DNA of 64,000 nucleotides from Rhodothermales bacterium (GTDB lineage: Bacteria; Bacteroidota; Rhodothermia; Rhodothermales; VXPQ01). Position numbers and translations under genes: made by a program. Below are positions 1-64,000 of the stretch, piece by piece. The notes beneath the pieces were generated by a model, which was not told where the DNA came from, ran no database searches, and saw only the letters and a program-made list of their open reading frames with translations. Positions within the stretch are counted from its first letter, which is position 1; each line of letters begins with the position of its first letter. The stretch lies in the NCBI GenBank assembly GCA_040904565.1, contig JBBDTI010000084.1, positions 1-64,000 of the forward strand, in the 5' to 3' direction.

Positions 1-342
1 ATGGTCGACGGCGACATCGACAAGATCATGCCGCTCGTTCGGCAGGCCGTCGAACTCGGCGCCGACATCATCAAGGCGGATCCGTGCGACGACCCGTCCG
101 AGTACCATCGGGTCGTTGAGGTGGCCGGCGGCATCCCCATTCTCGTGCGAGGCGGCGGACGCGTGTCCGACGAAGAGATCCTGCGGCGGACGCATGAACT
201 CGTGCAGCAGGGCGCGCGCGGCATTGTATACGGCCGCAACGTGATCCATCACGATCATCCTGAGCGCATGACGCGCGCCCTCATGGCCGTCGTGCACGAC
301 GGGGCCACGGCGGAGCAGGCCGCGGAATACCTGCATGCGTAG
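1..342 (+). CDS. Class I aldolase, DhnA/LsrF-like family (C-terminal part, truncated at window edge)
   Basis: ELGADIIK (Schiff-base Lys), PILVRGGG and GARGIVYGRNVI motifs. Confidence 0.8.
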   Translation: MVDGDIDKIMPLVRQAVELGADIIKADPCDDPSEYHRVVEVAGGIPILVRGGGRVSDEEILRRTHELVQQGARGIVYGRNVIHHDHPERMTRALMAVVHDGATAEQAAEYLHA

Positions 343-507
343 CGCTGTGTAGCTTGAGGCGAGGGCCGCGTCGGTTACATCTTGCATACGACGAGGTAAT
401 GTGCGCCGAGGCGGACGCCGAGAAGCGCCGGCGTGACGACGAGCACACGCCGGCTTTGCGTTTCGACCCTCCGGCGATATCGCTCAACAACATAACCATT
501 CTGGGAC

Positions 508-1494
508 ATGGCAGGCGTGAACGAGGAATTACGACTTTTCGCCATGACCTCCACCCGCGCGTTCGGTGAGCGCACGGGGGCGGCGCTCGGGATCGACCTC
601 GCCGATCACGAGGAACGCGCCTTCGACGACGGGGAGCACAAATCACGACCTCTCGTAAGCGTTCGCGATCACGACGCGTATGTTATTCAGTCGCTGTACG
701 GCGACGAGCGGCATTCGGTGAACGATAAGCTCTGCCGCCTTCTCTTCTTCCTCGGTGCCGTGCGCGACGCAGGCGCGGCGTCCGTCACGGCCGTCGTTCC
801 CTATCTCTGCTACGCCCGTAAAGACCGGAAGACCAAGTCGCGCGATCCGGTCACCACGCGGTACGTGGCCCAGTTGTTCGAAAGCGTCGGGACCGATCGC
901 GTCGTCACGCTCGACGTACACAACCTGGCGGCATTTCAGAATGCATTTCGATGTCGCACCGAGCATCTCGAGGCGCGGACGCTGTTCGTCGATCACCTGG
1001 CAGCGGAGGTCCGCGACGAAACGGCGGTCGTGTCGCCGGACGTAGGGGGTGTCAAACGGGCCGAGGCGTTTCGAACGGCCCTCGCCGACCGCATCGGTCG
1101 TGACGTCGCGGGCGGATTCATGGAGAAGAAGCGTAGTCGGGGCGTCGTCAGCGGCGACGTGCTCGTGGGCGACGTGCGCGGCCGGGACGTCATCCTCGTC
1201 GACGATATGATCGGCACCGGTACGACGATGGTCCGGGCCGCGAAGGCGTGCCTCACAAAAGGAGCGCGGCGCATATACGCCGCAGCCACGCACGGGCTTT
1301 TCGTTGGGGCGGCGGAGGACCAGCTCGCGGTGTTCCACCGGATCGTCGTCACCGATTCCATTCCACCGCGGCTCTCTGACGAGTTTGTCAACAATAAAGT
1401 CACCGTGCTCGACGCCGCTTCGTTCATCGCCTCCGCCATCGATCGCCTGCACGGGGGCGGCTCCATCGTCGATCTGATCGAACACCCTGGATGA
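508..1494 (+). CDS. prs: Ribose-phosphate pyrophosphokinase
   Basis: [26 protein letters not shown] and PRT motif [12 protein letters not shown]. Confidence 0.9.
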
Positions 1495-2504
1495 GCAAAC
1501 AGATTAGCCTGGTCGAGAAGGTAGCCTTTCTGCGCGATCCCGAGACGTACGGTTCAAACGTCAGTGAGGTCGATGATATCGAAACCCACATGAACTGGGT
1601 TTTCCTGGCCGGCACGTCCGTCTACAAGCTCAAGAAACCCGTCAAACTCGATTTTCTGGACTTCAGTACGCTCGAGCTGCGTCGCGATGATTGCCGCCGA
1701 GAGGTGGAGGTTAACCGCGCGCTGGCGGGCGGCGTCTATCACGGTACCGTTCCGCTCGTCGCCGACGCCTCGGACGCCCTGCAGCTCGGCGGGGATGGAG
1801 CGGTGGTCGACTGGCTGGTACACATGCGACGCCTTCCGAACGACCGCATGCTCGACGTATGCATACAGGATGGCTCGGTCGGTGCCGGGGACATCCGGCG
1901 CGCCATCGCCGTATTGTGCCGCTTTTACCGCTCGCAGGGTCCGACGCGCATCTCCCCGGACGCGTACGTAGATCGGTTCACTCGTGCCGCCGACCGTAAC
2001 GAAAAGACGCTGCTGGATCCGCGCTACAGGCTATCGGAGGAATCGGTCCTTGGTGTTTTCGAGGCGCTTCGAACGTATATCTCGCGGCAGTCCGACGACC
2101 TCCGCCGGCGAGTCGAAGCGCGGCGCATCGTCGACGCTCACGGCGATCTGCGGCCCGAGCACATATGTCTCGAGCCCAGACCCGTCATCTTCGACCGGAT
2201 CGAATTTAATGACGAGTTCCGCATCCTCGACACGGCCGACGAAATCTCGTATCTGAGCATGGAATGCGACCTGCTCGACGCGGAGGAGATCGGCCGACTG
2301 GTCATGGATGCGTATACCGCTGAGATGGACGACCATCCGCCTCCGTCGCTCACGGCATTCTATCGGACGCATCGCGCGTGCGTGCGCGCCGTTCTGGCGG
2401 CGAAGCATCTGGACGACGAAGACGTCGACGAGGCGAAGTGGATCGGACGGGCGCGTTCGTATCTTGACCTCGCCTCATCGTATCTTCCCGACATGATGCC
2501 GTAG
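1491..2504 (+). CDS. APH/kinase-like protein of the COG2187 type, without the C-terminal AAA kinase domain
   Basis: [25 protein letters not shown]...[15 protein letters not shown] and FDRIEFN motifs; ATGA overlap with prs. Confidence 0.8.
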
Positions 2505-2566
2505 TGCGCGGCGTGCCCGCATCCGGCGGCATGGCACGGTTATGATTCGAATAATACGACCACGAC

Positions 2567-3718
2567 ATGGCAGAGCATACCGTACGGTTCGGCGTCATCG
2601 GATGCGGACTCATGGGCCGGGAGTTTGCCAGTGCGGCGGCGCGCTGGTTCCATCTGGAAAACCTCGATGTCGCCCCGCGGATCGTGGCGGCGTGCGACGT
2701 CGATGCCGGCGCCGCGCGATGGTTCGAGCGTCACGTGCAGAGCGTCTCCCAGGTGACGACCGACTACGAGGAGCTGCTCGCCAACCCCGACGTCGACGCC
2801 GTGTACTGTGCCGTGCCGCACAATCTGCACGAGCGGCTCTACGTCGATACGATTCGGGCGGGGAAGCACCTCCTCGGGGAGAAACCGTTCGGCATCGACA
2901 GGGCGGCCAACGCGGCGATCAATGAGGCGATGACCGAGCACCCCGACGTTTTCGTTCGCTGTTCCTCGGAGTTTCCCTTCCTTCCGGGGGCCTACCAGAT
3001 ATTCGAATGGATGCGCGAGGAGCGATTCGGACGCATTATCGACGTCGAGGCGGGATTCTGGCACAGCTCGGACCTGAATCCGAAGAAGGCGATCAACTGG
3101 AAACGGATGATCGACGTGAACGGCGAATATGGCTGCATGGGCGATCTGGGGCTGCACGTGCTTCACCTTCCGCTGCGCTTCGGATGGATGCCCCGGCGCG
3201 TCCACGCACTGCTTTCGAATATCATGACGGAGCGGCCGGGGCCGGACGGCGACATGGTGCCCTGCGAGACGTGGGACAACGCCGTGCTCTCGTGCGACGT
3301 ACGGCATGAAGGGCAGTCGTTCCCGATGATCCTTTCCACGAAGCGCATCGCACCTGGACACGCCGACACCTGGTTTATCCGAATCAACGGAACGGCATTC
3401 TCGGCCGAGTTCTCGACCAAGAATCCGAAGGAGCTGCGTTTCATGCCGTACGAAGCGGGCGGCGAGCAGGCGTGGCGCGTCGTCGATGTGCCGTACGCCT
3501 CCGCTTACGATGCCATTACCGGCGGCATCTTTGAGTTCGGTTTCTCCGACGCCATCCTGCAGATGTGGGCCGCCTTCTGCGACGAACTCGTTCACGGCGA
3601 TGCCATGCGCCAGCCGCTCCACTGCGCGACACCGGAGGAAGCGAGGCAGACGCATGAACTGTTTACGGCGGCGCTCGCTTCACACGCTTCCGGAAACAGC
3701 GTAGCCGTGTCGAGCTGA
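2567..3718 (+). CDS. Gfo/Idh/MocA family oxidoreductase
   Basis: GVIGCGLMG Rossmann motif, GKHLLGEKP, DLGLH. Confidence 0.9.
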   Translation: MAEHTVRFGVIGCGLMGREFASAAARWFHLENLDVAPRIVAACDVDAGAARWFERHVQSVSQVTTDYEELLANPDVDAVYCAVPHNLHERLYVDTIRAGKHLLGEKPFGIDRAANAAINEAMTEHPDVFVRCSSEFPFLPGAYQIFEWMREERFGRIIDVEAGFWHSSDLNPKKAINWKRMIDVNGEYGCMGDLGLHVLHLPLRFGWMPRRVHALLSNIMTERPGPDGDMVPCETWDNAVLSCDVRHEGQSFPMILSTKRIAPGHADTWFIRINGTAFSAEFSTKNPKELRFMPYEAGGEQAWRVVDVPYASAYDAITGGIFEFGFSDAILQMWAAFCDELVHGDAMRQPLHCATPEEARQTHELFTAALASHASGNSVAVSS

Positions 3719-4872
3719 TGGCCCGTGCCGCGCCCGATATCGTCGTAGCCGGGCATATTTGCCTGGACGTCATTCCGACCTTTCCCGGTGAGGTCCCCGA
3801 TCCGCTGTGCGTCCCCGGTACGCTGGTGGAAGTCGGTGGTCCTCTCATGTCGACGGGCGGGGCGGTGTCCAACGTGGGGCTCGCGTTGCACCGCCTCGGG
3901 ATGTCGACCAGACTTATCGGCAAAGTGGGTGACGATCTATTCGGACGCGCCATCGGGGATATTCTCGGCGAGCACGATCGGATGCTCGCAGAGTCCCTGA
4001 TCGTCGACCCGGAAGACGCCTCGTCGTATACGATCGTGGTCAATCCGCCAGGCGTCGACAGGTCCTTTTTTCACGCCCCGGGTGCAAACAGCACCTTCAG
4101 GCCGTCTGAAGTCGACCCGGGCCGTGTCGAGGGCGCGCGCGTCTTTCATTTCGGCTATCCACCGCTGATGGAACGGACGTTTGTAGACGGGGGCGAGGCG
4201 CTGGCCTCTCTGTTCGCCGAGATCCGCCGCCGGGGTGTGGCCGTATCGCTCGATATGGCGCAGTACGATCCGGCCTCGAAGGCTGGGCAGGCAGACTGGC
4301 TCGCGTTCCTACGTCGCGTTCTTCCGGAGGTGGACGTCTTCGGGCCGAGCCTTGGAGAGACGCTGGCCATGCTCGGCGAAACGATGCGGCAACCCGCAAC
4401 CGGCGGCGGCCTCATCGATCTGGCGGATCGGCTCCTGCGGATGGGGCCGGCCCTCGTGGTTTTCAAGCTCGGTGCAGACGGACTCTTTCTTCGGTCCACC
4501 GGCGATGCATCCCGCGTCGGCCAGGTACCCGCGCTCCAGCTCGGCGATCGGTGGTGCCGGCGGACGCTGCTTCACGGCGGTTTTGAGGTGGATGTCGTCG
4601 GCACGACGGGCGCCGGCGACTGTGCCCTGGCCGCACTCCTCGCGGCGATGGTGAAGGAGCGATCACCTGAAGAGGCGCTCCGCGATGCTTCCGCCGTCGG
4701 TGCGTGCAGCGTGGAACGTACGGACGCGACCAGCGGCGTCCCGGCGTGGCCTGTCGTACAGCGGCGTCTCCAGGAGGGATGGCCGCAGCGTCCCGTCGAT
4801 CTCGAGCTGGACGGGTGGACGTGGAGGGAAGACGAACGTCTCTGGTCCGGTCCTCCGCGAACGCCGACCTGA
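3718..4872 (+). CDS. PfkB family carbohydrate kinase
   Basis: GGAVSNVGLAL.RLG, GKVGDD.FG and GTTGAGD signatures. Confidence 0.9.
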   Translation: MARAAPDIVVAGHICLDVIPTFPGEVPDPLCVPGTLVEVGGPLMSTGGAVSNVGLALHRLGMSTRLIGKVGDDLFGRAIGDILGEHDRMLAESLIVDPEDASSYTIVVNPPGVDRSFFHAPGANSTFRPSEVDPGRVEGARVFHFGYPPLMERTFVDGGEALASLFAEIRRRGVAVSLDMAQYDPASKAGQADWLAFLRRVLPEVDVFGPSLGETLAMLGETMRQPATGGGLIDLADRLLRMGPALVVFKLGADGLFLRSTGDASRVGQVPALQLGDRWCRRTLLHGGFEVDVVGTTGAGDCALAALLAAMVKERSPEEALRDASAVGACSVERTDATSGVPAWPVVQRRLQEGWPQRPVDLELDGWTWREDERLWSGPPRTPT

Positions 4873-4927
4873 GGATAGATGCACTGACGGCTTACCGCGC
4901 GATGCAGACGGCCGGCAAGCGGCCCCT

Positions 4928-7447
4928 TTATCGTACGCCGGCGTACGATTCCGTCACCCCGCCACCATCGGCTTCCCCCCGGGTCCCGCCGAAGTGCTCG
5001 AGATCGCGCAGGGTATCTACCATGCGGTCATAGTCGGCGTTCTCCACGGAGTGAGCGGCGACGGCGAGACGTGCAAGCGCCCGCAGGTGTTCTCCCGGGG
5101 ATAGGTCGACGGGGTTCACGAGCAGGAAGACACCGCGTACCTTGTGCGAGAGCCCGTCGAACGTCATGCCCTCGCGGCGGGCGCCGACGGCCCGAATCGG
5201 GCGATCGACGTGCTGCGTGTGCGTGTGAAGCAGCAGGAGGCTGTCCCCCAGCTCCTGTCGATGCGCGTCGATGCCCAGCAGCGAAAGCTGTATGATTTCG
5301 TCGATAACGGCTTCGTCGTCGATCGCGGGCCGGAGCATTTCCCGCAGGGCCTCCTCACCGCGTTCGTGTCCTACTTCGAGGAAGTAACCGGCCGAGGGCC
5401 TGGCCGCGGTCTCGGAGGCATGCGTGAGCTCCTCGAAACGGCCTCCGGCGTCTTGTTCGCGGTGGTCGGGATACACGACGACGAAGTCGCGATTCGGGAG
5501 CTCCTGCGTATACTGTCGAGGAAGCCGGTCCAGAGCGGGCTGCCACGAAATCTGTGCCCGCTTTGCGCTGATAAGTACCACGAGGTCCTCTTCGGTCACC
5601 GCGTCGGCGAGCCAGCTGAGAAGGTCGGCATAGCGCGGCAGCGCCTCCGTCCGCAGGGGGACATCCGGTTTCGCGGCGCGAACATGTTCTAGTACATGTT
5701 TCTTATGCTGTTCGGTAACGATGACGTGCAGGTCGGTGCCCAGCCGGCTCGCCATCATCTTGACGTCTCGGAGCACCGCGCCGAACCCCCGCTCCCGTTC
5801 GGCGAAGGGCGGTACGGCGAGGATGATGCGGCCAACCGTGTTGATGGGGCTCGACAATCTCGCCACGAACACCGTCTCGCGAATTATGTCGAGCAGCCCG
5901 TCCAACACGCTGCCGAAAATACGCTCGACGGGAGGCGCGGGACCGCCCCATCCGATGACCACGTGTGATATCCGCTGCTCGACCACGGCGCGCGCAATCC
6001 CGTGCGCGGGGTCTCCATCTACCCGCGTCATCGGGGTCACGGGAACGTCGGCGGCGACGGCGTGCACGACGGCCTCGCCGACCAGCTTCTCCCCGGCGGC
6101 CACCTTCGCCGGGACGTCGCCGTCAGGTTGTACGACCGTCAAGGGGTAGACGGGCTCGTCCGATCCGTCGAGGCGTATGGCCAGAGCGAGGTCTACCAGC
6201 GAATGGGCCGTGGCTGGATTCGAAAGGGGGATGAGCACGCGCTGGGGTGCATCCGAGAGGCGATACGGCGCGGCCTCCTGCCGCAGGGCGACGGATCGGC
6301 CGTAGCGCTCGACCAGCCAGGGACCGAAGAGCGACGTCAACAGGATCATGATGATGACCGCGTTGACCACCGTCTGATCGAACAGGCCGAGATCGAAACC
6401 GACGAGGGTAACCGCCAGCGTGGCGGCGGCCTGGGGGACGGTCAACCCGAAGATCAGCCACCCCTCTTCAGAAGTATGGCCGAACAATATCTGAGCTCCC
6501 TTCGCGGCGAGAAGCTTGCCGACGAGCACGACGCCCGTGAACGTGCCGGCGGCGATCCACACGTCGACGCCTTCGGCCATCGATCGGAAATCGACCAGCA
6601 TGCCGACGGAGATCAGAAAGAACGGAATGAAAAAGACCGCGCCGACGAACTCCACCCGGCTCATGAGCGGCCCGATTTCCGGTACGAGCCGGTTCAGGAC
6701 GATGCCGGCGATGAACGCACCGATGATCGGGGCGAGTCCGGCTACCTGCGCCAGGTAGGCCGTCACGAACAGCGCCGTCACGAGAAAGATAAACGAAAGA
6801 TTCGGGTCGTTGTGCGTCGTCCGCATGAACCACCGCCCGATGCGTGGCAGGCCGATCACGACGGCCGTCAGGTACAGCACGATCACGGCCACGAAGGTGA
6901 TCCAGAAAACCGCTCCGTGTACGCCTTCCGTGAACCGGGTGACGACGGCCAGCAGCAGCAGTGCCAGCATGTCGGTGACGATCGTGCCGCCCATGGTCGT
7001 CGTGACCGCCGCGTTCTTCGTGAGGCCGAGCCGGCTCGCGATCGGATAGGCGAGGAGCGTGTGCGATCCGACGATGGAGCCGAGCAAGACGGACGACGCC
7101 AGGCTGAAATCGAGCACGTAGAGTCCGGCCGCGATGCCCAGCGACTGCGGCACGAGGAAAGAGATCAGTCCGAACGTCAGGCTGCGCGACCGGAGCTTGT
7201 GAAACTGATTCAGATCCAGCGCGATGCCCGCCACGAACATGAGATATAGAAGCCCGACCGTCCCGAGCAGCACCATCGTGCTGTCGCGCTCGAGCAGGCC
7301 CGCTCCACTGGGCCCGACGATCGCACCGGCGACGATGAGGCCGACGATGCCCGGGATGCGCAGCTTCCCGAACACGAGGGGAGCGACGAGGACGATGAGC
7401 ATCACCAGTGCAAAGATGAGCACCGGATCGTGAATGGGCAGCGTCAC
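4928..7447 (-). CDS. CPA2 cation:proton antiporter with USP-like domains and a C-terminal PTS EIIA-like domain
   Basis: About 12 TM helices with LYLMFVAGI.LD and GAFIAG; USP-like RVLIPLSNP; tail LLLHTH...GMTFD...VFLLVNP...HLRALARLA. Confidence 0.85.
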   Translation of the reverse strand: MTLPIHDPVLIFALVMLIVLVAPLVFGKLRIPGIVGLIVAGAIVGPSGAGLLERDSTMVLLGTVGLLYLMFVAGIALDLNQFHKLRSRSLTFGLISFLVPQSLGIAAGLYVLDFSLASSVLLGSIVGSHTLLAYPIASRLGLTKNAAVTTTMGGTIVTDMLALLLLAVVTRFTEGVHGAVFWITFVAVIVLYLTAVVIGLPRIGRWFMRTTHNDPNLSFIFLVTALFVTAYLAQVAGLAPIIGAFIAGIVLNRLVPEIGPLMSRVEFVGAVFFIPFFLISVGMLVDFRSMAEGVDVWIAAGTFTGVVLVGKLLAAKGAQILFGHTSEEGWLIFGLTVPQAAATLAVTLVGFDLGLFDQTVVNAVIIMILLTSLFGPWLVERYGRSVALRQEAAPYRLSDAPQRVLIPLSNPATAHSLVDLALAIRLDGSDEPVYPLTVVQPDGDVPAKVAAGEKLVGEAVVHAVAADVPVTPMTRVDGDPAHGIARAVVEQRISHVVIGWGGPAPPVERIFGSVLDGLLDIIRETVFVARLSSPINTVGRIILAVPPFAERERGFGAVLRDVKMMASRLGTDLHVIVTEQHKKHVLEHVRAAKPDVPLRTEALPRYADLLSWLADAVTEEDLVVLISAKRAQISWQPALDRLPRQYTQELPNRDFVVVYPDHREQDAGGRFEELTHASETAARPSAGYFLEVGHERGEEALREMLRPAIDDEAVIDEIIQLSLLGIDAHRQELGDSLLLLHTHTQHVDRPIRAVGARREGMTFDGLSHKVRGVFLLVNPVDLSPGEHLRALARLAVAAHSVENADYDRMVDTLRDLEHFGGTRGEADGGGVTESYAGVR

Positions 7448-7661
7448 GTAATGCGAAATTGGGTGGGTGAGGACGACCGGACCGTCGATTCGGTACAGTC
7501 CCTACGAAATTGCGCCCGCCATGCTCCCGCCTGGTGCCCGCCACGCTTCCGGGCACCCCCGGCCGCGCCCTCGCCGCACCCCCGCCGCACCCCCGCCGCG
7601 CCGCGTTCACGAGCGTCGACGCGGGCATGTCCTCCCCGAGGGGCTTGATTCTCCACGAAGT

Positions 7662-7678
7662 GCGTCATTAATTGACGC
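7662..7678. promoter_or_regulatory. Near-perfect palindrome GCGTCA-TTAAT-TGACGC, candidate operator
   Basis: Inverted repeat in the divergent intergenic region, 36 bp before the DUF1080 start. Confidence 0.4.
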
Positions 7679-7714
7679 TCCGCCCGGTGAGACCACCTCC
7701 AGCCATCGACTATC

Positions 7715-8353
7715 ATGAGCCCTCGTCAGCTTTTCTTCCTTACCCTTCTGGTGCTCCTGATCGCTTCCTGCACGTCGGAGACGCCGCCCCGCGGCGAGCC
7801 CCTCTTCGACGGGGAGACGTTCGAGGGGTGGGAAGGCCACATGCACGCCTTCCGCATCGAGGACGGGGCCATCGTGGCCGGGACCCTCGAGGATTCCATC
7901 CCCCGGAACGAGTTTCTCTGTACGCTCGATTCGTTCGACGACTTCGAGCTGCGCCTCGAGTTCATGCTCCTTGGCGAAGGAGCCAACGCCGGCGTTCAGT
8001 ACCACACCGAGCGGATTCCCGAAAATCATGAGGTGATCGGCTATCAGGCCGACATGGGCGACGGATGGTGGGGAGCCATTTACGACGAGATGCGTCGCCG
8101 CACCCTCCTCGCAGAGCCCGACTTCCCCGTTCGCGACAGTCTCCTCAACGTGGAGGACTGGAACGAATACGTCATCCGCACGGAAGGCCCGCGCACGCAG
8201 CTGTTCATAAACGGCGTGCGGACGGTCGACTACACAGAGCCCGACGAGAGCATCCCCCAGACGGGCCGCATCTGCGTCCAGATCCACAGCGGTCCGCCCA
8301 GCGAGGCCTGGTACCGTAACATCACCCTCCGCGATCTCGTCGAGACCGAGTAA
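7715..8353 (+). CDS. DUF1080 (3-keto-disaccharide hydrolase family) lipoprotein
   Basis: Lipobox IASC; LFDG..FEGW, DFELRLEF, NAGVQY, GYQAD, WNEY and G.ICVQIH motifs. Confidence 0.9.
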   Translation: MSPRQLFFLTLLVLLIASCTSETPPRGEPLFDGETFEGWEGHMHAFRIEDGAIVAGTLEDSIPRNEFLCTLDSFDDFELRLEFMLLGEGANAGVQYHTERIPENHEVIGYQADMGDGWWGAIYDEMRRRTLLAEPDFPVRDSLLNVEDWNEYVIRTEGPRTQLFINGVRTVDYTEPDESIPQTGRICVQIHSGPPSEAWYRNITLRDLVETE

Positions 8354-8396
8354 TACGCGGCATCATCCCCCGACCGTCATTCACGTGCACACCACC

Positions 8397-9620
8397 ATGA
8401 ATTACGTACTTACCGGGCGCCTGGCGCTCATGATGTTCGTCCAGTTCTTCATCTGGGGGTCCTGGGCCACCACGCTCGGCAACTACATGGGCACGATCGG
8501 CATGAGCGCATCGATCGCGCTCGCCTATTCGATGGGGCCGATCGCCTGCATCGTCGCCCCCTTTTTCGTAGGGATGGTCGCGGACCGGTTCTTCCACACG
8601 GAAAAAGTGCTCGGCGTCCTCTTTCTCCTGTCCGGCGTCGCGCTCGCCTTCATGCCCGCCTTCGCCGGCTCGCCCCTCTTCCTGACGCTGCTGGGCATCC
8701 ACGCGCTGGCCTATTTCCCGTCGCTCAGCCTCACGACGTCGCTCTCCTTCCACCACATGACCAACCAGGAGAAAGAGTACCCGGTCGTGCGCGTCTTCGG
8801 CACCATCGGATGGATCGTCGCCGGCGTCATCATCAGCAAGGTCTTTCAGGCTGATTTCGAGCCTACGCCGCTCTATATCGGTGCCGCCGCGAGCATCTTC
8901 CTCGGCCTCTACTGCTTCACGCTCCCGGCCACGCCGCCGCCGGCGGCGGGAAGAAAAACCTCCTGGCGCGAGATCGCCGGCATCGACGCCCTCAAGCAGC
9001 TGCGCTCCCGTTCCCTGATCGTCTTTCTGATCTCCGCGATGCTCGCCTACATCGCCTTCGGGACGTACTTCCCGTACGCGCCCGTCTATCTGGCCGGCGT
9101 CGGCATCGACAATCCGGCTTTCCAGATGACGTTCGGGCAGATGTCGGAGATCTTCTTCATGCTGCTCATCCCGTTCTTCTTCCGCCGCCTCGGCGTCAAG
9201 TGGATGCTCATGATCGGCCTCACGGCGTGGTTCGTGCGCTTCGGCCTCTTCTCGTGGGCCGCCATCGACGCCACCTACTGGATGATCTTCCTCGGCATCG
9301 CCATCCACGGGATGTGCTACGACTTCTTCTTCGTCACCGGCCAGATCTACATCGACAAGAAGACCTCCCCCGAAATCCGCGGCCAGGTGCAGGGGCTCCT
9401 CGTGCTGCTGTCCTTCGGCGTCGGCTTCCTGATCGGTACGCAGGGTTCGGGAATGGTCTTCAACTCACTGGTCGCCGACGGAACGCTCGCGCCGGAGCAG
9501 TGGCGCCTGTTCTGGGGCATCTTCTCCGCGATCGCACTGGCCTTCGCCATCTTCTTCTTCGCCTTCTTTGACGACAGGGTGGAGGACCGCGAAGACATTG
9601 ACGCGATCCCCGTCGGCTAG
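8397..9620 (+). CDS. MFS nucleoside:H+ symporter family permease (NupG/YegT-like)
   Basis: QFFIWGSW, RVFGTIGWI, GQMSEI and HGMCYDFFFVTGQIY motifs; about 12 TM helices. Confidence 0.88.
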   Translation: MNYVLTGRLALMMFVQFFIWGSWATTLGNYMGTIGMSASIALAYSMGPIACIVAPFFVGMVADRFFHTEKVLGVLFLLSGVALAFMPAFAGSPLFLTLLGIHALAYFPSLSLTTSLSFHHMTNQEKEYPVVRVFGTIGWIVAGVIISKVFQADFEPTPLYIGAAASIFLGLYCFTLPATPPPAAGRKTSWREIAGIDALKQLRSRSLIVFLISAMLAYIAFGTYFPYAPVYLAGVGIDNPAFQMTFGQMSEIFFMLLIPFFFRRLGVKWMLMIGLTAWFVRFGLFSWAAIDATYWMIFLGIAIHGMCYDFFFVTGQIYIDKKTSPEIRGQVQGLLVLLSFGVGFLIGTQGSGMVFNSLVADGTLAPEQWRLFWGIFSAIALAFAIFFFAFFDDRVEDREDIDAIPVG

Positions 9621-9675
9621 ATTTTTCAGGGGGAACGGCCACCTTCCATGCTCGCAACAGCCAATCGCTCGAACC

Positions 9676-10545
9676 ATGCGCTCAATCGCCCAACCCATGC
9701 TCGCCGTTCTGACGGCGGCCGCACTCGCCGCCTGCGCCGGACCGGAATCGACGCCGGCCGGTCCGCCGCCCGTTACCGAGGCGCTGCTGCTCGATCTCGA
9801 CGCGGACAAGGATATCTTTCTGCAGGACGGCGACCGGGTCGTCGGATGGCGGAATCAGGTGGCGGACTCGCCCGCGCAGTTCTTCGTGCACCGCGACCTC
9901 GGCCGAGAGGTGCCGGGCTCCGGAAGGCCGAGCATCCGGTACGACGTGCCCGAAATCAACGGCCACGCGACCGTCGTCTTCGAAGAGCAGGAGCTCGTGA
10001 ATTTCCACGAGGATGAATTCGACGCGGCGACGACCGGCAGCGGCTACACCTGGTTTTCCATCATGATGGTCCACGAGCAGCACGTCGGGCTCCCGGACGT
10101 GAATTCGTTCTTCGGCAATCTGCGCAACGGCGGGAATTACGAAGGGTTCTGGGGCAACGTGGAGGACGATAACGCCGTCTGGATCGGCTCGCGCAACGGC
10201 ATAACTTTCGGCCGGTTCGACGAGAACAATCCCAAGCTGCTCGGGCCCCGGCTCGAGGGCGGGCGCTATTACGTCGTAGCCGGACGCATGGAGGCCGGCG
10301 TCGATACGGTCGACGTCGAGCTCTTCGTGGATTCGCCGTATCCGCTCGGCTCCGTGCCGTTTCCGGTGAATCCCGAGGCGGATGCCTCCCGGATGGCCAT
10401 CGGACAGGAGCGGGACGCGACCAATCATCCCGGCGAAGAGTCCTTCCACGGTGAGATCACCCGGTTTCTCATCTACGAACGGCCCCTGTCGGAAGACGAA
10501 ATGGTCACCATGGTCGATTACTTCCGAGAGGTCTATGGGATCTGA
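9676..10545 (+). CDS. Lipoprotein with LamG/concanavalin-like fold
   Basis: Lipobox LAAC; LDLDAD...VVGWRNQ and FHGEITRFLIYERPLS.DE pattern; start moved to ATG 9676. Confidence 0.65.
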   Translation: MRSIAQPMLAVLTAAALAACAGPESTPAGPPPVTEALLLDLDADKDIFLQDGDRVVGWRNQVADSPAQFFVHRDLGREVPGSGRPSIRYDVPEINGHATVVFEEQELVNFHEDEFDAATTGSGYTWFSIMMVHEQHVGLPDVNSFFGNLRNGGNYEGFWGNVEDDNAVWIGSRNGITFGRFDENNPKLLGPRLEGGRYYVVAGRMEAGVDTVDVELFVDSPYPLGSVPFPVNPEADASRMAIGQERDATNHPGEESFHGEITRFLIYERPLSEDEMVTMVDYFREVYGI

Positions 10546-10729
10546 AGATTGCGGGCGCATGTCCTTACCTCTCACGACATGGTATTAATCGTCATTGCTT
10601 CTCACGTAATTGCTTCTCGCCGTCGGGCTCCCTTAATTGAGGATTCCGTGAAGCCTCATCGACGCTCCTCACTCCAACTTGTCGCTCGACGTACCCCGTT
10701 TATATCAAGCTCGTCGCCTGGTGCGACGA

Positions 10730-13051
<2,322 letters not shown>

Positions 13052-13061
13052 TCCGTCGACC

Positions 13062-14501
13062 ATGGACGTATTACATCGTCTCAAGCAACAGGAGACCCGG
13101 CGCGAATTCCTGGTCCGTTCAGCCCAGGGGATCGGCACGATGGCGCTGGCCTCGCTGCTGAACGGATCGGGGTTTGCCCAGTCGGCCGGCAGGATGTCCG
13201 TGGACGACCGGTGGACGGGGGTCGTTAGCCCGCCGCACGTCGCGCCGCGAGCCAAGCGGATCATCTACCTCTATATGGCTGGCGGGCCGTCGCATCTCGA
13301 GACGTTCGATTACAAGCCGACGCTCGCCCGGATGCACGGCGAACCCATGCCGGCGTCGATCACGGAGGGTCAGCAGCTCGCGCAGCTGCAGGGACAGGCG
13401 CTCCGGTGCATGGGCCCGCAGGTCGACTTCCGCCGGCACGGCAAGTCGGGGCAGGAGATCTCCGACCTGTTTCCCCACATGGGCCAGATCGCCGACGATA
13501 TCTGCATCGTCCGGTCGATGCAGACGGAGCAGATCAATCACGATCCCGCCCACACGTTCATGAACACGGGCTCGATGATTCCCGGCCGGCCATCGATGGG
13601 ATCCTGGCTGCAATACGGACTCGGAAGCGAATCGGAGAATCTCCCGGGATTCGTGGTCATGACGTCGGAAGGGGGCGGTCAGGGCCAGCCCATCGCGGCG
13701 CGGCAGTGGCACAGTGGATTCCTGCCTGGACGGTTTCAGGGGGTCAAGTTCCAGTCGACCGGTGACCCGGTCAACTACGTCGAACTGCCCGACGGGGTGG
13801 ATTTCGAGCGGCAGCGCGAGCTGGTCGGCACGATCCGTCGCCTCAATGAGATGAAGCACGCGGCGGTCGACGATCCCGGCATCGAGACGCGGATCGCCCA
13901 GTACGAAATGGCCTTCAAGATGCAGTCCAGCGTACCGGAGCTGGTTGATTTCTCCGACGAGCCGGATCACATCAAGGACCTGTATGGCACCGAGGGTGCC
14001 GACGGTACGTTTGCGGCGAACTGCCTGCTGGCGCGCCGCCTGGCGGAGCGCGGCGTCCGGTTCATCCAGCTCTATCACCGCGGCTGGGACCACCACGGCG
14101 GCATCAAGGAGGCACTCCCCGAAGCGGCCCGGCTCGTAGACCAGGCCTCGGCGGCGCTGATCATCGACCTGAAACAGCGCGGCATGCTCGAAGATACGCT
14201 CGTCATCTGGGGCGGCGAGTTCGGCCGTACGCCGATGGCGCAGGGCTCCGGCAGGGATCACCACATCAAGGGGTTTTCGCTCTGGATGGCCGGCGGAGGC
14301 GTGCGCGGCGGGATGACGTACGGCAAGACGGACGACTTCGGCTTCGACGTCGTCGAGAACCCCGTCCACGTCCACGACCTCCACGCCACGATCCTGCACA
14401 TCATGGGGATCAATCACGAAAAGCTCACCTACCGCTACCAGGGCCGTGACTTCCGCCTTACCGACGTACACGGTCGGGTCGTCAACGACATCCTCGCCTG
14501 A
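13062..14501 (+). CDS. DUF1501 family (sulfatase-like fold) Tat-exported protein
   Basis: TRREFL Tat motif; GGPSHLETFDYKP, GWDHH, GEFGRTP, GRDH, DLHAT. Confidence 0.92.
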   Translation: MDVLHRLKQQETRREFLVRSAQGIGTMALASLLNGSGFAQSAGRMSVDDRWTGVVSPPHVAPRAKRIIYLYMAGGPSHLETFDYKPTLARMHGEPMPASITEGQQLAQLQGQALRCMGPQVDFRRHGKSGQEISDLFPHMGQIADDICIVRSMQTEQINHDPAHTFMNTGSMIPGRPSMGSWLQYGLGSESENLPGFVVMTSEGGGQGQPIAARQWHSGFLPGRFQGVKFQSTGDPVNYVELPDGVDFERQRELVGTIRRLNEMKHAAVDDPGIETRIAQYEMAFKMQSSVPELVDFSDEPDHIKDLYGTEGADGTFAANCLLARRLAERGVRFIQLYHRGWDHHGGIKEALPEAARLVDQASAALIIDLKQRGMLEDTLVIWGGEFGRTPMAQGSGRDHHIKGFSLWMAGGGVRGGMTYGKTDDFGFDVVENPVHVHDLHATILHIMGINHEKLTYRYQGRDFRLTDVHGRVVNDILA

Positions 14502-14555
14502 CCCCGATTTTCTTCCGGTTCCCCCGCATTCCCGTCTGATTCTCGCCGAAAGCAC

Positions 14556-15647
14556 ATGACTGAGCCTACCCGCCGCACCTTCCTGAAGTCTGCCGCCGCG
14601 CTCGCCGCAACCGCCGCCGGGGCCACCGGCCCGCTGACCGGGGCCGCGGCCGGACGCCGTCGGACCCCCGCCATCGTTACCCGCCCCGGATTATCCGACG
14701 ACGTGATCGGTCACGGCGAGTTTCGGTATCGGATCGAGGCGGACTGGTCCGATCTGGACGCGTCCGCCACCCCCGTGAAGAACTGTCATGAGATGGTGAT
14801 GGATCGACGCGGGCGCCTGATCATGGTGACAGACGAGACGAAGAATAACGTCATCGTTTTCGACAAAGACGGACGCCTGCTCGAGACGTGGGGCACGCGC
14901 TATCCGGGCGGCCACGGGCTCACGCTGTGGGACGCCGGCGGAGAGGAGGTTCTGTTTCTGGCAGACTTCGACCGGGGGATCGTCGATAAGACGACGCTCG
15001 ACGGGGAGGTCCTCCTCACGATCGAGCATCCCCACACCGTCGGGGCATACGCCGAGGGGATGGACTTCCGGCCGACGGAGACGGCGGTCGGACCCGACGG
15101 CGACATCTACGTGGCCGACGGCTACGGATCGCAGTTCATCCTCCAGTATTCGTCCGACGGCGAGTTCGTCCGCAAGTTCGGCGGGGCGGGTGACGGCGAC
15201 GCGCAGTTCTCGACGGCGCACGGCGTCGCGGTGGACGCCCGCGGCGACACGCCGACGCTCCTCTGCACCTCGCGCGGACACAATAGTTTCAAGCGGTTCA
15301 CGCTCGACGGGACGTATCTGGAAACCATCTTTTTGCCCGGAGCCTATGTATGCCGGGCCGTCATCGACGACGAGATGATCTACGCCGGCGTCTGCTGGTC
15401 GCGGCTCCGGTATCTGAACCAGACGCCCGAGTCGGGTTTCGTGACCGTGCTCGACGGCAGCGATCGGGTGGTTTCCAACCCCGGCGGCACCGAACCCGTC
15501 TACGAGGACGGCGAGCTGCAGCTCATGGTGCAGGCGGAGCCCTTCTTCAAGCATTGCCACGACGTATGCGTCGACGACGAGAAGAACCTCTACGTCTGCC
15601 AGTGGAATGCCGGCGGCACCTATCCGATCAAGCTGCACCGCGTGTAG
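14556..15647 (+). CDS. Tat-exported NHL-repeat beta-propeller (PAL/PAM-lyase-like)
   Basis: TRRTFLK; IYVADGYG, HGVAVD and HCHDVCVD repeats. Confidence 0.8.
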   Translation: MTEPTRRTFLKSAAALAATAAGATGPLTGAAAGRRRTPAIVTRPGLSDDVIGHGEFRYRIEADWSDLDASATPVKNCHEMVMDRRGRLIMVTDETKNNVIVFDKDGRLLETWGTRYPGGHGLTLWDAGGEEVLFLADFDRGIVDKTTLDGEVLLTIEHPHTVGAYAEGMDFRPTETAVGPDGDIYVADGYGSQFILQYSSDGEFVRKFGGAGDGDAQFSTAHGVAVDARGDTPTLLCTSRGHNSFKRFTLDGTYLETIFLPGAYVCRAVIDDEMIYAGVCWSRLRYLNQTPESGFVTVLDGSDRVVSNPGGTEPVYEDGELQLMVQAEPFFKHCHDVCVDDEKNLYVCQWNAGGTYPIKLHRV

Positions 15648-15651
15648 CATT

Positions 15652-17178
15652 ATGAGAATGAGTAAGAAAGGATGGATCGCGGGCGGCGCGCTGCTCTTCG
15701 GCGTGCTGCTCGTCCTGCTCGCGGGCGTCGAGCGCGGCAGCGCACCGGGTTTCGTGCTGTTTCTGGGTCGATTCCACCCGACGCTCGTGCATTTCCCCAT
15801 CGCCCTGCTGCTCTTCGGTGCCGCCATCGAGCTGCTGGCGCCGCGATGGCCGGCGGCCGAGCGACTTCGATCAGCCGTGCCCGTTCTGCTGGCGGTAGGC
15901 GGACTCACGGCGCTGGCTGCTGCTGTCGTCGGATACCTGCTCTCTCTCGGCGGCGGCTACGCCGAGCAGTCGCTCTCCCGGCATTTCTGGCTCGGCATCA
16001 CCGTGACCGTCCTGTCGTTTCTCCTGGCGCTGGTTTCGGCGTGGACGGTCCGACCGGGACGCGTCTATCGGGGGATGGTGGGGGCGTTCGCCGTCCTGGT
16101 CGTGCTCGCCGGCCATTTCGGCGGCACCCTGGCGCGCGGCAGCGGCTATCTCACCTACTATCTTCCCGAACCGATCAGGACGCTCGTCGGCTTGGAAGGA
16201 GGCGCGCGCGGCGGACTGATAGCGGACGTCGACTCTGCCCGCGTCTATGACGATCTCGTGCAGCCCATTCTGGATCGCAACTGTATCGACTGCCACGGAT
16301 CGAGCAAGTCGGAAGGCGACCTTCGCCTGCATACCCGCGAGGGCATTGAGGAGGGCGGGCGTGATGGCCCGGCCTACGTCGCCGGCCTTCCGGCACAGAG
16401 CGAAATGGTCCGCCGCATCACGCTGCCTCCCTACGACGAGGATGCCATGCCGCCGGACGGCGGGCCGCCTCTCGACGTAGGTGAGACGGAGGTGATCCGA
16501 TGGTGGATCGCCAATGGGGCCTCCTTCGACCAGCGCGTCGCCGAAATCGAGGAGACCCCGACCGCCGTATCGACCTATCTCGCGCGCGTCTCCCAGCCAC
16601 GAACGCCGCGTCGCTCGGGCATCTACGCGCTCGACGTGCCCGAAGCGGACACGCTCCTCGTCGCGCAGCTGGAAGAAACCGGAGTCCTCATTCAGCGAAT
16701 CGATCCCGTAGCTCCCTTTCTGCGGGTGAGCGCGACGAGCGTGCGCGATGCGTTCGGCGACGCGGAGATGGAGGCTCTTCGTCCAATCGCCGAGCAGATC
16801 GCCGTGCTGGACGTCGGACATTCGAGCGTGACGAGCGAGGGGGCTGCCGTGCTGTCGGAGATGCCGCACCTGACGCACGTCCACCTCGAAGGTACCGGGA
16901 TCGACGACACCGCTCTCGAGCACGTTCGTGCCCACGAATACCTCGAATATCTGAATCTGTACGCCACGGCCGTGACGGATGGCGGACTCGCGCACGTCGC
17001 CGAACTTCCGGCCCTTCGATCGCTGTATCTGTGGCAGACGAACGTGACGGATGAGGGAGCGGGGCGGCTGCAAGACGAACGCCCTTCGGTCGAGGTAAAT
17101 CTGGGCGGTACGCTCACCATAGCACCGATCAATCCGCCAACAAATGCGCCGTCCGATACGACGGAGGCCGGGCCATGA
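15652..17178 (+). CDS. DUF2231-like membrane domain + planctomycete cytochrome c + leucine-rich repeats
   Basis: GRFHPTLVHFPIALL, GHFGGTL, CIDCHG...MPP, C-terminal LRRs (LEYLNLY, LRSLYLWQT). Confidence 0.85.
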   Translation: MRMSKKGWIAGGALLFGVLLVLLAGVERGSAPGFVLFLGRFHPTLVHFPIALLLFGAAIELLAPRWPAAERLRSAVPVLLAVGGLTALAAAVVGYLLSLGGGYAEQSLSRHFWLGITVTVLSFLLALVSAWTVRPGRVYRGMVGAFAVLVVLAGHFGGTLARGSGYLTYYLPEPIRTLVGLEGGARGGLIADVDSARVYDDLVQPILDRNCIDCHGSSKSEGDLRLHTREGIEEGGRDGPAYVAGLPAQSEMVRRITLPPYDEDAMPPDGGPPLDVGETEVIRWWIANGASFDQRVAEIEETPTAVSTYLARVSQPRTPRRSGIYALDVPEADTLLVAQLEETGVLIQRIDPVAPFLRVSATSVRDAFGDAEMEALRPIAEQIAVLDVGHSSVTSEGAAVLSEMPHLTHVHLEGTGIDDTALEHVRAHEYLEYLNLYATAVTDGGLAHVAELPALRSLYLWQTNVTDEGAGRLQDERPSVEVNLGGTLTIAPINPPTNAPSDTTEAGP

Positions 17179-19214
17179 GCCGACGTTCGAGACGCTCTTC
17201 TTCCGCCGGCACACGTCGCGCTCGTGCGGGACGGGCCGCCGTTCTGCCGGCCGATCTCCTTCTGCCGGCCGGTCTCCTTCTGCCGGCCTGTTTCCTCCTC
17301 CTGGCGGGCCTACTTCTCCTGGTGCCGGGATGCTCGCCCGCGGGCGAGCGCATCGAAACCGGAACGGACCATGCTCCGGCGCCCACCTTCGAGCTGATCG
17401 ATCGCGCCGGCGGACAGGCGGGACGCACGGAGGCCGTAGACGTGGACGGCACGTGGGCCGCCTTCGGGAGGGGCAGCGACGTCGTCCTGGCTGACGTTTC
17501 CGATCCTACGGTCCCTAGAGAAGTGATTGCCGTCACGCTGCCCGGTAGGGTACGAGATGTCAAACTCGCTGGTGGCAGGGTGTTCGCGGCGGCGGATTCG
17601 GCCGGACTCTACGTCGTGGACGTCGATGCCGGAGAGGTGGTCGCCGCGTTGCGCTTCGACGAGCCGGTCTACGGCGTTCACGTTCAGGGCGACCTCGCGT
17701 ACGTCGCCGCGCGCTCGGCCGGACTCCGCGTCGTGGATGCGTCGGCGACCTCGTCGCCACCATCACTGCAGGAGGTGGGCCATCTCATCACGCCGGATGA
17801 GGCGGTCGACGTCGTCGTGCGCGGTGACTTCGCGTACGTAGCGGCCTGGTATGAAAGCTTTCGGGTCATTGACGTGTCGGACCCGACCGAACCGGTCGGT
17901 GTCAGCTTCGCCGGCTACGACAGCTACAATCACGGCGCCGTGTGGGGAATCGCCGTGGATGGCGACCTCGGCCTGGCGGCCATTCCCGAGAAGGGGATCC
18001 GCGTGATAGACGTGTCGGTGCCCAGAGATGTCACCAATCACGCGATGTACAGGGGCTTTGCCTCCCCCGCCGCCGCGGCGCTCGACGGCCGCACGGCCTT
18101 CGTGGCCGACCAGGATGCCGGACTGCGGGTGCTGGATCTCACGGATCCGCAGCAGCCCGTAGAGATCGGCTCCATCGATCTTCCAGGGCGTGTTCTGGAC
18201 GTAGATGTTGCTGACGGGATCGCGTACGTCGCAGCCGGTGCAGCCGGACTCCGGCTGGTGGACGTTTCGACGCCGAACGCGCCGCGCCTGCTTGGAGCGC
18301 TGGACGCCGGCGACGCTATCGTCGACGTGGTCGGCGTCGGGGAAACCCTCCTGGCCGTCGGGAGCGAGAACGCCGTCTACCGCTACGATGGGGGCGGACG
18401 CCTCACGCGGCACATCGACGGCCCCGCCCGCCGTATGGCGCAGAACGGAGGCCGCGTCGTTACGGCGTCGGACACCGACGTACGCCTGTTCGACGAAGGA
18501 CGGCTTCGGAGTCGCCTGTCCGGCGCGGCGCACGGCGTTGACCTGCATGGACCTCCTGGCAGCGAGCGGATGGCCGTCGCGGGACCGCTGGGTCTCCAGC
18601 TGCTGGACGTGGCTTCGAACGGCACGCTTCGCCGGCAGTCGGCGTACAAACCCGATTGGAAGGAGTCGGTCGGCCATTTGAGCAGAACGCCGCCGGCGGC
18701 GTGGGACGTGGTGCTCACCGACCGCGTGGCTTATGCCGCGTTCGACGACGGCATCCACGTACTCGATGTCATGGATGCGTCCGCGCCGACAGCGACGCGC
18801 GTGTACACCCCGGAGCGCGTTTATCGGCTTCTGGTCGGCGCCGGCGATCGTCTTTTCGCGGCATGCGACGACGGGCTTCGCATATACGACGTCTCCGATC
18901 CGATGAGACCGGTCGAAACGGCTTTCGTAAAGACGCCGTCGTTTGCCACGGCATTGCACAGCGACGGCAGCGATGTCTTCGTCGGAGACCTGAGCGGATA
19001 CGTCACCGTCGTGCGTGCGGAGGACGGAGCACGCCGCGGTTCGTGGCACGTCGCCGACCGTATTTTCGGATTGGCGGCGGCGGGAGGTGATCTGGCCGTG
19101 GCGACCGGCCCGCAGGGGCTGCACGTCGTGTCGCTGGAAGATCCAGGCGATCCTACCGAGACTCCGTCCGGTACGCCGATAAACGAATCGATAGACGAAC
19201 CGACGAACGAATGA
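17175..19214 (+). CDS. LVIVD-repeat beta-propeller, probable lipoprotein
   Basis: Repeated AYVA....GLRVVD.S.P units; VPGC lipobox. Confidence 0.85.
   Translation: MSRRSRRSSSAGTRRARAGRAAVLPADLLLPAGLLLPACFLLLAGLLLLVPGCSPAGERIETGTDHAPAPTFELIDRAGGQAGRTEAVDVDGTWAAFGRGSDVVLADVSDPTVPREVIAVTLPGRVRDVKLAGGRVFAAADSAGLYVVDVDAGEVVAALRFDEPVYGVHVQGDLAYVAARSAGLRVVDASATSSPPSLQEVGHLITPDEAVDVVVRGDFAYVAAWYESFRVIDVSDPTEPVGVSFAGYDSYNHGAVWGIAVDGDLGLAAIPEKGIRVIDVSVPRDVTNHAMYRGFASPAAAALDGRTAFVADQDAGLRVLDLTDPQQPVEIGSIDLPGRVLDVDVADGIAYVAAGAAGLRLVDVSTPNAPRLLGALDAGDAIVDVVGVGETLLAVGSENAVYRYDGGGRLTRHIDGPARRMAQNGGRVVTASDTDVRLFDEGRLRSRLSGAAHGVDLHGPPGSERMAVAGPLGLQLLDVASNGTLRRQSAYKPDWKESVGHLSRTPPAAWDVVLTDRVAYAAFDDGIHVLDVMDASAPTATRVYTPERVYRLLVGAGDRLFAACDDGLRIYDVSDPMRPVETAFVKTPSFATALHSDGSDVFVGDLSGYVTVVRAEDGARRGSWHVADRIFGLAAAGGDLAVATGPQGLHVVSLEDPGDPTETPSGTPINESIDEPTNE
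17242..17295 (+). repeat. 3 x 18-bp tandem repeat in the signal-peptide region
   Basis: TTCTGCCGGCCGATCTCC / TTCTGCCGGCCGGTCTCC / TTCTGCCGGCCTGTTTCC. Confidence 0.85.
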
Positions 19215-19230
19215 CCATCACGCTTTGACG

Positions 19231-20001
19231 ATGCCCGATTCGACAGCCGGCCTTCGAGACGCCCTGATATCCCTATCGGCAGACCTTGCGGCTTTTCACG
19301 ACATGGCGATTGCCGGGGAGGGCAACGTATCGGGGGCGCTGAGCGACGGCCGTTTTCTGGTCAAGGCCAGCGGAACCGACCTAGGTCATTTGAAGCCGGA
19401 GCACCTCGTCGAAGTGCACGCGGCCCCGCTGCTCGACGCCATGTCCGGCAGCGAGGCCCTGAGCGATGCGGAAATTGAGTCCCTGCTTCTCGAGGCCCGG
19501 GTCGACGACGAGGCCCTGAAGCCGTCCGTCGAGAGCCTCTTCCACGCCTGGCTCCTGCAACTCGAGGGAGTCGGCGTGGTCGGACACACGCATCCGATGG
19601 CCGTGAACGCACTCCTTTGCTCGACGCGCGCGCAGGCCTATGCGTCGCGACGCCTTTTTCCCGACCAGGTCGTTTACTGCGGCCCGGAATCGGTCGTGGT
19701 ACCGTACGTCGACCCCGGACTCGTGCTGGCCCAGGAGATCGCGAGACTGGTGGAGGCCTATCGCGAGCGGTCGGGCATCCAGCCGAAACTCATTCTGATC
19801 GAAAACCACGGCGCCATTGCACTGGGCAGGACGGAGACAGACGTCCGGGCGGCCATGATGATGGCGGAGAAATCCGCCCGCGTGTTCATCGACGCTTCCA
19901 CGTTGGGCGGGCCCGTCTTTATGACGCCCGATCAGGTGGCGCGCATCGACGGCCGAATCGACGAGCACTATCGCCAGCGCATGCTGCACGACGCGCGATA
20001 G
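19231..20001 (+). CDS. Class II aldolase/adducin family protein
   Basis: GEGNVS, KASG, KPSVE..FH, HTH, ENHG metal-binding motifs. Confidence 0.88.
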   Translation: MPDSTAGLRDALISLSADLAAFHDMAIAGEGNVSGALSDGRFLVKASGTDLGHLKPEHLVEVHAAPLLDAMSGSEALSDAEIESLLLEARVDDEALKPSVESLFHAWLLQLEGVGVVGHTHPMAVNALLCSTRAQAYASRRLFPDQVVYCGPESVVVPYVDPGLVLAQEIARLVEAYRERSGIQPKLILIENHGAIALGRTETDVRAAMMMAEKSARVFIDASTLGGPVFMTPDQVARIDGRIDEHYRQRMLHDAR

Positions 20002-20063
20002 CGTGGGGGTTCGTCGTTATGCTAAACCTGGTTTCCAGGTATCCTGAAAGGTAGATTCCGACG

Positions 20064-20615
20064 ATGACCGAGCGAGAAAAGATGCTGAGCGGCGCGATGT
20101 ACGATGCGGCGGACCCGGAACTGGCGGCCGCCCGGCGCCGCGGCCGTGATCTGGTCTACCGGCTCAATCATAGCGAGGATCGCGAGAAAGGGCTGCGGCG
20201 GGACGTATTCGAGAAGCTTTTCGGCGCGCACGGTGAAGAGCTGTGGATCGAACCGCCGTTCTACTGCGATTACGGCTCAAATATCTCCCTGGGGGATCGC
20301 GTGTACTTCAACTTCAACTGCGTCGTACTCGACCCGGCCGAGGTCGTCGTCGGTGACGACGTACTGTTCGGTCCGGCCGCTCAGATCTACACGGCGACAC
20401 ACCCGCTCTCGGCCAAGGAGCGAAGCACGCGGAAGGAGTCGGCACGACCCGTCTGCATCGAATCCGGCGTTTGGATCGGCGGGGGTGCGATCCTTCTGCC
20501 GGGCGTGACGATCGGTGAGGGCAGCGTCATCGGAGCCGGCGCCGTGGTGACGAAGGACGTACCTGCCGGCGTCTTCGCGGCGGGCAATCCGTGCCGCGTC
20601 ATCCGGGAGGTGTGA
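20064..20615 (+). CDS. maa: Sugar (maltose/galactoside) O-acetyltransferase
   Basis: MTEREKMLSG, PPFYCDYG, hexapeptide repeats, GNPCRVIR. Confidence 0.88.
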   Translation: MTEREKMLSGAMYDAADPELAAARRRGRDLVYRLNHSEDREKGLRRDVFEKLFGAHGEELWIEPPFYCDYGSNISLGDRVYFNFNCVVLDPAEVVVGDDVLFGPAAQIYTATHPLSAKERSTRKESARPVCIESGVWIGGGAILLPGVTIGEGSVIGAGAVVTKDVPAGVFAAGNPCRVIREV

Positions 20616-20732
20616 TGGCGCACCGTACACAAGGTGCTCGAAATGATCGATCGCTGAACGTCCCACTACCCGAGCGACGCACCCTGAATTTCACGAACGT
20701 TCGTACCTGCAATCCATTAACTACGAAGCATC

Positions 20733-21125
20733 ATGCGCGCACACGTATCGTTTTTTCTTCTGACACTTCTCTTCATTACCGCCGGATGTGCCGGTTCGCG
20801 TTCCGCCGTAGCGCCCCATCCCATGGAAGGGGAATGGAGCTATGAGGTCCACGCCGACGACGGCGTCTACGAAGGGGTTCTCGCATTTACGGCTATGGAA
20901 GACGGCCTGACCGGTACGATTACCGGAGAGGGAACGGAGGGCGTCACCGAACTGATGGACGTGGCGTACGACGATGCGCGGCTCTCCTTCGAGTTCGAGT
21001 CGAACGAATACGGACTTCTCGTCGCCGACGTGAACGTCGCCGGCGATACGTTCTCGGGCGACCTCAACGTGGCGTCTTATGGAACCGTGGTGCCGATGAA
21101 CGGCGCGCGGATTTCCGAAGACTGA
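20733..21125 (+). CDS. Hypothetical lipoprotein, small beta-rich protein
   Basis: TAGC lipobox; acidic and beta-strand rich. Confidence 0.7.
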   Translation: MRAHVSFFLLTLLFITAGCAGSRSAVAPHPMEGEWSYEVHADDGVYEGVLAFTAMEDGLTGTITGEGTEGVTELMDVAYDDARLSFEFESNEYGLLVADVNVAGDTFSGDLNVASYGTVVPMNGARISED

Positions 21126-21244
21126 AGCTACTCGATGCACGTTCTAAATACGACCAAGATTCCAGTCATACGCAACCTAGTCGGCTCATCATAGTATCGT
21201 TTTCAACACCAACTAAAACCAGCAACGAGTGCAACCGTTCTTAG

Positions 21245-21565
21245 ATGAGCGCCAACAAGAAATTTCAGGCTGAAGTCGTGTCAACGGATGAAGCACACGC
21301 CAATCTTTCCGAATTACGGTCTCGATCCGGTTCGCGATACAGTTCCAAATTCGATCCGCTCAAGCAGCACATTCAATGGCTCGAGCGGGGCATGGCACTG
21401 AAGATTGACGAGATGGAACGAAGCGACGTAGCCAATCTTCGCAGCTATATCGATCGTAACGTGCAGCCCGTAGGGAAGGGACTGACCTACGTTGTACGAT
21501 CGAGTCGTATTCGAGAGGATGGCTCGAAGTACCGCGTATTCGTCTTCTTGACGAAGAAGGAATAG
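21245..21565 (+). CDS. Small hypothetical cytoplasmic protein
   Basis: Clean 106-aa ORF with no competing frame; locally lower GC. Confidence 0.7.
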   Translation: MSANKKFQAEVVSTDEAHANLSELRSRSGSRYSSKFDPLKQHIQWLERGMALKIDEMERSDVANLRSYIDRNVQPVGKGLTYVVRSSRIREDGSKYRVFVFLTKKE

Positions 21566-21587
21566 CGCGGCGAGGTCCGCGGCGGAC

Positions 21588-22688
21588 TCACCGCACGGGC
21601 CTGTACTCCCGCGGTACGTCGTCAGCCACGCGCTCGAAGGCCAGATAGCCGAACTGCGTGACGCCGTAGGGATCTGCGACGTCTCCCTTCAGGTCGACGA
21701 CCGTCGGCCCGTTCTCCAGCAGCAGCATCGACGTACGGTATTTGGCACGTCCGCGCTCGCCGCGCCACGCCAGGTAGGCCTCGTCCTCGGTCTCTTGGGT
21801 GTATACGATTTCCAGAAAGCCCTGTACGTCCAGGATGCGTTCCTGGGGGTCGTCACTCGCTTTGAGAATCTCGTCCCGGTCGATCGGGAAGCGGCCGTTG
21901 CCCGGCGTCGGCATGGCGGCGACCCCTCCTCTCGAAGCCGGACGCTGAAAGATCATGAACCCTTCTTCTTCGACCCGATCGTCGAGCAGTGCCAGCAGGA
22001 AATGGCGGAGCGAGCCGTTGAAGGCGTCGTCGCGGTTGCGCTTCCAGTGGGCGGCCTCCTCCGGTGTCGATGGCCGCATTTCCTCGAACAGCGGCTCCCC
22101 GTCGTAGCTCGTTCGGGTACCCGTGGCTTCAAACTCCTTGAGGAAGTACTGGATGCGGTAGCCGAGCGCCCGGTTCTCGATGACCAGGGTTTCCGCCGCA
22201 CGGGCCGTGAACCGTCCCACGCGATCCGTAAAGTCGAGCACCTCCGGGTTCACGATCTCCGTCTGTGCGGCGAAGGGCGTCTCGCCGATAAACAGACGGA
22301 TAAACTTCTCGAGGCGCCGTTCCCAGCGGGCGTCACGTTCCGCGACGACCTCCACCTCGCCGAGCTCCGTGACGGACGGCTGGAGCTCGAAGTCGTACGT
22401 ATGCTCTCCCGGCCTGCGGATGAACAGATCCATGGCCTGAGGCTCGTAACCGACCACCGAGACGTACAGGCGGAGCGACCCGAGCGCTACCCCGTTTAGT
22501 CGGTAGGCGCCGACTTCGGACGTGATGGAGCCGTTCATCGATTCGGCGATGAACACGTGGGCGTCCGAGATGCCTTCACCGGTTTCCGCATCGGTAACCG
22601 TGCCGGAGACAATGGCCTGACCTGCAGCCGTTCCTACAGGGAGCAGTAGCGCCAGGACGAGAAAAAAGAATGGGATCGATCGCTGCAT
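21588..22688 (-). CDS. Secreted carboxypeptidase-like regulatory domain protein
   Basis: Signal peptide; SGTVTDAETGE....AHVFI...VSVVGYE; start moved to ATG 22688. Confidence 0.82.
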   Translation of the reverse strand: MQRSIPFFFLVLALLLPVGTAAGQAIVSGTVTDAETGEGISDAHVFIAESMNGSITSEVGAYRLNGVALGSLRLYVSVVGYEPQAMDLFIRRPGEHTYDFELQPSVTELGEVEVVAERDARWERRLEKFIRLFIGETPFAAQTEIVNPEVLDFTDRVGRFTARAAETLVIENRALGYRIQYFLKEFEATGTRTSYDGEPLFEEMRPSTPEEAAHWKRNRDDAFNGSLRHFLLALLDDRVEEEGFMIFQRPASRGGVAAMPTPGNGRFPIDRDEILKASDDPQERILDVQGFLEIVYTQETEDEAYLAWRGERGRAKYRTSMLLLENGPTVVDLKGDVADPYGVTQFGYLAFERVADDVPREYRPVR

Positions 22689-22991
22689 GGTCGAGGCGTT
22701 GATCTGCTTGAGAGGCCGGGTATTCGTTTGGGCGGGGTCGGGCCCGCGGCGAAGACGCATGGTGCCAGTCGATACCTTCTCGGAATCATCTATCTCCTAA
22801 TCCCGGCCACGTGATCGGATCCCTATCCGCCTGCGAGAATTGCCCGCCGGGCGAGTAGGGTGCACGCTATCATGACAGTGCTCGGCGGTACGTACCAGAC
22901 ATCGAACGACAACGCGACCGCTCCTCGCGCGTATATCCGATCGACAGCGTCAGAAGCGGCAATTATGAATCCACATTTCATTCCCCCAGCT

Positions 22992-23267
22992 ATGAGTGAC
23001 ATCACAAGGAAAGATATTACCAGGAAAGATATCGAAGCGCGCGGCGTGAGCGGGCTCACCGTTCGCGTCGAACGGCCGGTCTGCATCGGAAGCGAGAACT
23101 GCGTCAGCCTCGCTCCTGAGGTCTTCGTGTTAGGGGACGATCAGGTCGTGACTTTCGTCGACGACGTGCAAGACATCGATCGCGAGCGCTTGCTGGAAGC
23201 GTGTCGCATCTGTCCGGTCGATGCCCTTGTGGTCACCGGGCCAGACGGCGAGCAGATCGTGCCGTGA
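22992..23267 (+). CDS. Single-cluster ferredoxin, probably [3Fe-4S]
   Basis: CIGSENC...APEVF...CPVDAL; second Cys of CxxCxxC replaced by Ser. Confidence 0.85.
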   Translation: MSDITRKDITRKDIEARGVSGLTVRVERPVCIGSENCVSLAPEVFVLGDDQVVTFVDDVQDIDRERLLEACRICPVDALVVTGPDGEQIVP

Positions 23268-23391
23268 CGAGCCATTGTCGTAGGAACAGCATGATCGACA
23301 TACATGCTGATTCCGGAGAGAAGGATGAATCGGATTCGGCACGCGGGTCGCACCTGGTTGGCCGATGGAAGTGCCGCTGACAGGGCTGGAC

Positions 23392-24189
23392 TCAAAAGCC
23401 AGCTATTAGGCGCGTGAGGGATGCAGCCACCAGTGCCCAAAGAAAGCTGATCAGCGTACCGATAATAATGTATTCGGCTTCCATTCGGTTGGATCGCTCC
23501 CGGAGTTCGCCGAAGCGGAAGATCGATTTGGCTGCGACGAGAAATCCAATCGCGGCATACTGGTCGATGAGCACGAAGACGAAGATGAGGGCGCGTTCCA
23601 GCTGGCCAATCGTTCTGCCGCCATGTTTGAGTCCGCGCGAGGGTGCATGCACCGCGCGGTCGCCATCGCCAACGTGAGCGGGTTCCGGTACGCGGCCGGA
23701 CTCTCGTCGGGACGCGTCGCGGCGTATCTGACCGAGAAATGGCTCGACGGCTTGTTCGACAAAGTAGGCGCCCGCTGTTACGGTCACGATAAAGCCTGCG
23801 ACCACGGCGATCATGTGGAAGTAAATGACGCCGAACAGTTCCTTCCAGAGCGAGTCGTCGAGAAAATCGAAGCGAACGGTCAGCCATGCCGCCAGGAGTA
23901 TCACGACACCGTGAAGCGCTTGATCCACCAGAAATGCTCTCCATCCTTTTGCCTTCACCCGCGTCTTTCCAAGGTCCACGATCACGTGCGTGGATGAGAT
24001 GATCAGAGCCGGAAACCAGGCGGTCCATGTGCCCGCGAAGATGAATACGAGTACGGCATGAATCGCACCGTGCTTGGCGAGGACGGATATCCGCCCTTTA
24101 TTTTCAATGTCACGGCGGGTCTGCAGCAGAAAGTCGGCCGTTACGTGCGCAGCGAGAAATGCCAGGATAGCCTCGTTTAAAACAGTCAT
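23392..24189 (-). CDS. DUF3307 (SatE-like) membrane protein
   Basis: AHVTADFLLQ, KHGAIH, THVIVD, DQALH; C-terminal IGQLER...AAKSIFRF...EYIIIGTL. Confidence 0.88.
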   Translation of the reverse strand: MTVLNEAILAFLAAHVTADFLLQTRRDIENKGRISVLAKHGAIHAVLVFIFAGTWTAWFPALIISSTHVIVDLGKTRVKAKGWRAFLVDQALHGVVILLAAWLTVRFDFLDDSLWKELFGVIYFHMIAVVAGFIVTVTAGAYFVEQAVEPFLGQIRRDASRRESGRVPEPAHVGDGDRAVHAPSRGLKHGGRTIGQLERALIFVFVLIDQYAAIGFLVAAKSIFRFGELRERSNRMEAEYIIIGTLISFLWALVAASLTRLIAGF

Positions 24190-24229
24190 ATTTAAATGTT
24201 ATATGAAAGAACAGTGTTTTTGAGCTGTT
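24181..24229. promoter_or_regulatory. Tandem palindromic operator pair at the DUF3307 start
   Basis: AACAG-N10-ATGTT (24181-24200) and AACAG-N10-CTGTT (24210-24229), 29 bp apart, AT-rich. Confidence 0.6.
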
Positions 24230-24251
24230 ATTTAATGCCGACACATACACA

Positions 24252-24956
24252 TTACAGGGTCGGATCGTCGTGAACGCGTTCGAAGATAGTTTCGGAAACA
24301 CGCGCGGCGTACTCGATGGCATGCCAGCCGGCCGCGGTGAGGTGCTGCGCAACGGACTGCTGCGTGATGGGTCGGTCCACCCATTCATCGCCGATTTGCT
24401 GCTGCGTTCGGCCGAGGACGGCACGGGAAACGGCGAAGGCTTGCCGCCGAGTCCACCTGGTGATCTGGAGGTCCACAAGCCGAGCGACGGCGTCCAGTGA
24501 AACGGTGGTTGATCGCGGCAGTGCGCGTCCAGCGGCGATCGCCATACGCACGTCCCGCTCCATCGCGTCGATGGCGCCGCCGGAAAGGCGAAAGGCCTCT
24601 CCGTCCCCTCCAGAGATATCGTGATCGGGGACAAAATCGACTGTCCCGAATCCGATGGCAACGCGCGTGTCGATGTCCGCCGAATCGTACGTCGAACGCA
24701 GTGCAGCCCGCATAAACACGGCGATGCGCAGCGCAAGTGCGGGCCTCTCCACGAGAAGCTGCCAGCTATCGCCACGAAATATGTCGATGGGATGACATAC
24801 GGCCGGCGCAAAGTGATCGCGCGCCGCGCCCGCAGTGCGACGCAGCATCTCAGGCAGTTTTTCACGCTCTTTCGGCGGCAGCCGGCTCGACGCGGTTATG
24901 TCACCGGTTAGTACGGCGTACACGGACGTTTCGACTGACATTTCGGAGGGTATCAT
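24252..24956 (-). CDS. SatD family protein (nucleotide-cyclase-like domain + C-terminal HTH)
   Basis: VLTGDITASS, FRGDSWQ, DGEAFRLSG; HTH RTQQQIG...ITQQSVAQHL; adjacent to DUF3307. Confidence 0.85.
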   Translation of the reverse strand: MIPSEMSVETSVYAVLTGDITASSRLPPKEREKLPEMLRRTAGAARDHFAPAVCHPIDIFRGDSWQLLVERPALALRIAVFMRAALRSTYDSADIDTRVAIGFGTVDFVPDHDISGGDGEAFRLSGGAIDAMERDVRMAIAAGRALPRSTTVSLDAVARLVDLQITRWTRRQAFAVSRAVLGRTQQQIGDEWVDRPITQQSVAQHLTAAGWHAIEYAARVSETIFERVHDDPTL

Positions 24957-25002
24957 CGTCTTAATAGCCTGTAATGTAATAATACAGTATAAAAGACCTG
25001 TT
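24954..25002. promoter_or_regulatory. Tandem palindromic operator pair at the satD start
   Basis: CATCG-N10-CTGTA (24954-24973) and TACAG-N10-CTGTT (24983-25002), 29 bp apart. Confidence 0.6.
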
Positions 25003-25201
25003 ATATTAACGCAGGTTCCGTATCGCAGTGCGATCGAGTATACGCATGGTCGATTCTCCCTTCCCTATTGCCGGACACACATGACGAGCATCCGGACGGC
25101 GGGCACGTGGAGGCGACCCCACCGTGTGAACCTCACGTTAAGATGGCGAGTATAACCGTACGTCGTCTACGCTGTTTGGCCTTTTCCCGGATTCCGACAC
25201 C

Positions 25202-27586
25202 GTGCGCCGCTCCTCTTTCGTGAGATCCTTCGTCGTCATTCCGCTCCTGCTTTTCGGCCTCGTGTCGGCCGTCCAACCGGTACGTGCTCAGGACGCCTGG
25301 GAGGTGGACGTAGCCGCGGCGATGGAAAGGGGGGAGTGGGAACGGGCTGTGGACCGTCTCGACGACGTGCTCGCGGCCGATCCCGATCTGCTGCACGCCC
25401 GTCTGAAACGTGCGGTGGCCAACAGGGAGCGCGCCGTGGTGAAATTCGACCACCTCCGTAATCTCTATTTTCTGGCGGCGTCCAGTCTCAAGCACACGTG
25501 GGAGGCGGCCCAGCTGGCCGCGCGCGGAGAGAACTGGGAGCTCGACCAGGGTCGCGATTACGAGGTCACGCAAGCCATTTTCGACTTCGAGTACATCCTG
25601 GCGCGGGATTCCAGTTACTTCGGTGCGTTGCACGAGTATGCACGACTCTGGCACCGTCACCACGTCTTCGACAGGGCGATCGCCCTGGCCGAGGCGCAGA
25701 TCCGGATTGAACCCGCTCTGGGCTTCGCCCACGCGGAGCTGGTCGAGATCTACAGGCATTTCATTGCTCGTTCGGATGCGGACGACGCCCTGCAGGCGTT
25801 GCGGGAGCGCGGCACAGCCTACGCCGCATATTTTATCGGGGAGGTTCACCGCCGCGAAGGTCGCTTCGAGCAGGCGGACAGTGTGTTTGCCGCCCTTCTT
25901 GACGGGCCCAACGAGATACCGGCTCAGCCGGTACTCCTGTCTCGCGCCCGACTGCTCGTCGCCCAGGGCCGGTACGAGGAAGCGCACGCCCAGATTGAGG
26001 AGGCCGTGCAGGTTTGGACGCCGCTCGAAGGGCGGATGCTGCTGTCGGACTTCAAGTATGTGATGACGGAGGACGAGTATGCCGAAGCGCAGCGCCTGGG
26101 ATCGGCTGGCGCGTACGCCGACTTCTACGCGCGCATGTGGGCGCGCCGCGATCCTGCTCCTGCCTCCGACGTCAACTGGCGCCTCGTCGAACACATGCGG
26201 CGCCTCGTGGTCGCCGAGCGGGACTTTGAATACTATGGGCCCCGGCGCGCTTCACGCGGGGTAGATGAAGATCGGCAGTTCGGTGGAGCGGACCTGTCCG
26301 TTCCTGTCGGGCGGGACGATTTCCCGTCGTTTTACGCTGCCGCACACGGATTCAATGACAAGGGACTGATTTTCATCCGCCATGGCGAGCCGGATGAGAT
26401 CGTGGAGACGCAGCCTCAGCCGGGTTTCCTTCCGGGGTCCGGCGTACCCATGAACGCGTCCTGGCGGTATCTCGAGGAAGGCCTCGATTTTCACTTCATG
26501 ATCAGCCAGCATGACGGCATCGCGTACAGCTGGCCCCTCGTTTCCGTCATGACGAACTGCAATCTGGCCGATGACCGCAAGCACTGGGGTGGACTATACA
26601 ATCAGCTCGCTCCAAGCGCGCAGGCCGTCGATCCGAGAGGTACCGGCCGGATCAGCGACGCCTGCGGACCGGGAGCGCGCCCGCGCGACGAGTTGGAACT
26701 GCTGCAAACCGCAGCGCGGCTCGGAGAGCGGAATCGGGCGATTATTGCGGAGGGGCTCACGTCGGACCGCCATACCTGGTCTACGCAAGAGGTGGAAGCG
26801 TTCGACTTCCCGTACGACGTGGTTACCTTTAGAGGATACGACGGTGCGACGGACGTCAGCGCCTATCTCGCACTGCCCGTCGGCTGGCTGAGCGAGTCCG
26901 CCGACGGTGATACGCTGCCCGTGGAGATCGGAATTGCCCTGCACGATCAGGCATGGCGCGCGGCGGCCGAGGAATCGGTCATTCGCCGGTTCGCCGCGAC
27001 GGAAGATCGGACGGCGGCTGCGTTCGACGCCTTTCACGCGAGCGTGCCGCCGGATTCGTACCGCGTTTCTCTGCATGCCGACCTGCAGGGGGCACCCCCA
27101 CTGGGCGGCTATCAGTTCGAGCGCCGAATCCCCGATTACTCCCGGCCCGAGACCATGATGAGCGACGTGCTCGTGGCGTACGATATCCGCCCAAAACCGG
27201 GGCACGCGGCGACCGCGCGCAGCTCGCTCGACATCGTGGCCAATCCGTTCCGCCGGGTGTCGGTCGATCAGCCGCTGCACGTGTACTTCGAGCTGTACAA
27301 TCTCGTGCTGGATGGCGACGACCGGGCGCGGTATCGTGTCGAATATCGATTGGAGCCGCAGGATGAAGAAGGGGGGATCCTGGGACTGTTCCGCCGCACG
27401 CCGCCCGGCCTGTCCGTTGCAGCCGATTTCGAAGACGAGACGCCGTCACCGATCGTGTTCTCTCAGATCGACCTCAGCGAGCTTCCGTCGGGCTCCTACG
27501 AGCTCGTCGTGCGGGTATCGGATCGCAACGGCGATGCACAGCTCGAGCGCCGCCTGTCGATAGAACTGCTCGATCAGGGAATATGA
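25202..27586 (+). CDS. Secreted TPR + GWxTD-domain protein
   Basis: Signal peptide VRA-Q; TPR-like helices; W.RRDP.P.S..N....EH.RR...A and DKGLIFIRHGEPD. Confidence 0.8.
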   Translation: MRRSSFVRSFVVIPLLLFGLVSAVQPVRAQDAWEVDVAAAMERGEWERAVDRLDDVLAADPDLLHARLKRAVANRERAVVKFDHLRNLYFLAASSLKHTWEAAQLAARGENWELDQGRDYEVTQAIFDFEYILARDSSYFGALHEYARLWHRHHVFDRAIALAEAQIRIEPALGFAHAELVEIYRHFIARSDADDALQALRERGTAYAAYFIGEVHRREGRFEQADSVFAALLDGPNEIPAQPVLLSRARLLVAQGRYEEAHAQIEEAVQVWTPLEGRMLLSDFKYVMTEDEYAEAQRLGSAGAYADFYARMWARRDPAPASDVNWRLVEHMRRLVVAERDFEYYGPRRASRGVDEDRQFGGADLSVPVGRDDFPSFYAAAHGFNDKGLIFIRHGEPDEIVETQPQPGFLPGSGVPMNASWRYLEEGLDFHFMISQHDGIAYSWPLVSVMTNCNLADDRKHWGGLYNQLAPSAQAVDPRGTGRISDACGPGARPRDELELLQTAARLGERNRAIIAEGLTSDRHTWSTQEVEAFDFPYDVVTFRGYDGATDVSAYLALPVGWLSESADGDTLPVEIGIALHDQAWRAAAEESVIRRFAATEDRTAAAFDAFHASVPPDSYRVSLHADLQGAPPLGGYQFERRIPDYSRPETMMSDVLVAYDIRPKPGHAATARSSLDIVANPFRRVSVDQPLHVYFELYNLVLDGDDRARYRVEYRLEPQDEEGGILGLFRRTPPGLSVAADFEDETPSPIVFSQIDLSELPSGSYELVVRVSDRNGDAQLERRLSIELLDQGI

Positions 27587-28671
27587 TGCATCGTTTCCTG
27601 ACCATCTACGTGAATTGCCTGTCCGCCCATTCGGCTCCGCTTCGACGCTTTGCCGCAATCCTGGCGGTGGGATGTGTTGTCACGGCAGCGAAGCCGGTCT
27701 CCGCGCAGGACGCCGTGATCTTCGGGACGGTGACGGATACTGAAACGGGCGAGCCGCTGCCGGGTGCCAACGTCTTTCTGGACCAGACGACGACGGGCGC
27801 ATCTACGAACGATGACGGTCACTTCGAAGTCGGTCCGGTTGCACCCGGATCGTATCGCGTCGTCGTGTCCATGGTCGGCTACACCCCGCTGACGCGCGCG
27901 GTCGTCATCGTGCCCGAACAGGCACGTTACCGCGCGGATTTCGAAATGGAGCCGGATGTTATCGATCTTGGCGGCATCGACGTGGAGGCGGAACGCCCGC
28001 GTGGGTGGGAGGATGATCTCGAGCATTTCAAGGAGTTTTTTATCGGCACGTCCGATAATGCCCGGCAGACAGAGATTCTCAATCCATACGTGCTGGACTT
28101 CACCACGGAGGATGGCATCTTTAAGGCGCGCGCCTCGTCGCCTCTCATCATCGAGAACGGAGCACTGGGCTACCGGATTACGGTCGTGATTGCCTATTTC
28201 TGGGAGGTGGCCAACACGATGTATCTCGCGGGTCCGATGCACTTCGAAGCGATGCAGCCTCGGGACGAAGAGGAGGCGGAGTTGTGGCGGACGCATCGCC
28301 GGGATGCCTATGAAGGGTCTTACATGCATTTCCTGCAGAGCCTGATCGCGGGGACGCTGCGCGAGGATGGCTTTTTCGCGGCCCACGACATCATTCTCGG
28401 GCGCAATAGAGAGCGGGTCGAGGTGGGAGCTTTCCCGATCGTGCGGGCAACGGAGAGGCGGTATCTGTACGAGCTATCCTTCGATCACAGCCTGTATGTG
28501 GAGTATGGCCGGCAGGAGTCGCGCATCAGAATGGCGCGTCCCCGGGCAATCGTCCACGCTTCAGGCTATATTTACGGGCTAACCTATGAGCCGCCCCCAC
28601 CGCTGGTCGTTTCAGGTGCCATGTCTGAGCGGCGGATTGCAGACATGGTACCGCGAGATTATTCGTACTAG
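27583..28671 (+). CDS. Secreted carboxypeptidase-like regulatory domain protein (paralog of 21588-22688)
   Basis: GTVTDTETGEPLPGANVFL...VSMVGY; shared FIG...QTEI.NP.VLDF...IEN.ALGYRI. Confidence 0.82.
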   Translation: MMHRFLTIYVNCLSAHSAPLRRFAAILAVGCVVTAAKPVSAQDAVIFGTVTDTETGEPLPGANVFLDQTTTGASTNDDGHFEVGPVAPGSYRVVVSMVGYTPLTRAVVIVPEQARYRADFEMEPDVIDLGGIDVEAERPRGWEDDLEHFKEFFIGTSDNARQTEILNPYVLDFTTEDGIFKARASSPLIIENGALGYRITVVIAYFWEVANTMYLAGPMHFEAMQPRDEEEAELWRTHRRDAYEGSYMHFLQSLIAGTLREDGFFAAHDIILGRNRERVEVGAFPIVRATERRYLYELSFDHSLYVEYGRQESRIRMARPRAIVHASGYIYGLTYEPPPPLVVSGAMSERRIADMVPRDYSY

Positions 28672-28678
28672 AGAACTC

Positions 28679-29707
28679 ATGACGTATCGATCCATTCTCG
28701 GCGTTGCAGCCATCGTGTCTGTAGCCCTTATTTCGACCGTCGTGCTTGCCGGGTGCGAAAGCGGGGTGGATCCGTACGTCGGAACGGAGGAGCCTTATAC
28801 GATCTGGGGCGTGTTCGATGCGGCGGCGGACACGCAAAAGGTGAGGGTGTTCAGCATCGAAGGCGAGCCCGGCATCGATCGGCCGAGTGCCGTCGATGCC
28901 TCGGTCGTCTCGACGAATCTGTCGACGGGCGACCGGGTGGAATGGACGCCGCGCACCGTCACGTACGAGGAAGGGGAAACCGGGCACGTGTTCTGGGCGC
29001 CGTTCCGTGCCCAGTCAGGACACCGATACCGGCTGGACGTAACGCGATCGGATGGCAACACGTCGACTGCGGAGGTGACGGTGCCGACGGGGGTGGAACT
29101 GGAGATCAACACGTCCGATACGCGGAGTACGCTGCCGGTTCGCATCGTCGGCGATGTGCCGAACCTGCTCGGCGTCGAAGTGCGGTACGAGGCGACGAAC
29201 ATGCCGCCGGATCTCGTCTGGCCCCCGGGTACGGTGGCCCATCCCCTCGTATTTCATCCGGTCGATATCTCGTATCAGGAGGAGCTGAACCGAATCGAGG
29301 GAGGGTGGCAGTTCAACATTCAGATGCAGCGCGATTACGATCTCGTGCGGCGGGAATTCGAGCGTAACTGTCTCGTCACGAACGGAGCGCCCGGCATCGC
29401 GCTGCGCCGGGTTGAGCTCCGCCTCGTCGCCGCGGACTCGACGTGGAGCCCGCCCGGTGGGGCGTTCGACCCCGAGGTGCTGGTCGAGCCAACTGCCATG
29501 TCGAACATCGACAACGGATTTGGATTCATCGGCGCGGGCCACGTCAAGCGTCTGAGGTGGACGCCCCCGCGCGAGACGCGCCTCGGACTCGGTTACAGCG
29601 AGAGCCGTCCCTGCGGTATGGACGCGCAGCCCATCCCGGCGTGCATGGAACCGCCAATCCCGTGCCTGGGCGAAAATCCGCTCGACATCTGGGAGCTATT
29701 CTTCTAG
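28679..29707 (+). CDS. Hypothetical lipoprotein (DUF4249-like)
   Basis: LAGC lipobox; G.RYRLDVT..DG..STAEVTVP and SNIDNGFGFIG. Confidence 0.7.
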   Translation: MTYRSILGVAAIVSVALISTVVLAGCESGVDPYVGTEEPYTIWGVFDAAADTQKVRVFSIEGEPGIDRPSAVDASVVSTNLSTGDRVEWTPRTVTYEEGETGHVFWAPFRAQSGHRYRLDVTRSDGNTSTAEVTVPTGVELEINTSDTRSTLPVRIVGDVPNLLGVEVRYEATNMPPDLVWPPGTVAHPLVFHPVDISYQEELNRIEGGWQFNIQMQRDYDLVRREFERNCLVTNGAPGIALRRVELRLVAADSTWSPPGGAFDPEVLVEPTAMSNIDNGFGFIGAGHVKRLRWTPPRETRLGLGYSESRPCGMDAQPIPACMEPPIPCLGENPLDIWELFF

Positions 29708-29725
29708 ACTCCTTTTCCTTTCAGC

Positions 29726-29875
29726 GTGCAGAGCCGTTCCATCCGATATCTGACGTCGCTCACGTTCGTGGTGGTGACGGCCGCGGTCTGGGCGCCTCGC
29801 GAGGCTCTGGCTCAATCCGATGCGGAAGCGCTGCGTGCCGCCGGATTTACGACGGACGAGGAGCCCTCCGAATGA
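29726..29875 (+). CDS. Unlisted 49-aa ORF: signal peptide plus short acidic tail (small peptide or gene remnant)
   Basis: GTG start, MQSRSIRYLTSLTFVVVTAAVWAPREALA-QSDAEALRAAGFTTDEEPSE; TGA overlaps the next ATG. Confidence 0.45.
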   Translation: MQSRSIRYLTSLTFVVVTAAVWAPREALAQSDAEALRAAGFTTDEEPSE

Positions 29876-30951
29876 GCCGTAGAAAGCTCGAGAGCATTCA
29901 GGTATTGCGCGGCCTCGCCGCGTTGATGGTCGTCCTGGTACACATAGGAGTCACCGAGGCGCGGTACGGTGCGAACGGCTATCGCTGGCTCGACGGATTT
30001 GTGACGGGTAATGCCGGCGTCGACATCTTCTTCGTGATCAGCGGCTTCATTATGATCTATACCTCCTCGCATCGCGCGGGGTCGGTCGCGGAGTCCGGGC
30101 GGTTTCTGGTCAAGAGGGTTGTTCGGATTTATCCGACGTACTGGATCTACTTCTTCCTCGTCCTGGCGGCATGGTTGATCGTCCCGCAGTGGGTGAATTC
30201 GTCCGCCACGCAAGAGTCCAATTTGTTGGCCTCGTTCCTGCTGTATCCCGCGGAAGGCTATCCCCTTCTGCTCGTGGCGTGGACGCTGGAATTTGAAATG
30301 GTGTTTTATCTGCTTTTCACCGGCGCGCTCCTCGTACGCGAGCGCTACGTCCTGCCGTGTATTTTGGCCGTCATGGTCGGGCTCATCGCTGCCGGGCAGA
30401 TCGTGAGGCCGGAATCCGACGCCGCGACCGTGCTGATGAGTCCGATTCTATCAGAATTTGCGGTCGGATGCGTGCTCGGCTACATGCATCTTCGTCGCAC
30501 CTGGAAAGGGGGATGGTTCCTTGCCGCCGCGGGGGCGTTGCTGCTTCTGCTGGAGATTTTCGGGATCAGCTGGGTCTCCCTTGCCGGTCTGGCCGGCTCG
30601 CCCTTCGATCGTTCCCTGAGCTATGGGCTCGCCGCCATCCTGCTCGTGCACGGGCTCGTCTCTGTCGAACGGGAGAGCACGATTCGCTTTCCGCGCCTCG
30701 CCCTGTCGATCGGGATGTCGTCCTACTCACTCTACCTCTCCCACGTCCTCGTGCTTTCTGCGCTGGGACGCATCTGGCAGGCTCTTGGGCTCGACGTCCT
30801 CCCCAATCTGGTTTTCGTATCGCTGCTTCTCGTCGCCGCCGTGCTCTGGGGGCTCATCTCGTTTAGGTGGATCGAGAAGCCGCTCGTCGACGGCGGGCGA
30901 CGCCTCGTGCGTATCGGTTCCGAGACGGCACAGAGTCGGTTTGCATGGTAG
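29872..30951 (+). CDS. Acyltransferase family 3 (OafA/ExoZ-like)
   Basis: IQVLRGLAALMVVLVH, GVDIFFVISGFI, KRVVRIYP, WTLEFEM.FY, SYSLYLSH. Confidence 0.9.
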   Translation: MSRRKLESIQVLRGLAALMVVLVHIGVTEARYGANGYRWLDGFVTGNAGVDIFFVISGFIMIYTSSHRAGSVAESGRFLVKRVVRIYPTYWIYFFLVLAAWLIVPQWVNSSATQESNLLASFLLYPAEGYPLLLVAWTLEFEMVFYLLFTGALLVRERYVLPCILAVMVGLIAAGQIVRPESDAATVLMSPILSEFAVGCVLGYMHLRRTWKGGWFLAAAGALLLLLEIFGISWVSLAGLAGSPFDRSLSYGLAAILLVHGLVSVERESTIRFPRLALSIGMSSYSLYLSHVLVLSALGRIWQALGLDVLPNLVFVSLLLVAAVLWGLISFRWIEKPLVDGGRRLVRIGSETAQSRFAW

Positions 30952-31113
30952 AAAGTAGATATGGGAGGATGGTGGACGGGGGATGGTAGGATGGTGGATG
31001 AGCGGTCGACCATCGCCGGTCTTCCGCGAGCTGGGCGGGTTCGTCAGCAAGGCAGATGGACGTTTCTTAGCTTTCGATGTATGCCGAGTATGCCTCCTTC
31101 GCGCCGCGACGCC

Positions 31114-32097
31114 ATGACCCAGCTTCTGATTCGACTCCCTCTCGTTTTTCTCGCGGCGCTTCTGATGCTGGCCGGATGCACGTCGGAATCGCCTCGTGAC
31201 CCGCAGGACGGTGCCTCTGAGGAGCCGGCACGACCGTCCGTCACTGTTTCCGAGACGGCGGAAGGCTATGTCTTTACGGAGGGTGACGATTCTATCATGG
31301 TCTATCATGCGACGGCGCCGGACCCGGATCGCCCGCATGCCCGGGCGCATTACGTCCATCCCCTGTACGGCCTCGAGGGCACGGTGCTGACGGAGGATTT
31401 TCCGGAGGACCACCTGCATCAGCACGGGCTCTTCTGGGCATGGCATCAGATCTACGTCGGCGATGAGCGCGTGGGCGACGGCTGGATGCAGGAGAACGTA
31501 GAGTGGGTTGTCCGAAACGTGGAAACTCACGACGAGGGGCCGTCCGCCGCCATCCTTGCGACGGTGGACTGGTTCTCCCCCCTTCATGAGGGAGGCGACG
31601 AACCGTTCATTGAGGAAAGAGCGACGCTGATCGCCCATCCGGTTCGGGACGGGTACCGGACCATCGACGTTACGATCGAACTCCGCGGCCTGGTCGAGGG
31701 CGTGCGGCTCGGCGGCTCGGAAGATGAGAAGGGGTACGGCGGACTCTCACTCCGCATCCAGCTGCCGGACGACGTCACGTTTGCCGGTCCGGACGGACGC
31801 GTAGAGCCTCGGGAAACGGCCGTTGCAGCCGGCCCGTGGGTGAATATTACCGCCACGTTCGATCCGACGGGAGACGATTCCTCAGGCGTGGCTATTCTGC
31901 AGCATCCCACGCTTCCCACGTATCCGCAGCCGTGGATCTTGCGGGCCGCGGACAGCATGCAGAATCCTAAATGGCCGGGCGAGGATCCGGTACTTCTCTC
32001 GACGGAGGAGCCGGTCACGCTGCGGTATCGTCTCGTCGTGCACGACGGCTCCGCGAATGCGGTGACGTTGAACAACTGGCACGACGTGTTTGGATGA
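31114..32097 (+). CDS. DUF6807 ('PmoA-family') lipoprotein
   Basis: LAGC lipobox; YVHPLY...LTEDFPEDHLHQHGLFWAW, KGYGGL, LRYRLVVHDG. Confidence 0.75.
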   Translation: MTQLLIRLPLVFLAALLMLAGCTSESPRDPQDGASEEPARPSVTVSETAEGYVFTEGDDSIMVYHATAPDPDRPHARAHYVHPLYGLEGTVLTEDFPEDHLHQHGLFWAWHQIYVGDERVGDGWMQENVEWVVRNVETHDEGPSAAILATVDWFSPLHEGGDEPFIEERATLIAHPVRDGYRTIDVTIELRGLVEGVRLGGSEDEKGYGGLSLRIQLPDDVTFAGPDGRVEPRETAVAAGPWVNITATFDPTGDDSSGVAILQHPTLPTYPQPWILRAADSMQNPKWPGEDPVLLSTEEPVTLRYRLVVHDGSANAVTLNNWHDVFG

Positions 32098-32181
32098 CGG
32101 GCCTGCCTACCTCAAGCCGCAGCCGTGAGATGGAGACGCCCGAAGCATGCCGACTAACGAATACGAACGTACGGGAGCAGC

Positions 32182-32544
32182 ATGGAGAACAAGGAATCGG
32201 CCATCGTGGGTACGCTCGTCGCGGCGCTCTTCATCTCCACGTTCTTCTTCGTACCGTGGCGCATGGAAAGGTCCGGCGACCTCAAATGGGCACCGGCTTA
32301 TCGACCGCCGGTAACCGTCGAGCAAAGCGTTCGCGACGAGACCGTACGCTCCGTCGTGCGCTACGAGGAGGGGGAAGTCGCGATAGTCGTCTTTGTCGTG
32401 CAGCTACTGGCCATCGCCGCTCTCGGGGGCGCCGGACTGGCGCTACTCGGCATCCGGGTCCAGGACGTGCTTCGAGCCGAAGCGAAGGAAGAGGGCGGGG
32501 ACGACGACCATGTTGAGGAACGTCGACGTGAGGAGTCCGCCTAG
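32182..32544 (+). CDS. Small two-TM hypothetical membrane protein
   Basis: GGGAG RBS; two hydrophobic segments; 3' end overlaps the convergent RND gene. Confidence 0.55.
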   Translation: MENKESAIVGTLVAALFISTFFFVPWRMERSGDLKWAPAYRPPVTVEQSVRDETVRSVVRYEEGEVAIVVFVVQLLAIAALGGAGLALLGIRVQDVLRAEAKEEGGDDDHVEERRREESA

Positions 32545-35544
32545 AATGACGATAGCCATCGGCGTTTGAATCTCCTTTCCCGGCTCGCCGCCTCCCAGTG
32601 CGAGCGGTATGAGTGCGAGTCCAGCCGTCAGCGCCGTCATCAGAATGGGGTTTAGTCGTTCCATCGAGCCCCGAAAGACGGCTTCTCGCAGCGATTGCCC
32701 CTCACCGAGCAGGTGGGTGTAATGACTGACGAGCAGGATTCCGTTGCGCACGGCGATGCCGAAGAGGGTGATGAAGCCGACGAGCGCGGCCACGTTCAGT
32801 TCGCCGTCTAGGAACAGAACCAGGGCGCCCACGCCGCCGGTCAGTGCGAGCGGCAGGTTGACCATGATGAGCAGGGCCGCGCGGCCGCTCGAAAACTCCT
32901 GGTAGAGAAGCAGGAAAATGAGCGCAACGGCGAGGACGGACAGCAGCGCGATGGTTCGCGTAGCGGTCCGGGCGCTCTCAAACTGGCCGCCGATCTCTAC
33001 GAAGTAGTTTTCCGGCAGATTTACCTGCTCCGACAGGGCCGACTCGATGTCGCCGACGACGCTACCCGCGTCGCGCCCCGCTACGTTCGAGGAGACGACG
33101 AGGGTCCGCTGTACGTTCTCGCGGCTGACGGCGTTTGGCCCCCGTTCCATCTGTACGGTGGCGAGCTCGCCCAGCGGCACCTGCGGCCCGAGCGGGGTGT
33201 CGATGAGGGCCTCGCGGACGTTTTCGAGGCTGCCTCGATGGGCCTCACCGTAGCGTACGACGAGGTCGTAGGTCTCCTGGCCCTCTCGGATCTGTGAGAC
33301 GGCTTCGCCGCCGAAGGCCACGTCGATCGCCTCGGCCAGCCGCCCGGGGGTGACGCCGTACGTCGCCATCGCGGTCCGATCGCCGTAGATGCGCAGCTGG
33401 GGAACGTCGGCCTGCTGTTCGACGGACAGGTCGACGATGCCGGGCACCCCTTCGATCGCCGTGCTGATCTGTTGACCGAGCCGACGCAGCTCGTAGAGGT
33501 CGGGGCCGAAGATCTTCACGGCGATGGCTGCCCGCGTACCAGAGAGCATGTGGTCGATCCGATGCCCGATCGGCTGGCCGATCGTCACGTTTAGCCCGGG
33601 GACGCCCGCGAGTGACGCGCGCAGCTCCTCAAGCACGGTTTCCAGGCTGAAATCGGACAGGTCGAGGCGTACGTCTATCTCGGCGGCGTTAGCGCCCTGT
33701 GCATGCTCGTCGAGCTCGGCGCGGCCGGTACGGCGAGACGTGCCGTCGACGGCCGGATGTTCGAGGAGCAGGCGTTCGACGCGCCGGCCGATCTCGTTCG
33801 CCGTATCGAGCCCCGTTCCCGGCGCCGATATGGCTGATATCACGAGTGTGCCTTCCTGAAACTCGGGTAGAAAACCACTCCCCAGAAACGGAAGGGTGGC
33901 CAGCGTAGCCGCGACGAGGAGGAAGGCGGTCGCAACGACGATGCCCGTCCGTTCGAGGACGACGTCGAGCGTCGCCGCATAGGCTCGCTTGAGCCGCACG
34001 ACGAGCCAGCTTTCGTCCGGATGGTATATGCTCCGCGCAGTCGGCAGTAGATAATAACAGAGCACAGGCGTTACGGTGACTGCAACGATCAGGGAGGCGA
34101 GAATGGAAACGATATAAGCAAAGCCGAGCGGCTGCAGCATGCGCCCTTCCACGCCCGAAAGGAAGAAGAGCGGAATGAATACGATCGCGATGATGAGCGT
34201 CGCGTTGAGGATGGGGCCGCGGACTTCTTTCGAGGCCTCGAAAACGACGTTGAAAGCGGAGCGCCGAATCGACGCGGGCCCCGCCACGTTCTCCTTCAGA
34301 CGTCGAAACACGTTTTCTACATCGATGATGGCGTCGTCGACGAGGGCTCCGATAGCGATGGCCATGCCCCCCAGCGTCATCGTATTGATCGTAATCCCGA
34401 GGAGCTTCATGACGACGAGGGCGACGGAGAGCGAAAGCGGAATGGCCAGCACGGAGATGGCCGTGGTTCGCAGATTCCACAGGAAAAGGAAGAGGATGAG
34501 CACCACGAGGATGGCACCGTCGCGCAAGGCCTCGATCACGTTGTCGACGGCGAGATCGATGAAATTCGCCTGCCGGAAGATGCCCCGGTCGATTTGCATT
34601 CCATCCGGAAGCTGGCGCTGGATGGATGCCAGCTCCTCGTCGATGCGCTCCGTCAGCGCGAGCGTGTTCGCATCAGGCTGTTTCTGGATGGAGAGGATCA
34701 CGGCGGGTTCCGCATCGACGGAGGCCGTGCCGAACCGCGGCGCCGGCCCGACGGCCACCTCGGCGACGTCGCCCAGCAGCACGGGGGTTCCGGCGCGCGT
34801 GGCTACGACGGTCCGGGCGATGTCCTCGACCTGCCGAACGCGTCCGATGCCCCGAATCAGGATTTCGCGGCCGCTATCCTGGTAGATTCCCCCGGCGGCG
34901 TTCTCATTGGAGGTCTCCGCGGCCGTCAGGACCTCGTGAAGCGACACGTCGTAGGCGCGCAGTGCCTCGGGGTCGACCCGCACCTGATACTGTTTGACCT
35001 CGCCGCCGATGGGGATCACTTGAGCGACGCCGTCGAGCGACAACAGCCGCCGCCGGACGACCCAGTCGGCGGCTGATCGAACGGCCATCCGATCGTGCAC
35101 CTCGCTCGTCATGCCGATCAGCATGATCTCTCCCATGATGGACGTGATCGGAGCGAGCACCGGCGGGTCGAGGTCGTTCGGCAGCTGCGCCCCGACGAGC
35201 TGAAGCTTCTCCGAGACGATCTGCCGCGCCCGGAAGATGTCCGTCCCCCAGTCGAACTCCACCCACACGATCGAAATCCCCTGCGCCGACGACGACCGCA
35301 CGCGGCGAACGCCGGACGCGCCGTTGACGGCCGATTCGATGGGAAAGGTCACGAGCGTCTCCACCTCCTCGGGCGCCATGCCGTGCGACTCCGTCAGCAC
35401 GGTCACGGTCGGTGCCGTCAGGTCCGGGAAGACGTCGACCGGCGTCGTGAGTGCGGCCCAGGCCCCCAGAGCCAGCAGCACGGCGGCGCCGAACAGCGTT
35501 ACGACGCGGTTCGCCAGGGCCCATTTGATAGTTCGATTCAACAT
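32443..35544 (-). CDS. CusA/CzcA family heavy-metal efflux RND permease
   Basis: DVFPDL, EEVETLVT.PIE, GALVDDAIIDVEN, RLNPILMTA; 1033 aa. Confidence 0.95.
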   Translation of the reverse strand: MLNRTIKWALANRVVTLFGAAVLLALGAWAALTTPVDVFPDLTAPTVTVLTESHGMAPEEVETLVTFPIESAVNGASGVRRVRSSSAQGISIVWVEFDWGTDIFRARQIVSEKLQLVGAQLPNDLDPPVLAPITSIMGEIMLIGMTSEVHDRMAVRSAADWVVRRRLLSLDGVAQVIPIGGEVKQYQVRVDPEALRAYDVSLHEVLTAAETSNENAAGGIYQDSGREILIRGIGRVRQVEDIARTVVATRAGTPVLLGDVAEVAVGPAPRFGTASVDAEPAVILSIQKQPDANTLALTERIDEELASIQRQLPDGMQIDRGIFRQANFIDLAVDNVIEALRDGAILVVLILFLFLWNLRTTAISVLAIPLSLSVALVVMKLLGITINTMTLGGMAIAIGALVDDAIIDVENVFRRLKENVAGPASIRRSAFNVVFEASKEVRGPILNATLIIAIVFIPLFFLSGVEGRMLQPLGFAYIVSILASLIVAVTVTPVLCYYLLPTARSIYHPDESWLVVRLKRAYAATLDVVLERTGIVVATAFLLVAATLATLPFLGSGFLPEFQEGTLVISAISAPGTGLDTANEIGRRVERLLLEHPAVDGTSRRTGRAELDEHAQGANAAEIDVRLDLSDFSLETVLEELRASLAGVPGLNVTIGQPIGHRIDHMLSGTRAAIAVKIFGPDLYELRRLGQQISTAIEGVPGIVDLSVEQQADVPQLRIYGDRTAMATYGVTPGRLAEAIDVAFGGEAVSQIREGQETYDLVVRYGEAHRGSLENVREALIDTPLGPQVPLGELATVQMERGPNAVSRENVQRTLVVSSNVAGRDAGSVVGDIESALSEQVNLPENYFVEIGGQFESARTATRTIALLSVLAVALIFLLLYQEFSSGRAALLIMVNLPLALTGGVGALVLFLDGELNVAALVGFITLFGIAVRNGILLVSHYTHLLGEGQSLREAVFRGSMERLNPILMTALTAGLALIPLALGGGEPGKEIQTPMAIVILGGLLTSTFLNMVVVPALFLRFGSKHVLDPDAE

Positions 35545-35565
35545 GCCGGGTCGTTCGGTGAAGTG

Positions 35566-37050
35566 CTAATGCGGATGGCCGTGATCGCCGATTTCGGTCG
35601 TCGAAAGCGAGGCCAGGTAGACCTGGTAGGCACCCTCGGTAACGACGTATTCGCCAGCCTCCACGCCGTCGGTCACGATCGTGTGCGTGCCGTCCGAAGG
35701 TCCCACGGCAACCGGTCGGCGTTCGAAGGACTCGCCGCCCAGCTGAACGTAGACGACGGGCCGCCCGTCCTCGGTCATGATCGCGCGACGGGGTACCGCC
35801 ACGCCGTGGACGCGGCCTTCCAACTGCAGATGAGCCCGGACGAACTGACCGATCTTGAGATGCCGGCTCGCGTTGTTGACGGCAAAAGTCAACGGCAGCG
35901 TTCGTGTATCCGGGTCGATTGCACTGCCTGTAGCAACGCGCCTCGACGTCTCATAGCTTGCGTCGTCCCCCTCCGGCGTGAACCGCGCGACCTCGGCTTC
36001 GGCGGCACTCGAGATATTGCGGGCGGGTAGGCGAAGGAGGAGCCATACCTCGCGCGCGTCGACGATTTCGAAAAGCGATTCGCCTGCCTCGACCCGTTGT
36101 CCGGGCGTGAATCGGCGCTGCTGAATGACGCCGCCGATGGGTGCCCGGACGGTATACGTGTAGCCGTCCGCCGTCCCGCTTTCCATCGCGTCGAGCCCGG
36201 CAGTGGCGACCTCGAGGTCGTGGTGGGCTTCGATAAGCCGGACTTCCGGGATGGCTTCGGCATCGAAGAGGCGCTGCAGGCGCTGGACATCGCGCCGCAG
36301 TCGTTCGACGCGCGCTTTTGCGGCGGCGAACGACTGTTCGTCGGTCGACGGCGACAGTACCACGAGGGACTGGCCGGCCGACACGTGCTCTCCGGGAGCC
36401 GGAGCCGATTCGTTCGCTCCGACGAGCGCGAGTCCGCTTACCGGCGCCGACACCTGGGCCACGCGACCTGCGGCGGGGACGATCTCACCTGATACCGCGA
36501 GGCTCCGCGCGATATCGCGTTCTTCGGCACGGGCGACGCCGAACGTCATCGTCCACTGCTGTTCCTTCAGAAACGAGATCGGTGCTCCGTCAGGCTCCTC
36601 CGATAGGGGAATGGCGGATGAATCCGCGAACACCTCGATGGATCCGGCACGAACGCGGTCTTGCAGGCGCGGTCCCTGCACGTCGATCGCCAGCTCGTAG
36701 GTGCCGGGGTCGGGGAGCTCGGGCGACGGCATAAAGATACCGGGCCGGGCCGGTGCGTCGGCCGACGTCGTATAGACCTGGCCGTCGGCTGCTCGAAAGG
36801 CGAGCGTCAGGCGTCCTGCTTCGACGGGGCGGTAGTCCGTCGTCCGCGTCACGTGGACGGCCCACGGTCCGGCCGGCAGGCCGGCGAGCATGGGCGGATA
36901 CTCGAAAAATACTTCCATCGAGTCCGTCCACACGGTAACGGCGGTGCCCGTGCCGTGCTCGTGCGCTTCTTCCGCCGATCCATCCCCATTGTCGCCGCAG
37001 CCGGCGGTAAGGAGAACGGCGCACAGCACGGATAGAAGGTATCGGTTCAT
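35566..37050 (-). CDS. RND efflux periplasmic adaptor, lipoprotein
   Basis: TAGC lipobox; APVSG, APIGG, IDPDTRT, VVTEGAY. Confidence 0.9.
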   Translation of the reverse strand: MNRYLLSVLCAVLLTAGCGDNGDGSAEEAHEHGTGTAVTVWTDSMEVFFEYPPMLAGLPAGPWAVHVTRTTDYRPVEAGRLTLAFRAADGQVYTTSADAPARPGIFMPSPELPDPGTYELAIDVQGPRLQDRVRAGSIEVFADSSAIPLSEEPDGAPISFLKEQQWTMTFGVARAEERDIARSLAVSGEIVPAAGRVAQVSAPVSGLALVGANESAPAPGEHVSAGQSLVVLSPSTDEQSFAAAKARVERLRRDVQRLQRLFDAEAIPEVRLIEAHHDLEVATAGLDAMESGTADGYTYTVRAPIGGVIQQRRFTPGQRVEAGESLFEIVDAREVWLLLRLPARNISSAAEAEVARFTPEGDDASYETSRRVATGSAIDPDTRTLPLTFAVNNASRHLKIGQFVRAHLQLEGRVHGVAVPRRAIMTEDGRPVVYVQLGGESFERRPVAVGPSDGTHTIVTDGVEAGEYVVTEGAYQVYLASLSTTEIGDHGHPH

Positions 37051-37151
37051 TACACGTAGACCTTGTCTGGTAGGGTACCCGAGCCGGCGAGCTGCGGGAC
37101 ACGAGTCCGAAGGGCGACTGACGGAGTGAAGCAGGAAGTATATACGGCCTT

Positions 37152-37439
37152 CTAATGCGTGTGGGTATCCGGTCCATGTTCGTGACCGTCGTCCGGCGCT
37201 TCGGCGTCAACGTCGCCCGCCGCCGATTCCTCCGTACCGAAGAAGGCGCTCGTTGTATCGAGGTACGTACCGGCCGTATCCGCCGGCATGTCGTGCGTGT
37301 GCGTCTCGTCCCCGTGCTCGTGAGGCGCCGGCTCGGCATGGATATGTGCGTCTGCGTGGGATTGCTCGTCGGAATCACCGCACCCCAGCATGGCGGCCGG
37401 GAGGAGCAGCACAAGGAGCAGAATCGATAGCCTGTACAT
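37152..37439 (-). CDS. His-rich small lipoprotein
   Basis: MLGC lipobox; HADAHIH, HEHGDETHTH, HEHGPDTHTH. Confidence 0.75.
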   Translation of the reverse strand: MYRLSILLLVLLLPAAMLGCGDSDEQSHADAHIHAEPAPHEHGDETHTHDMPADTAGTYLDTTSAFFGTEESAAGDVDAEAPDDGHEHGPDTHTH

Positions 37440-37453
37440 TTATTGTAAGTCCG

Positions 37454-38758
37454 TTATTGAAGAGTTGGAAAGCCGTAGGTTTCGATGCGGCCTCCCGCCG
37501 CACGGAGCAGCTCATAGAAGGCGTTGTGAAGGTGCATCCTCATTTCAAGGCGAGAAAGGCGGGCGTCGCTGTAGGCTTCGGCGGCGTCGAGCAGCTCGAC
37601 GAGCGACATCTCGCCCTCGGCGTATCCTACCTGGGCCGCATGCAGCAGGCCGTCCGCATCCCCCAGCAGTCCCTCGCCGATTCGTTCGCTGCGTTCGGCG
37701 AGCGAGGCGTAGCGATCGTACGCACGCCGGACGTCGCGCTCCACGGACGCCTCCGTGAGGGCCCTCCGATGTTCCGCAGTCGATAGTGCGGCACCCCGTG
37801 CCGCTATCGTTCCACTGTTCCGGTCGAAGAGGGGCAGCGGGATGGCCGTCCCGACGAATACGCCCTTGAATCCGTTGCTCTGGCGCTTGTATCCGGCCGT
37901 TAGCGTGGGACTCGGGACGCGCTGCCGGCGTGCCTCCTGGGTGCGTGCGCGAGCGGCCTCGGCCGAGGCTCGAGCCCGAGCGAGGTCGGCCCGGTTCGAA
38001 CGTGCACGGTCGAGGGCGTCATCCAGCGCGACGCGGGACGGAACCGCGGGGAGATCCATTTCAACGTCGAGGCGGGCCGCCTCGATTTCCGGCAAAATGA
38101 GGAGAGCCAGGTCCCGGAGAGCGTCCCGGCGATCCAGGACCGCTTCGGCAAGGCGGTCCTCGTAGCGTGCACGTTCCACGCGAATACGCCGAAGCCGGTA
38201 TCCGGAAGCTTCCCCTTCCGTCGCGAGGCGGACGCTCGCGCTGTCAGCACGGCGGAAGAGATCTACTGCTTCGGAAAGGATGTCGCGCCGCTCCGTAGCG
38301 CCCGCGGCCTCCACGAACGTTCGGACGACTTCGAGAGCGAGTCGCAGGCTGTCGTTCTGCAGGTCGGCCCGAGCGACGGCCGTCATCCCTTTGGCCGCTT
38401 CAATGCGTGCCCGGCGCAGCGCCGGCCATTCGATGCGCTGGCTGAGGTTGACGTAACTCTCGGAAAGGGATTCATCCCCGCGCCAGATGGGTTCGTGGGT
38501 GATGGATGCGGAGGGATTGGGATACGCGGCGGCCTGCCGGGCGAGTCCGGCCATCTCATCGGCCCGTGTACGCGCGGCCCGCAGCTCCATATTATGCTGT
38601 GCGAACAGGTCAAGCGCCTCGCTCAGGGAAACGCGCTGCACCTGTGCCCGAATCTCGAGTGCGGAGACGCACCAGAGAACCATGATGAGGACATAACCGG
38701 TACCGAGACGCAGTCGTGTCCGAGCACGGCCTGTGCGGCGGTGTAAGTGGTTCGGCAC
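37454..38758 (-). CDS. TolC/CzcC family outer-membrane efflux protein
   Basis: YPNP, PLPLFDRNSG, GY.EGEMSLVELLDA. Confidence 0.9.
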   Translation of the reverse strand: MPNHLHRRTGRARTRLRLGTGYVLIMVLWCVSALEIRAQVQRVSLSEALDLFAQHNMELRAARTRADEMAGLARQAAAYPNPSASITHEPIWRGDESLSESYVNLSQRIEWPALRRARIEAAKGMTAVARADLQNDSLRLALEVVRTFVEAAGATERRDILSEAVDLFRRADSASVRLATEGEASGYRLRRIRVERARYEDRLAEAVLDRRDALRDLALLILPEIEAARLDVEMDLPAVPSRVALDDALDRARSNRADLARARASAEAARARTQEARRQRVPSPTLTAGYKRQSNGFKGVFVGTAIPLPLFDRNSGTIAARGAALSTAEHRRALTEASVERDVRRAYDRYASLAERSERIGEGLLGDADGLLHAAQVGYAEGEMSLVELLDAAEAYSDARLSRLEMRMHLHNAFYELLRAAGGRIETYGFPTLQ

Positions 38759-38926
38759 TTCTGAGATCTTCTCGTATGGAGCGGCCGTTACAGTATTATC
38801 GGGTACGATGGGCGCAGGGTTCGCGCCGGTCGCGCGCAGATTGTCAACGGGCCCGACATAGGAGAACCCTGCGTTGGGGTCCCTTTACATGCATTAGGGT
38901 CCATTCAGCAGTATACGGAAGCCCCC

Positions 38927-38964
38927 CTTTAGCCTGCCTTTTACCTTTCTTTAGAATTTTTAAG
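38927..38964. promoter_or_regulatory. 11-bp-period direct repeats, candidate OmpR-family regulator boxes
   Basis: CTTTAG 38927, CTTTTA 38938, CTTTAG 38949, TTAAG 38960. Confidence 0.4.
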
Positions 38965-38973
38965 GTTGATCTT

Positions 38974-39708
38974 ATGGCTCCGAGTGGTGACAGACCGACC
39001 GTCCTCCTCGTGGAGGACGAGCGGAGTCTCGCCGAGCCCGTTCAACGCGGCCTCCAGGAAGAAGGCTATGCCGTCGACGTAGCCGCGGACGGCCGAGATG
39101 GATTGATGCGGGCGCTCGCTGAAGACTACGACGTGCTCATCGTCGACTGGCGCCTGCCGCGGCTCGACGGTCGAACGCTCATCGAACGGCTGCGTGGCGC
39201 GAATCGACGTATGCCCATCCTGATGCTGACGGCCCGGCGCGACGTGGGGGACCGCGTGGCCGGGCTCGACGCGGGGGCTGACGATTACCTCACCAAGCCC
39301 TTCTCCTTCGAGGAGCTCCTGGCACGGCTCCGCGCGCTTCACCGGCGGGCGGATGCGTACGATCGGTCCACCGACGCGTTGAGAGCCGATCTCGTGGCCG
39401 GACCGCTTCGAATGGACGTGGCGCGCCGGACGGCGTGGCTGGGGGAGCAGGAACTGGAGCTGAGGACCAAAGAATTTCGGCTGCTCGAGCTTCTTATACG
39501 TCGTTCGGACGAGGTCGTCACCAGAACGGTAATCGCGGAGCGGGTATGGGGTTCGGCGTTCGATGTCACGGACAATGCCATCGACGTGACCGTATCGACG
39601 CTGCGAAGCCGGTTAAACGGATCGACGGATCCAGGAGGCGCGGTGCGGATCGAGACGGTCCGCGGTGTCGGGTATCGTCTCATTGCAGATCACGGGTCGG
39701 AGGAGTAG
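38974..39708 (+). CDS. OmpR-family response regulator (CusR/CzcR-like)
   Basis: LLVEDE, D..LPRLDG, GADDYLTKPF, IETVRGVGY; start moved to ATG 38974. Confidence 0.93.
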   Translation: MAPSGDRPTVLLVEDERSLAEPVQRGLQEEGYAVDVAADGRDGLMRALAEDYDVLIVDWRLPRLDGRTLIERLRGANRRMPILMLTARRDVGDRVAGLDAGADDYLTKPFSFEELLARLRALHRRADAYDRSTDALRADLVAGPLRMDVARRTAWLGEQELELRTKEFRLLELLIRRSDEVVTRTVIAERVWGSAFDVTDNAIDVTVSTLRSRLNGSTDPGGAVRIETVRGVGYRLIADHGSEE

Positions 39709-41115
39709 ATGATGACGTATCCCTTTCAGCAGTTCTCCATCTCGACGCGGCTCGCGGTCTGGTATGGACTCAGTTTCCTGCTCATGCTCTCGGTGTTCGT
39801 CGTCTTTCTGTACGCCAGCTTTCATCTCAGTCTCCATCACGATTTCAACGATCAGATGCAGGCGGACACGGAGCGAACGCTCGAGATGGTTTCCGGCAGC
39901 AGTAATGAGCCGCGGCTGGTGTCTGACGATGCGTTGTCCAGCGGCGCCTACACGATGGACGGCAGCGCGGGCACCTACGTTCGGGTTCTCTCATCGGATG
40001 GCGAGGTACTGCATCGCAGTGCCAACTTCCCGGCCGCGGCCTCCTTTTCGCCGCGTCCGCCGGCTGGAACGCTGGAGAGTAATCGAGGGCACTCGTGGCA
40101 GGGCGCGCCGGCACGCTCCACGTATGCGTCGGTGCGCGGACCGGATGGGTCGGCCGTCGGCTGGGTGGAGATCACGCGCCTGGAGTCCGCCGTACACCGC
40201 GAGCTGCATCGGTTGGGATGGCTTCTCGCCGTTGGGATCGTCCTCGGCACGGGCGTGGCGGCCGTGGCAGGTCATCGCCTGGCGCGCCGTGCGCTTCGGC
40301 CGGTTACGGACATCACGCAGGCCGCGCGTCGAATCGAGGCGGAAGATCTGCGGCAGCGGCTCCCGACGGAATTCGGGGTGCACGACGAGCTTACGGAGCT
40401 GGCCGAGACATTGAACGGCCTGCTCGAGCGGCTGGATGCGTCATTCACTCGTGAGCGCCGTTTTCGGGCGGACGCGGCACACGAGATGTTCACGCCGCTC
40501 TCGGCCATACAGAGCGAGACGGACGTAGCGCTGCGGATGGACCGGAGTCCACCTGCCTACCGGCAGTCCCTGGAAGCGGTCCGGCGGCACGCCGGCCGCA
40601 TGAGTACCATCGTGGAGGATCTCCTGGAACTATCGCGTGCGGAGGCGCTGCGGGTAGACGAGGTCGGCCCGGTGGACGTCGGCCGGGCTGTCGCCGGCGT
40701 CGTCGACGAGTTCCAGGGGCGGGCGGCGGAACGCGGCATTGCGCTCCGAATCCGGACGGATTCGGGCGTCGAGGCGCGAATCAGTCCGAGCGATCTCGTG
40801 AGCGTCGTTACAAACCTCATCGACAACGCGATCAAGTATACTCCCGAAAAGGGTTGCGTGGAGGCGGCTGTTCGTCTGGAGGGGCGCCATGCCGTCGTCC
40901 GCGTCAAGGATACGGGCAGGGGGCTATCCGGCGGGCAGAAAGAGCAGTTGTTCGATCGGTTCTACAGGGCAGGTAACGGCAAGGACGTACGCGGGAGCGG
41001 ACTCGGTCTGTCTATCGCGCAGGCCATCGTAGCTGCGTACGGCGGCACGCTGGACGCCGAGAGCAGCGGTGCCGGCGAAGGGAGTACCTTTACCGTACGG
41101 CTGCCGAGGGCCTGA
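39709..41115 (+). CDS. HAMP sensor histidine kinase (heavy-metal sensor type)
   Basis: Two TM helices, HAMP, DAAHEMFTPL H-box, NLIDNAIKY, D.G.G, GSGLGL. Confidence 0.93.
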   Translation: MMTYPFQQFSISTRLAVWYGLSFLLMLSVFVVFLYASFHLSLHHDFNDQMQADTERTLEMVSGSSNEPRLVSDDALSSGAYTMDGSAGTYVRVLSSDGEVLHRSANFPAAASFSPRPPAGTLESNRGHSWQGAPARSTYASVRGPDGSAVGWVEITRLESAVHRELHRLGWLLAVGIVLGTGVAAVAGHRLARRALRPVTDITQAARRIEAEDLRQRLPTEFGVHDELTELAETLNGLLERLDASFTRERRFRADAAHEMFTPLSAIQSETDVALRMDRSPPAYRQSLEAVRRHAGRMSTIVEDLLELSRAEALRVDEVGPVDVGRAVAGVVDEFQGRAAERGIALRIRTDSGVEARISPSDLVSVVTNLIDNAIKYTPEKGCVEAAVRLEGRHAVVRVKDTGRGLSGGQKEQLFDRFYRAGNGKDVRGSGLGLSIAQAIVAAYGGTLDAESSGAGEGSTFTVRLPRA

Positions 41116-41133
41116 GCAGCAGGCCCGTAGTAC

Positions 41134-41679
41134 CTACGCCGCCACCGGCTTCAGCAGCGCGCGCACGCCGAAGGGCATGCGCCGGTCGCGCTCCGTCCAT
41201 TCCAGGTGCGGATCGGCATCGGGAAACGACGCCCCCAGCGCGGACTCCAGCGAATCTCTTAGGAGATCGAGCGATGCGGCCTCGTTCGGGACCTGGAGCC
41301 GGTCCAGGAAGATCACCTCGATCTCGTTCCGGTCGAACGTAAGGTCGGTCTCGTCTTCCAACCGGTCGGCGGCCTGCAGCACCTGGCCCAGGGCCAGCCC
41401 AATCGCTTCGGCGGTATCCTCCGGGACGTCTCGCTTGCGCGTGTAGATGAGCCCTGGACGTCCGTAGGCGAGGTCTATGCCGTAGTCCGCCTCGTGGGCG
41501 ATCAGCATGACGCCCGGCCCGTCGGGGACGTGGGCGTAGTTGGCCACGTCGATCAGGAGCTCTTCAAAGGCCTGCTCCTGGATCCACGAGTGAAAGACCG
41601 GGATCAGGGCTTCCATGTCGAGCTCTTCCGGGTTCTCGAGGAAGAGCTTGGCCTGAATGCGGTGAAGTTGCATCGTCAT
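41134..41679 (-). CDS. Hypothetical protein, likely cotranscribed with the sulfite reductase
   Basis: Starts 4 bp after the reductase stop; VFHSWIQ...LIDVANYAHVPDGPGVMLIAHEADY. Confidence 0.75.
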   Translation of the reverse strand: MTMQLHRIQAKLFLENPEELDMEALIPVFHSWIQEQAFEELLIDVANYAHVPDGPGVMLIAHEADYGIDLAYGRPGLIYTRKRDVPEDTAEAIGLALGQVLQAADRLEDETDLTFDRNEIEVIFLDRLQVPNEAASLDLLRDSLESALGASFPDADPHLEWTERDRRMPFGVRALLKPVAA

Positions 41680-41683
41680 GGTA

Positions 41684-44176
<2,493 letters not shown>

Positions 44177-44210
44177 AATGGTATCGGGGGATACGTATTG
44201 GGGGTATAAC

Positions 44211-44245
44211 AAAAAAAGCCCACCTGCCGCGCGGGCAAGTGGGCT
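44211..44245 (-). terminator. Intrinsic terminator (attenuator) upstream of the sulfite reductase
   Basis: mRNA AGCCCACUUGCC-CGCGC-GGCAGGUGGGCU running into a U7 tract. Confidence 0.9.
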
Positions 44246-44279
44246 CTCGGAATGTGGATACGATAATCTCGATCCGGAG

Positions 44280-44405
44280 CTAAGAGGACCTCCGTTTGAA
44301 GCCATCCCCTACCACTGGCACGCACGGCGCGCAGGCGTTCGAACAGCAACAACAACAGGCTGCCGTCGGCATGTAAGGGATACGAATCACGATCATCGGC
44401 ATCAT
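44280..44405 (-). CDS. Poly-cysteine leader peptide
   Basis: MMPMIVIRIPYMPTAACCCCCSNACAPCVPVVGDGFKRRSS*; alternative starts at 44402, 44396 and 44372. Confidence 0.85.
   Translation of the reverse strand: MMPMIVIRIPYMPTAACCCCCSNACAPCVPVVGDGFKRRSS
44312..44328 (-). promoter_or_regulatory. Antiterminator strand of the cysteine attenuator
   Basis: mRNA GCCGUGCGUGCCAGUGG pairs 15/17 (including one GU) with CCACUUGCCCGCGCGGC (44226-44242) of the terminator. Confidence 0.8.
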
Positions 44406-44733
44406 TTCGAGAATTATCACTTACGCTACGATCAGGCCACGGGAAAGTTCACGATGAAGTTCACGGCGCGGATCGTGCTGTTCTGAAAAGTAGCCATCGG
44501 GGCGCCAACAGCGCAAGTCTTCACTTGCCGCCGTGCACGCCTGAGACTCGGTGCCCGTACGGGGAGGCCCCTTCCGCACACCCTGGCGGGGTGCGTACCT
44601 CTTCGGCGTAACGCGGCGACGCCGAGCGGCACATAATCATCGCCGACCATCGGGATAAAGACGGCGTGCCGCGGCCCGTCCGCGTATGGTCGATGGAGGG
44701 TCGGGGCAATCATGCGTTCGCGCGAGGGGAGAA

Positions 44734-45369
44734 ATGTTTGAGAGGCTCCGGCGTAGATTTGGTCGAAGACCCAAGCGGCGAAGTAATGCGGAATGGGTGC
44801 GCGATCTTGCGGCGGCCGACTCGCATGCGATCACGGATCTTCGTGCGGAGCTGTTGCGCGGCGTCCGGATCGTACTTCGTCGCCGTGCTCCGGCGAAGGC
44901 GGAGGATCTTGCTGAAGATTTCGTCCAGGAGGCCGTGCTGAAGATCCTCGTTAGCCTCGACTCGTTCCGAGGAGACAGCCGCTTCATGACCTGGGCCCAA
45001 ACCATCGTTGTTCGAGTCGCCTTCACGGAGCTGCGGCGGAAACGATGGGAGAACGTTTCGCTGGACGGACTCGTGGATGAGCGGCCGTTTGGGGGTCTCG
45101 ACGCAGCGGGCGATGCGGCTGTTTCAGAGACGCTGTCTGAGCGGAATGCGGCCGGTCTGCTGCGCGAGCTGATGCAGTCGGAGCTCACCGAGAAGCAGCG
45201 CACCGCGATTGAGGCGGTCATGCTGCACGGCATGCCTATCGATGAGGTAGCGCGGCGGATGGATTCGAACAGAAACGCGCTTTACAAGCTGCTCCACGAT
45301 GCACGCAAGCGGTTGAAGGAAGGATTCGAGGCGCGCGGCCTGACCCTCGAGCAATTGCTCGACGATTAG
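44734..45369 (+). CDS. ECF RNA polymerase sigma factor
   Basis: AEDFVQEA, SFRGDSRFMTW (region 2); LTEKQR...EVARRM...ALYKLLHDARKRLK (region 4). Confidence 0.92.
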   Translation: MFERLRRRFGRRPKRRSNAEWVRDLAAADSHAITDLRAELLRGVRIVLRRRAPAKAEDLAEDFVQEAVLKILVSLDSFRGDSRFMTWAQTIVVRVAFTELRRKRWENVSLDGLVDERPFGGLDAAGDAAVSETLSERNAAGLLRELMQSELTEKQRTAIEAVMLHGMPIDEVARRMDSNRNALYKLLHDARKRLKEGFEARGLTLEQLLDD

Positions 45370-45376
45370 CCCATCG

Positions 45377-45404
45377 GGTAAGGTTTCCTCGCCGTAAAGC
45401 GTCT
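45377..45404 (+). promoter_or_regulatory. ECF-type promoter GGTAAG-N17-CGTCT before the anti-sigma gene
   Basis: Same boxes and spacing recur at 47765-47792 (minus) and 47921-47947 (plus). Confidence 0.65.
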
Positions 45405-45420
45405 GGATGTTGAACGGAGG

Positions 45421-45681
45421 ATGATGAGAATGAAGCTTACGCGTACCGTCATCAAGGCCATACTCGAAGCCGTTTTTGCCACACAGCCGGTCGAAATCGG
45501 CTGCGACGAGTGCTTTGAGCAGGTTCACCGATTTGCAGAGATGGAGCTCGCCGGTGAAGACGCCGCGTCGGCGCTCCCGCTCGTTCAGTCGCACCTCGAA
45601 CGGTGCCGCGACTGCCGGGAGGAATTTGAGATGCTGCTGGCGGCGCTGCGTGCCGTTGCCGGAAACAACTCCCCGAAATGA
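45421..45681 (+). CDS. Soluble zinc-finger (zf-HC2/ZAS) anti-sigma factor
   Basis: CDEC...HLERCRDC; GGAGG RBS; directly after the sigma gene. Confidence 0.85.
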   Translation: MMRMKLTRTVIKAILEAVFATQPVEIGCDECFEQVHRFAEMELAGEDAASALPLVQSHLERCRDCREEFEMLLAALRAVAGNNSPK

Positions 45682-45697
45682 ATGCTTCGTACCTGAG

Positions 45698-46237
45698 ATG
45701 ATGTCCGGAGAGCATAACACCGTATGGAGCCTGTTCCTTCTCGGCGCCGTGATGGTGCTGCTCGTCGTCTCCGGATGCGCGGGGGATGAAGATTCGAGAG
45801 AGGCCGTACGGTCGCCAGTGGCGGTTCTGGAGGCCGCGCCGGATTTCGAGCGTGTCACGATGGAGGGCGACACGCTACGCCTTTCGGAGCTCGATGCGAG
45901 CGCGATCGTGCTCAATTTCTGGGCCACGTGGTGCGCGCCATGCAGGGTCGAAATCCCGGGATTCATAGCGATTCAGGAAGAGATGGACGCTGAGCGGGTC
46001 CGGTTTGTCGGCGTCTCGTTCGACGAAGACGGATTTGAAGCGGTCCGGCCGTACGCTGAAGAAATGGGCATCAATTACCCCCTCGTGATCGGAGACGATG
46101 CACTGGCGAGCGATTTCGGCGGCGTGCCCGGCCTTCCCACCACGTTCTTGCTCGACGGCGGCCTGCACATTCGCCAGCGGTTCGTCGGGGTTGTGGATGA
46201 AGAGACGCTGCGCTCCGTACTGGAGGACATGCTCTAA
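45698..46237 (+). CDS. TlpA/ResA-like thiol-disulfide oxidoreductase lipoprotein
   Basis: VSGC lipobox; NFWATWCAPC, GLPTTF. Confidence 0.9.
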   Translation: MMSGEHNTVWSLFLLGAVMVLLVVSGCAGDEDSREAVRSPVAVLEAAPDFERVTMEGDTLRLSELDASAIVLNFWATWCAPCRVEIPGFIAIQEEMDAERVRFVGVSFDEDGFEAVRPYAEEMGINYPLVIGDDALASDFGGVPGLPTTFLLDGGLHIRQRFVGVVDEETLRSVLEDML

Positions 46238-46632
46238 CGATCCTCCCCGGAGGACGTCTCGCGGACGGAGTGTGCGACGACGCCGGAAGAGGAAACCACG
46301 AGCGTGAACCGGATACGGTCGTCCACGTCGATGCCGCCTACAGAAGCGGTGTCGCTTACGGCGAAGGGCATCGTCATCGCGTGCATGAAGCCGGGTATCT
46401 CGTCGTGTTCGACGACGATATGGCTACCGCTCGGCGTGATGGAGCGCAGGACCCCCGTGACCTCGTAGTGTCGTTCGGAGGGCTCCTCCGTCTCCGGTGG
46501 GGTCGTCGTCATTTCTGCTTCCTGTTCGCCGGGTATCGGAGGAGGATCCGCCGATTCGCTGCTGCAGCTCACCAGGAGCAGACCTGTGAGCAACAGAACG
46601 ACGACGGGGATCGCTGTTGGATATGCGTGCAT
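46234..46632 (-). CDS. CusF-like copper-binding lipoprotein
   Basis: LVSC lipobox; HDEIPGFMHAMTMPF. Confidence 0.85.
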   Translation of the reverse strand: MHAYPTAIPVVVLLLTGLLLVSCSSESADPPPIPGEQEAEMTTTPPETEEPSERHYEVTGVLRSITPSGSHIVVEHDEIPGFMHAMTMPFAVSDTASVGGIDVDDRIRFTLVVSSSGVVAHSVRETSSGEDR

Positions 46633-46673
46633 GTCCCGCTGCTTCCTAACTCGACTACACTCCTGTTCCACGC

Positions 46674-47171
46674 CTAAAGGATGAACGTCCACTCGTCACC
46701 CTGCTGGAGTTCCACGCGCTGGGGGATCAGCACGCCGTTCGATCGGACCTCGCCGCGGACGCGAACGGTCTGCGCCATGTAGTCGGCGAGGACGGCTGGT
46801 GCCGTCACCAGAATCCAGACGTCGGGTCCCCGCTTGTCGTCCAGTAGCAGGCCAACCGGGAAACCGCTGCGGGCGCAGAGGATCGCACAGTCCGGCACGA
46901 ACCCTTGCGGACGATCGTGGTCAAGGCCGGCGTTGGCGTGATCGTCCGCGTAGCAGTGCGTGTCGATGAGCGTGCCGGTCAGAGCGATCACGTCTCCCGG
47001 CGCGGCCGCCATCGGTGGCCGTCCGGACGGATCGGTGGCCCCGTCGCGGCCTTCCGCGGCCTCGTCTTGCCTGCCGTCGGCGTCCGGTGGAATCTCGGGT
47101 TCGTCCGCCTGGCATCCGACCAGCAGTACGAGCACAATAAGGGACGAAAGTATCATAAATCGATGGACCAT
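46674..47171 (-). CDS. Hypothetical lipoprotein with DxxCY...CAxxC motif
   Basis: LVGC lipobox; GTLIDTHCY...CAILCARSGFPVGLL. Confidence 0.75.
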   Translation of the reverse strand: MVHRFMILSSLIVLVLLVGCQADEPEIPPDADGRQDEAAEGRDGATDPSGRPPMAAAPGDVIALTGTLIDTHCYADDHANAGLDHDRPQGFVPDCAILCARSGFPVGLLLDDKRGPDVWILVTAPAVLADYMAQTVRVRGEVRSNGVLIPQRVELQQGDEWTFIL

Positions 47172-47259
47172 AGCGTCGCCGGGCCGAATGGGAACGTCGC
47201 CGGCGAAGTGCATCGAAGCATGCTTCACCGGCGAGCGCTTCACATACGGTCGCCCCCTC

Positions 47260-47679
47260 CTACATCATGGTAGCCAGATGCACCTCTTCCCACTCGCCGT
47301 CGGCGTTCTTCACCTCCAGCTTCGTCGGAATGATACCGCCGGGATAAGCCAGGTCGCCGACGACCCGGGCGTCCTTTGCGGCATGCTCGGCGAGCTGTGG
47401 AGCGGGTGTGACCAGTATGTACACCTGGCCGTCAGCTTCTCCACCCTCCAGGATGCCGACCGGAATGCCCATCTGCGCACAGGCCGTGGCGCAGTTCGGC
47501 AGCTTTCCCATCGTGCCGTCCTCCATAGGGACGACATGTTCGTTGTCGACGTTCATGTGGTTCATGCCGTAACACTTCGTGTCGATCAGCTTGCCCGTCA
47601 CGGTGACGGCTTCAGACGTGCCGTCCGCGCCCGTCAAGACGAACATCATGGCGATGAATAGGGACGTGAGCAATTTCAT
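47260..47679 (-). CDS. Hypothetical secreted protein with DxxCY...CAxxC motif (paralog of 46674-47171)
   Basis: Signal peptide; GKLIDTKCY...CATACAQMGIPVGIL; Met/His-rich insert. Confidence 0.8.
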   Translation of the reverse strand: MKLLTSLFIAMMFVLTGADGTSEAVTVTGKLIDTKCYGMNHMNVDNEHVVPMEDGTMGKLPNCATACAQMGIPVGILEGGEADGQVYILVTPAPQLAEHAAKDARVVGDLAYPGGIIPTKLEVKNADGEWEEVHLATMM

Positions 47680-47764
47680 GGCGTCGACCTACAGTTGGTT
47701 GGGGTGTTGTGACGATGATGGCCAGAGGCATGCTACGTAGGCATGACATCCTCAGGTAATATGA

Positions 47765-47792
47765 AGACGACGTGAGGCGCGGATGTCTTACC
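47765..47792 (-). promoter_or_regulatory. ECF-type promoter GGTAAG-N17-CGTCT
   Basis: Boxes identical to 45377-45404; faces the gene starting at 47679. Confidence 0.65.
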
Positions 47793-47920
47793 TGTAATCC
47801 GTGAATGACTGCGAATCTTTCGATCGTATCGGCCGACGCGGCACGGCGACGGCGCGCCACGGGCACCGGTGGAGCGACGAGATCGTTACGGTTCAAGCGG
47901 TTGTTCGAGGGCGCGAAGAA

Positions 47921-47947
47921 GTAAGGATATTGGGATGCGGCTCGTCC
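47921..47947 (+). promoter_or_regulatory. ECF-type promoter GTAAG-N17-CGTCC
   Basis: Same motif; faces the gene starting at 48015. Confidence 0.6.
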
Positions 47948-48014
47948 AAACAACACAGCAACATGCTACACCGCACTCGAAACGAAGAACACTCAAGAAT
48001 TGCGAAGTCATACC

Positions 48015-48995
48015 ATGACTCTATATACCATCCGCCGCAGCTGGAAATCCGTCCTGGGGACTATTCTGGTCGCCTGCCTGCTTCCACTCGCGCCCGTTCT
48101 CGCGCAGGACGGCGGGGATAGGGCCGAACAGATGGCGCAGCTCAAAGAGATGGCGCCGGCGAAAGGGTACGTGAACGCGCATAAGGACGTCGAGCAGCCG
48201 TTCGGTCTGCTGGGGGGTCCCATCACCGCGACGATCCGGCAGCAGAGCGGCGGCGTCTTTGTGGCCCTGCCCGATCAGCGCGAGCTCGATCCCCGCGTGT
48301 TCGGCACGCCGCAGATGCCCCGTGCGCTTGCGGGAACGCCGGGTGTGAACGGCGTGCCCCTGATGGCCAGGGCGGCGGAGAACGGTGCCTTCACCGTAAT
48401 GTCGCAGCCGTCTCCGTTCGGTGACGCCTTCGTCGCGATGGGCAACGGCCGATTGCAGCTCGACGCGGTCGACGCGACGGCCACGGATGCCGCGCGATCG
48501 GACGATGAGGTCTCCATGATGGCGAGCTGGGAAGACGAGGGAGGAAACACGTACGAGGTGCGATGCTGCCAGATGCTCGCCACGCATGGGATGGAGTTTC
48601 CCACGTTCGGGGGGGTCGTAACGAACCACATCCTGCACGGCTTCACGCGTATCGGGACCGCCCTCATGCCCAGTGAATACACCTACGTGGCCTTCTGGGG
48701 AATGGGTGAAGTCCGAAAGAACGGCGACGTGATCGACCGGCCGCGTTTGGTCCACGGCATGCTCACCGAATACGTCCGCAAGCAAGACTACAAGCTGGCC
48801 TTCGACGAGGAGGTTACGCCGACGCGCCGGCACTTTCACCTGATGGTCGCTCCGTTCATGCCGGTGCCTGAAGAGGGAACGTTCGAGCAGAATCCCGTCA
48901 CGACCGGATTCACGCTGCCCAACGGCATGGAGCTCCCTTTCTGGCACGTGATGTTTGAGAATCTGGAGATCGAAGCGTCTCGCGGCGCGGAATAG
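48015..48995 (+). CDS. Hypothetical secreted His/Met-rich protein
   Basis: Signal peptide VLA-Q; THGMEFPTFGGVVTNHILHG, HGMLT, HFHLM, FWHVMF. Confidence 0.8.
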   Translation: MTLYTIRRSWKSVLGTILVACLLPLAPVLAQDGGDRAEQMAQLKEMAPAKGYVNAHKDVEQPFGLLGGPITATIRQQSGGVFVALPDQRELDPRVFGTPQMPRALAGTPGVNGVPLMARAAENGAFTVMSQPSPFGDAFVAMGNGRLQLDAVDATATDAARSDDEVSMMASWEDEGGNTYEVRCCQMLATHGMEFPTFGGVVTNHILHGFTRIGTALMPSEYTYVAFWGMGEVRKNGDVIDRPRLVHGMLTEYVRKQDYKLAFDEEVTPTRRHFHLMVAPFMPVPEEGTFEQNPVTTGFTLPNGMELPFWHVMFENLEIEASRGAE

Positions 48996-49040
48996 CGAAA
49001 CGTACGCCCGCCCGACGCTCCTCTCTCAGAAAGCAGACCT

Positions 49041-49466
49041 ATGTCGTATAAAACCATCGTACTCGCGGCGATCGCTGCGTGCGGGGTGCTGGCGCTCTTT
49101 ACGTCCGCTGCGGACCCCTCTCTGCCGGAAGCGGCAGTCGACGCCGATCTCGGTTCGGCTCCCGACGCCGTCGTCGGCATGACCAACACGCTCAAGTTCG
49201 AACCGGATACGGTCGAGGTCACCTCCGGAGAGACGGTCGAATGGAGAAACACGTCTCTTTTCGTTCATACCGTAACGGCGGACCCGGACGAAGCGACGCT
49301 CGAAGAGAGCGTTCGGCTGCCGGACGGCGCGGAGGCGTTCGACTCGGGCACGATCGAGCCGGAGGGGGTTTTCCGGCACACGTTTACCACGCCGGGCGTC
49401 TATCGCTATTTCTGCATTCCGCACGAGGGTGTACGGATGTATGGAACGGTGATCGTCGGCGACTAA
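49041..49466 (+). CDS. Plastocyanin/halocyanin-like type 1 blue copper protein
   Basis: HTVT...YFCIPHEGVRM ligand set. Confidence 0.9.
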   Translation: MSYKTIVLAAIAACGVLALFTSAADPSLPEAAVDADLGSAPDAVVGMTNTLKFEPDTVEVTSGETVEWRNTSLFVHTVTADPDEATLEESVRLPDGAEAFDSGTIEPEGVFRHTFTTPGVYRYFCIPHEGVRMYGTVIVGD

Positions 49467-49518
49467 CGGGCGCCTGACGGCCACGGCGGACGGGACGTCG
49501 CCGATCGGTGACCGCGGA

Positions 49519-50991
49519 TCAGACGATGTCTCCGGGTTCGTAGGTGTTGACCGGTCCACGATATCCCATCACCTTTTGAAGGATGCGGACGAAGCGCGGG
49601 GAGTAGTTCCGGATGTACCACTGGTCGGCCGCGCGGCGCGCTCCGAGACCGTAGGTGGGATACGGGTGGATGGTGTCGGAGATCTGGCGGAGCGTCACGC
49701 CGTTCCGCATGGCAACCGCAAACTCTCCGATCAGGTCACCCGCGCCGGCCCCCAGAATGCTGGCGCCCAGGATCTTGCCCGTAAGCTTCTTCGCGAAGAC
49801 CTTGATGAGTCCGGTCGTGTTGCCGTCCGTTACGGCCCGGTCGATCTTGCCGAAGGGAAATCGGTACACCTCGAATCGGGTACCCTGTTCGCGGAGCGCG
49901 GCTTCCGTCGCCCCGACGTGGGCCAGCTCGGGATCCGTGTAGGTTGCCCACGGGACGTGCTCGTCGTCGATCGACATCGGCATCTTCAGAAGCGCATTGG
50001 TAACGGCAACCTTCGCCATGTGTTCGCTCATGTGCGTGAACTGGTACCGGCCCGTTACGTCACCCGCGGCGAAGATATGACGGACGTTCGTCCTGCACCG
50101 ACGGTCCACCGTAACGCCTCTCGTGGTGAAGGCGATGCCGGCTGCGTCCAGACCGAGCTCCTCCACGTTCGGCCGCCGACCCGTCGCGACCAGGAGCGCG
50201 TCCGCTTCGATGGTACGTCGTTCATCGTCTACTTCCATGCCGACGCGCAGCTGAGGGCCGGCTCGCTCGACGCGGCGCACGCCGGCGTTTAGCACGTACT
50301 GGACCCCTTCCTCGACGAGTGCAAGCCGGAGCATGTCGGCCAGCTCCTCATCGTCGTTCGACAGAATACGGTCGAGCCGGTCGATGACGGTGACTTCCGT
50401 TCCCAGACGAACGAACGCCTGGGCCATTTCCGTTCCGATGGGACCCCCGCCAATGATGGCGAGCCGCCGGGGCTGCTCCCGCGGCTCGAAGAGGTTTTCG
50501 TTGGTCAGATAATCGATTTCCTGGAGGCCCTCGATCGGCGGGATGAAGGCGCGGGCGCCGGTCGCGATGACGAAATAGCGCCCCCGGATGGTCTCCGTCC
50601 GGCCCTCTCGTTCCAGCTCGATGGTATGCGCGTCGACGAAGCGGGCGTGGCCCTCCCGCGTCTCGACGCCCATCGCTTCGATCACTTCCGGGCGGTCGGC
50701 GTCGTGATACACGTCTTCGCGCACGGCGTCGACATGCCGCATGACCGCGCGGAAGTCGACCTCTACCGTGCCGCTCGTGATGCCGTAGCGTGCGCTCTGA
50801 CGCACGGTATGTGCAACGGCCGCCGATTTCAGCAGCGTCTTGCTCGGGATGCAGCCGGTCCACGTGCAGTCGCCGCCGAGGCGATCCCGCTCAATCAGGA
50901 GCGATTTCGCGCCCAGATTCGCGCCGACGCCCGCCGCGGTGAGTCCGGCAGCGCCCCCTCCGATGACAATCAGATCGTAATCCTCACTCAT
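49519..50991 (-). CDS. Class I pyridine nucleotide-disulfide oxidoreductase (MerA/Lpd-like)
   Basis: GGGAAG, GGDCTWTGCIPSK, GGGPIG, HPYPT. Confidence 0.9.
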   Translation of the reverse strand: MSEDYDLIVIGGGAAGLTAAGVGANLGAKSLLIERDRLGGDCTWTGCIPSKTLLKSAAVAHTVRQSARYGITSGTVEVDFRAVMRHVDAVREDVYHDADRPEVIEAMGVETREGHARFVDAHTIELEREGRTETIRGRYFVIATGARAFIPPIEGLQEIDYLTNENLFEPREQPRRLAIIGGGPIGTEMAQAFVRLGTEVTVIDRLDRILSNDDEELADMLRLALVEEGVQYVLNAGVRRVERAGPQLRVGMEVDDERRTIEADALLVATGRRPNVEELGLDAAGIAFTTRGVTVDRRCRTNVRHIFAAGDVTGRYQFTHMSEHMAKVAVTNALLKMPMSIDDEHVPWATYTDPELAHVGATEAALREQGTRFEVYRFPFGKIDRAVTDGNTTGLIKVFAKKLTGKILGASILGAGAGDLIGEFAVAMRNGVTLRQISDTIHPYPTYGLGARRAADQWYIRNYSPRFVRILQKVMGYRGPVNTYEPGDIV

Positions 50992-50993
50992 GT

Positions 50994-51347
50994 TTACACG
51001 TAGTCCTTTTTGTTTTCAGGCTTCTCTTGAGCGCGAATCCGTCGTCGAATTTTGTTTACGGTCGAGACGACGCCCGCGCCGATCATCACGGCGATGACGG
51101 CGTAGACCCAGACCGGCACGCCCCTCCCCGCGACCAGTAGATAGAGGTAGGCGGAGATGAAAAAAAACGACGCGCTGAGTGCCGGCAGGACGATGGAGCG
51201 CTTCTTACGCACGTTACGGACGATCCAGGCAACGGAGAGTGTAAAAAATGGGATGGCGCCAATGTAGATGATACCGAATACGATCGGGTTGACGCCGTAT
51301 TCGCGTCCCAATCCCATGAACCAGTCGACCAGGGCATTCCACGTCAT
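50994..51347 (-). CDS. Small three-TM membrane protein
   Basis: Hydrophobic helices; stop is 2 bp before the oxidoreductase start. Confidence 0.7.
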   Translation of the reverse strand: MTWNALVDWFMGLGREYGVNPIVFGIIYIGAIPFFTLSVAWIVRNVRKKRSIVLPALSASFFFISAYLYLLVAGRGVPVWVYAVIAVMIGAGVVSTVNKIRRRIRAQEKPENKKDYV

Positions 51348-51449
51348 GATGTCGCACGCAAGAAGATGTAAGCTGTCGTTCGGATGGCGCCTATTGGAGT
51401 CGTCGCGGCCCTTCGTCGAAAGGTCACGTCACGGCGTTACGCCGTTTGC

Positions 51450-53330
51450 TTATTTGGGCGTTCCCAGCGTCCGGTCCAGGTTGTAGGCTGCGCTGATGAG
51501 CGAGAGATGCGTGAAGGCCTGGGGGAAGTTTCCGAGCGCCTCCCCGTGATGCCCAGTTTCTTCTGCGTACAGGCCGACGTGGTTTGCGTAGCCGAGCATC
51601 TGTTCGAACGTGAGCCGGGCCTGTTCCAGCCATTCCGGCTTCGTCCTGCCTGCACGCGTCATCGCCTCCACCAGCCAGAAGGTACAGATATTAAAGGTAC
51701 CCTCGTCACCCTGCAGTCCGTCGTTACTTTCCTGGAGATTGTAGCGATACACGAGACCGTTGGCGACGAGCCCGCCGTCATCCGGCGAGCGGCGCGTTGC
51801 TTCGAGCGTGCCGAGCATCCGCGGATCGACCGGTGAGACGAAGAAGACCAGCGGCATGATGAGATTGGACGCATCCAGCGCCTCGCCGTCGAGCGTCTGA
51901 ACGAACGACTGCAGCTCTTCATTCCAGCCCCGCGACATGATCGTCTCGTAGATTTCGTCGCGCACGGTTATCCACCGCTGGCGGTCGGCCGGAAACGAGC
52001 GCTTTTCAGCCAGACGCAGACCCCTGTCTACGGCCACCCAGCACATCAGCTTGGAATAGACGAAGTGTTGCCTGCCGCCTCGGATTTCCCACACCCCTTC
52101 ATCCTGTCGCTGCCAGTTGTCGCAAACCCAGTTGACGAATCGGCGAACGGACAGCCAGAGATCGTAAGAAATGCGGGCACCGTGCTTGTTGTACAGATAC
52201 ACGGCATCGAGCAGCTCACCGTAAATGTCAAGCTGCAGCTGATCGTAGGCGCCGTTGCCGATCCGCACGGGACGCGATTCCCGGTATCCCTCGAGGTGGT
52301 CGAGGGATTCTTCGGTCAGCTCGCGCCGTCCGTCGATGCCGTACATGATTTGGAGCGGACTGCGTTCTTTCGTTTCCCGTTCGCACAGGCCCGCCAGATA
52401 CTCCATGAAGGCGGCCGCCTCTTCGTCGAAGCCGATGCGCAGGAAAGCGTACAGCGTGAAGGCAGCGTCGCGGATCCACGTATACCGGTAATCCCAGTTT
52501 CGGCCGCCTCCTATTTCTTCCGGTAGGCTGCACGTCGGTGCCGCTACGATGGCGCCGGTGGGGTCATAGGTCAGGAGCTTGAGCGCGAGCGCGCTGCGCT
52601 CGACGGTTTCGCGCCACCGTCCCGTATAGGTGCACTGCGACAGCCACGTCCGCCAGAAATGCACCGTGTCCTGAAAGACGGACTCGGCCTGCGCTTCGGA
52701 GAGCAGCTGGCCGCAGTCCGTCGATTCACCGATTTCCCGCAAGATGAAGGTGGTCGATTCACCCTCCTCCAGAGAAAAAGAGCACGCAACGCCGCTTCCG
52801 TTCGCCTCAAGGCGGACTTCGCTGGCCAGTCCGAGATGGAGATTCGTGCCGATGAAACAGGCGCCCTGCTCCGTCACCTTTAGTTCGTGCGTTTCGCGTG
52901 CGTAGTCGAAAGCGGGCGTGCACTCCATACTGAACTGAACGGTGCCGCGCACCGCTTTTACGGTCCGTACGATTCGTCGTCGCTTCCTGCTTTCCTCGCT
53001 CGAGCCGACGGGCATATAATCCGTCACCTCTCCGACGCCTTCGGCGGACAGAAATCGGGTAATCAGTATGTTGGTGTCGGGCCAGTAAAACTGCTTGCAT
53101 GCGACATTCTCGGAGGCCGCTCGAATCTGCCAGTACCCGCCTTTCTCATGGTCCAGGAGGCGCGCAAACACGCTCGGGGCGTCGAAGCGCGGCATGCAGC
53201 ACCAGTCGATCGAGCCGTGCATGCTCACGAGCGCGGCGGTGTGCATATCGCCGATCAGACCGTAATCTTCGATCGGTTGATACGCTGGGTCGGAAGACGA
53301 CGGATCCCGGCGTGTCGGAGTTGACTGCAT
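51450..53330 (-). CDS. Glycoside hydrolase family 15 (trehalase/glucoamylase-like)
   Basis: [45 protein letters not shown]. Confidence 0.93.
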
Positions 53331-53634
53331 GTCTTGACTGCTAAAAAGTATGCATCCGTACGAAGCCGGCTGCGCGGATCCCCGCTAATACGTGGATAGG
53401 CCGGCGCGGGCCAGGGCGCTTCCCGCCGGTCTTGCGTTTCGTCGCCGATCGATATGTTACGTACGGGATGCTCGAAACGTCGTTCGTAGCGTCACTCGTA
53501 ACGGCGCGACGGTTTCGGGAAACAGACGGAGGGCCGAGGATTCCCATGCGAGCCGGTCGAATCGTCGGTTCACCGTTCACCTCACCACGGTGGGTGAACT
53601 GCAGCTAACCGTTTACGATACGTACATCCCTATT

Positions 53635-54750
53635 ATGCCGTTCATCGTTCGCTTCATTGCACTGAGTTTGTTGCTTACGGGGACCGCCTGCGGTCAGAGT
53701 ACGGACCGCCTCGTTGCGGAGCGGTCGGACTGGCAGACCGAATGGGATCGACGGTCGATCGACCTGAGTGAACTCATCCCGGGAGGGCCGCCCAAAGACG
53801 GTATTCCATCCATCGACGATCCTTCGTTTGTTTCGATACAGGACGCACGTCCCTGGCTTGAGGGGAAGGAGCCTGTGATTTCGCTCGCGATCGAGGATGA
53901 GGCGCGAGCCTATCCGCTCCAGATCATGACCTACCACGAGATCGCGAACCACGAACTGGCCGATACCCCGGTCGTCGTGTCCTTCTGCCCGCTGTGTTAC
54001 AGCGCCGTCGTGTTTTCACGCGACGTGGGTGGGGAGGTGCTGACGTTCGGCGTATCCGGACTCCTGCGCCACTCCGATCTCGTCATGTTCGATCGGCAGT
54101 CGGAGAGCCTGTGGCAGCAGGTTACGGGGGAGGCCATCGTGGGCGGTTACACCGGCACGACGCTGGATCGCATCCCGGCCCAGATCATCTCGTTCGCACA
54201 GTTCGCGGAGAGCTATCCGGACGGTCTCGTACTGTCGCGCGATACGGGCTACGATCGGCCGTACGGACGGAATCCGTATGCGGGATATGACGACGTTGGA
54301 CGGCGCCCGTTTCTGTATGACGGACCGACGGACGAACGTCTTCCGCCCATGGAAAAAGTCGTCGCCGTCGAGTCGGGAGAGAGCTACAAGGCCTACCCGC
54401 ACAGCGTCACGCGTGAGCGCCGGGTAATCCATGATGAGCTGGACGGGAGGGCCATCGTCGTGTTTCATGCCGACGGCGCCGTATCGGCTCTGGATGCGGC
54501 CGAGATCCCTTCGAGCCGCGAAATCGGATCGACGGGCGTGTTCGAACGCAGCGTGGGCGAGCGGACACTACACTTTGATTACGACGATGGGCGGTTCGTC
54601 GACCGGGAAACCGGAAGTAGGTGGACGATAACCGGTGAGGCCTTAGACGGTCCGTTGCGCGGACAGCGCCTGACGCCGCTCGACCACGGTGATTATTTCT
54701 CGTTCGCCTGGTTCGCCTTCAGACCCGATACGGAGATTTACACGCCGTGA
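53635..54750 (+). CDS. DUF3179 family lipoprotein
   Basis: TACG lipobox; GGPPKDGIPSID, CPLC, FGVSGLL, FAWFAFRPDT. Confidence 0.9.
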   Translation: MPFIVRFIALSLLLTGTACGQSTDRLVAERSDWQTEWDRRSIDLSELIPGGPPKDGIPSIDDPSFVSIQDARPWLEGKEPVISLAIEDEARAYPLQIMTYHEIANHELADTPVVVSFCPLCYSAVVFSRDVGGEVLTFGVSGLLRHSDLVMFDRQSESLWQQVTGEAIVGGYTGTTLDRIPAQIISFAQFAESYPDGLVLSRDTGYDRPYGRNPYAGYDDVGRRPFLYDGPTDERLPPMEKVVAVESGESYKAYPHSVTRERRVIHDELDGRAIVVFHADGAVSALDAAEIPSSREIGSTGVFERSVGERTLHFDYDDGRFVDRETGSRWTITGEALDGPLRGQRLTPLDHGDYFSFAWFAFRPDTEIYTP

Positions 54751-54771
54751 GCCAACACCTCAACCGCCGGT

Positions 54772-57700
54772 TCACGGACCCGACTCGTTCGCGCGCAGCG
54801 TGGTCAAATACTCGACGAGATTGACGAGTTCGTTCTCCGTCATCGTTCGATGCAGGCCTTCAGGCATCAGCGATGCGTCGAGGCGGGAGATGGATGCGAT
54901 GTCGCTCCGCGCGTAGCGCTGCGTCACGCCGCTCCGGACGCGAACGTCAACGGCTTCGTCCGTCCGGCTCTGGATAAATCCAACCACCTCGCCGCCGTCG
55001 TGGAGGCGGACCAGGTACGGCTCGTAGCCGAAGTTTATCCCGGCATTCGGGTCGAGGATGGACAGGTAGAGGCCTTCTTTGGGCAGCTTGGATCCGACCT
55101 CCGTGAGCTCGGGACCGAACGGTACGCCCGAGCCGCTGACGAGATGGCACGAGCTGCACGCGCGTTCGAAGACCGTCCGCCCGGCGTCCGGGTCGCCGGT
55201 CCGTGCCGCCAGCTCCTGAATCGGCTGAAGTTCTTCACTGAGCGCGGACGTGGACACGTCGAGGTGCCGCGCGACGCCGTCACGAATGAACGCTCTGGAC
55301 GCGGCGAGCAGCACGTCGGCGGCGGCCGCATGCAGTTCCGACGGCAAGTGGCCCGCCTCGATCATTTCGAGCAGCCGCCGCTCGCCTCCCCAGCCCGTGC
55401 CCAGCCCGCGAACCGCCTCTCGCCGCACGCTCACGTCCATGGACGGGTCCAGCACGAAACGCTCCAGAAGATCTTTAGCGGCCGTATCCTCGAACCGGCC
55501 GAGTCCACGCACGAGACGGGTGGATGCTTCTACGTCGCCGCTCGAAAGCACGTCGGCGATCGCCGGACCGCCATCCAGCCGCACGAGCTGCCGCACGGCT
55601 TCCAGCGCGAGCTCGCCCGTGGGCTCCTCGACGACGATGTCGATGAGCTCGTCTCCGCGGTCCCGCATATCGAAGCGGGAGACGAGGTCCACGAACAATT
55701 GGGTCCCGCGAAGGGCGGCGAGTGTCTCCTCCAGGACGGACAGCACGGAGGGATCGTCGATGACCGACGCATTCGTGACGTGTTTCAGCGCCAGCGCGCG
55801 GACCTGCGGCCGATCCGGAGGTGTCTCACGCAGGAGGTCCAGCAAGACGCGGTCCCGGGAAGGGTCGTCGTGAAAGTCGAAGGCTCTGAAGTAACGGAGC
55901 CGTTCCGCGTCCGTCGTGGCATCGTCCAGAATGAGCACGGCCAGGAGCGGCATGGCGGCGGTCGCCCGAGCGCGCCAGACGACGTCGCGTCCGCCGGGGG
56001 TGTCCCATCCCTCACCGACGCGGTCCTGCCATGTGGCGAAAACGGCGTTCCACCTCGTGTCCGATGCATCGCCGGTCTGATCGCCAGCTTCACCGCCAGC
56101 TTCACGGCCAGTTTCATCGCCGGCTTCACCGTTTGCTTGCCGACCTGCCTGACGGCCCGCGGTTTCATTCGCACGTGACGGCCCTTCCGCTCCGATGCCG
56201 AGCGCCTCGAGGTACCATCGGTCGGCCCCGTCGTGCTGGAGGGCCAGCTCGGCCCAGAGTTCGGGCATTTCGTCTGCATCCAGATAACGAAGCGCGATGG
56301 CGACCTCTCGTCGGACCTGCGGCGATGGATCGTTGACGACGCGCCGCAGGAAGGGAACCAGATTCGCATCCAGCTGCCGGACGGCGCGCACGGCCGTAGC
56401 GCGGATGTCCGGATCGTCGTCCGCCAGCGCCTCCATCACGTAGTGCTCGCCCCGCCCGTCGATCTTCGACAGCAGCCAGAGCGCGCGTGCGCGGTACCGG
56501 GCACGGTCGGACTCCCATAGGGCGATCAGGGCGGGCTCCGCCTCCCGCTGCAGCGCGTGCAGCCGGTTCCAGGCGAGATAGCGGACGGCCTGATTCGGAC
56601 TCTTGAGCGCCTCGGCGGCTCCTTCGGCGGACGAGACGTCTACGTCCGGCACCCGGTAGGGCACGCCGGGTGGGGCGACGCGAAAGACGCGGCCGCGGCC
56701 CTCTGCGTCGGCCTTCTCGTGGCCGCCTACCACGGGATCATACCAGTCCGCGATGAACAGCGACCCGTCCGGCGCCGTCGTGACGTCGGCCGGTCTGAAG
56801 CGCTGATCGCGCGTGCCCCGCACGACGTCCAGCATCGTGGCCCGGTACCCGGCACCGTCCGTCGTCACCGGGTACCCGCGCACCACGTTTGGACCGGCAT
56901 CGGCGTGGATGATCTGACCCTGAAACCGTGCGGGAAGCAGATCGCCCTCATAGACGAGGATACCCGTAGGCGACCCCGCGCCCGTGTGCAGGAGGTTGGG
57001 TACGACGCCCGGGTCGTTCAGGTGCCAGTGACGGTCCGGAATGAGCTCCTCACGGTTGGTCCGCGCCGCGCGCCAGCCGGCTCCCGTAATCTCATCCACG
57101 TACCCGAAGTTGCCGTACTCCATGACATAATTGATGCGTACGGAGCGGTTGCCGTCGTCGTCGTTGTCGGACTGCCACATCGTGCCGAACGCGTCGACGG
57201 CTACCTCATAGTTGTTTCGGAAGTTGTGCCCGAGGACCTCGAACGCGCTCCCGTCCGGGTTGCTGCGGAAGACCATCCCCTCGCGAAACTCGTCGCCTTC
57301 CACGACGTCGGAACCGGATCGATCGACGATGACGTTCCCGTCGCGATCCAGGATCTGCCTGCCGGCGTTCCCGAAATTGAAATAGAACTTGCCGTCGGGA
57401 CCGAACACGACGGCGTGCATGCCATGATCGTGATCCTCGCCGTCGATGCCCGTAAAGAGGACCTCTTTCGCATCCGCGCGGCCATCGCCGTCCTCATCCG
57501 TAAAGACGAACACGTTCGGGCTGGCGGAGACGACGACGCGGTCGCCCAGTACGGCGATACCGAGAGCCGCGTTGATGTCCGTGCCCTGATAGAACACGGT
57601 CTGCTCGTCGGCGACGCCGTCGCCGGACGTATCTTCTAGAATGAGAATGTGGTCCCCTTCCGGTCGCTCCGGATTGTTGGGATTGCGGGGGATCCGGTAA

Positions 57701-57963
57701 TTGACGACCTCGAGCACCCAGACGCGCCCGAGATGATCGACGTCCATATTGGACGGACTCACGAGCAGCGGTTCGGCCGCAAAGAGGCTGACTTCGAGCC
57801 CTTCGGCCGCGGTGAGTCCGGTTGCGGCCCATTCGGGGAGCCTGCGTTCTTCCGGTGTTAAGCGCGCATAGGAAGCCTCCGCGCCGTCCTGCGCGATGCA
57901 CGGCGAAAGGAGGAGCAGGCAGACGACGGCGAGATGAGTTGCGGTGCGAAAGAGCGTATGCAT
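54772..57963 (-). CDS. PVC-type heme-binding protein (dehydrogenase-like propeller + HEAT repeats + cytochrome c)
   Basis: LFAAEP, HNFRN, GAGSPTG, DGSLFIADWYD, HEAT repeats, CSSCH...GPELT...SLMPEGL. Confidence 0.9.
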   Translation of the reverse strand: MHTLFRTATHLAVVCLLLLSPCIAQDGAEASYARLTPEERRLPEWAATGLTAAEGLEVSLFAAEPLLVSPSNMDVDHLGRVWVLEVVNYRIPRNPNNPERPEGDHILILEDTSGDGVADEQTVFYQGTDINAALGIAVLGDRVVVSASPNVFVFTDEDGDGRADAKEVLFTGIDGEDHDHGMHAVVFGPDGKFYFNFGNAGRQILDRDGNVIVDRSGSDVVEGDEFREGMVFRSNPDGSAFEVLGHNFRNNYEVAVDAFGTMWQSDNDDDGNRSVRINYVMEYGNFGYVDEITGAGWRAARTNREELIPDRHWHLNDPGVVPNLLHTGAGSPTGILVYEGDLLPARFQGQIIHADAGPNVVRGYPVTTDGAGYRATMLDVVRGTRDQRFRPADVTTAPDGSLFIADWYDPVVGGHEKADAEGRGRVFRVAPPGVPYRVPDVDVSSAEGAAEALKSPNQAVRYLAWNRLHALQREAEPALIALWESDRARYRARALWLLSKIDGRGEHYVMEALADDDPDIRATAVRAVRQLDANLVPFLRRVVNDPSPQVRREVAIALRYLDADEMPELWAELALQHDGADRWYLEALGIGAEGPSRANETAGRQAGRQANGEAGDETGREAGGEAGDQTGDASDTRWNAVFATWQDRVGEGWDTPGGRDVVWRARATAAMPLLAVLILDDATTDAERLRYFRAFDFHDDPSRDRVLLDLLRETPPDRPQVRALALKHVTNASVIDDPSVLSVLEETLAALRGTQLFVDLVSRFDMRDRGDELIDIVVEEPTGELALEAVRQLVRLDGGPAIADVLSSGDVEASTRLVRGLGRFEDTAAKDLLERFVLDPSMDVSVRREAVRGLGTGWGGERRLLEMIEAGHLPSELHAAAADVLLAASRAFIRDGVARHLDVSTSALSEELQPIQELAARTGDPDAGRTVFERACSSCHLVSGSGVPFGPELTEVGSKLPKEGLYLSILDPNAGINFGYEPYLVRLHDGGEVVGFIQSRTDEAVDVRVRSGVTQRYARSDIASISRLDASLMPEGLHRTMTENELVNLVEYLTTLRANESGP
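56070..56129 (-). repeat. Degenerate 12-bp tandem repeat, at least 5 units
   Basis: CGCCAGCTTCAC-like units encoding GEAG/DETG/REAG/GEAG/DQTG. Confidence 0.75.
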
Positions 57964-58061
57964 GAGAACAGGATGTCTGCAACAGGTGTGGGGCGACCTG
58001 ACAGCACGCCACTCACGACGATTCTGCTCGTCCGGCGCTCGTTCAGTTTGGCGGAGGCGGG

Positions 58062-59258
58062 CTACATCTCCGTCCGATTCCAGTAGATGATGAGATTGTG
58101 CGTATCGCGGCCCGCCGCGACGACGTCCAACCGGCCGTCTCCGTCGAGGTCGGCCACCTTGAGATCTTCAACGGCCATCGTGTTCTCGTCGAGGACGTGC
58201 TCGGCCCAGTTCGTGCCGGACGCGTTCACGGGAACGAACAGCCGGATGCCTACCCGGTCGGCCTCGTTCGGGTCTCGCCAGCCGGCCACGATCTGATCTC
58301 TTCCAAGGCCGAGCAGATCGGCCGCGGCCAGTCCGTGCCCCTGGTTGAAGTCGTCGGCCAGGACGTGACGCTGCATCTCCTCGCCCGGCAGGTACACGTT
58401 GACGGTGTTGCCGTGCATCGGCTCGATGGTCGTGATGAGATCGGCGTCGCCGAAACGCCCGTACCGAATCTCGCCGATGCCTTCATCTACTCCGACGCCC
58501 TCGATCCGCTCGGCTGAACTCTCCATCCACATTCCACCGATCGGCTCAACCGTGACGGCTCCCTGCCGTCCGCCGACGTACAGGCGATCCCTGTCGCCGA
58601 GCGAGCGCACGTCGAAGTTGTGCGTCATATTGAGGCTCTCGTCCAGAAGAATCGTTTCCCAATCGCCGCGAGGATCGTCGGGCATGAGGTAGGCGAGCAC
58701 CCGCACGCCGGCGCCCTCCCCGCCCTGATTCCCTCGTCCGTGCAGCGGAAGAACGACCAGCGCATAGTCGCCCGCGCTCGTCTGCGCCCAGTGCATGCGG
58801 TGCACGGTCGGTTCGTTCGGCAGCGTTACGACCTCCCACTGCTGGGTAGGATCGGAGGGGCGGATGAGGTAGTGGACGGAACCGGAAGCATTGGGGTCGC
58901 TCGTCTCACCCGGATTCCATTGCGCACCCACCGCGACTTCAACCCGGCCATCCCCATTGATGTCGCGCGCCGTGATGCACACGTTGTCCCGCTCGGTAAG
59001 ATTTTCGGCGATAACGAATCGCTGCCAGTCTCCATTCCTGTACCAGACGATTTCCGTCTTATCGGCCAGCAGTACGTCAGGATCGCCGTCGCCGTCCACG
59101 TCGCCGATGGCCAGACCGTAGCCGATGGCTACGTCGTCGTCGACGGTCTGCGCCTCGAACACCGGATCGGGAGGCTGCTGTGCCGGCGCCGAACCGCATC
59201 CGAACGCGGAGGTGAACAGGACAATCAGAACGATCGATGGAAGAGGGCGGTAGCGCAT
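58062..59258 (-). CDS. FG-GAP/VCBS propeller lipoprotein, aldos-2-ulose dehydratase-like
   Basis: AFGC lipobox; DVDGDG repeats; HRMHW, THN, EPMHGN and GHGL His motifs. Confidence 0.75.
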   Translation of the reverse strand: MRYRPLPSIVLIVLFTSAFGCGSAPAQQPPDPVFEAQTVDDDVAIGYGLAIGDVDGDGDPDVLLADKTEIVWYRNGDWQRFVIAENLTERDNVCITARDINGDGRVEVAVGAQWNPGETSDPNASGSVHYLIRPSDPTQQWEVVTLPNEPTVHRMHWAQTSAGDYALVVLPLHGRGNQGGEGAGVRVLAYLMPDDPRGDWETILLDESLNMTHNFDVRSLGDRDRLYVGGRQGAVTVEPIGGMWMESSAERIEGVGVDEGIGEIRYGRFGDADLITTIEPMHGNTVNVYLPGEEMQRHVLADDFNQGHGLAAADLLGLGRDQIVAGWRDPNEADRVGIRLFVPVNASGTNWAEHVLDENTMAVEDLKVADLDGDGRLDVVAAGRDTHNLIIYWNRTEM

Positions 59259-59561
59259 GTATTCCTACTCTAAGTTGATGGCGGCCCCTTCCTCACGTCG
59301 AGGTGAAATGCGCACTACGGGGCGCTTGATACGGTAATCGTTTTTCGAGCGATACGCAAGCTGCGTGCGGGTGAGAGGGTGACGAGATGGAATGATTGCC
59401 GCACGGCATGGATCGGATTCCATGAGTTCTTGGCCGTGCACAGCTCCGTGGGAAGGGGACGTGTCCTTATATTAGGGGCGAGATACTTGGCGGGGAACTA
59501 TTGATCGGCCAGACCTCTTCTCAAAGTATCGCACTTTTCGACGCAGACGCGGGCGGCAAAC

Positions 59562-60689
59562 ATGTCCACCACGAAGATTCGATTCAACAACAAGGACGTA
59601 GCTGACTTCGTGCCGGAGGTTCGTCGACGGGTGGCGGAATACTTCGAGTCGACGGGACGCTCGCAGAAGGCGGACGGACGGATGGTATTCAAGACGATCG
59701 TGCTTCTCGGTAGCGTGCTCGCCTGCTACCTGTTGATCCTGAGCGGCTGGTTCACGCCGTGGCAGATGCTCGCCCTGGCGGTTTTGATGGGCGTCGGCAT
59801 GGCCGGTGTCGGTTTTTCCGTCTCGCACGATGCGCTGCACGGCGCCTATTCATCGAACAGGCGCGTCAACGAGCTGCTGGGCTACAGCTTCGACGCGCTC
59901 GGCGCCAACGGATGTATGTGGAAGATCACGCACAACGTGATCCATCATACCTACACCAACATACACGGCGTCGACGAAGACCTGTCCGTTTCCCCCTTGC
60001 TCCGCCTCTCTCCGGAGGCTCCCCACCTGTGGTTCCACCGGTTTCAGCACGTGTACGGATTTTTCGCGTACAGCCTCGCGACGCTGAACTGGTTGTTCGT
60101 TAAGGACTACCAGCAGTTCTTGAAGAAGGATATCGGTCCGTATACGGACAAAACCCATCCGCGCAAGGAGTGGGTCATTCTCATCGTCGGCAAGCTCTTT
60201 GCCTATCTGACGATGATCGTGCTTCCTCTGCTCGTGCTGGATATCACGTGGTGGCAGTTCCTGATTGGATTTCTTGCCGTGCATTTGACGGCAGGCGCGA
60301 TTCTCGGGATTATCTTTCAGCTCGCCCACGTGGTGGAGGGGCCCGAGTATCCGCTGCCGGACGAGCAGGGCGTGATGGAGCACGAGTGGCTGATCCACGA
60401 GATGCATACGACGGCCAACTTTGCGGCGGACAACCACCTGCTGTCCTGGTACGTGGGTGGACTCAACTATCAGATCGAGCATCATCTTTTTCCCCAGATC
60501 TGCTCGATCCACTATCCGGCCATCAGCTCAATCGTCCGCGAGACGGCCCGCGAGCACGGCGTCCCGTATCACTACAACCCGACGCTTCGGGCGGCGATGC
60601 GGTCACATCACCGTATGCTCAGGCGGTTCGGGCCGGAGGCTGCTGACCGGGTGCGGCACGAACGGGACGTGGAACGTTCGGCGGCCTGA
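59562..60689 (+). CDS. Membrane fatty acid (acyl-CoA) desaturase
   Basis: His boxes HDALH, HNVIHH, QIEHH. Confidence 0.93.
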   Translation: MSTTKIRFNNKDVADFVPEVRRRVAEYFESTGRSQKADGRMVFKTIVLLGSVLACYLLILSGWFTPWQMLALAVLMGVGMAGVGFSVSHDALHGAYSSNRRVNELLGYSFDALGANGCMWKITHNVIHHTYTNIHGVDEDLSVSPLLRLSPEAPHLWFHRFQHVYGFFAYSLATLNWLFVKDYQQFLKKDIGPYTDKTHPRKEWVILIVGKLFAYLTMIVLPLLVLDITWWQFLIGFLAVHLTAGAILGIIFQLAHVVEGPEYPLPDEQGVMEHEWLIHEMHTTANFAADNHLLSWYVGGLNYQIEHHLFPQICSIHYPAISSIVRETAREHGVPYHYNPTLRAAMRSHHRMLRRFGPEAADRVRHERDVERSAA

Positions 60690-60764
60690 TCGGGCGGTAC
60701 CGGGCATCGGAGCGACGGACGGTGTCGTCGCGCGACGAAAGTGATTAGCATGACGGGGAAGTCG

Positions 60765-63494
60765 ATGACGGATAATACGGCGACGGAGTTGGAGGAAGTG
60801 GAGACGCCCGGTGCCGGCCCACCAGGGCCCTGGCACACGCTGTCTACTGACGTTATCGAGCGGCATCTCGAGGTAGGGGACCAGGGTCTTTCGGATGAAG
60901 AGATCGCTCGTCGGCGTGCGAAGTACGGACCGAATGAGATCGAGCAGGAGCGCGAAAAATCCAGGTGGAGCATTCTCCTTCACCAGTTCAACGACCCGCT
61001 GATCTATATCCTCATCGCGGCGGCGTTCGTGACGTTCGCGCTTCAGGACTTCACGGACACGGGCGTCATTATGGCCGTGGTCGTGCTCAATGCGGCGATA
61101 GGCTACGTGCAGGAGGTCCGTGCACAGCAGGCCATGCGCGCGCTGTCGAAGCTCAGCGCGCCGAAGGCCGAGGTTTTTCGGGACGGTCGAAGCCGGACGG
61201 TGCCCAGCAGGGACCTCGTCCCGGGAGACGTGGTGCTGCTGACGTCCGGCGTACGTATTCCGGCCGACCTGCGCCTGGTTCGAACGGTGGACCTGGAGCT
61301 GGACGAATCCGCGCTGACGGGCGAGTCCGTGCCCGTCCGCAAGTCGATCGAACCCCTCGAAGATGCCCAGCTCGTTGCAGGAGACCAGGTCAACATGGCT
61401 TTCGCCGGAACGGTCGTCACCCGCGGACGCGGCCGGGCCGTCGTCGTGCGTACCGGCGCATCCACCGAGCTGGGGCAGATCGCCGAATCGATGCGCGACA
61501 TCGGGGAGACGAAGTCGCCCCTCCAGGTCACGATGGATCGATTCGGCAAGCGGATCGGAGCCGCGATCGTCGGGCTTTCGGTACTGGTAGCCGTCGTCGG
61601 CGTGCTCCGGGCGATGCCTCCGGAAGAAATCTTTCTCGCGGCCGTCGCGATGGCGGTGTCCGCCATCCCCGAGGGACTCCCGGTCGTGCTGACGCTGACC
61701 TTCGCGATCGGGGTTCGCCGCATGGCGCAGCGCCAGGCCATCATCCGGTCGCTTCCCGCCGTGGAGACGCTCGGAAGTGCAACGTTGATCGGATCCGACA
61801 AGACGGGCACGCTGACCAAGAACGAGATGACGGTCAAGGGCGTGTGGGCGGCCGGCCGTTTCTACGAGCTAACGGGCGCGGGCTATTCGCCGGACGGCGC
61901 GGTTCGCCTGGCGGACAGAAGCGTGAATGCGTCGGAGATCGAGCCGCTGAAGCAGACGCTCCTTGCCGGCGCACTGGCGAACGAGGCGGACACGGACTTC
62001 CTTGCCGGGGGCGATCCGTCCGGCGATCCGACGGAGCTTGCGCTGCACGTGGCCGCCGCGAAGGGCGGCATCCATCCCCATGACGTGCGGGACGCCTACG
62101 AACAGGTAGACCTGATTCCGTTCGAGCCCGAACTCCGCTTCATGGCGTCGCTCAATGAGACGCCGGACGGCCGTCGCTTGTACGTCAAGGGAGCTCCGGA
62201 AGTGCTTATCGACCGGTGCGAACGGCAGCTCGGGCCCGAAGGCCTGCAGGATCTTCAGGCGGATGAAATCCGGGAAGCCGCCGACGAGCTGGCGCGGCAG
62301 GGCTACCGCGTCCTGGCGATGGCCTACCGTTCGTTCGACGGCGACAAGGCCGATGTATCCGCGGCCGGGTCCGATCTCGTCTTTGCCGGCTTGCAGGGCA
62401 TGGAAGACCCCGTTCGTGAGGAGGCGGTACAGGCGGTTCGGGATGCCCATCAGGCCGGCATCCGCGTCGTCATGCTGACGGGAGATCATAAGGAGACGGC
62501 GCTGGCCATCGGACGCCGGCTCGATCTCGACCCGGAGGAGCACGGTGTCGTGGAAGGCAAGGATCTCGACGGCCTGTCGGACGACGAGCTCGACCCCATC
62601 CTGGACAGTGTCAACGTATATGCACGCGTCGCACCCGAGCACAAGCTGCGCATCGTCCAGCGCCTCTCCGATCGGGGTGAGGTCGTGGCCGTGACGGGTG
62701 ACGGCGTCAACGACGCACCGGCGCTCCGTGCGGCCCACCTGGGCATAGCGATGGGCAAAGGGGGTACGGACGTCGCCCGCGAAGCCTCCGATATCGTCTT
62801 GACGGACGACAATTTCGCCACGATCACCGCGGCCGTCGAGGAGGGCCGGGTCGTCTTCTCGAATATTCGGAAGGTGACGTTCTTTCTCCTATCCACGGCG
62901 GTCGGTGAAGTGATAGCGATCACGCTCGCCATTCTCGCCGGATGGCCGCTGCCGTTCGTCGCGGCGCAGATTCTGTGGATAAATCTCGTCACGAACGGAC
63001 TCCAGGATGTCGCCCTGGCGTTCGAAAAGGGCGAACCCGGACTGCTCCGACGCCCGCCGCGGTCCCGTAAGGAAGGGATCGTCACGCGCCGGCTGCTGGA
63101 ACGACTCGGCTCGGTGGGTCTCGTACTCGCGGCCGGGACGCTGGGCATGTTCTGGTGGACGCTGGAAACGACGGGCGACCTGGATTTGGCCCGAACGGTC
63201 GCCATGACGCAGATGGTCATGTTTCAGTTCTTCCACGTGTTCAACTGCCGGTCGCTCGATCGGTCGGTGTTCGCCATCTCACCGTTTTCGAACCGGTTCC
63301 TGTTCGTCAGCATCTCCGCGGCATTGGCCGCGCACCTCGCCGTGATCTACGTACCGTGGCTTCAAACCATCTTCCGGACCGTTCCCCTGACGCCGGGCGA
63401 CTGGCTCGTGATTACACTCGTGGCAACAAGCGTAATCATTGGGGGAGAACTCGACAAGTGGTGGAACCGCCGAAGACATCGCCCGCTCGGGTGA
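60765..63494 (+). CDS. P2-type cation-transporting ATPase (PacL/CtpF-like)
   Basis: TGES, PEGLP, DKTGT, KGAPE, TGD, GDGVND, QILWINLVT; start could be 60750. Confidence 0.95.
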   Translation: MTDNTATELEEVETPGAGPPGPWHTLSTDVIERHLEVGDQGLSDEEIARRRAKYGPNEIEQEREKSRWSILLHQFNDPLIYILIAAAFVTFALQDFTDTGVIMAVVVLNAAIGYVQEVRAQQAMRALSKLSAPKAEVFRDGRSRTVPSRDLVPGDVVLLTSGVRIPADLRLVRTVDLELDESALTGESVPVRKSIEPLEDAQLVAGDQVNMAFAGTVVTRGRGRAVVVRTGASTELGQIAESMRDIGETKSPLQVTMDRFGKRIGAAIVGLSVLVAVVGVLRAMPPEEIFLAAVAMAVSAIPEGLPVVLTLTFAIGVRRMAQRQAIIRSLPAVETLGSATLIGSDKTGTLTKNEMTVKGVWAAGRFYELTGAGYSPDGAVRLADRSVNASEIEPLKQTLLAGALANEADTDFLAGGDPSGDPTELALHVAAAKGGIHPHDVRDAYEQVDLIPFEPELRFMASLNETPDGRRLYVKGAPEVLIDRCERQLGPEGLQDLQADEIREAADELARQGYRVLAMAYRSFDGDKADVSAAGSDLVFAGLQGMEDPVREEAVQAVRDAHQAGIRVVMLTGDHKETALAIGRRLDLDPEEHGVVEGKDLDGLSDDELDPILDSVNVYARVAPEHKLRIVQRLSDRGEVVAVTGDGVNDAPALRAAHLGIAMGKGGTDVAREASDIVLTDDNFATITAAVEEGRVVFSNIRKVTFFLLSTAVGEVIAITLAILAGWPLPFVAAQILWINLVTNGLQDVALAFEKGEPGLLRRPPRSRKEGIVTRRLLERLGSVGLVLAAGTLGMFWWTLETTGDLDLARTVAMTQMVMFQFFHVFNCRSLDRSVFAISPFSNRFLFVSISAALAAHLAVIYVPWLQTIFRTVPLTPGDWLVITLVATSVIIGGELDKWWNRRRHRPLG

Positions 63495-63537
63495 GTCGGA
63501 TCGTTCGCGGCGGTCGAATAAAAGCGCCGCGCAAGGT

Positions 63538-64000
63538 TCACTCATCGAAGAGATGGGGGTTGCGGTCGATGAACTTGCGGATCCACGCCTCGAAAAACGA
63601 CTGCTTCTCGGCCTTCATGTACATCCAGCCCAGGAAGCCTACGATAGCCGCGCCGACCGTATCGAGGATGAGATCCCACATCGTATCGGTCAGACCGGAC
63701 GGATCGCCGAGCATGGGTTTCTGCATCTGCGTCCCCAGCATCTGGTCTACCCCGAATTCAAAGATCTCCCAGACCACGCCCACGGCCATGGCGAACAATA
63801 CGGCGAAGAGCGCGACGAACCGAGGGCGCATGTGCAGTTCGACGCGCTCGCTTTCGTTGAGCAGGTAGACGAGCAGGAATCCCAGCACCCCCAGCAGGAG
63901 TCCCGAGCTCGCATGGAGGGCGAGATCCCACCACCAGTAGATCTCGTAGTAGCTGCGAATCTCGCCCAGGAACAGCGCCGCGAATACGAACGCGATGGCC
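63538..64000 (-). CDS. Integral membrane protein (DUF2238-like), truncated at window edge
   Basis: Frame open to the window end: WWWDLALHASSG...WEIFEF...DTMWDLI. Confidence 0.75.
   Translation of the reverse strand, partial: AIAFVFAALFLGEIRSYYEIYWWWDLALHASSGLLLGVLGFLLVYLLNESERVELHMRPRFVALFAVLFAMAVGVVWEIFEFGVDQMLGTQMQKPMLGDPSGLTDTMWDLILDTVGAAIVGFLGWMYMKAEKQSFFEAWIRKFIDRNPHLFDE

What the first reader, a model, noticed from the sequence alone, without database searches (positions are those of the whole stretch)
44176..44405. Complete cysteine-sensing ribosomal attenuator controlling a sulfite reductase
Seen, minus strand, absent from the ORF track: (1) leader ORF 44405-44280, MMPMIVIRIPYMPTAACCCCCSNACAPCVPVVGDGFKRRSS*, with five consecutive Cys codons (44357-44343) plus two more; (2) a 17-nt segment (44328-44312) beginning about 15 nt after the Cys run that pairs 15/17 with the terminator 5' arm and loop (44242-44226); (3) an 11-12 bp GC hairpin plus U7 (44245-44211) ending 34 nt before the reductase ATG. 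The antiterminator and terminator are mutually exclusive. Inference: when Cys-tRNA is scarce the ribosome stalls on the Cys run and leaves the antiterminator free, giving read-through; when Cys is plentiful it covers that strand and transcription terminates. Known: this is trp/his-style attenuation. Poly-Cys leaders are described in mycobacteria and other actinobacteria, but I know of no terminator/antiterminator Cys attenuator on a sulfite reductase in this lineage.
Basis: partly seen in the sequence, partly recalled or inferred. Interest (0 to 1): 0.93.

Follow-up and report, generated by a model that had tools for sequence, protein, structure and literature searches.

The report
Cysteine-sensing leader-peptide attenuator of sulfite reductase
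A tiny upstream gene packed with cysteine codons, followed by a transcription stop signal, most likely lets this bacterium switch on its sulfite reductase only when cysteine runs short; the same device guards two other cysteine-synthesis operons in the genome and is conserved across its relatives.

Summary
On the minus strand there is a 41-codon ORF (44405-44280) with five consecutive Cys codons, then a strong hairpin with a T7 run (44248-44211) ending 34 nt before the ATG (44176) of a NirA/SirA-type siroheme reductase. A 15/17 alternative pairing would block the terminator.

The interpretation, trp/his-style attenuation that senses Cys-tRNA, is well supported by comparison:
- A Cys-cluster sORF lies upstream of the orthologous reductase in 17 of 19 genomes of the order (labelled Rhodothermales), against 0 of 19 on the reverse complement. 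A hairpin with T-run follows in the 16 loci analysed.
- The same genome has two more poly-Cys sORF plus terminator elements. One precedes a cysM-like/JAB/ThiS-ThiF-rhodanese operon, the other a cobA/cysH/siroheme-synthase operon.
- Similar leaders precede the orthologous gene in several Chloroflexota.
- The upstream neighbour is divergent, so the terminator serves no other gene.

The exact antiterminator is less certain. It exceeds chance by one measure (5 of 1000 shuffles) but not by another. Its dependence on ribosome position changes with modelling assumptions, and its support in relatives is mixed. No expression data could be obtained.

This is a new member of a known kind. Searches found cysteine attenuators only as translational ones in mycobacteria and a predicted cysS leader.

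The parts
44280..44405 (-). Leader ORF: 41 codons plus stop (TAG 44282-44280), tandem ATG start, no Shine-Dalgarno
   Evidence: Translation. Cys-cluster sORFs lie at the same place in 17 of 19 orthologous loci. The peptide outside the Cys cluster is not conserved.
44343..44357 (-). Run of five consecutive Cys codons, four TGT and one TGC: the proposed stalling site
   Evidence: TGT makes up only 23% of Cys codons in long ORFs of this genome. One tRNA-Cys (GCA) was found in the assembly. The genome has only four runs of 5 or more Cys codons in any frame, and three of them precede cysteine or sulfur-assimilation operons.
44313..44337 (-). Local hairpin, the proposed '1:2' anti-antiterminator. 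Its 5' strand lies at the leading edge of a ribosome stalled on the last Cys codons, and its 3' strand is part of the antiterminator arm
   Evidence: Present in the MFE of the naked leader. It is -10.4 kcal/mol in isolation. The region is conserved at DNA level with the nearest relative L003 while the encoded peptide is not.
44312..44328 (-). Antiterminator 5' arm (region 2). It pairs with 44242-44226, and the extended form 44337-44312 also pairs with the terminator's 3' arm
   Evidence: 15/17 pairing, reached by 5 of 1000 shuffles, duplex -26.0 kcal/mol, extended form -38.3. It forms in the MFE when RNA 5' of a ribosome stalled on the Cys run is masked.
44211..44248 (-). Intrinsic terminator (regions 3:4): 15-bp stem, 5-nt loop, T7 run 44217-44211
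   Evidence: -26.9 kcal/mol, z -5.5. An equivalent hairpin plus T run of differing sequence lies 20-43 nt after the sORF stop in all 16 order-level loci analysed.
44177..44210 (-). 34-nt spacer between terminator and reductase ATG. It is non-coding and too short to hold a separate promoter with a leader
   Evidence: A 22-nt indel relative to L003 in this spacer shows it is not coding, so the in-frame ATG at 44305 is not the reductase start. Orthologues align from residues 1-3 of the 44176 start.
41684..44176 (-). Regulated gene: NirA/SirA-type siroheme-[4Fe-4S] reductase, 830 aa, with a C-terminal extension of about 250 aa of no known family
   Evidence: Pfam, NCBIfam (all below equivalog cut-offs), PDB (best hit 1zj8). 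The extension has no significant Pfam match (only two weak hits at E 0.007 and 0.16, below the gathering cut-offs) and no PDB match.
44406..44685 (.). Divergent intergenic region that must hold the promoter of the leader-reductase transcript
   Evidence: The upstream neighbour is an ECF-type sigma factor on the + strand, 44686-45369. The only promoter-like site found in 43900-44900 lies on the + strand, and none was found on the minus strand.

Best explanation
This is a ribosome-mediated (leader-peptide) transcription attenuator that reads the supply of charged tRNA-Cys.

Proposed mechanism. Transcription starts in the divergent intergenic region, and the 41-codon leader ORF is translated as it is made.
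- Cys-tRNA scarce: the ribosome stalls on the run of five Cys codons (44357-44343). This prevents or weakens the local hairpin 44337-44313 and leaves 44328-44312 free to pair with the terminator's 5' arm and loop (44242-44226) as soon as they emerge. The terminator cannot form, and RNA polymerase reads into the NirA/SirA-type reductase gene.
- Cys-tRNA plentiful, or leader not translated: the ribosome runs on to the stop at 44282-44280, the antiterminator strand is taken up by upstream pairing, and the 15-bp terminator with its U7 tract forms. Transcription ends about 34 nt before the reductase ATG.

Scope. The same device controls two further operons in this genome (cysM-like/JAB/ThiS-ThiF-rhodanese, and cobA/cysH/siroheme synthase). 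It therefore acts as a cysteine regulon.

Shown here: the sequence elements, their conservation and their association with cysteine genes. Inferred: translation of the leader, stalling, which helices compete, and the direction of regulation.
For: Elements in place.

No co-directional upstream gene. The neighbour is a divergent ECF sigma factor, so the terminator lies in the reductase's own 5' leader.

Conservation:
- This reductase type occurs in 19 of 285 genomes of the order.
- 17 of 19 have a Cys-cluster sORF within 500 nt upstream, against 0 of 19 on the reverse complement.
- All 16 analysed have a hairpin plus T run 20-43 nt after the sORF stop, with stems of different sequence.
- Peptides are not conserved outside the Cys cluster.

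Regulon:
- A genome-wide scan found 274 short frames with Cys clusters, 11 of them with a nearby terminator-like hairpin.
- The three with 5 or more consecutive Cys codons and terminators of -22.8 to -32.6 kcal/mol precede the reductase, a PALP/JAB/ThiS-ThiF-rhodanese operon, and a TP_methylase/PAPS-reductase/siroheme-synthase operon.
- In 41 relatives, 14 of 15 cysM-like orthologues carry a poly-Cys sORF upstream (0 of 15 on the reverse complement), as do 6 of 24 cobA orthologues (1 of 24 on the reverse complement).

Other phyla: 17 of 74 orthologous loci, mostly Chloroflexota, have such sORFs against 1 of 74 on the reverse complement.

Codon choice: 4 of 5 codons in the run are TGT, which makes up 23% of Cys codons in long ORFs.

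Folding:
- The naked leader folds into the terminator form (-88.1 kcal/mol against -75.7 with the antiterminator forced).
- With RNA 5' of a ribosome stalled on Cys codons 1-2 masked, the antiterminator form wins (-59.5 against -57.0). It ties at codon 3.
- Before the 3' arm is made, the antiterminator forms for all five stall positions.
- The 15/17 pairing is reached by 5 of 1000 shuffles.
- The Cys run, the 1:2 hairpin and the antiterminator arm form a block conserved at DNA level with L003 while the peptide differs.
- Both other leaders of the genome show an analogous antiterminator in the truncated, stalled fold.
Against: There are no expression data.

The antiterminator is not robust to modelling:
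- If only the ribosome footprint is masked and RNA 5' of it may still pair, the terminator's 5' arm is sequestered with probability only 0.01-0.24 when the ribosome sits on the Cys codons. It reaches 0.8 only when the ribosome sits at codons 5-10.
- At equilibrium the terminator wins for stalls at Cys codons 4 and 5.

Statistics are mixed:
- Gapped duplex z is -0.32 for the window.
- Sequestration is 0.80 against 0.50 +/- 0.26, with 9 of 100 shuffles as high.
- Across loci an ungapped segment test gives p <= 0.05 in only 4 of 16 loci of the order and 1 of 12 others.
- The pooled Wilcoxon p of 6e-4 overstates the case because the loci are kin.

Other points:
- The stop codon lies 30 nt downstream of the antiterminator arm, unlike the trp design, where the terminating ribosome covers region 2.
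- Two orthologous loci (G034, G119) lack the leader.
- No minus-strand promoter-like site was found.
Confidence: 0.8

Rival explanations
1. The Cys-codon sORF and the terminator do form a cysteine-responsive attenuator, but the competing structures are not those the reader named. Possibilities are a different or extended antiterminator, queued ribosomes covering the 5' part of the ORF, or an added contribution from translational control or Rho.
For: It forms when a ribosome covers codons 5-10, as a second queued ribosome would. The MFE of the naked leader uses long-range pairs between 44403-44373 and 44311-44255. The extended antiterminator also takes the terminator's 3' arm (-38.3 kcal/mol). 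Antiterminator statistics are weak in one family of the order (loci L120-L125).
Against: The long-range pairs use the 5' part of the ORF, which is not conserved in the nearest relative L003, whereas the Cys run, local hairpin and antiterminator arm are. The 15/17 pairing is reached by 5 of 1000 shuffles. The two other leaders in the genome have analogous arms just after their Cys runs.
Confidence: 0.13
2. The sORF encodes a functional cysteine-rich small protein (metal- or redox-binding, or a peptide precursor). The hairpin is then its ordinary, leaky terminator, and the reductase is controlled by something else.
For: Some Chloroflexota loci (L070, L071, L073) carry long Cys-rich ORFs with repeated Cys-Ser patterns that could pass for metal-binding peptides. 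No translation or termination data exist for this locus.
Against: Outside the Cys cluster the peptides share no conserved residues across 17 loci, and even the closest pair differ while their DNA is conserved. The same architecture precedes three different cysteine or sulfur-assimilation operons in one genome. Only 34 nt separate the terminator from the reductase ATG, leaving no room for an independent promoter and leader. The rare TGT codon is preferred.
Confidence: 0.04
3. The arrangement is a coincidence: an off-frame Cys run in GC-rich DNA lying next to an unrelated hairpin.
For: GC-rich genomes do yield off-frame Cys runs. One run of six Cys codons on contig C31 lies in a 131-codon frame that fell outside the length limit of the terminator scan.
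Against: Forward strand 17 of 19 against reverse complement 0 of 19. 14 of 15 against 0 of 15 for the cysM-like gene. Three of the four longest Cys-codon runs in the genome precede cysteine-pathway operons and are followed by strong terminators.
Confidence: 0.01

Closest known systems
Classical leader-peptide transcription attenuators of amino-acid operons (trp, his, leu, thr, pheA, ilv of proteobacteria; trp and ilvB of actinobacteria)
   Same: A short leader ORF enriched in codons for the pathway's end product, followed by an intrinsic terminator with a mutually exclusive upstream pairing, in front of biosynthetic genes. General description as given in the introduction of bioRxiv 10.1101/834739 (passages seen) and in PMC1262725 (passages seen).
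   Different: The amino acid is cysteine. The lineage is Rhodothermales, and also Chloroflexota. The leader stop codon lies 30 nt downstream of the antiterminator arm rather than next to it. No Shine-Dalgarno sequence is visible. Three operons of one pathway are controlled in parallel.
Mycobacterial polycysteine leaderless sORF attenuators (Ms5788A; Rv2334A, Rv0815A, Rv0485A, Rv2391A)
   Same: Short ORFs with consecutive Cys codons lie upstream of cysteine and sulfur genes and respond to cysteine. See bioRxiv 10.1101/834739 (passages) and the list of names in PMC13096801 (passages). By my recollection, from no call, Rv2391 is the sulfite reductase sirA, which is also the closest solved relative of the enzyme here (1zj8).
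   Different: In the mycobacterial case studied, control is translational. The Cys tract pairs with the Shine-Dalgarno region of the next gene, and a transcriptional reporter was insensitive to cysteine. Seliverstov et al. found no terminators there (PMC1262725). Here a strong hairpin with U7 follows the sORF, and the Cys tract does not pair with the reductase start region in the predicted folds.
uORFC-8-2 motif upstream of cysS in Rhodobacterales
   Same: A predicted ribosome-mediated attenuator with tandem Cys codons and a terminator stem with a U run (PMC8632094, passage seen).
   Different: It has two Cys codons, controls the cysteinyl-tRNA synthetase gene, and is confined to alphaproteobacteria. 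The element here has five to nine consecutive Cys codons, controls sulfite reduction and cysteine synthesis genes, and lies in other phyla. No sequence relationship was tested.

Membership tests
Leader-peptide (ribosome-mediated) transcription attenuator, trp/his type | Short ORF with a start codon in the 5' leader of the regulated operon | tested here: met
   ORF 44405-44280, with no co-directional gene upstream. Translation itself is not shown.
Leader-peptide (ribosome-mediated) transcription attenuator, trp/his type | [quoted passage not shown] | tested here: met
   Five consecutive Cys codons plus two more. A Cys cluster is conserved in 17 of 19 orthologous loci, against 0 of 19 on the reverse complement.
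Leader-peptide (ribosome-mediated) transcription attenuator, trp/his type | Intrinsic terminator between the leader ORF and the first structural gene | tested here: met
   15-bp stem plus T7, -26.9 kcal/mol, z -5.5. Present in all 16 related loci analysed.
Leader-peptide (ribosome-mediated) transcription attenuator, trp/his type | Antiterminator pairing mutually exclusive with the terminator | tested here: met
   15/17 pairing of 44328-44312 with 44242-44226, reached by 5 of 1000 shuffles, -26.0 kcal/mol. A gapped duplex measure was not significant.
Leader-peptide (ribosome-mediated) transcription attenuator, trp/his type | The choice of structure depends on ribosome position (a stall at regulatory codons favours the antiterminator; reaching the stop favours the terminator) | tested here: inconclusive
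   The dependence holds if RNA 5' of the stalled ribosome is masked. It does not hold with a footprint-only mask. The stop codon lies 30 nt beyond the antiterminator arm.
Leader-peptide (ribosome-mediated) transcription attenuator, trp/his type | The regulated genes make the sensed amino acid | tested here: met
   NirA/SirA-type reductase. Sister elements precede cysM-like/JAB/ThiS-ThiF-rhodanese and cobA/cysH/siroheme-synthase operons.
Leader-peptide (ribosome-mediated) transcription attenuator, trp/his type | Read-through responds to charged tRNA levels in vivo or in vitro | not testable with these tools
Mycobacterial polycysteine leaderless sORF translational attenuators | Poly-Cys sORF upstream of cysteine or sulfur genes | tested here: met
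Mycobacterial polycysteine leaderless sORF translational attenuators | Control by pairing of the Cys tract with the ribosome-binding region of the next gene, without transcription termination | tested here: not met
   A strong terminator follows the sORF. In the predicted folds the Cys tract pairs locally and the reductase start region is not its partner.
Mycobacterial polycysteine leaderless sORF translational attenuators | Leaderless transcript (transcription starts at the sORF start codon) | not testable with these tools
   No transcription start data. By eye, a -10-like hexamer ends 7 nt before the ATG (read), but the promoter scan found no minus-strand site.
uORFC-8-2 (cysS leader, Rhodobacterales) | Located upstream of cysS in Rhodobacterales, with two tandem Cys codons near positions 14-15 | tested here: not met
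   Different gene and lineage, and five Cys codons at positions 17-21.
Any Rfam family | Match at the gathering score | tested here: not met
   No relevant match in window 43000-46000 at E up to 10. The two sister loci gave only sub-threshold matches over the terminator.

The most novel reading that the evidence does not exclude
Terminator-type cysteine attenuators may form a complete regulon covering sulfite reduction, APS/PAPS reduction with siroheme synthesis, and the CysM/thiocarboxylate-carrier route to cysteine. This regulon may be the main sulfur-assimilation control throughout Rhodothermales. It may recur, independently or through transfer with the reductase gene, in several orders of Chloroflexota. 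If so, it would be the first cysteine biosynthetic pathway known to be governed by classical transcription attenuation, with regulatory runs of up to nine identical codons.
Probability: 0.55. Interest if true: 0.65.

Novelty: new member of a known kind. Interest (0 to 1): 0.55.

Why it matters
Cysteine has been the conspicuous gap among amino acids controlled by classical leader-peptide attenuation. The passages I read describe only translational Cys sORFs in mycobacteria and a predicted cysS leader.

A conserved terminator-type Cys attenuator regulon in Rhodothermales and Chloroflexota would fill that gap. These lineages have little known gene regulation, and their translation starts show no Shine-Dalgarno sequence.

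It would also have practical uses:
- It would give a cue for annotating NirA-like enzymes as sulfite rather than nitrite reductases.
- It would flag the correct start codon of the reductase.
- It would offer a compact cysteine-responsive genetic switch.

It would also provide a natural series of leaders with 3 to 9 Cys codons for studying how run length tunes sensitivity.

Tried and rejected
Rfam. Nothing relevant was found in the window region. The sister loci gave only sub-threshold hits driven by the terminator.

Promoter scan. No minus-strand site was found, so the promoter is not located. A leaderless start is only an idea from reading.

Gapped duplex statistic. It does not discriminate in this GC-rich RNA (window z -0.32). 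I replaced it with a sequestration probability and ungapped measures, and I report all of them.

Equilibrium folding of whole leaders with the full terminator present. Only the window, L003 and a few others switch. I judged this the wrong test for a kinetic switch and then used truncated transcripts.

Footprint-only ribosome masks. These contradict the simple model for the window, and I keep them as evidence against.

Alternative start at ATG 44305 (an 873-aa ORF reading through the terminator). Rejected because orthologues align from the 44176 start and a 22-nt indel lies in the spacer.

C-terminal extension of the reductase and the 181-aa downstream ORF. Pfam at E up to 1 gave nothing credible, and the extension has no PDB match. 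I did not pursue them.

Literature. Seven full-text searches found no description of a terminator-type cysteine attenuator on sulfite reductase or cysteine synthesis genes, nor any in Rhodothermales, Bacteroidota or Chloroflexota. The library lacks many subscription-journal papers, and supplements were closed, so an earlier report cannot be excluded.
Full report
WHAT IS THERE

Read on the minus strand, the region between a divergent ECF-type sigma factor gene (44686-45369, + strand) and a large reductase gene contains the following elements, in order:
- A 41-codon ORF, 44405-44280, with a tandem ATG start (protein P0001).
- Within it, five consecutive Cys codons at 44357-44343 and two more at 44333-44331 and 44324-44322.
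- A GC-rich hairpin. Its core stem is 44244-44234 paired with 44228-44218, and the loop is 44233-44229. With flanking A-U pairs it extends to 15 bp over 44248-44214. It folds at -26.9 kcal/mol, z -5.5, and none of 200 shuffles folds as well.
- A run of seven T at 44217-44211.
- A 34-nt spacer.
- The ATG at 44176 of an 830-residue protein with two NIR_SIR and two NIR_SIR_ferr domains.

The 17-nt segment 44328-44312 pairs with 44242-44226 at 15 of 17 positions, one of them G-U.

THE REGULATED GENE

All NCBIfam matches fall below their equivalog cut-offs. The best are 'NirA family protein' and ferredoxin-nitrite reductase. The closest solved relative is the M. tuberculosis NirA entry 1zj8. By my recollection, from no call, that enzyme was shown to be a sulfite reductase. 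Homology therefore says 'NirA/SirA-type siroheme reductase', and the Cys leader is itself the best argument that the substrate is sulfite.

An in-frame ATG at 44305 gives an 873-residue ORF. That ORF would read through the terminator, so it is not the real start, for two reasons:
- Orthologues align from residues 1-3 of the 44176 start.
- The spacer carries a 22-nt indel relative to the nearest relative.

IS IT MORE THAN CHANCE? COMPARATIVE EVIDENCE

The nearest contigs in the named genome collection are labelled 'uncultured Rhodothermales bacterium'. This reductase type occurs in 19 of 285 genomes of the order that were searched.

In 17 of those 19, a short ORF with a cluster of Cys codons lies within 500 nt upstream on the coding strand. 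The same scan on the reverse complement finds 0 of 19. The two loci without it are G034 and G119, both of one family.

In all 16 loci analysed, a hairpin followed by a T run lies 20-43 nt after the sORF stop. One near-duplicate locus, L114, was left out. The stems range from -12.8 to -27.8 kcal/mol and differ in sequence.

Outside the Cys cluster the peptides are unrelated. Even between the window and its closest relative (L003, reductase 88% identical), the DNA from the Cys run through the antiterminator arm is conserved while the encoded residues mostly differ. That is the signature of an RNA-level and codon-level constraint, not of a functional peptide.

A REGULON IN THE SAME GENOME

I laid the genome and scanned all six frames for short frames with Cys clusters followed by a terminator-like hairpin. 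Of 274 Cys-cluster frames, 11 had such a hairpin. The three with at least five consecutive Cys codons and the strongest hairpins were:
- the window element;
- one on contig C79, with nine consecutive Cys codons and a hairpin of -22.8 kcal/mol;
- one on contig C83, with five consecutive Cys codons and a hairpin of -32.6 kcal/mol.

The C79 element precedes three genes: a PLP-dependent enzyme of the cysteine synthase fold, a JAB-domain protein, and a ThiS-ThiF-rhodanese fusion. By recollection, this is the gene set of the CysM/CysO/Mec thiocarboxylate route to cysteine.

The C83 element precedes a uroporphyrinogen methyltransferase, a PAPS/APS reductase and a siroheme synthase.

Genome-wide, only four frames of any length hold five or more consecutive Cys codons. 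The fourth, on C31, is a 131-codon frame that I did not pursue.

Among 41 relatives, 14 of 15 orthologues of the cysM-like gene carry a poly-Cys sORF upstream, against 0 of 15 on the reverse complement. So do 6 of 24 cobA orthologues, against 1 of 24 on the reverse complement. Several cobA genes, for example L153 and L162, lie just downstream of the reductase or a related nirA-like gene by their genome coordinates, so cobA is often not the first gene of its operon.

OTHER PHYLA

The best 80 orthologous loci from the named genome collection come mostly from Chloroflexota, Acidobacteriota, Myxococcota and Latescibacterota. Of the 74 with a full upstream region, 17 have a Cys-cluster sORF, against 1 of 74 on the reverse complement. 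Two of the 17 are the Rhodothermales contigs, and most of the rest are Chloroflexota: Aggregatilineales, Promineifilaceae, Ardenticatenaceae and Caldilineales. Most are followed by a clear hairpin plus T run. The reductases are 59-71% identical across these phyla, so transfer of the gene, with or without its leader, is possible. I did not test this.

CODON CHOICE

Four of the five codons in the run are TGT. TGT accounts for 23% of Cys codons in long open frames of this genome. The assembly, which is 94.9% complete, shows one tRNA-Cys gene, with anticodon GCA. A preference for the rarer, wobble-read codon fits a stalling sensor. The other two leaders use TGT in 7 of 9 and 3 of 5 codons of their runs (read).

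HOW IT MOST LIKELY WORKS, AND HOW SURE THAT IS

Folding of the naked leader, from the ORF start to the T run, gives the terminator form at -88.1 kcal/mol. The untranslated default is therefore termination, as in classical attenuators.

In that fold the antiterminator arm is held in two ways:
- by a local hairpin, 44337-44313, worth -10.4 kcal/mol alone;
- by pairs between the 5' part of the ORF and 44311-44255.

If a ribosome stalled on the Cys run is modelled by removing everything up to 13 nt past its A site, the results are as follows:
- The antiterminator form becomes the MFE for stalls at Cys codons 1 and 2 (-59.5 against -57.0).
- It ties at codon 3.
- It loses at codons 4 and 5.
- In the transcript that ends before the terminator's 3' arm, which is the kinetically relevant state, it forms for all five positions.

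The extended antiterminator also pairs with the 3' arm (-38.3 kcal/mol). The two sister leaders behave alike in the truncated, stalled fold. This amounts to a four-region design:
- region 1: the 5' strand of the local hairpin, at the leading edge of the stalled ribosome;
- region 2: 44328-44312;
- region 3: the terminator's 5' arm and loop;
- region 4: its 3' arm.

CAVEATS

1. If only the ribosome's footprint of about 30 nt is made unpairable and RNA behind it may still pair forward, the antiterminator does not form with the ribosome on the Cys codons (probability 0.01-0.24). It forms only when the ribosome is at codons 5-10. The competing long-range pairs use the 5' part of the ORF. That part is not conserved in L003 and would be covered by a second, queued ribosome. 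I therefore give them less weight, but this is inference.

2. The stop codon lies 30 nt beyond the antiterminator arm.

3. Statistics are mixed:
- The ungapped 15/17 match is reached by 5 of 1000 shuffles.
- Sequestration of the 5' arm is 0.80 against 0.50 +/- 0.26, with 9 of 100 shuffles as high.
- The gapped duplex energy is not distinguishable from shuffles.
- Across loci, sequestration exceeds the shuffle mean in 22 of 28 (Wilcoxon p 6e-4, but the loci are kin).
- An ungapped segment score reaches p <= 0.05 in only 4 of 16 loci of the order and 1 of 12 others.

4. No RNA data could be obtained.

COMPARISON WITH WHAT IS KNOWN

No Rfam family matches. I read passages from four sources.
- Seliverstov et al. 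[quoted passage not shown]
- Canestrari et al. (bioRxiv 10.1101/834739) wrote that, to their knowledge, uORF-mediated attenuation for cysteine had not been described. They showed a translational mechanism with no effect on transcription past the sORF.
- A 2026 paper (PMC13096801) lists four M. tuberculosis Cys-responsive attenuator sORFs, including Rv2391A.
- Brewer et al. 2021 (PMC8632094) predicted a terminator-type attenuator with two Cys codons upstream of cysS in Rhodobacterales.

Seven full-text searches found no terminator-type Cys attenuator on sulfite reductase or cysteine synthesis genes, and none in Rhodothermales, Bacteroidota or Chloroflexota. The library is incomplete and supplements were closed.

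VERDICT

The element works like a trp/his-type attenuator and meets the sequence-level defining features of that class. The ribosome-position dependence and the in-vivo response remain untested.

It is a new member of a known kind: a new amino acid and pathway for terminator-type attenuation, and new lineages. Its added interest is that it forms a conserved three-operon regulon.

Noticed in passing
G000 contig C79 76781-76984 (minus strand); locus L126 6282-6485: A second poly-Cys leader in the same genome. It has nine consecutive Cys codons, a GTG start and a terminator of -22.8 kcal/mol 25 nt after the stop. It lies upstream of a cysteine-synthase-fold PLP enzyme, a JAB-domain protein and a ThiS-ThiF-rhodanese fusion. 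A poly-Cys sORF lies upstream of 14 of 15 orthologues in relatives.
   Followed up: yes
G000 contig C83 73022-73186 (plus strand); locus L127 323-487: A third poly-Cys leader. It has five consecutive Cys codons and a terminator of -32.6 kcal/mol 29 nt after the stop. It lies upstream of uroporphyrinogen methyltransferase, PAPS/APS reductase and siroheme synthase genes. The contig ends soon after, so the operon may be longer.
   Followed up: yes
Loci L042, L051, L054, L058, L060, L061, L065, L066, L068, L070, L071, L073, L098 (Chloroflexota) and L081 (Acidobacteriota): Cys-cluster sORFs, mostly followed by a hairpin plus T run, precede the orthologous reductase in other phyla. Peptide families are clade-specific. 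The Caldilineales versions are long and very Cys-rich. In some groups the spacer from stop to terminator is 57-85 nt, and no antiterminator signal was seen there.
   Followed up: partly
window 41684-42436 (minus strand): The reductase carries a C-terminal extension of about 250 residues, conserved in orthologues to about residue 770. It has no credible Pfam match and no PDB sequence match.
   Followed up: partly
window 41134-41679 (minus strand): A 181-residue ORF starts 4 nt after the reductase stop and is probably co-transcribed. It has no Pfam or NCBIfam match.
   Followed up: no
window 44305 (minus strand): An in-frame ATG gives an 873-residue ORF that runs through the leader's 3' end and the terminator. 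Automatic gene callers could choose this wrong start and hide the attenuator.
   Followed up: yes
window 44686-46237 (plus strand): Divergent from the leader lie an ECF-type sigma factor and then an AhpC/TSA-thioredoxin-like protein. A possible redox or sulfur link to the reductase was not examined.
   Followed up: no
window about 44425-44431; L126 about 6480-6490; upstream regions of L002, L008, L009, L120, L124: Short shared sequence motifs lie some tens of nucleotides upstream of several leader ORFs. One 7-nt word is shared by the window, the C79 leader and L008. A longer word is shared by L002, L008, L009, L120 and L124. They could be promoter elements or a regulator site. This was seen by eye only.
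   Followed up: no
window 37454-41115 and 46234-46692: An outer-membrane efflux protein, a response regulator and histidine kinase pair, and a CusF-like periplasmic copper-binding protein flank the locus. They appear unrelated to the finding.
   Followed up: no
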